IMG/VR virus record: IMGVR_UViG_3300017747_003845
Location: 1-26,432 of that record
Reading direction: 5' to 3' (one strand)
Origin: a virus
Taxonomy: Duplodnaviria; Caudoviricetes
DNA: 26,432 nt
Position numbers and translations under genes: made by a program. Below the pieces are notes generated by a model. It saw only the letters and a list, made by a program, of their open reading frames with translations, ran no database searches and had not been told where the DNA came from. Shown here one piece after another: positions 1-26,432 of the stretch. Position 1 is the first letter of the stretch; the number at the start of each line of letters is the position of its first letter.

Positions 1-809
1 AACCATTCGCGGCATTGTTCGACTCGCTGATAAATATTGTTTATTAACGCTTCATCGCGGTCAACTTTGAACCGAACTATTCGCTCTCGGATAGGAATTT
101 CATCAAAGGTCATGTTGTTTTCAAGACGTGCGATTACTTTCTTGTAGTCAGCGTTCTCTTCGGTGGCCGGATTCATGGTACGGAAGATACGATTCTTTTC
201 TCCGTTGATGATTTCTTGTGGCATATTTACAAGAACGTAGCATACTTCGGCAGTTTTAGCTCCAGTAAGAGCCATATACCCTTGCACTTGATAGAAATAC
301 AATAGGTTTAATGGGGAACCTATGTTACTCAATAGGCTTGCACCATCCCATGAGGATTTTATGTCAATGATTTTGTCGATGTTACCATCTTGGGAACTTA
401 CGATAATGTCTGGTTCGCCAGTTAAGTACTCGTTTTGGAATCGTTGCTCGTTTTTTGAGTAGAACACATCGTCTATTCGGCTCAAAAGCATGATGGATTC
501 GTCTTCAACTGAGCGTCCTTTGATGGTATATCGGCTTCTTTCACTACCACCTACTGATTCTTTACCGTACTTGTAGTACATGTAAACCTCTTTGAGGTAA
601 GTTTTGCAGGTATCTGATAATGATGGAGTTGCATCCTTCTTCTCAAGTAAAACTTGCAGTGTTTCTTCTTGCTTTTCGGTACGTTTTTCTATATTTTGCA
701 AACGCTCAAGCTCGGAAGCTTGTTTTTCAGTAAGAACAGACCCACGGCCATTGGCCATAATCTTTCCGATGCAACTGCAACGGATGAAAGTATTATTCCA
801 GTTTGACAT
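1..809 (-). CDS. YqaJ/lambda-exonuclease-like PD-(D/E)XK recombination exonuclease (3' end runs off the window)
   Basis: Absent from the ORF track because it is truncated. Manual translation from ATG at 809 gives MSNWNNTFIRCSCIGKIM...KGRSVEDE...LTGEPDII...IIDIKSSWD...YQVQGYM, the typical YqaJ-family motifs. It lies directly downstream of an annealing-protein gene. Confidence 0.85.
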   Translation of the reverse strand, partial: MSNWNNTFIRCSCIGKIMANGRGSVLTEKQASELERLQNIEKRTEKQEETLQVLLEKKDATPSLSDTCKTYLKEVYMYYKYGKESVGGSERSRYTIKGRSVEDESIMLLSRIDDVFYSKNEQRFQNEYLTGEPDIIVSSQDGNIDKIIDIKSSWDGASLLSNIGSPLNLLYFYQVQGYMALTGAKTAEVCYVLVNMPQEIINGEKNRIFRTMNPATEENADYKKVIARLENNMTFDEIPIRERIVRFKVDRDEALINNIYQRVEQCREW

Positions 810-839
810 TTTTAATGTTTTTGTAAAGTAATAGTTTTA

Positions 840-1532
840 TTACCCGATAGATTTAGCTGTTTTTGCTAATTCTCTTAGCCTATTTTCGTATAAATCTCGT
901 ATTTCATTAGAAGTTTTCTTATCGTAAACTACTAATCTGTACGATTTTAGCTCATCGTAACTTTTGCATGATATAAGTTGCTTGGTAAACTGAAATGTAA
1001 ACTCCTCTGGGGTGAGTTTTACTTCTGTTGGCTCAAGAACTTCTGCTTCTTCGACAGTTTTATTGAGATACTTGCCAAATAAGCCGCCGAGTTGCTTCAA
1101 AGCGTTCTTTACAGCCATTGAAGAAGCTTTTGGAGTGGCTAATTCCAGTAACGTGATGTCATTGCAGGGAACTGTTGCGATTCCATACAGGAATTTAGAT
1201 GATTCATCAGCATTATGCATACGGCAAAAATATTCGACGCTTACAGTGGCTGCAAATCGCCCGTTTTTATCTTGGTCTATACGGTAATCTCTTATCTTAA
1301 TCTGTCCTTTATGGCCAAATATGCGCGTTACACAGGCTTCCATGATATCTAGGGGAAGTGCCTTGAATGTTTCACCGGGTCTGGCCTTGGAGGGAAGTTC
1401 TATAATCCAACTAGAAGGTGGCTCGGAAGCTTCAATAACGTCGTAAATTTCATCGAATTGCTCTTCCTTAACTAGTTTGTCAATCTTGGAGAATACCTTG
1501 TCTCCAAGCTTCAATTGCTCTTGAATGCTCAT
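840..1532 (-). CDS. Rad52/Sak-like single-strand annealing protein (phage recombinase)
   Basis: C-terminal motif PKASSMAVKNALKQLGGLFGKYLN resembles the Rad52/22 'KxAxSxAxKxAxxxxGxxxGxxL' helix. It is paired with an exonuclease in a Red-like arrangement. Confidence 0.7.
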   Translation of the reverse strand: MSIQEQLKLGDKVFSKIDKLVKEEQFDEIYDVIEASEPPSSWIIELPSKARPGETFKALPLDIMEACVTRIFGHKGQIKIRDYRIDQDKNGRFAATVSVEYFCRMHNADESSKFLYGIATVPCNDITLLELATPKASSMAVKNALKQLGGLFGKYLNKTVEEAEVLEPTEVKLTPEEFTFQFTKQLISCKSYDELKSYRLVVYDKKTSNEIRDLYENRLRELAKTAKSIG

Positions 1533-1554
1533 GGTTAAATTGTTTTAGGTATTG

Positions 1555-1587
1555 CAAATGTAGGGAAGTAGACACTCAACTTCCAAA
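1555..1587 (-). promoter_or_regulatory. Bacteroidota sigma-A-type promoter for the recombination operon
   Basis: Minus strand TTTG-N21-TACATTTG matches TTTG-N19-21-TAnnTTTG. The spacer contains the inverted repeat GGAAGT-N9-ACTTCC. Confidence 0.75.
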
Positions 1588-1599
1588 TATTTTTTTACC

Positions 1600-1633
1600 A
1601 AAAAAAGAGCCCCCTGTAGAAACAGGCGGCCCC
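1600..1633 (-). terminator. Intrinsic terminator with CUGU-UUCU-ACAG top
   Basis: Minus strand GGGCCGCCTGT-TTCT-ACAGGGGGCTC followed by T7. Confidence 0.8.
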
Positions 1634-1670
1634 ATTACCTAAAACATTAAACAATGAAAACAACTGCATA
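1600..1670 (-). ncRNA. Candidate small antisense RNA (about 70 nt) against translation-initiation regions
   Basis: A -7-like box TACCTTTA (1672-1679) precedes a U-rich body UUGUUUUCAUUGUUUAAUGUUUUAGGUA, then a terminator hairpin and U7. The body has 16-nt perfect complementarity to 2199-2214. Confidence 0.5.
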
Positions 1671-1811
1671 GTAAAGGTACTGAATTTTTAGGGTCTGGCG
1701 CAGTGTTGATGGAGACCCCGTAAAAAATCGGGCGGTCAAATTTTCGGGGTTTAACAAAACCTTAACTGGGTGGCCTATACTTTTCTGATTCCGAATTCGT
1801 TGCATCACATT

Positions 1812-2110
1812 TGCCATACGATGCGTGTATGGTGTGGTGGGTAGTGGGTAGGGCATGGGCGGTCTCGCTCCCGTTCACGCTCCTGTATGTGGATGCCATA
1901 GGTATGTGGTGTGGGTGGGGAAGTGGTGAGGGTATGGGTATACCTTGGCTCTCTGCCATATGGTAGGGGATTGAGGTATGGGGTGGGAAGTGGAGGGGCG
2001 GGGTCGGGGTCAGGATGCCAAGGGTCAGGGGGTGGGGCGGGGTGGGGCGGGGTGGGGCGGGGTGTTGTCTCTCTCTATATATATGTTTGTGATTATAGGG
2101 GGGAAGTGGT
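1812..2110 (+). repeat. G-rich, strand-skewed non-coding island with phased TGCCA(T/A) motifs and a G-quadruplex motif
   Basis: TGCCATA at 1812, 1894 and 1954, and TGCCAAG at 2016. GGAAGTGG at 1919, 1986 and 2102. (GGTGGGGCGG)x3 at 2031-2060 gives seven G>=4 tracts with 1-nt loops over 2028-2062. Confidence 0.85.
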
Positions 2111-2112
2111 GG

Positions 2113-2140
2113 TGCATGAAATTTTCGGAAAATTCATGCA
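2113..2140. promoter_or_regulatory. Near-perfect palindrome, candidate operator
   Basis: TGCATGAAATTTTC-G-GAAAATTCATGCA (one extra A), about 25 bp upstream of the HTH gene promoter. Confidence 0.5.
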
Positions 2141-2164
2141 TTAACAAATCTTTAGTACAAATTA

Positions 2165-2195
2165 TTTGTTTTTGGATTAAACATTTTTATTTTTG
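2165..2195 (+). promoter_or_regulatory. Bacteroidota promoter for the HTH gene
   Basis: TTTG(2165)-N19-TATTTTTG(2188-2195). Confidence 0.7.
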
Positions 2196-2210
2196 CTTAA
2201 ACATTAAACA

Positions 2211-2423
2211 ATGACAAAATTTAAAGAGCTACCTTCTGATGTCGATTTGAGTATTTGGGTTACCCAAAAGGCTTTAGCAGATGAGCTGAACAGAACTGTA
2301 CATGTAGTACACAATTGGGTTCAAAGAGGTAAAATTGAATGGGGCTTCCTTCCCGGCAGCACACTCAAGTTAGTAAACAAAAATACCGTATCAGTTAACT
2401 TTAGCCACCACAAAAACAAATAA
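2211..2423 (+). CDS. Small helix-turn-helix DNA-binding protein (excisionase/Cro-like)
   Basis: WVTQKALADELNRTVHVVHNWVQRGKI is a classic HTH/winged-HTH pattern. It has its own promoter and an A-rich start region. Confidence 0.75.
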   Translation: MTKFKELPSDVDLSIWVTQKALADELNRTVHVVHNWVQRGKIEWGFLPGSTLKLVNKNTVSVNFSHHKNK

Positions 2424-2460
2424 ATATGCTGGAGCGTGTTTTCTGATTGCAAACAGCAAA

Positions 2461-2718
2461 CTATTTTATCTCAACCCACCTAAAATCATTGTCCCAAAGG
2501 AAACGAGCAGTTCTGCTTGATTCTTTTCGGACTTTGGTTTCTGACCAATCTGGATGCTTAATGTGGTAGAATTCGTGGATAATGTACAACAAGTGCCTAT
2601 ACCCCTCTAGTTTTGTATCTAATTCAATCGTATTTCTTGTAGTATCAGCTAAACCATACGCCTTTTCTTTTCCTAATGGTCTGTAAATGACCTTGGTTTT
2701 TTTGTAGGCGCGTGGCAT
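2461..2718 (-). CDS. Small HExxH zincin-like (putative metallopeptidase-domain) protein
   Basis: AYGLA...IELD...LLYIIHEFYH motif typical of phage minimal zincins. Confidence 0.6.
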   Translation of the reverse strand: MPRAYKKTKVIYRPLGKEKAYGLADTTRNTIELDTKLEGYRHLLYIIHEFYHIKHPDWSETKVRKESSRTARFLWDNDFRWVEIK

Positions 2719-2719
2719 G

Positions 2720-2905
2720 TCAGAGTTTTTTTATAGCTGCTTTTAAGTATATACACTTATCTAAACATTCTTCATAGGCTTCTTGGAGCCAATTTTTTAG
2801 TTCATAATCTTCACGGTCTACGGTTGTACCGTATGTTTCCAATCCCTTCTTTTCCCTAGATACTAGGTCATCTATTACCTCCTGTAGAATCTTACTCTTC
2901 GTCAT
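2720..2905 (-). CDS. Conserved phage protein (KGxxxYGTTxDRxD...WLxxAxEE family, possibly all-alpha NTP-pyrophosphatase-like)
   Basis: Motif REKKGLETYGTTVDREDYELKNWLQEAYEECLDKCIYL. Start is uncertain among several ATGs (2905-2923). Confidence 0.6.
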   Translation of the reverse strand: MTKSKILQEVIDDLVSREKKGLETYGTTVDREDYELKNWLQEAYEECLDKCIYLKAAIKKL

Positions 2906-3185
2906 CATCATAATCATCTTCATTTTTTAGGTGTTCTAGGGAAGTGATGAATTGAGACATGTCATCGTAGCTTTCCCGGATTAAAATCTCTTCGCCCCCG
3001 TACAATCTAACCTTACACTCATCATCGTTTTCCGGGGTCTCGATAACCCTCTCAATATCATCAAAATGGACATTAACCCTTCTCGTACAATATCTACGTT
3101 TTACTGGCAAACCAAGACGCTCAAGCGTGTCGTCTTCATTAGCAGACTCAACGTATTTTTCTATTAACTCTATCCTTAGCCCCAT
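2892..3185 (-). CDS. Hypothetical protein with FlbD/SwrD-like C-terminal pattern and acidic tail
   Basis: DDIERVIETP...CKVRLYGGEEILIRESYDDM resembles the 'IExIEETP..xITLxxGxxxxVxESxEEV' pattern. ATG at 3185 lies 3 nt after TAAATTTG (3189-3196). Confidence 0.55.
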   Translation of the reverse strand: MGLRIELIEKYVESANEDDTLERLGLPVKRRYCTRRVNVHFDDIERVIETPENDDECKVRLYGGEEILIRESYDDMSQFITSLEHLKNEDDYDDDEE

Positions 3186-3204
3186 ATTCAAATTTAATCA
3201 TTTC

Positions 3205-4212
3205 TTATAGGACTTTACCCTTAAATATGCGCTTGTTCCTAACTTCAAACCCATCTTCGGCAGAATCGATGATGGCAAATCCGTGGTTCCACTTATTTAT
3301 CGGGGAATATGCGGGATGAAGTTCACTCAAACACCCTGTAGACCAAGTAGTTGTAATCTTCCCGTTCATATCGCTTTCAGTGTGCTCTGATGTCTGGTGG
3401 TTATGGCCCTGAATAGCTGATGTCTTAGCACGTAAGAATAAACCCCTAGCCACGTTTACTGGGCTGAAAAACCCGCTTGAAAACTCATGCCCATGAATAA
3501 TATTCAATCCGTTAAGATTGATTATTTTTTTATCTGTTACAAATTCTATCCCTTCCGCCCGGGCTTTAATGATATTTTCAAAGTCAAATTCAGATACATC
3601 TGTAAGTTCAGCGGCTTTAGTCCACAAGAAATGCTGATACCGTTCTTCGTGATTTCCCACTTTAAATATAATTCTTGAGCTTGGGAAAATACGCTTCAAA
3701 ATGTCCATAAACTGCTTAAACGCATTTAATTCATGTGAAACACTGCGTTTTTTAGGGTCTCTTACAAACCTAGATAAACCATGAAAATCAAGAGTATCTC
3801 CATTAAGAAGGATACAATCAGGATTTTCATTTTCCGCAAATTCAAGAGCGGCAGTAAGTGCAGCAATCGAATGATATGGTATATGTATGTCAGACAAAAG
3901 CAGAACCCGTTTAGCATTTAAGATAAACGGGTCGTAATTTGTTTCGTCACTTTCGGGAAGCGCATACTTGTTTGAACTTCTATGTTTTTCCATATAATAT
4001 GGCGAATTTTTTATGTGTTCCTTTTTAGATTTTCCACCAGCCTTCCCTTCTATATATCTAAGAGCAACTCTAGCATCTTCTTTGTCTTTAAATAAAAGAT
4101 TATTCTCTTCATACATTATTTTAGCAAGCTTAGACGTTTGCATATCAATGCCATATTTATCTCGGTAACTTCTGGCACAGTCAAGCCTTGTGCTTTTCAT
4201 AGGTTGTCCCAT
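3205..4212 (-). CDS. Calcineurin-like metallophosphoesterase with N-terminal extension
   Basis: Motifs SDIH, NGDTLD, GNHE, HGH and GHNH are present in the canonical order. Confidence 0.9.
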   Translation of the reverse strand: MGQPMKSTRLDCARSYRDKYGIDMQTSKLAKIMYEENNLLFKDKEDARVALRYIEGKAGGKSKKEHIKNSPYYMEKHRSSNKYALPESDETNYDPFILNAKRVLLLSDIHIPYHSIAALTAALEFAENENPDCILLNGDTLDFHGLSRFVRDPKKRSVSHELNAFKQFMDILKRIFPSSRIIFKVGNHEERYQHFLWTKAAELTDVSEFDFENIIKARAEGIEFVTDKKIINLNGLNIIHGHEFSSGFFSPVNVARGLFLRAKTSAIQGHNHQTSEHTESDMNGKITTTWSTGCLSELHPAYSPINKWNHGFAIIDSAEDGFEVRNKRIFKGKVL

Positions 4213-4229
4213 GTCTGTTGTTTAATAAA

Positions 4230-4261
4230 CGAAACTACAAACCAAATTTCAAATAAACAAA
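4230..4261 (-). promoter_or_regulatory. Bacteroidota promoter for the phosphoesterase operon
   Basis: Minus strand TTTG-N20-TAGTTTCG, one mismatch to TAnnTTTG, immediately after a terminator. Confidence 0.6.
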
Positions 4262-4269
4262 TTTTTGAC

Positions 4270-4300
4270 AAAAAACCCCCGCTGTAGAAACAGCAGGGGG
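4270..4300 (-). terminator. Intrinsic terminator of the replication operon, with the same CUGU-UUCU-ACAG top as 1614-1625
   Basis: Minus strand CCCCC(T)GCTGT-TTCT-ACAGCGGGGG followed by T6. Confidence 0.85.
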
Positions 4301-4326
4301 AGTTAACCAAAAAACAAACACTATCT

Positions 4327-4641
4327 TTATGTGTCAATTATGCCATAGCTATACTTTGATTCGGTATTATATATCCCTTTATATTCGGCTTTAGGTCTTT
4401 TAAAAGCTGTTGGATTACAATTTGATATTTGCTCATCTAATTTACTTTCAATTGCATCATAATCATAATCATCTGTTATTTCGGGGGAAATAATGAGATA
4501 ACATCTATAGAAAGCCTTGGCATATTTTCTTCTCCAATCGTTTATTATGTTTTTTCTTTTTACCCTGTCATGGTATTTTTTTACTGAAATTGGCGCATTA
4601 GTATCTGAATCGTATAAATAAATTAATCCCTTACTCGACAT
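4327..4641 (-). CDS. Hypothetical phage protein
   Basis: 104-aa ORF in a tightly packed operon, overlapping the upstream stop. Confidence 0.7.
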   Translation of the reverse strand: MSSKGLIYLYDSDTNAPISVKKYHDRVKRKNIINDWRRKYAKAFYRCYLIISPEITDDYDYDAIESKLDEQISNCNPTAFKRPKAEYKGIYNTESKYSYGIIDT

Positions 4642-4960
4642 CTGTTATATTCTTTTTTAATACTTGAATTATTTCATCTAATGAATCTTCTGATAATCCA
4701 AAAACTGTGTCAAACAATTCAGCCATCATCATTACCTCATTACCATTAAATTCTTTTTTGAATATTTCTCGGTAAACATCCGTGCTGTACTGATTATGTA
4801 AGAACCAATTTTCTACAGATTGAACAGATTTAATTACCAAATTAACCCTATGACGTAAGTCATATTTTGTTGAATCAAGCATTTGCCTAGCCCCATATTC
4901 AGCAATTATACAACCTATAATCATTTTTTTTATTGCTGATACTGCATTTCGTTGTTCCAT
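4631..4960 (-). CDS. Hypothetical phage protein
   Basis: 109-aa ORF with operon packing. Confidence 0.7.
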   Translation of the reverse strand: MEQRNAVSAIKKMIIGCIIAEYGARQMLDSTKYDLRHRVNLVIKSVQSVENWFLHNQYSTDVYREIFKKEFNGNEVMMMAELFDTVFGLSEDSLDEIIQVLKKNITDVE

Positions 4961-4964
4961 GTTA

Positions 4965-5192
4965 TTAATGTATTTTAATTAAGGTAAATCTCTTTATCAA
5001 TACCAATTCATCTTTTTTAACGTCATCAAAAATGTCAGGTATTAGCCTTATTCTTTTTGGAACTGGTATAAGCTTACCATCCTTATAAATACATTTAACA
5101 CCAACCAACACTTCTTCTCCATCAGTTAACTCAATAGTCCCTTTAGCTTCAACAGCTATGGCTTTGCCTTCTGGTAATTCGGAAAGTTTCAT
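4965..5192 (-). CDS. Hypothetical phage protein
   Basis: 75-aa ORF with A-rich start region (AATAATACAATG). Confidence 0.65.
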   Translation of the reverse strand: MKLSELPEGKAIAVEAKGTIELTDGEEVLVGVKCIYKDGKLIPVPKRIRLIPDIFDDVKKDELVLIKRFTLIKIH

Positions 5193-5203
5193 TGTATTAT
5201 TTT

Positions 5204-5524
5204 TTAAAATGGCAAATCAGATTCGTTCGGTAAAATGTTGTTTAAGTCCGAATTGCTGATAGTTGATTGTGAAGTCTTTTTTTCAATCGGCTTAAAATTA
5301 CCAATATAAACCTTACCTTCTTTGTCTTTAACTTCTTTTTTAGAGTTTAGCTGAACAGAATGGCTGTTGTTGTATTTGTCAAGCTCTGAGTTTTCCCATA
5401 GCAAAACATTACAATAAATCTTACCATTGCTGGCTACTTTAATAAACGAACTGTGTCCGTTCTTTAATTGTTCTAACAAATCTGTTACGCAAATGCTTCC
5501 TGAATAAAGTTTGTTCTCTTTCAT
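5204..5524 (-). CDS. Putative single-stranded DNA-binding protein (Bacteroidota phage type)
   Basis: Beta-rich core (NGKIYCNVLLW...DKYNN...KVYIGN) and an SSB-type C-terminal DLPF tail, within the replication operon. The ATG at 5524 has an A-rich leader. Confidence 0.6.
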   Translation of the reverse strand: MKENKLYSGSICVTDLLEQLKNGHSSFIKVASNGKIYCNVLLWENSELDKYNNSHSVQLNSKKEVKDKEGKVYIGNFKPIEKKTSQSTISNSDLNNILPNESDLPF

Positions 5525-5534
5525 TTTTGTTTTT

Positions 5535-5753
5535 TTAATTATTATTATCAATTGTTAATCCAAGCTCAGATATAAGTGTTTGCACAATAGGGAAATCATG
5601 GATGATTTTCGTGGCTTGCAAGTTAATCTTAAATATCTTCTTAGCCATATCATCTGACACTTCCCCCTCTACACCAGTTATTAGGTTCTTATATTTATTA
5701 CCACCTAAATACTGGTATAACTGATTATTTTGTATGTTTCTAACTATTGCCAT
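5535..5753 (-). CDS. Hypothetical phage protein
   Basis: ATG at 5753 overlaps the TGA of the upstream gene (TGATG coupling). Confidence 0.65.
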   Translation of the reverse strand: MAIVRNIQNNQLYQYLGGNKYKNLITGVEGEVSDDMAKKIFKINLQATKIIHDFPIVQTLISELGLTIDNNN

Positions 5754-6007
5754 CAAAAGTAATCTTCGCAAAGAATAGGTGTCATATCTCCAAAATGAGA
5801 ACCAGCAATGTTAAATTCATAGAATTCTACAGCATCTTCTTCGCTCATGTCATTCTTTAGATTTTTAATTATTTCATTTACAGAATAAATAAGCCTCATT
5901 GATTTCAAATCAACACCAATGACCGCATTATCATGACCGTCAATTTTCAAAAACGTATCATCATCAAAAGCATTCAAAATCGTTTCAAGCATTTTTTCCT
6001 TTTTCAT
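5753..6007 (-). CDS. Conserved phage hypothetical protein (DGxDxAxIG...AxEFxEFNxxGxxxGxxTP family)
   Basis: Motif pattern common in aquatic phages; function unknown. Confidence 0.7.
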   Translation of the reverse strand: MKKEKMLETILNAFDDDTFLKIDGHDNAVIGVDLKSMRLIYSVNEIIKNLKNDMSEEDAVEFYEFNIAGSHFGDMTPILCEDYF

Positions 6008-6010
6008 TTT

Positions 6011-7858
6011 TTAAAAGTTTATATCAGTATTAGGCAACTCTTGCCATATTTGTTGTGGCGTATAATCGTTATCGTCTTTTAGTTTCTTCATCTTGGCAAA
6101 TAATGGGTCGCAAGGCATATCACCAGATAGCTCAACATATCTCTTTTTTGCCCAATTTAAAGTGATTGGGAATGAGCCAAGTTTACCGCCAGTTCTTTTT
6201 CTTTTGAGCTTCTGTATATATACTTCGACATCTGGGCTGTTTTTGTCTTCATGGAATCTAGGTCTGTAATATGTTATGATTTGGTCTGACTTATTAGCCC
6301 ACATACTTCCCCCATGTAAATCGTAGCTATCTGGTACGGGAAGTGAACGGTCTTGGTTGTATGTTGGGTTTTTGGGATGTGCAATAATACAATAAGCAAT
6401 GTTATTTAACAAAGCAAATCGCTTAATATCTTTTAGGACCCAACTTAAATATTGGTCATCGCGTTCATAAGCTTTCTGTGTTTTATCCAATTGGTTGAAT
6501 GGGTCAATCATAACGCCATCCACACCCTTTTTCAAAATCAAATACCGGAACTTATCATGTATTGAGGCAATATCGTGTTCGTTTTCAGGGTAAACATAAT
6601 AAATGTGGTCTGATATGAACTTGCAGGCTTCGGTATATTCTTCAACGGTCATCTTATCCAACCACTTACCTGCATACATTTCAACCAAATCATCGTAGAA
6701 ATCGTTTGGAGGATAGTTCTCTGGGGAAAATATGGCCCACTTCCAACCATCCCAAATAGACTTAGTAAGCATAAGCTGCAACATAAAAAACGACTTCCCG
6801 TGGTTTCCATACCCTGTACATAATGTAATGTCCCCTTTCTTCCACCTGAAATATTCGTCCATCTCTGTAAACCTAGTGGTAGGAGCAAGTTTTACCCCTT
6901 CCTTAAATGACTCAAGCATGTCGGGGAAAATCTGCTCAAGATAATAAACACCATCAACCGGAATTGCAGATGAATTTAATAATGTATCAACAACTGCTTG
7001 CTTACCAAACTTCAACAATACATCATTCAAGTCTTTACAATCTTCAGGATATTCTACAATACGGCACTTCTCTACACCAAGACGACGAACCAATTCATCT
7101 TTAAGTTTTCTTCCGGGTTCATCAGCATCTGTTGCAATGATAAACTCATCAATTGAAGAAAGCCATTCGCTACAATTGTCAAGATACTCTAATTGTTGAT
7201 TTCCCTTACTAGCACCATTGGGAACCGACAAGATAGCCCAACGACCCAATTCATGCTCTACCACTTCCCCGTCATCATCTGCAATAGGGTCATAATCTTT
7301 ACTAAATCCTGCCTCGTATGCAACTAATGCATCCCATTCCCCTTCAGTAATAATAGCACAGTGTTTGCCATCAAGTGTCTGCATCCCAAAGAAAATCAAT
7401 TCAGCGTCTTTTACAAGACGAAAATTCTTTGCACCATCACGATACTTGGCATTTACTATTTCGCCGGAACGGATGTAAGGGAATACAATGCATCGTTCTT
7501 TTTTCTGTGTTGCTGGCATCCACTCTTCCCGACCATGTATAAAGAATCTTTCTAATGTTTCACGTGAAAGTCCACGGCCATTTGAATAATTCAAAATGCG
7601 TTCGTTAAGTTCAACATTAGCGAGCATCGATTTATCTGGTCGCAAATATTTTTTTGCTGACTCTTTTCTTTCAAATGTTTTCACATTTCCTTTCCATCCG
7701 CAGTGGTGACAGTTATAAGTTCCCTCAGTTACATTAACCGACAAGCAAGGGTCTTTTTTGTTACGGCGGGAATCGGAGCATTTAGGGCATACTGTTTTTT
7801 CTTGTCCACTACGGCGACGAATTTTAATCCCAAGTTTTGAGAGCTGGTTGTAGTACAT
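6011..7858 (-). CDS. Bifunctional DNA primase-helicase (T7 gp4/Twinkle-like)
   Basis: Zn-binding CPKC...CHHC, TOPRIM TEGEWD and DADEPG, SF4 helicase Walker A GYGNHGKS and Walker B VMIDP, followed by AHP. Confidence 0.93.
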   Translation of the reverse strand: MYYNQLSKLGIKIRRRSGQEKTVCPKCSDSRRNKKDPCLSVNVTEGTYNCHHCGWKGNVKTFERKESAKKYLRPDKSMLANVELNERILNYSNGRGLSRETLERFFIHGREEWMPATQKKERCIVFPYIRSGEIVNAKYRDGAKNFRLVKDAELIFFGMQTLDGKHCAIITEGEWDALVAYEAGFSKDYDPIADDDGEVVEHELGRWAILSVPNGASKGNQQLEYLDNCSEWLSSIDEFIIATDADEPGRKLKDELVRRLGVEKCRIVEYPEDCKDLNDVLLKFGKQAVVDTLLNSSAIPVDGVYYLEQIFPDMLESFKEGVKLAPTTRFTEMDEYFRWKKGDITLCTGYGNHGKSFFMLQLMLTKSIWDGWKWAIFSPENYPPNDFYDDLVEMYAGKWLDKMTVEEYTEACKFISDHIYYVYPENEHDIASIHDKFRYLILKKGVDGVMIDPFNQLDKTQKAYERDDQYLSWVLKDIKRFALLNNIAYCIIAHPKNPTYNQDRSLPVPDSYDLHGGSMWANKSDQIITYYRPRFHEDKNSPDVEVYIQKLKRKRTGGKLGSFPITLNWAKKRYVELSGDMPCDPLFAKMKKLKDDNDYTPQQIWQELPNTDINF

Positions 7859-7929
7859 TACAAATATTTATTTGGCAAATGATTTTAAGGCGATTCTAGC
7901 CCCTCAAATTTTTGAGTGGGGTCTTGGTA

Positions 7930-8661
7930 TTACTTTTCATTTTGAATCGAAATTTGGGCTGTTTCCGTGCGTCTGGTGAGATTCTGGACCTCAGTCTCGA
8001 CCTCGCAAAGCGGCCTGACCAACTCCGGAGCCATTTCGATGTGCGATGCCCGAATTTGCTTTTTTGCCAAAAGTTCGAATTCTTCGTCGGTTAGCGGCTG
8101 ACAAGTCTCGTCGTCGAAAACAACAACTTTCAACTTAGGCAAAAAATAAACTCCAACTTTTTTGGGTTTTTCTACAACCGGGTAAAACTTCTTTTCGTTT
8201 TCTTTTTTATTTTTTTTTTCTTTTTCTTTTCCAAAATCCTTAGTTAGTACATTTCCTTTACTTTCCTTTCCTTTCCTTTCCTTTATAGCATTGCGGTCGC
8301 TCTCCGGACGCAATGCGTTCGCATCCGACCATCTGTAAGACGCTGATTCTCTTGCTTTTAAAGATTTGCTATTTCTCTCATCTAATCGTCTTTGTACCGA
8401 CTTGGAACCGAAAAAATTTTCCGAAATTTCAAACAAATCAAAGTCTCGCACTACGCTCGCTACAATGTCGCATTGCGTTCGCAAATCGAACGCAATGCCT
8501 TCGTAATCCGTTCGCAATGCGTTCGCATTATTGTATAAATCTTCGACAATTGACCAATAAATTCCGTACCCAACCATGCCGTGGCGACGCACCAACATCT
8601 TGATTTTTTCGTCATTTCTGGCGTTATAATCGTGGCTAAAATAAAAGGTTTGTTTTGCCAT
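7930..8661 (-). CDS. DUF4373/Lin1244-type putative replication initiator
   Basis: N-terminus MAKQTFYFSHDYNARNDEKIKML...GYGIYWSIVEDLY matches the Bacteroidota DUF4373 pattern, with a KERKGKESKG linker. It sits upstream of the primase-helicase. The start was reassigned from 8706 to the ATG at 8661. Confidence 0.8.
   Translation of the reverse strand: MAKQTFYFSHDYNARNDEKIKMLVRRHGMVGYGIYWSIVEDLYNNANALRTDYEGIAFDLRTQCDIVASVVRDFDLFEISENFFGSKSVQRRLDERNSKSLKARESASYRWSDANALRPESDRNAIKERKGKESKGNVLTKDFGKEKEKKNKKENEKKFYPVVEKPKKVGVYFLPKLKVVVFDDETCQPLTDEEFELLAKKQIRASHIEMAPELVRPLCEVETEVQNLTRRTETAQISIQNEK
8288..8535. repeat. Iteron-like 11-bp tandem arrays inside the initiator gene (putative replication origin)
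   Basis: Consensus GCA(A/T)TGCGTTC, with 4 units at 8288-8331 and 8 units at 8448-8535. A perfect 12-bp inverted repeat spans 8470-8498, and an A/T tract lies at about 8190-8280. Confidence 0.65.
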
Positions 8662-8805
8662 AAAAAAGGGTGGCTTGCCTGTGCCTTTGCTAAAGATATA
8701 ATACACCCAAAATGGGGCAAAAATCTAGCACAGGACAAGCCGTATTTTTAAATAAATTGAATGAAAAATGGGGCATATTATATGTCTTTAGCGGCATCAA
8801 AATTA
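8662..8805 (-). ncRNA. Structured 5' leader / candidate antisense-type regulatory RNA of the replication operon
   Basis: -7 box TAATTTTG (8798-8805). Stem 8728-8741/8672-8684. The 5' segment 8771-8792 is complementary to loop segment 8689-8708. Direct repeat at 8709-8719/8765-8775. U6 immediately precedes the ATG. Confidence 0.6.
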
Positions 8806-8835
8806 AGGGTCGTTTGTTCATCAAAAAAATAAATT

Positions 8836-9066
8836 TTAATCTTCCCTTTTTTTACCAAATTCTGGAAGCTCATTTAATATTCTGCTCCATCTTTCTACTC
8901 GGTCTGTAGATGCAAAACCTTGAAAGTGTTCATTCAATTCATTAAGCACCAATTTGGCGGCCAATATAGATGCTTTTCTGGCTAATTCTACATCTCCCAA
9001 TTCAATAGTCATTTGCATAAATAACCAAGATGTGGTTTGGGGAAATGCTGTTGTTTGTATTGTCAT
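8836..9066 (-). CDS. Hypothetical phage protein
   Basis: 76-aa ORF with A-rich start (AAAAAAACAATG). Confidence 0.65.
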   Translation of the reverse strand: MTIQTTAFPQTTSWLFMQMTIELGDVELARKASILAAKLVLNELNEHFQGFASTDRVERWSRILNELPEFGKKRED

Positions 9067-9077
9067 TGTTTTTTATT

Positions 9078-9506
9078 TTAATGTTGGTAAGATATTTTAG
9101 ATAGTTTTTTATCAGAGTTCCAATAATATATTCTAACTCCGTAAACGACATCTTTTAATTTAGTTATTTCGATAATAATTTCTTCTCCATTTGTATCAAT
9201 ACAATCGTATTCTACAAAATCAAAATATGCGTCGGTAGATTTGTCGTATTCTTTCTCAGTTTCTTGAGACCGTATTTTATATTTTTTATTCTCAATTGTA
9301 ATTTCTTTATCTGATAAAAAAAGTAATGACCTTTGGGATGATGAATTTTCAGATATAAAATCTTCTTTAGCTACGTCGTATACAAATTCTAACTTTTTTT
9401 CGAACAAGGCTACAATTCCCTTGTAGCTAAAAATCTCGTTTTGGGATTGGCCGTTGATGTTAAGGCTTAATAGGATGATAAGAAAAGAAATAATTGTTTT
9501 TTTCAT
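9078..9506 (-). CDS. Secreted/periplasmic protein with Sec signal peptide
   Basis: MKKTIISFLIILLSLNING|Q is a basic N-region plus hydrophobic core with cleavage before Gln, as is typical in Bacteroidota. Start reassigned to the ATG at 9506, which has an A-rich leader and an upstream TATCTTTA box. Confidence 0.7.
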   Translation of the reverse strand: MKKTIISFLIILLSLNINGQSQNEIFSYKGIVALFEKKLEFVYDVAKEDFISENSSSQRSLLFLSDKEITIENKKYKIRSQETEKEYDKSTDAYFDFVEYDCIDTNGEEIIIEITKLKDVVYGVRIYYWNSDKKLSKISYQH

Positions 9507-9573
9507 TGTTTTTGTTTTTGGTTTGTAAAGATATTTGTTGTGTTTATTGAAAGGTGTTAATGCATAGTTAAAG

Positions 9574-10074
9574 TCAAACATTAAAGTCTTTAAATGGGTC
9601 GTTATCGTCTAATTTTTTTTGAAAAAATTCGGGAATTCGTGATGTCTCTTTAATGTCTGGCGAAATACTGATAAACCTGTCCGTTGCTTCTTTAAATATG
9701 GGCATTTTTCTAGCAGCCTCCCAATTGCTATCGTATGTGCCGTGACAATTGCACCACTTACCTAAAATCATATAATTTAAAGGGTGTGTGGCTACTGATG
9801 GGAATATTGACTTGGGGATTACGTGGGCTATGCAAGCATGCCAGTCTTGTTTATTATAGTGCGCAAGCGATTCCCCGCAATTCCAACATTGCTTGTCTTC
9901 CCGGGCCATAATACCCTCATACCATTTTTGAAGTTCAGAGGGAAGTCCTGACTCCTTAAATTCTAGTTCTTGGGCAATTTTCTTTGCCGACTTTTTAGGG
10001 ATGCGATAAGCCTTCTTTGGCTTTTCTTGTTTCCCGTTAAGTTTCTGGTTAAAGCGTTCTTCTAGGTAACTCAT
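9574..10074 (-). CDS. HNH/His-Me finger nuclease-like protein (NinG/Ref-like)
   Basis: CWNC...AHVIPKS...HPLN...CNCH motif arrangement with a basic N-terminus. Confidence 0.7.
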   Translation of the reverse strand: MSYLEERFNQKLNGKQEKPKKAYRIPKKSAKKIAQELEFKESGLPSELQKWYEGIMAREDKQCWNCGESLAHYNKQDWHACIAHVIPKSIFPSVATHPLNYMILGKWCNCHGTYDSNWEAARKMPIFKEATDRFISISPDIKETSRIPEFFQKKLDDNDPFKDFNV

Positions 10075-10078
10075 GATG

Positions 10079-10110
10079 CAAACATAAAGTACCTAAACAA
10101 ACAAACCAAA
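10079..10110 (-). promoter_or_regulatory. Bacteroidota promoter for the leftward early operon (probably leaderless first gene)
   Basis: TTTG-N20-TATGTTTG, with ATG 4 nt downstream. Confidence 0.75.
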
Positions 10111-10156
10111 TTTTATTTGTTAAAAAAATTATTTTTTTTCTACATGATTTGTCCCA

Positions 10157-10231
10157 TATATTTGCAGTCTTATAGCGATTGAACATAGTTTGGCAAAATC
10201 CCCGCCTGTATTTTAATACTGGGCGGTTTTT
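10157..10231 (+). promoter_or_regulatory. -7 promoter box followed about 40 nt later by a terminator hairpin (short RNA or attenuator)
   Basis: TATATTTG at 10157-10164. CCGCCTGTATTTTAATACTGGGCGG plus T5 at 10202-10231. Confidence 0.55.
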
Positions 10232-10247
10232 AAAAAAAATTAATTTT

Positions 10248-10472
10248 ATGATTATCGAAACAACAATGACTATTGATGTAACACCTACAGAAGAGGAAAA
10301 AGTATGGGTAAAAGCACTTGCATCCGGCGAAAAAGCGGGCAAGATTGCCGAAAAGCTTGGTATGAACCGTAATACGTTTGCGTACCATTTGCGTTTTTTG
10401 CGTGCAAAATTTCAATGCAAAAACACAAATCAGCTTATTTCATATTTTTTGAGAAACAATCTAATTGATTAA
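10248..10472 (+). CDS. LuxR/GerE-type HTH transcription regulator (stand-alone DNA-binding domain)
   Basis: PTEEEKVWVKALASGEKAGKIAEKLGMNRNTFAYHLRFLRAKFQCKNTNQLISYFLRNNLI fits the LuxR C-terminal domain pattern. Confidence 0.85.
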   Translation: MIIETTMTIDVTPTEEEKVWVKALASGEKAGKIAEKLGMNRNTFAYHLRFLRAKFQCKNTNQLISYFLRNNLID

Positions 10473-10484
10473 AATACTGCAACA

Positions 10485-10682
10485 ATGAAAATCAGAATTG
10501 AAAAACTGCAAAAAGAACTGACTCGGGGAAGTGCTAAAGAACAGGTTGTAGCTCTTAAAGAGCTTAAAGAATTTGTCATCAAATCTTTGTCACAAGAACA
10601 GGCTGAAATCCAAAGTTCTGTTTCAGGTATTCAAGATTTGATTAATGAGATTAGCGGAGGTGTTCCCCAATCTAACGGTTAA
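10485..10682 (+). CDS. Small coiled-coil hypothetical protein
   Basis: 65-aa ORF with good start context (CAACAATG) and heptad-like pattern. Confidence 0.6.
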   Translation: MKIRIEKLQKELTRGSAKEQVVALKELKEFVIKSLSQEQAEIQSSVSGIQDLINEISGGVPQSNG

Positions 10683-10921
10683 GAGTTGGCACTTGTAATA
10701 AGTGTAGAGGCTGATTCTTTTGCGTAATAAACTGGGAAAGGCGTTTGTGCGGTAATAATTTCTATTGTTGAGTTACAGTCGACTCCTTGAAATTGTATAG
10801 CTGGAGATGTTGGTTTAATTAATATTTGGTTTGTTGGGAATCCAATTTCGATACCCATACTAGATGTATAATCGGGATTACCCTGATAACCGTAAATTGA
10901 TGCAGTTAGAATATTTGCCAT
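10679..10921 (-). CDS. Hypothetical protein, paralog of 10981-11247
   Basis: Shares MA..(I/V)YG..G, VxCNSxIE and a C-terminal aromatic...AN pattern with its neighbour. Confidence 0.75.
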   Translation of the reverse strand: MANILTASIYGYQGNPDYTSSMGIEIGFPTNQILIKPTSPAIQFQGVDCNSTIEIITAQTPFPVYYAKESASTLITSANS

Positions 10922-10932
10922 ACCACAAAAAT

Positions 10933-10960
10933 AAGAAAATCCGAGTTTCCTCGGATTCCC
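10933..10960 (-). terminator. Intrinsic terminator-like hairpin between the two paralogs
   Basis: Minus strand AATCCGAG-GAAA-CTCGGATT followed by TTCTT (GNRA loop). Confidence 0.7.
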
Positions 10961-10980
10961 AAAACCAATACGAATTGGAA

Positions 10981-11247
10981 TTAAGCCAACGGAGCGTTAG
11001 CCAAAGCCAAAACTTCTGCAACGGTTTTAGCGGTAAAGAACTTGGTCGATACCTGATTCAAACCAGTTGGCAGGAGTTCAATTACGGAATTACAAGTGAC
11101 ATTAGCCTGACCACGCTGTTGTGTGGTTGGGTAAACGTGAACTCCGAGGGAGGGCAGCAAGTTTGCTTGTCCACCAGCAGCGGCGATTTCGGTTTGTCCA
11201 CCGGGCCCGTCAATTCCGTAAACATAAACGCTAATAAGCTGTGCCAT
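10981..11247 (-). CDS. Hypothetical protein, possibly a highly expressed virion protein
   Basis: ATG at 11247 (MAQLISVYVYGIDG...). Codon usage resembles the capsid gene, and the gene has its own terminator. Confidence 0.75.
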   Translation of the reverse strand: MAQLISVYVYGIDGPGGQTEIAAAGGQANLLPSLGVHVYPTTQQRGQANVTCNSVIELLPTGLNQVSTKFFTAKTVAEVLALANAPLA

Positions 11248-11310
11248 GTTTAAAAATTTGATTGTGAAGAAAACTCTTCGCAAACGCTTGCGAAATATCA
11301 ACGTAAAATT

Positions 11311-12120
11311 ATGAATATCCCTTTAAAGTACAAAACATCATCTCCGGCTGGTGATTTGATTAGTTTTTTGGCTGGTATCAAGAAAATGTGGGAAGACACT
11401 GGGCGAAAGGCTATTATATACCAACGGATAGGTATGCAGGGAATTGGTTATGATGGCAGCATACATCCATTCCAAAATAACGAAGGTGAGCCAGTTTGTA
11501 TGTCAGAATATATGTTTGATATGCTAAAGCAACTAATCGAAGAACAAGAATATGTTGAATCATTTTTGGTTTGGAAAGGGGAAGATTTTGATGTTGATTT
11601 TGATTTAATCAGGCTTGAGAGATATACAAATCAGCCAAAAGGCTCATTAAATAGGTGGTTTAATTACGTTTTCCCGCAAATGGCCTCAGACCTTTCTAAA
11701 CCATGGCTAACACTTCCTACCACATTAAATTTTGCCTTCCCTTGGAACAATAAAATTTTAATTAATTTTACACAACGATATAGAAACTACTTAATTACAT
11801 ATCATTTTTTGAAAAAACATCAAAATGATATAATGTTTTTGGGTTTAGCTAAAGAGAAAGATATTTTTTGCAAAACTTGGGATTTAGAAATTGAACATTA
11901 TGAACCAGATAATTTTTATCAATTGGCCCAAGCTATAAAAAATTGCAAATTCTTTCTTGGAAATCAAAGTTTTTGTTTCCAATTAGCTGAAGCCTTGAAA
12001 GCTCCTAGAATTTTAGAAACTTTTACAATGATGCCGAATGTGATTCCGGTAGGCGAAAAAGCATTTGATTTCTATCATCAAGGCGGGTTAGAATATTATT
12101 TTGAAAAATTAAATAAATGA
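11311..12120 (+). CDS. GT-B fold glycosyltransferase (GT9/heptosyltransferase-like)
   Basis: N-terminal AGDLI and C-terminal LAQAIKNCKFFLGNQSFCFQLAEALKAP resemble GT9 nucleotide-sugar-binding motifs. Confidence 0.7.
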   Translation: MNIPLKYKTSSPAGDLISFLAGIKKMWEDTGRKAIIYQRIGMQGIGYDGSIHPFQNNEGEPVCMSEYMFDMLKQLIEEQEYVESFLVWKGEDFDVDFDLIRLERYTNQPKGSLNRWFNYVFPQMASDLSKPWLTLPTTLNFAFPWNNKILINFTQRYRNYLITYHFLKKHQNDIMFLGLAKEKDIFCKTWDLEIEHYEPDNFYQLAQAIKNCKFFLGNQSFCFQLAEALKAPRILETFTMMPNVIPVGEKAFDFYHQGGLEYYFEKLNK

Positions 12121-12338
12121 TACATCATTTCCCAACGCCAATACCTGTTCATACCCCCCACGGATATGGGGATGCTATATTATTAATAGATTATGGTATA
12201 GATGTAAATACTGTGTGGCTTGTTAGACTGGAGGGTGGAGCTGTAAAACATTATTTGTCAGATGACGTAAGAATTTATGGTAATCCTATGTATGGCAAAT
12301 CTTATGATATTAATATACCCGAAAATTGGAAACAGTGA
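12117..12338 (+). CDS. Conserved small phage hypothetical protein
   Basis: PIPVHTPHGYGDAILLIDYG...WLV; ATGA overlap with the upstream gene. Confidence 0.7.
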   Translation: MIHHFPTPIPVHTPHGYGDAILLIDYGIDVNTVWLVRLEGGAVKHYLSDDVRIYGNPMYGKSYDINIPENWKQ

Positions 12339-13774
12339 AAAATAAATTACACAATGTAACACTAATTGTAATTGATTGCCATAATTATAAAGGGGCTGTA
12401 GATGCTTTGAAAAAAAGCATGGAACAATGTGAATTTGCATCCGTAAAATTTTTGACAGATATTGATATAAAGATTAATGGTATTGAAGTAATTAAAATAG
12501 ATTCAATAAAGTCTAAAGAAGAATATTCTGAGTTTATAATTAAAAAGCTTAATTATTTCTTTCAGACTGAATATGTTCTTGTTTGTCAACATGATGGCTA
12601 CGTTTTGGATGGGAACTGTTGGGATGATGAATTCTTTAAATATGATTACATCGGGGCACCTTGGCTATATGTAGACGGTAAAAATGTTGGCAATGGCGGA
12701 TTTTCTTTAAGGTCTAAAGAACTTCAACACGCATTGGCTACTGATGATTTCATTACAGCTACAGACCCAGAAGACCAAGCTATTGGGAGGTTGTATCGAG
12801 ATTATTTGATTAAAAAATATGACATTAGATTCCCCCCAGAAGAATTGGCTGATAAGTTTTCATTTGAGTTGAGGCAGCCAGCACAACCAACATTTGGGTT
12901 TCATGGTAAATTTCATGAGCCATATAAGCCTGTTGTTGTATTAAAAAGATTGGGTGCAATGGGTGATGTTATAAGACTAGAGCCAGTTATGAGGTATTTC
13001 AATGATACTGGACACATGGTCGTACTTGAAACCTCTACCAACTTTTATAACTTATTTTTATATCATCCTTACAAAATACACAATATTTCACATGTAGATG
13101 GCAGATTATTGAAACGGGCTAAACATTACGACTTAGATATGTCTTATGAAAACAACCCAAAAGTTCCCCATTTAATATCATATTTTGAAACTTGCGGAGT
13201 TGGTGAAGATGATTACAAAAAATACTTAGTTAAGCAAAAGCTGTCATTAGGTTTTCAGATTAATCAAAACACTAAATTGTTTAAAAAATATGTTGTATTG
13301 CATATAGATGATAGACTTCAGCCAAGTAGAAACATCAATGGAATTGATTGGGATATTGTTGTATATGAATTAAAGTATAATGGATATGATGTAATTCAAA
13401 TTGGATTTCAAGATAAAAAAATTCTTGGAGCAATTTATATGAAAACAATAAATGAAAACTTATTGTCTTATGTTGTTGCTGGAGCTGATATGTTTATTGG
13501 TATAGATAGCGGTATTAGTCATATAGCTGCCGGATTTAATGTTCCAAGTATGATATTTTTTGGTAGCGTAGACCCTGACATAATTCACGTTGATTTTGAG
13601 AATATTGTTATTATGACTAATCACGATGATAAAAACCCGATTTGCGAAAAACCCTATTGCTGGCATTCTGTAATTGGCTGCGCAGGAGTTCCTTGTTACA
13701 TAAATGAAAATAATCCTCCTTGTGCTAATTTTTCTACTAAACAAGTTGTTGATTTTATAAAACTAGTAAAATGA
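12326..13774 (+). CDS. Two-domain glycosyltransferase: DUF5672 (GT-A-like) fused to GT9-like domain
   Basis: QHDG, YDYIGAPW, VGNGGFSLRS and PED (DUF5672), then LGAMGDVI and FIGIDSGISHIAAGFNVP (GT9), and a Cys-rich C-terminus. The start may be the GTG at 12335. Confidence 0.8.
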   Translation: METVKNKLHNVTLIVIDCHNYKGAVDALKKSMEQCEFASVKFLTDIDIKINGIEVIKIDSIKSKEEYSEFIIKKLNYFFQTEYVLVCQHDGYVLDGNCWDDEFFKYDYIGAPWLYVDGKNVGNGGFSLRSKELQHALATDDFITATDPEDQAIGRLYRDYLIKKYDIRFPPEELADKFSFELRQPAQPTFGFHGKFHEPYKPVVVLKRLGAMGDVIRLEPVMRYFNDTGHMVVLETSTNFYNLFLYHPYKIHNISHVDGRLLKRAKHYDLDMSYENNPKVPHLISYFETCGVGEDDYKKYLVKQKLSLGFQINQNTKLFKKYVVLHIDDRLQPSRNINGIDWDIVVYELKYNGYDVIQIGFQDKKILGAIYMKTINENLLSYVVAGADMFIGIDSGISHIAAGFNVPSMIFFGSVDPDIIHVDFENIVIMTNHDDKNPICEKPYCWHSVIGCAGVPCYINENNPPCANFSTKQVVDFIKLVK

Positions 13775-14508
13775 TTTGGGATTGTTTTACATATAATGGT
13801 GAAGAGGATTTGCTGAAAATAAGGTGTGAAGAGTTTTTAGGACTTGATGTAACTCATGTTTTAATTGAAAGTAATTATACATTTACCGGGAAATGGAAAT
13901 CACTTAGTTATAAAAATAAACTTCCATATAAAATTGAACATTTTGTAGCTAATCATTTACCTAATAATGGGAATGCTTGGGAAAACGAGAAAGAGCAGCG
14001 TAATCATATATTGTTTGCATTAAATCAACTAGGAGCTTCAGACAACGATATTGTAATAATATCAGATGCTGATGAAATAGTTAGGCGTTATACAATAGAG
14101 CATTATAATCCTATTGGTTCTCTTACAGCTCTTAAAATGGATACTTATAGGTATTATTTTAATTGTCTTGAGGGGAAACAAAATTGGGATATGGCTAGGG
14201 TAATGAATTTCTCATATCTTAAAACAAGAACTCCCAATGAAGTAAGAAATAGCGGGTTTGAGAGAGTCCTAAATGATTCTGGGTGGCATTTTAGTTATAT
14301 GGGAGGATATGACAAGATTATAGAAAAAATAGAATCATTTTCTCATACTGAATTAAATACAGAAGATTTTAAATCCAAGATTAAGTATAAGCAAGAAAAT
14401 TGTCAATCACTTTTTGGTGATGATTTCTGGGAAGTTGTCCAAATAGATAATTTATTCCCAAAAGAAATTGTAAATAATATTTCTGATTATAAAAAGCACA
14501 TAAGATGA
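13771..14508 (+). CDS. GT17-family (MGAT3/GnT-III-like) glycosyltransferase
   Basis: MIWDCFTYNGEEDLLKIR, ESNYTFTG, WENEKEQRN, ISDADEI and GWHFSY motifs. Confidence 0.85.
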   Translation: MIWDCFTYNGEEDLLKIRCEEFLGLDVTHVLIESNYTFTGKWKSLSYKNKLPYKIEHFVANHLPNNGNAWENEKEQRNHILFALNQLGASDNDIVIISDADEIVRRYTIEHYNPIGSLTALKMDTYRYYFNCLEGKQNWDMARVMNFSYLKTRTPNEVRNSGFERVLNDSGWHFSYMGGYDKIIEKIESFSHTELNTEDFKSKIKYKQENCQSLFGDDFWEVVQIDNLFPKEIVNNISDYKKHIR

Positions 14509-15269
14509 AATTAGCTGGAACTACATTTATCAGGAATGGGGAGACATATGATTATTGTTATTTAGAGACAATACAATGTCTTCTTGAGTTTTGTGACCAT
14601 GTATTTGTTGTTGATGCGGGAAGTGATGATGGTACATGCGAAAAAATAGAAGCCATCGATTCTCCTAATTTAACATTAATAAAACGTCCTAAAGAAGAGT
14701 GGTTTGCCCAACAAGGAACAGGGAAGACTAAACTTTGTTATTTTACTGACATAGCCTTATTGGCAGCCCAAGAAGCTGGTTATGAGTATTCATTTTATTT
14801 GCAATGTGATGAAATATTGCATGAATATTCATATAAGCCTGTACGTGAGGCTATAAAGTCAAATATCTCTGGATATTTGTGTAAGAGAATAAATCTTTGG
14901 GATAGCCCATATAAAAAGCTAAAAGTTCCCCCAAACAGAATGCCATGTTCGGGGGAAGTCGTAAGACTAACGCAAACAGAGTATCGTTCTTATGGCGATG
15001 CAGAAAGCATAGCCGTGCCAGCACTTGATAAAAGGTGGGTAGACCAGATAGTTATTTACCATATGGGATTTGTTAGGAAACGGGAAGTGATGAAAGATAA
15101 GGTAATAAACATGCAGGAAAACGTATTTGAATTAGGTCATCACGACCCAAAACTAGACTTGGATACCGTGTTTCAGCCTAAGTTTTGGTTTAGTGAAGAT
15201 GAGTTAGAACTTATTGAAGAGCCACTTCCCCAGATTATAAAAAAATGGGCCTCAGAGCGTGTATATTGA
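14505..15269 (+). CDS. GT2-family glycosyltransferase
   Basis: VFVVDAGSDDGT, YLQCDE (DxD-like) and IYHMG motifs. Confidence 0.85.
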   Translation: MKLAGTTFIRNGETYDYCYLETIQCLLEFCDHVFVVDAGSDDGTCEKIEAIDSPNLTLIKRPKEEWFAQQGTGKTKLCYFTDIALLAAQEAGYEYSFYLQCDEILHEYSYKPVREAIKSNISGYLCKRINLWDSPYKKLKVPPNRMPCSGEVVRLTQTEYRSYGDAESIAVPALDKRWVDQIVIYHMGFVRKREVMKDKVINMQENVFELGHHDPKLDLDTVFQPKFWFSEDELELIEEPLPQIIKKWASERVY

Positions 15270-15278
15270 AAAATGTAT

Positions 15279-15286
15279 TAATTTTG
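15279..15286 (+). promoter_or_regulatory. -7 promoter box, leaderless start
   Basis: TAATTTTG is 3 nt before the ATG at 15290. Confidence 0.55.
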
Positions 15287-15289
15287 GGT

Positions 15290-15601
15290 ATGGCAAAGAT
15301 TAGAGTAAAGTCAGCAGCTTGGCAGCGTAAGGAGGGGAAGAACCCAGAAGGGGGGCTTAATGCTAAAGGGCGGGCTTCGTACCACGCTGAAACTGGAGGC
15401 ACATTAAAAGCTCCGGTTAAGTCTGGAGATAATCCTCGCCGGGCTAGCTTTTTAGCTAGAATGGGCGGAATGCCCGGGCCTGAGTATAAAAATGGTAAAC
15501 CTACCAGACTTTTACTATCTTTGAAGGCGTGGGGAGCATCCTCCAAAGCTGATGCAAAAGCAAAAGCTAAAAATATTTCTGAAAGAAATAAAAACAAATA
15601 A
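15290..15601 (+). CDS. DUF6321-like small basic phage protein
   Basis: AWQRKEGKNPEGGLNAKGRASY...LKAPV...RRASFLARM...RLLLSLKAWG. Start reassigned to 15290. Confidence 0.8.
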   Translation: MAKIRVKSAAWQRKEGKNPEGGLNAKGRASYHAETGGTLKAPVKSGDNPRRASFLARMGGMPGPEYKNGKPTRLLLSLKAWGASSKADAKAKAKNISERNKNK

Positions 15602-15602
15602 A

Positions 15603-15764
15603 TTGGAAAACAAACCTCCAATTAAGGCTGTAAACAAAACTAAGATTGTCGTAAAAGTAAAAAAGACAATTCCAGACGCTATGGCTTCTCAGATGAAAAG
15701 TCAGGCAAAAGATAATTACAGGAAAGAATTAGGCAATAAACTATCTAAAAAAATAAAATTGTAA
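15603..15764 (+). CDS. Small basic hypothetical protein
   Basis: Fills the gap between neighbours. Probable TTG start at 15603 (start uncertain). Contains KTKIVVKVKK. Confidence 0.55.
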   Translation: MENKPPIKAVNKTKIVVKVKKTIPDAMASQMKSQAKDNYRKELGNKLSKKIKL

Positions 15765-15767
15765 AAA

Positions 15768-16028
15768 ATGGACAATATTAAAAAATTTAAAGTAAAAGCT
15801 AAAGTTGCTCCCGGAGAATTAAATTTAGAAGCTCGCCGTCTTCGCGCAGAAAATCTTCGTAAAATGGGCGAAGGAGATGACCTTAAAACTGAGGCTCGTA
15901 AATTACGTGCTAAAAATCTTCGCGCTGAAAATCTCAAAGAAGATGCTCGCTCTTTGCGCGCCAGCAACCTTAGAAGCAAAAATGAAGCTTCTATCGTTGA
16001 GCGTATGATGAAGAAGAAAAAACCATAG
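15768..16028 (+). CDS. Small basic protein with (E/D)ARxLRAxNL repeats
   Basis: Three to four internal repeats; A-rich start context. Confidence 0.75.
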   Translation: MDNIKKFKVKAKVAPGELNLEARRLRAENLRKMGEGDDLKTEARKLRAKNLRAENLKEDARSLRASNLRSKNEASIVERMMKKKKP

Positions 16029-16032
16029 TAAA

Positions 16033-16491
16033 ATGGCAATCAACCCTGAAAAAAAGAAAAAACGCATTAAGGTTAAGGTAAAGCCGGGGCAGGATGCTCC
16101 CAAAATACCTTCTGGATTTGAGCGTAATCCTGAGCGGAGCAAGCCCGGTAAGGATGTATATATCCGTAAAACAGAGCAATTTAAAACAACTCCAGTAGAT
16201 GAAGGTCAAGGGAGGGAGGCTACTGCTAAAGAAAAAAGCGCAATGGTTGCGGGCACTTTTTACGGCCCTAACGAAGCTCAATACAGAGAGCCAAAAACTT
16301 CTGTAAGCACTTCTAAGGAAGAAATGATTGTAAAAAAGAAGGAGCCTAAGTACAAAGAAGAAGCTCCGCCCAAGGTCACTGCGGCAGAGCGTAGGGCTTC
16401 TCGCCAAGGGTCTAGAGAAATGCGTGGTAAAAAACAAGCAGGGGGTAGTTGCCCTACTGGCCGTGGTCGAATTAGTCGTGCTCGTTATTGA
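16033..16491 (+). CDS. Basic, low-complexity hypothetical protein
   Basis: 152-aa K/R/E/P-rich ORF in operon packing. Confidence 0.75.
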   Translation: MAINPEKKKKRIKVKVKPGQDAPKIPSGFERNPERSKPGKDVYIRKTEQFKTTPVDEGQGREATAKEKSAMVAGTFYGPNEAQYREPKTSVSTSKEEMIVKKKEPKYKEEAPPKVTAAERRASRQGSREMRGKKQAGGSCPTGRGRISRARY

Positions 16492-16551
16492 TATTTTAAG
16501 CAGCGGGAAGCAATTCCCGCTGTTATTTATACCTAAGACAAAAAACATTTT

Positions 16552-17217
16552 ATGTCTGAACTTAAATACGTTCAAGGCAAGGTTATTATTAGCGTAGATT
16601 TAGAAAGTAAGAATAGCCATACCTTTGAAGATGGAACTAAAATACGTCTTGAAAGGCAGTGGAATAATTTGAACAAGAGGGAAACGCACCCTGTAAATGC
16701 TATTGTTATAAGTGGGGAAGGCATGAAATCTGGTAGCCAGATTTTGATACACCCAAATATGACTCATGACACTTACAAAATCCATGATTATGCCCCGCTT
16801 TCTGGTCAGGTGGAGGGTAGCGACATAAAGTATTATTCGATTCCTGAAGAACAATGTTATGCTTGGTTGGATGGGGATGAATGGAAGCCTCTTAAGAATT
16901 TTGATTTTGCTCTTCGGGTATTTATACCGTATACTGGCCCCATAGATGGCATTGAGCCATCTATGGTGAAAGATGTATTGTATGTTAGTACTGGGGAATT
17001 TAAGGGGAAAGTGGTCCATACTTTGAAATCTTGTGATTATGAGATTATATTTCAGGGAACTAATGGTAGAGAAGAAAGATTGATACGTTTCCGTCATTTC
17101 CCGGGCCAAGAGCATGAAAGAGAAGAAGTTATAGCTGTTGATGAATATTTAACTAAAAGAGTTAATAATAAAGAATTGATAGTAGGATTAACCCCAACAA
17201 ATGCTACAACTATATGA
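16552..17217 (+). CDS. GroES-like protein (putative capsid co-chaperonin)
   Basis: Beta-rich pattern (AIVISGEGMKSGSQILIHPN) and position just before the terminase genes, as for GroES-like genes of crAss-related phages. Weak sequence support. Confidence 0.45.
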   Translation: MSELKYVQGKVIISVDLESKNSHTFEDGTKIRLERQWNNLNKRETHPVNAIVISGEGMKSGSQILIHPNMTHDTYKIHDYAPLSGQVEGSDIKYYSIPEEQCYAWLDGDEWKPLKNFDFALRVFIPYTGPIDGIEPSMVKDVLYVSTGEFKGKVVHTLKSCDYEIIFQGTNGREERLIRFRHFPGQEHEREEVIAVDEYLTKRVNNKELIVGLTPTNATTI

Positions 17218-17555
17218 TGACAGACGCTGCGAAAAGCATTCTTGAAAATGAAATTAAAAGCTTGGAGACTAAGCTTAAAGGGTACGAAGAAAATGGTGCT
17301 GCAAAGCTTTTTTATAGTCTTCAACGCAAAGCAAACGAAATGGCTGATTTGCTTAATGGCAATAGTTTGGCTAAAATAAATCTAGATGACCCTAAAGACA
17401 AGAGTTTTGACCGTATCTTTAAGATATTAGAGAAAAGCCAGACAGTTAGTGAATCAATTAAAGCGCTTCGCGAATCTGCTGGTATCACTGGGAATGAAAA
17501 AGCTGACGTAGAAAAGAAACCTTTTTTAGATAGAATAGCTGATAAAAGAGATTAA
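17214..17555 (+). CDS. Helical protein, candidate terminase small subunit
   Basis: 113-aa alpha-helical ORF shortly upstream of terL; the assignment is positional. Confidence 0.5.
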   Translation: MMTDAAKSILENEIKSLETKLKGYEENGAAKLFYSLQRKANEMADLLNGNSLAKINLDDPKDKSFDRIFKILEKSQTVSESIKALRESAGITGNEKADVEKKPFLDRIADKRD

Positions 17556-17556
17556 A

Positions 17557-17679
17557 ATGGCGAAGATTACAGGCTCTTCAAATAAAGTTACGTTTGGTCG
17601 TAGAAAAGGCGGCAAAGCTCGCAAAAGCCGCAACAAAAACGACAGAAAAGAACGCAACTATAGAGGTCAAGGGCGTTAA
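17557..17679 (+). CDS. 40-aa basic protein ending in YRGQGR (widespread phage family)
   Basis: Below the ORF-track size cutoff. MAKITGSSNKVTFGRRKGGKARKSRNKNDRKERNYRGQGR exactly fills the gap before terL. Confidence 0.8.
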   Translation: MAKITGSSNKVTFGRRKGGKARKSRNKNDRKERNYRGQGR

Positions 17680-17684
17680 TATAT

Positions 17685-19751
17685 ATGGCTCAATTCGAGG
17701 AAATATATGGCGTTAAAATAAAACTGCCAGAACTTCCCCCGCAAGAACAAATCTTAAATTGGGATTTACCCAAAGAAGAGCAGTTGTGGGTCAGGGAAGA
17801 ACTGCCGTCTTTTTTTGAAAAAGTAGAATATAATAAGGCAGGGGATTTAATACTTACGGAGCCGCAAGAAGAGTACGCTACAAGGGAACTTATAAGATGC
17901 AAAAGCGGCCTTTGGATTTGTATAAACGGCAATCAGTACTACATAACTAGAAAGTACTATTTCTATCTTCAATGGTGGACGCTTGAGGACGGAACAAGGC
18001 CAGAGTATCGAGATTGCGACAGGAGGTATTTCTTATACTTAGAGCATTGGGAAAATATGCTTTGGTGCTTGGGCGTTATTCGCGGTAAAAAGCGTCGTGA
18101 GGGTGCGTCTTCCCAAGCCACATCAAATCTAGTATACGAGGCTATTTTCTACAAGAACTCAAACTGCGGTTTGATTTCAAAATCTAATGAGGACGGTAGG
18201 GCTACGTTTACGGAGATGGTTGCCTATGGTTACAGGCAGCTTCCTGCATTCCTAAAGCCAAAGCAGTTGAACAGGGAAGATACGGTTACTGAGCTCGTAT
18301 TTGCTCAAAAGGCGGCATCTGGCAAGGATGGTGGTATCAAGTCTACCCAAAAAGAAGATGAGGGGAATAGGTCTAAAATTAACTACCGGGCTCCAGTACT
18401 AAACGCATATGACCGTGGTCGTATGAGCCGTATCTTATTGGATGAGTTTGGTAAGCTTGAGAAAGACGTACCCACGTCTCAATTATTCGCCATCGTATCA
18501 AAAACGCTTGTAAAGGGAGTAAAACGCGTAGGATTTGTGGAAATGCCGTCTACCGTCAACAAGATGACCAAGGGCGGTTCTGAGTTTAAGATGATTTGGG
18601 AAAAGGCGGATTTGGGTAAAAAGGTCCCAACAGTAAACCGTCTTGTAAGGTACTTCAGCCCAGCTTTTGACGGGTATGAGGGTTTTATTGACAAGTATGG
18701 CTTCAGTGTCATGAATTCCCCTACAGAAGAACAGGCATCGTATCTTATTGAAAAGTGGGTTAGAAAAGACGATGAGGGTAACACTATAAGTGAACTTTCT
18801 GAAGAGGACATAAAGCTAGGCGCTCGCGCGTACATACAGAAAAGACGAGAGGGAAGAGAAGGGGATGACCTAGAGGAAGAGATTCGTATGAATCCCTGCA
18901 ATGAAGTTGAGCTGTTTATGTCAGCTAACGCTGATTGCATTTTCAACGTCGTTAAAATAAATGAGCAAATAGAATATCTTAAAAACAACAATATTTACAA
19001 AAGGAAAGTCATGTTCTATCGGGACATAGACCAAAAGGCGAAATGGAGGGATATTAGGTCCGGAGAGGAAAATTTTTGTTGGGAATTCGTGAGTGAATTG
19101 AATTTAAAGGGGGAAGACAATAAATGCTATTGGGATGGCCCATTTAAAAAGCCATCAAGGACTGATATCGGGGTTATTGGAGTGGATAGTTACTCAAATA
19201 GCCAAGGCGGGAAAAAATATGGTTCTAAGGCGGCTGCTTGGGTATATATGAAGTATGACCTTAGAGACCCGCAAAATACAGGTCTATTTACGGCGCATCT
19301 TTACGGACGACCTTCTGAGAAAGACGACTTGCACAACCAAATTATGTTGTGTGCGGAATATTTGGGTTATCAGATTTACATAGAATTTGTGGCTGACGAC
19401 TACTATTCCTATTACAAGGATAGGGGGAAGTTAGGGTACTTGGCTAAATTCCCTCTTAGCGCAATAGACCCAAATAAAAGGAAAGGGGCTGCCACGGAAA
19501 GGCACTACGGGTTCCCTGTCACAGATTTTGCCATGACAAAGCAGAACGACGCTATGATTAGCTACGTGGAACATTATTGCGACAAAATTTATTGGATTGA
19601 CCTTTTGGAAGACCTTAAGCTTTTCGACCCACAAAAGCGTACCCCTAGCGACAGAACGGTTAGTGCTATGATTGCATTAGTTGGCGGGCTAGAGCCAGTG
19701 TATAAACCACCACCCCCCCCTACCCCACTTGTAAAGCTTTATCCTCGTTAA
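17685..19751 (+). CDS. terL: Terminase large subunit
   Basis: Walker-A variant KKRREGAS, Walker B ILLDEFGK, coupling motif PST and RNase H-like nuclease IGVDSYS. It precedes the portal. Confidence 0.9.
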   Translation: MAQFEEIYGVKIKLPELPPQEQILNWDLPKEEQLWVREELPSFFEKVEYNKAGDLILTEPQEEYATRELIRCKSGLWICINGNQYYITRKYYFYLQWWTLEDGTRPEYRDCDRRYFLYLEHWENMLWCLGVIRGKKRREGASSQATSNLVYEAIFYKNSNCGLISKSNEDGRATFTEMVAYGYRQLPAFLKPKQLNREDTVTELVFAQKAASGKDGGIKSTQKEDEGNRSKINYRAPVLNAYDRGRMSRILLDEFGKLEKDVPTSQLFAIVSKTLVKGVKRVGFVEMPSTVNKMTKGGSEFKMIWEKADLGKKVPTVNRLVRYFSPAFDGYEGFIDKYGFSVMNSPTEEQASYLIEKWVRKDDEGNTISELSEEDIKLGARAYIQKRREGREGDDLEEEIRMNPCNEVELFMSANADCIFNVVKINEQIEYLKNNNIYKRKVMFYRDIDQKAKWRDIRSGEENFCWEFVSELNLKGEDNKCYWDGPFKKPSRTDIGVIGVDSYSNSQGGKKYGSKAAAWVYMKYDLRDPQNTGLFTAHLYGRPSEKDDLHNQIMLCAEYLGYQIYIEFVADDYYSYYKDRGKLGYLAKFPLSAIDPNKRKGAATERHYGFPVTDFAMTKQNDAMISYVEHYCDKIYWIDLLEDLKLFDPQKRTPSDRTVSAMIALVGGLEPVYKPPPPPTPLVKLYPR

Positions 19752-19775
19752 AAAAAATTTTTTAAGAAAAAAACT

Positions 19776-19783
19776 TATATTTG
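19776..19783 (+). promoter_or_regulatory. -7 promoter box upstream of portal
   Basis: TATATTTG in an AT-rich intergenic region. Confidence 0.55.
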
Positions 19784-19822
19784 TTCTGGAATAGTGGGTT
19801 AATTTTATTTAAAAAGTAATAA

Positions 19823-22303
19823 ATGCAGCAGAATTCTGCTCAAATACTGAAGGATTTCCAGTTGAAAGATTTGTCAATTAAAGATAAATCTGACTGGGGT
19901 TACGGTAAGCAATTAGCTCAATATATTAATACCACTATTACAGGTGGTATCTCTAGTTACTTCTGGGTTAGAAATGCTCGCTGGCGTACTAATCGCGGTT
20001 ACGCAAATGGCCGTATCCCTATGAGTAAATTCCAAGATTTGTTGGAATTTAACGGGAAGGTTAATTATATCAATATTAACTGGCAGTCAATCAACGTAGT
20101 CAATCGAGTTGTTTCTGGGCTTGTTGGACGTTGGATGTCTCGTTCTGAAAAGATTAAGGTTACTGCAACGGATTCCCTGTCAGTAAAAGAAAAGAAAGAC
20201 CAGCTTGATGATATCGAGTTTATGGTTAGCAATCGGGAAATGCTGGAAGAGCTTGAGCGAGATTCTGGCGTACAGACGCTTCCCAAGGGTGAACAACTCC
20301 CTGCTGACCAAGAAGAATTACTGATTTGGAAAGAGCAGTTTCAGCGTTTGCCAGAGGAGATTGAGTATGAGATGAAGTGTAACGACATTCTTGCTGCTAA
20401 TGGCTTCTTTGATGTTATGAAGGAGAAGATGCTTCATGATTCTGCTACTACCGGATTTGTCGGCACCTATACTTATATGGACGACCAAGGAGTGGTACAC
20501 GTAGAACTGCTGAAGCCTGAGAACTGTTTTTATTCATATTCAAACTATAATGATTTCCGAGATACTACTTGGCGTGGCGTTATTCGCACTATGAAAATTA
20601 GTGAGATACGTCGTCGTTATGGTAAAGAATTCGGGGGTAAAATATCTGAAGAGGAAATCTGGAAGATTGCACAATTTGCAAAAGAGTTTCAGCTTTACGA
20701 CAATATTACTTGGCTCACAGAATGGAACGTAACATTCCTCCGCCCTTATGATGAATGGAATATCGACATTTTAGAGTTTGAGCTTAAGACTGTAGATAGC
20801 GAGCCTTATACGGTTGTTACAACTAAGAAGAATAAGAGTACAATTGTAAAAAAGGGAAGACCTGAGAAAGTGAGCGATAATGAGGAAGTAATCGCTGATA
20901 CTAAATGGAATATCTATCGTGGCGTATTCTGCCGTCAGCTTAATATGATGCTTGAATGGGGATTGAAAAAGAACATGATTCGTCCTCAAGACCCTAAAGA
21001 AATTGGTAATGCCGAGTTCTCATATAGTTTCTATATGGTTCAGAACTACGACATGACTTCCCTAGCCATCCCTGAAAAAATTCAAGAACCAGTAGACCAA
21101 ATGATTATTGCTCGCCTAAAGATGCAGCAATTAGTCGCTAAGATGCGTCCTGTAGGCTCCTTGATTAACTGGGATGCTATTCAAAATATTGATTATGGTC
21201 TGGGGGATGGCAACAAAGCCATAGATGTCAAAAAGCTCTATGACCAAACTGGTGACCTTTATTATCGTGGTCGTGATGCTGAGGGAAATCCTGTTCCTGT
21301 TCCTGTGACAGAGCTTGCAAACAGCGGATTTATCAGCCAATTGCAAGGCCTTATAATGCTTTATGATAAGCACTATTCTATTTTGAGAGATGAGTTAGGT
21401 GAAGACCCGAATCTCATTTCCCAAGCAATTCAACCGCGCGTAGCAGTTTCAAACATCGATACAGCTCAACAGGCTGCTCAGTTTGCTACTGACTATTTTT
21501 ATTGGGCCTATACAAACTGTATTGCAGATACGGCTAAAAAGATTTCTTGTCTTTTGAAATCTTCCGTAACTCATGGAGCTGAAGTATATCGTGATATCTC
21601 AAAAGATACCATCAAGCAACGAATGTTCTCCACGCGTATTCAATTGCTCCCTGACCAAGGAGAAATGATGCGTTTTGAGGCTATGCTCAATCAGGCGATG
21701 GCTACGAATCCTGATTTTGTGATGTATCTTGACCCATTCCAAATCATGCGAGTGGCTAAAGAAGACATCAAGCTGGCTGAAGCTATTTTCCGTCGAGCTC
21801 AAAAGAAGATGATTGTTACGCAGCAGCAAATTGCAATGCAGAACCAGCAGATGACATTCCAAGGTCAGGCGCAGGCTTCTCAAATTGCTGAAGAGGCTAA
21901 ACGTCAGACTAAAGAATTGGAAGGCCAAATTGATATTAAACGCGCACAAGTAAATGCAGAAGCGCAAAACAGAACTAGCGTATTACAAATGGCTACTGCT
22001 CTGTATATGAAACAAATCGAGAGTGGGCAGCCAATTCCCGCAGAACTACAACCCCTAATCCAAGCGGTTATGGAGAATGTAGCCTTGTCTGCGGTAGTAT
22101 CTACTGACGAGCAAAAGCAAGTAATTGCAGCCCAAATGCAAGCTGCCGCCCAACAACAGCAGGCTATGATGCAGCAACAAGGAGGTATGCCAGAAGGAGA
22201 AATGACGGAAGAAGAAATGATGCAGCAAGAGCAGCCAGTAGATGGCGGAGAGGAAATGGTTTCTGAAGAACAAACAGAAGAAGCACCACTTCCACCACAA
22301 TAA
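19823..22303 (+). CDS. Portal protein
   Basis: 826-aa gene following terL, with crAss-like portal features (YININW, YDQTGDLYYR), a long C-terminal Q-rich coiled coil and an acidic tail. Confidence 0.85.
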   Translation: MQQNSAQILKDFQLKDLSIKDKSDWGYGKQLAQYINTTITGGISSYFWVRNARWRTNRGYANGRIPMSKFQDLLEFNGKVNYININWQSINVVNRVVSGLVGRWMSRSEKIKVTATDSLSVKEKKDQLDDIEFMVSNREMLEELERDSGVQTLPKGEQLPADQEELLIWKEQFQRLPEEIEYEMKCNDILAANGFFDVMKEKMLHDSATTGFVGTYTYMDDQGVVHVELLKPENCFYSYSNYNDFRDTTWRGVIRTMKISEIRRRYGKEFGGKISEEEIWKIAQFAKEFQLYDNITWLTEWNVTFLRPYDEWNIDILEFELKTVDSEPYTVVTTKKNKSTIVKKGRPEKVSDNEEVIADTKWNIYRGVFCRQLNMMLEWGLKKNMIRPQDPKEIGNAEFSYSFYMVQNYDMTSLAIPEKIQEPVDQMIIARLKMQQLVAKMRPVGSLINWDAIQNIDYGLGDGNKAIDVKKLYDQTGDLYYRGRDAEGNPVPVPVTELANSGFISQLQGLIMLYDKHYSILRDELGEDPNLISQAIQPRVAVSNIDTAQQAAQFATDYFYWAYTNCIADTAKKISCLLKSSVTHGAEVYRDISKDTIKQRMFSTRIQLLPDQGEMMRFEAMLNQAMATNPDFVMYLDPFQIMRVAKEDIKLAEAIFRRAQKKMIVTQQQIAMQNQQMTFQGQAQASQIAEEAKRQTKELEGQIDIKRAQVNAEAQNRTSVLQMATALYMKQIESGQPIPAELQPLIQAVMENVALSAVVSTDEQKQVIAAQMQAAAQQQQAMMQQQGGMPEGEMTEEEMMQQEQPVDGGEEMVSEEQTEEAPLPPQ

Positions 22304-22312
22304 AAAAAATCT

Positions 22313-22320
22313 TAAATTTG
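22313..22320 (+). promoter_or_regulatory. -7 promoter box upstream of the head-gene cluster
   Basis: TAAATTTG 17 nt before the ATG at 22338. Confidence 0.55.
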
Positions 22321-22337
22321 TATAAAATAATAATAAA

Positions 22338-22607
22338 ATGCCTACAATATCTATTACCAACCAAGTCACCTCTCAAGCCCTTCGAGGCCAAAATGTAAAG
22401 ATTACTGTTGATTTGACTACGCAATCAGCTGAATTTGCGCAATTACAAGTTGGCCAGTTGGCTAGTTGCAATGGGAATCCTACTTGTTATGTTTATAGTA
22501 TTGACGCATTTGGGAATACATTTGAGGTTGCTCCTAGGCAATTAGATTTTTCCGTAGGTACTAATGGATATGTAGAAAGTAATATCGATATTGACGTAAC
22601 AATTTAA
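22338..22607 (+). CDS. Small beta-rich hypothetical (putative virion) protein
   Basis: T/V/S/Q-rich 89-aa ORF in the head module. Confidence 0.7.
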   Translation: MPTISITNQVTSQALRGQNVKITVDLTTQSAEFAQLQVGQLASCNGNPTCYVYSIDAFGNTFEVAPRQLDFSVGTNGYVESNIDIDVTI

Positions 22608-22619
22608 AAATAAAAAATC

Positions 22620-22997
22620 ATGTCAGTTCAAATTGTTTTAGATGTAACTAACGAATATAATAGCGGACTAGAATCCGGAACACCAAAAATAGTAAAATTG
22701 GATATTGGTGGTTTTGATTATGCCGTTATTCAAGCTCCGGGTGCATCAAATGATATTGCCATTTCTTCAACGAATGATTCTGGAGACATCCAAGGGGTAT
22801 CAGACGGTAGTGCCGTTTCATCAACAAATTATGTTGCAATTCAAGGTGTTGATTTAACTAGCGGCACATTGGTTGGTAATATAGGCGACAATCAGCTTGT
22901 TAGATTTCAATCTGTAGGCAGATATTTATTACTTGATGGTACTGCTGATAGTGTGACCGTAACCAAACTTCTTGTTCGTCTTTATAAAATTCATTAA
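22620..22997 (+). CDS. Beta-sandwich-like hypothetical (putative virion) protein
   Basis: 125-aa G/S/V/T-rich ORF in the head module. Confidence 0.7.
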   Translation: MSVQIVLDVTNEYNSGLESGTPKIVKLDIGGFDYAVIQAPGASNDIAISSTNDSGDIQGVSDGSAVSSTNYVAIQGVDLTSGTLVGNIGDNQLVRFQSVGRYLLLDGTADSVTVTKLLVRLYKIH

Positions 22998-22999
22998 TC

Positions 23000-23164
23000 A
23001 TGTCAAAGATTGTAAAAATCAAAGTAAAGAAGCAGGAACCAGTTCCCGCTAAAGTTAAATCAGCTATGGGTCGTCCTTTATCTCAAAAAGAACGGGAAAT
23101 GGAGATGATGAAAGAGCTTAACAAGAAAGGGGCTATGCCCCCATCTCAAAAAAACATTGGATAA
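23000..23164 (+). CDS. 54-aa basic hypothetical protein
   Basis: Below the track cutoff. MSKIVKIKVKKQEPVPAKVKSAMGRPLSQKEREMEMMKELNKKGAMPPSQKNIG, with TAATG coupling to the next gene. Confidence 0.7.
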   Translation: MSKIVKIKVKKQEPVPAKVKSAMGRPLSQKEREMEMMKELNKKGAMPPSQKNIG

Positions 23165-23313
23165 TGAAAGAAATGATTAAACGTGCTGATGGTTCTTATT
23201 CTCAAAGAGGTCTTTGGGATAATATCCGAGCTAATAAGGGTTCTGGTAAAGAGCCGACAAAAGAAATGCTGAAGCAAGAGAAAAAGATTAAATTAAAAGT
23301 AAAAAAGAGATAA
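23164..23313 (+). CDS. 49-aa basic conserved phage protein (GLWDNIRA family)
   Basis: Below the track cutoff. MKEMIKRADGSYSQRGLWDNIRANKGSGKEPTKEMLKQEKKIKLKVKKR fills the gap exactly. Confidence 0.75.
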   Translation: MKEMIKRADGSYSQRGLWDNIRANKGSGKEPTKEMLKQEKKIKLKVKKR

Positions 23314-23314
23314 A

Positions 23315-23740
23315 ATGGCTACTGTATTCAAAGTAAAGAATGATGAGAAGGGTGGAGGGAAGTCAAGCTTAACGCCAGAGTTAGTTCAGTCTAAGCTATT
23401 TTATTTGTCTGATGCGGCCCACAAGTTGCATCTTGACACTAAGTCTTATGCTCAACATAAAGCTTTAGGAAAACTTTACGAAGGTCTGATTGGATTCCGT
23501 GATGAGATTTCTGAGAAGATGATGGGGTACATGGATGGGAAGCGTATCGGTTCAATTAAAGTAGGAGCACTTCCCGAGTTTTCTGAAAAAGCAGCTATGG
23601 ATTTGGCCAAAGAAGTTCGTGACTTTGGTATGGAGCTTAAAGAATATGCTGAAGAAAAAGATTTTTGTGATGTAGAGAACGTAGCCCAATCTTTGTCTGG
23701 CCTTGGGGCAAGTACTGTGTATTTACTAACCTTAACATAA
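23315..23740 (+). CDS. Ferritin/Dps-like protein (DUF5856-like)
   Basis: AHKLHLDTKSYAQHKALGKLYEGL...DEISEKMMG and C-terminal TVYLLTL. Confidence 0.8.
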   Translation: MATVFKVKNDEKGGGKSSLTPELVQSKLFYLSDAAHKLHLDTKSYAQHKALGKLYEGLIGFRDEISEKMMGYMDGKRIGSIKVGALPEFSEKAAMDLAKEVRDFGMELKEYAEEKDFCDVENVAQSLSGLGASTVYLLTLT

Positions 23741-23744
23741 ACGT

Positions 23745-24926
23745 ATGTCGGAAACAACAAATCAAGTTCAACAAGGAGCTGAAGAACAGCAGTCGGCTCA
23801 ACAAACTCCAGAAGCTCAATTACCCAATCCATTTTTGGAAAGTAGTTGGGCTAATCCTCAAGATATTTCTGAGGAGGGAAGTGCTGCCTCTACTTCCCAA
23901 TCTTCGTATCAAGAAGAAGAAGAAATTCTAGACCCTAACGAATGGCTTAAACGTGAATTTTCTTGGGAAAGCACTGAGCAAGCTAAAGCTGAATTAGAAG
24001 AACTCCGTAGTTTTCGCGAGCGTCAAGAAGAGCAGGAGATTGAATTTGAGAATGAAGAAAGCTTAAACCTGTTTCGCCTCTTTAAGGAAGGGAAGCAGGA
24101 TGACGTGTATAGTTATTTAGAAAACAGACGAAAGCTTGATAAGCTTTTAACGTCTGAAGTAAATAAGGAAACTGCGGCTGACATTATTAAGTTGTCATTG
24201 CAGAATACTTACAAAGATTTGACTCCTGAAGAAATCGAATATCGGTTTAAGCGGGAGTTCGGTGTACCTGAAAAACCAGTTCAAAGAGATATTGAAACGG
24301 ATGAAGAGTATGCCGAAAGACTTTCTAGTTGGGAATCCAAGGTAAAAGATGTTGAGACTGATTTGCTTATTGAAGCAAAGCTGGCTCGTCCCGAACTAGA
24401 AAAAATGAAGAGTGAGCTAGTTTTCCCAGATATAGAAGATGGTCGTGAGCAAAGCCAACTAACCCAAGAGGAATTGGAAGTGCAGGCGCAGTATATCGAC
24501 CAATTCAAGGAAATCGCTGCTGAACAACTCGTTAACTTTGATGGTTTTAGCGTTTCGGTGAAAGACGAAGAAGTCGAAATCCCGTTATCTTACGCTATTT
24601 CTGACGAAGAGAAACAGTATGTTGCAGGACAACTAGAACGGTTTGCTGAAGCTAACTTTGATGCAAACGTGATTTTGGCTGAACGATGGCTGGATGACAA
24701 AGGTAACATCGACACTTCCCAAGTGGTAAAAGACTTAGCTTTATTATTGAGCGAGGGGAAGATGAGCCAGAAGTTTGTTAATGAGGCTGCCTCAAAGCGC
24801 CTTGCAGAGCACATTCGCAGAACCAGCAATATAAGCTTGGGTTCTCGTGCTCCACAACAAACATTCAACCCAGAATCCAAATCAGACAGAGATAAGCAAA
24901 TTGAATATATCTGGAAGAACAGTTGA
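23745..24926 (+). CDS. Acidic capsid scaffolding-like protein
   Basis: Highly E-rich helical protein immediately upstream of the major capsid gene. Confidence 0.7.
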   Translation: MSETTNQVQQGAEEQQSAQQTPEAQLPNPFLESSWANPQDISEEGSAASTSQSSYQEEEEILDPNEWLKREFSWESTEQAKAELEELRSFRERQEEQEIEFENEESLNLFRLFKEGKQDDVYSYLENRRKLDKLLTSEVNKETAADIIKLSLQNTYKDLTPEEIEYRFKREFGVPEKPVQRDIETDEEYAERLSSWESKVKDVETDLLIEAKLARPELEKMKSELVFPDIEDGREQSQLTQEELEVQAQYIDQFKEIAAEQLVNFDGFSVSVKDEEVEIPLSYAISDEEKQYVAGQLERFAEANFDANVILAERWLDDKGNIDTSQVVKDLALLLSEGKMSQKFVNEAASKRLAEHIRRTSNISLGSRAPQQTFNPESKSDRDKQIEYIWKNS

Positions 24927-24958
24927 CATATATACAATAACAATTAAATCTCAAAAAA

Positions 24959-26398
24959 ATGGCAGGAATTCCTACCTCGAATATACTCCAACCGGGTAAT
25001 ATTAGTTTATCCGGCGGTATAAATCGGCAACTTGTGTCAGACCTTCAACTTCTGACACCTCAGTATTACAAGAACTATGTTGAAAAATATGGTTCTGAAG
25101 ACTTCACTTGGTGGCTTTCTACATACGCAGGTATGGAAGAAGTTAAAAACCGTGACTTCTTTTGGTTTGAAAACCGTGGTAAACTTATCACTGGTATTCA
25201 AGCCGCTGCTAACGTATCTGGTGCTACAGCAGGTTCTACAATCACCGTAACATTGGCTGCTGGTTATCACTACAACAGTGGTACTCAAGCTCCTTTGCGT
25301 CCCGGTGAAACTGTTCGTGTAGCTTCAACCAACGTAGAAGGTCAAATTTTGGCCATCACTGGTACTACAGCGAACGCCTTCACTTTCACAGTTCGTCCAA
25401 AAATCTCTACCCAATCTTTGTCGTCTGCCGGGGCTAGCAACACTTTTCTCGCTACTGACGTATTCATTTTTGGTGGTATTATGGACGCTGGTGAAGCTTC
25501 TACTTCTAATCAACCAATGATTCAGTTGGATGAGAAGTACACTAACACCATCACTGAAATGCGTGAAACTTTCACAGCAACTGACCTCGCTGAGATGACC
25601 GAAGTGTATTACACTGGCGGTTTCACTGGTGATGTTCCTGCTGGTGGTGCTCAAGCTGGTACTTCCCTCTTCACATTGAAAGGGTTGGTTAAATCAAACG
25701 TACGTTTTAAAGACGACGTTGAGATGAAGCTGATGCGTGGTAATATCGTAAACAACACTGGTCTGTCTACTTCAACTTCAGTAGGTTCTGAGGGTATCAT
25801 CCCTAAAGTTCTGGCTGATGGTGAAACAGTAGGTTATACCGCTGGTAACCTCGATATCGCCAAAATTCACGAAATCACCCGTATCATGGATGTGAACGGT
25901 TGTACTAGTGAGAACATGTGGCTGCAAGACATCTATCAGAACCAAAACTTCTCTGATGGTCTGTTTGCTGCATACCCTGCTGGTGCTTGGGTTTGGGGAA
26001 GTAACGAAAAATCTGAAGAGGCTGCAATCAGCTATGGTTGCAAATCTATCGCTATCGATGGATACCACTTCAAGGTTAAGAAGTATCGTCCTTTCAACTC
26101 CGAGTATCTGACTGGAGTAACTCCTACCACTGACTTCTTCCGTAACTTCGGTATGATTTGCCCTCAAGGCGAAACTCGCGATGCTAAGGATGCAAGCAAG
26201 ACATACAAGAATATCTCCATCATGTACCAACAACCTCCTAAAGGTGGTACTATTGGAAACGGTATCCGTGTATGGCAGTGGGGTGGTGGTTCTCAGAATC
26301 CTACCACAGGAACCATGAACGATAACGTGGAAATGATTACTTACCGTGGTAGCCGCGTAGTTGCAGCTAACCAGTTCGTAATTGTACAAGCTTCCTAA
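24959..26398 (+). CDS. Major capsid protein
   Basis: 479 aa with strongly biased codon usage. Features FFWFE, a T/A/G-rich insertion, GSEGII and GYHFK resemble crAss-related HK97-fold capsids. It follows the scaffold gene. Confidence 0.85.
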   Translation: MAGIPTSNILQPGNISLSGGINRQLVSDLQLLTPQYYKNYVEKYGSEDFTWWLSTYAGMEEVKNRDFFWFENRGKLITGIQAAANVSGATAGSTITVTLAAGYHYNSGTQAPLRPGETVRVASTNVEGQILAITGTTANAFTFTVRPKISTQSLSSAGASNTFLATDVFIFGGIMDAGEASTSNQPMIQLDEKYTNTITEMRETFTATDLAEMTEVYYTGGFTGDVPAGGAQAGTSLFTLKGLVKSNVRFKDDVEMKLMRGNIVNNTGLSTSTSVGSEGIIPKVLADGETVGYTAGNLDIAKIHEITRIMDVNGCTSENMWLQDIYQNQNFSDGLFAAYPAGAWVWGSNEKSEEAAISYGCKSIAIDGYHFKVKKYRPFNSEYLTGVTPTTDFFRNFGMICPQGETRDAKDASKTYKNISIMYQQPPKGGTIGNGIRVWQWGGGSQNPTTGTMNDNVEMITYRGSRVVAANQFVIVQAS

Positions 26399-26432
26399 TA
26401 TTTAGGAACAAACTCGGGGGCGGTGAAATATC

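Follow-up and report, generated by a model that had tools for sequence, protein, structure and literature searches.

A non-coding cassette of 80 bases on the minus strand (1600–1679) of an uncultured-phage fragment is proposed here, with a probability of roughly 0.6, to be the gene of a trans-acting small RNA directed, by base pairing, at the start regions of early mRNAs of the same phage; the family that it represents is probably a new one among phage small RNAs. The fragment, called the window below (the whole stretch of DNA analysed, 26,432 bases of one virus record, about 41% complete), has no match among GenBank phages by BLAST, no tRNA in a tRNA search and no Rfam match at gathering score anywhere along its length.

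In the proposed mechanism, a –7-type box at 1672–1679 would start a minus-strand RNA of about 67 nt ending in the U-tract at 1606–1600. Its U-rich 5′ part, predicted to be unstructured, would pair with the A-rich start regions of the phage's early mRNAs, which lack Shine-Dalgarno (SD) sequences; the chief partner would be the start region of the neighbouring Sak/Rad52-like gene, and pairing would likely block translation of the targets. The RNA would be made from the cassette itself, the expected outcome of pairing is repression rather than activation or a change in mRNA stability, and the role may be to time or limit the expression of early and recombination genes.

The cassette and its surroundings

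The cassette stands in a long non-coding stretch upstream of the Sak-like gene, with the following features in and around it:

3–809, minus strand: exonuclease gene
840–1532, minus strand: Sak/Rad52-like gene (230 aa, weak Rad52/22 match), adjoining the exonuclease gene
1533–2210: non-coding stretch of 678 nt between the Sak-like gene and the 70-aa ORF
1587–1555, minus strand: predicted promoter of the Sak-like gene (TTTG at 1587–1584, 21 nt, TACATTTG at 1562–1555), a motif match only
1606–1600, minus strand: U-tract of the terminator, seven T
1607–1633, minus strand: terminator hairpin, also in the list of minus-strand terminator-like sites
1634–1667, minus strand: U-rich body (seed), GCAGUUGUUUUCAUUGUUUAAUGUUUUAGGUAAU
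1654–1671, plus strand: MKTTA mini-ORF
1672–1679, minus strand: –7-type promoter box TACCTTTA (TAnnTTTA; the plus strand reads taaaggta)
2188–2195: promoter-like TAnnTTTG site upstream of the ORF at 2211
2211–2423, plus strand: 70-aa ORF, the "HTH" gene of the first-pass annotation

Beyond the 70-aa ORF, which has no family hit, a long leftward replication operon (primase-helicase, initiator) is followed by a rightward operon. The Sak-like product matches Rad52_Rad22 with E 0.0095; a weak match to this family, under Pfam's cut-off, is found in four of six Sak family members (best E 7.7e-4), and a profile of the Sak relatives gave 0 hits against solved structures. The leaders are A-rich and no SD-like motif is present in the 42 start regions listed. 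From these leaders and the TAnnTTTG promoter-like sites alone, a Bacteroidota host is likely, because the sites are of Bacteroidota type and the leaders are A-rich without an SD-like motif.

As the first-pass annotation had described, the minus strand carries a –7-type box, a U-rich body and an intrinsic terminator (1600–1633) in succession. The box may act as the promoter of the small-RNA gene; it is a motif match only, one of 47 TAnnTTTA sites in the window, and has no –33 TTTG at the usual spacing. Transcription of the predicted RNA would start at about 1664–1668. The minus-strand RNA of 71 nt folds at –22.7 kcal/mol (z = –4.0), with none of 200 shuffles as good. A hairpin predicted within the seed of the window RNA disappears in the relative L079, which has one extra A, and was for this reason left out of the model. 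When three genomes of 26, 70 and 59 kb (156 kb in total) were scanned for the same architecture (box, T-rich stretch, strong hairpin, T5), this unit alone was returned in G000, G001 and G002.

Coding readings of the region fare poorly, in line with the first-pass annotation, which had seen no credible ORF in the cassette. No conserved protein ORF is present in 1533–2210 on either strand in the five lineages compared. The MKTTA mini-ORF, which that annotation had entered as a caveat and which does stand on the plus strand, was rejected as a leader peptide, having no ATG in the L005/L090 type; within the window type, the only changes seen in it are synonymous GCA/GCG and stop-to-Leu. A structured RNA on the plus strand was likewise rejected, its consensus fold being without compensatory support and two long-range pairs breaking in two of six sequences. 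Changes outside the terminator in the minus-strand consensus fold are one-sided only.

Contigs from three RNA runs and a fourth run of doubtful kind cover 1400–1634 and 2098–2349, not 1652–2083, and give neither strand nor RNA ends. Their ends at 1623 and 1634 were discarded as candidate RNA ends, as contigs of DNA runs break at 1631, 1638 and 1667 too; such breaks are expected of 31-mer unitigs at a block shared by strains. An attP/attB or prophage core as the cause of the block's invariance is unsupported, because two block patterns gave 0 hits in 185,579 species genomes, among which the host is maybe not represented.

Several other elements lie in the same region or further along the window. 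Just to the right of the cassette, a GC-rich hairpin at 1714–1737 (GACCCCG...CGGGCGGTC) is present in all lineages, with both arms changed in some of them (e.g., GACCCCCGC/GCGGGGGTC in L004 and ACACCCGCGCG/CGCGCGGGTGT in L008) and no T-run after it on either strand. The G-rich non-coding region at 1680–2111 is kept in all window-type lineages and has a diverged form in distant ones; it contains GGGGTGGGGC three times at 2029–2064, three copies (1898, 1965, 2081) of a 31-nt unit containing GGGAAGTGG, and a CTCTCTCTATATATATG stretch with a TATGTTTG box at 2082, while the distant lineages have GCGGGAAGTCGTG repeats in place of the window's repeats. This region might be an origin, a packaging site, a set of protein-binding iterons or G-quadruplex DNA. 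A near-perfect palindrome of 26 bp (GCATGAA...TTCATGC, 2114–2139), just upstream of the promoter of the ORF at 2211, could be an operator; L004 has a different palindrome (TAAACAAAATTGTTTA) at this place. Iteron-like repeats with 11-nt spacing (GCATTGCGTTCGCA...) at 8288–8528, inside the replication-initiator gene (7930–8706), are likely a replication origin.

Complementarity to start regions within the window

The first-pass annotation had proposed that the RNA is antisense to a set of the phage's own start regions, and its sequence statements and coordinates all hold on re-check. The predicted targets are:

1551–1541, minus strand: beginning of the leader of the Sak-like mRNA, TACCTAAAACA, positions –19 to –9 relative to the AUG
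2199–2214, plus strand: leader and start of the ORF at 2211, 16 nt
821–811, minus strand: exonuclease leader AAAACATTAAA, 11 nt
9511–9500, minus strand: start region AAACAATGAAAA of the ORF ending at 9078 (start at 9506), 12 nt
10481–10491, plus strand: start region AACAATGAAAA of the ORF at 10485, 11 nt

The longest of these matches is an exact repeat, AAACATTAAACAATGA being present both at 1642–1657 in the cassette body and at 2199–2214, with an extension to 20 of 22 nt and a predicted duplex energy of –23.0 kcal/mol. By itself this repeat is weak evidence: at least one repeated 16-mer is found in 20.5% of 200 dinucleotide shuffles of the window. The Sak leader word TACCTAAAACA recurs on the plus strand at 1636–1646, again in the body, and its duplex with the RNA is put at –18.5 to –18.9 kcal/mol; duplexes with the exonuclease, 9506 and 10485 start regions, whose complementarity of 11–12 nt is borne out, lie at –16 to –22 kcal/mol. 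The 12-nt match of the 9506 start region is also found at the matching gene in G001 and G002; for the ORF at 10485, the corresponding gene of G001 has a match of 10 nt. The start at 9506 is read as promoter-proximal because a TATCTTTAC box (9533–9525, minus strand) lies 18 nt upstream of its ATG; TATCTTTAC is the box of relatives' cassettes and one of only two TAnCTTTAC sites in the window.

Short matches come cheap between a U-rich seed and A-rich leaders, a caveat made in the first-pass annotation that stands, and the count was set against two kinds of control. Perfect complements of at least 11 nt to the 35-nt body occur at five of the 42 start regions in the window, or at four of 42 if the start at 9581 is kept instead of 9506, which was taken on a hint in the first-pass annotation. 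Dinucleotide shuffles of the body reach 11 nt or more at a mean of 0.2 start regions (0 of 300 as extreme), and mock seeds, each the antisense of a real start region, at a mean of 0.38 (0 of 42 as extreme). The complementarity to several start regions thus goes beyond chance.

The unit in related phages and its partner

Six window-type sequences (the window, L041, L002, L004, L012 and L038) were gathered by protein, DNA-pattern and one metagenome scan. Their Sak proteins are 55–99% identical and the flanks of the cassette diverge, while the block 1603–1667 is identical in all six, bar an extra base in L012/L038 and a G>A change in L002, and is probably under purifying selection. The box varies at its free positions only (TACCTTTA or TATCTTTA). 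In four further DNA runs, the rows listed hold only 1629 G>A within 1578–1667, and many differences from 1668 on and in 1560–1577; this change, seen in L002 and in run X9, leaves the minus-strand RNA with a G-U pair, and the plus-strand version of the hairpin with a C-A mismatch. Among the 11 loci listed from the DNA-pattern scan, five are cassettes, and the other six were rejected as the antisense of ordinary gene starts without a terminator. Loci L023–L036, which share the hairpin word, were rejected as well, being ordinary terminators after protein genes.

These close relatives bear on which target is the conserved one. The first-pass annotation had named the HTH leader first among the targets of the RNA and its co-variation with the RNA as something to be looked for; three of the six window-type lineages (L002, L012, L038) lack the ORF at 2211 next to the cassette, which itself is unchanged, and in L004 the leader of this ORF has lost one base, which cuts the match to 13 nt, and the RNA did not follow. 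The 16-nt match is a property of some lineages rather than a general one. An A to T change in the Sak leader similarly leaves a perfect match of 8 nt in L004 and of 9 nt in L012 with the RNA unchanged, so that small target changes within the window type are not compensated by the RNA. Across more distant phages, the leader of the Sak/Rad52-like gene, and not that of the HTH gene, is the conserved partner.

A profile of six Sak proteins retrieved 25 loci in 19 viral contigs, which with the window make 20 records, and the unit (–7-type box, U-rich stretch, GC-rich hairpin, T-run) is found beside Sak in 18 of them; in the remaining two, the L083 locus is cut inside the terminator and the L091 contig ends at Sak. 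Fourteen lineages were compared, L074, L077, L094 and L096 being left out as their seeds repeat included types. Thirteen of the 14 have a box at the corresponding position, as TAnnTTTA in eight and as the canonical Bacteroidota TAnnTTTG in five (L080, L081, L082, L084, L087); L085 has TATTTTAG, not clearly a box. A hairpin followed by a T-run (T4–8) is present in all 14, with GC-rich stems of different sequence, folding energies of –15.6 to –24.1 kcal/mol and, in the consensus, four of seven pairs changed on both sides; the terminator is preserved by structure and not by sequence. Six of the viral contigs carry the same locus twice, in opposite orientation and mirrored about the middle of the contig (L002/L003, L018/L019, L008/L009, L085/L086, L088/L089, L091/L092); these are probably fold-back (palindromic) assemblies that arose as amplification or assembly artefacts.

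The unit runs in the same direction as Sak in seven of the 14 lineages and in the opposite direction in the other seven, and its distance from Sak ranges from about 90 nt (window) through about 640 nt (L080) to about 1380 nt (L082). As its three parts stay together despite inversion and movement, it behaves as a transcription unit of its own. The same facts weigh against a quite improbable cis reading, by which there is no diffusible RNA and a read-through transcript carries the U-rich stretch together with the Sak leader and folds back to hide the Sak start, as a 5′-UTR anti-leader or attenuator. The layout of the window type would allow this, with the unit directly upstream of Sak and in the same direction, and the Sak 5′ UTR of distant lineages does contain a hairpin that resembles a terminator and is followed by U8. 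Where the unit is on the opposite strand, however, it cannot be part of the Sak transcript; in L080 and L082 there are ORFs between it and Sak; and in the window a separate predicted Sak promoter lies between the terminator and Sak.

The 5′-UTR hairpin just mentioned is an observation in its own right. It is seen in L093, L098, L090, L087 and L088, with up to eight U, and directly precedes the Sak leader, hence the predicted target of the RNA; in L093 and L098 it is preceded in turn by a canonical TATATTTG box. The element looks like an attenuator or a second short transcript.

In support of a small RNA acting in trans, seed and Sak leader change together across the phage lineages. Seeds vary widely (e.g., GCGUUUUCAUUGUUUGUUUGUUU, GCGUUUUUCUUGUUAUUGUUUGUGU, GUUUAGUUUAGUUUAGUUUGAUU), and the longest uninterrupted complement between a seed and the Sak start region of the same phage (tested from –45 to +15) measures 8–17 nt across the 14 lineages, 13 of which rank within the best 5% when set against 500 shuffles of their seed; L097 fails to beat such shuffles (0.18). 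When the seeds are reduced to seven types, own pairs reach means of 12.7 nt and –20.7 kcal/mol and foreign pairs a mean of 7.07 nt. None of the 1854 derangements of the seven types attains either observed mean, and none of 265 with six types, in a test that assumes independence of the types despite the relatedness of the phages. Cross-matching is seen between L080 and L084, whose targets are related: each seed matches the other's target besides its own. Common ancestry of the lineages, or leader sequence duplicated locally more than once, could give the look of co-variation. L090 and L087 have one common seed and different Sak leaders, and different parts of the seed are paired (14 and 13 nt); selection for pairing explains this pattern better than the copying of a segment or a protein site at a fixed position would.

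A protein site is at the centre of a further reading, as improbable as the cis one, in which the A-rich words are DNA operators for one phage protein, for instance the product of the ORF at 2211, the hairpin is merely an insulating terminator and no regulatory RNA exists. The words do lie at or just past the predicted transcription starts of Sak and HTH, and the 11-nt copies at 1541–1551 and 1636–1646 flank the Sak promoter as an inverted repeat. Against operators, the matched Sak segment takes different positions from –22 to +14 around the AUG, and the part of the seed that it matches differs from one lineage to the next as well; the three parts of the unit change place and direction as one; the invariant block of the window type is 65 nt long, beyond a single site; and half of the window-type lineages lack the HTH gene next to the cassette. 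The orientation of the repeats points the same way: at the DNA level they are inverted if RNA and target are codirectional and direct if they are opposite, and this fits in every case, because pairing between two RNAs requires exactly such an orientation.

That the unit is a relic, a decayed and functionless copy of a leader beside an ordinary terminator, is already disfavoured and scarcely credible: its plus strand does resemble a start region with a five-codon ORF and the 16-mer repeat alone is not rare, but the 65-nt block is invariant between diverging flanks, the unit is present in 18 of 20 records, the terminator is maintained through different sequences and the seed changes along with the Sak leader.

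Known start-region RNAs and the meaning of the family

Bacteroidota have no Hfq and mostly no SD sequences, and their post-transcriptional control is only now being worked out. The small RNA gene and its antisense relation to early start regions, as proposed in the first-pass annotation, gain support from the relatives; the novelty that it claimed for the mechanism does not survive, as the FopS/GibS RNAs of Bacteroides and the c4 RNA of phages P1 and P7 already act in this way according to the available text of two papers (PMC11697453; PMC12197685). The kind is thus known, namely small RNAs that mask start regions by base pairing, among them phage RNAs with targets on mRNAs of the same phage; new would be such a family in Bacteroidota phages, with natural compensatory types of seed and leader. 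A literature search over titles and abstracts found no small RNA described for a Bacteroidota phage, and neither "Bacteroid" nor "Flavobacter" occurs in a 2025 review of phage small RNAs (PMC12197685).

As far as the available text goes, FopS/GibS RNAs bind to start codons of mRNAs without an SD sequence, whose translation they block, and for FopS-10, pairing next to the start codon of susC mRNA blocks translation in vitro (PMC11697453). Those of Bacteroides thetaiotaomicron (RF04319) resemble the candidate, in the same text, in their size of 65–70 nt, in an unstructured U-rich 5′ seed with an anti-AUG (UUUUCAU), in a Bacteroidota –7-type promoter combined with an intrinsic terminator, and in having several targets per RNA, often the first gene of an operon (PMC11697453). 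They differ in being chromosomal, in 14 copies, and in targeting host PUL genes (PMC11697453, available text), whereas the candidate is phage-borne, single-copy in G000, G001 and G002, and predicted to target the phage's own early genes.

This likeness raises the very improbable alternative that the RNA is real and its main targets are host mRNAs, such as those of SusC-type outer-membrane transporters, which it would shut off as a mimic of the host's FopS-like RNAs, the phage matches being incidental. In its favour, FopS was the best-scoring named family in an Rfam scan of 1500–2260, aligned end to end on the predicted strand, and FopS RNAs pair at start codons. The score, however, is at noise level, and membership of the family was rejected: the covariance model gives 18 bits against a gathering cut-off of 56 (E 4.5 over 761 nt, 0.96 over 161 nt), and the 21 identities in the first 30 positions of the alignment are not significant in a U-rich context. 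The FopS search gave no match in G000 and scores of 14–15 bits in G001 and G002 at sites unrelated to the cassette, and the model matched eight of 14 control genomes, passing the cut-off in only one. The seeds, moreover, differ widely between lineages and track the phage's own Sak leader.

Among phage RNAs, the closest parallels are found in temperate and satellite phages. The c4 antisense RNA is released by processing of an operon transcript that also carries its target; the candidate unit, unlike c4, has its own box and terminator and occurs on either strand. The original paper on c4 is that of Citron and Schuster in 1990. The CI RNA of the satellite phage P4 is complementary to the leaders of its own early operon, which it controls by premature transcription termination, is cut from the leader itself, and co-varies with its targets. 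The candidate shares with it the small size, the complementarity to own early leaders and the co-variation among relatives, and differs in its predicted action at translation start sites. Lambda OOP and P22 sar are short, terminator-bearing phage RNAs that exert control over early or regulatory genes of their phage by pairing; they overlap their target on the opposite strand with full complementarity, whereas the candidate is encoded apart and pairs over 8–17 nt.

The resemblance to c4 goes further in function. In P1 and P7, c4 blocks the ribosome site of the phage's own ant mRNA, and, like the candidate, it is phage-encoded and uses short complementary stretches on the ribosome-binding region of its own mRNA (PMC12197685, available text). 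RNA and target also differ together between related phages in both cases, which for c4 leads to heteroimmunity, according to the same portion of that review (PMC12197685). c4 is a component of the immunity system of temperate phages, where it controls an antirepressor, and the conserved partner of the candidate is a Rad52-like gene. An immunity RNA of the c4 type was set aside on this ground and on the content of G001, the complete relative of 70.6 kb, in which neither an integrase nor a repressor was hit among the 44 ORFs of at least 110 aa scanned; a classical role in lysogenic immunity is not indicated, because of that result. G001 also contains an ORF of 3177 aa (L049:5035-14568) without a PHROG hit.

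A wider role is conceivable, if unlikely: the cassette may found a small-RNA family of uncultured freshwater phages, with likely Bacteroidota hosts, that serves RNA-based heteroimmunity beyond the timing of their own early genes. The seed/leader pairs would then have split into at least seven specificity types, and a phage already established in a cell would shut down the recombinase and other early genes of a related newcomer on condition that the latter had the same leader type, and not otherwise. Such heteroimmunity, if true, would drive the observed diversification of seed and leader, and would be like that of c4 in P1/P7, yet in phages without a detected integrase.

If the small RNA is real, these phages would, like their hosts, use the occlusion of start regions on SD-less mRNAs. 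The family would supply natural compensatory pairs of seed and leader that are directly testable against each other, and it would provide a conserved non-coding marker for annotating the uncultured freshwater phages of this group.
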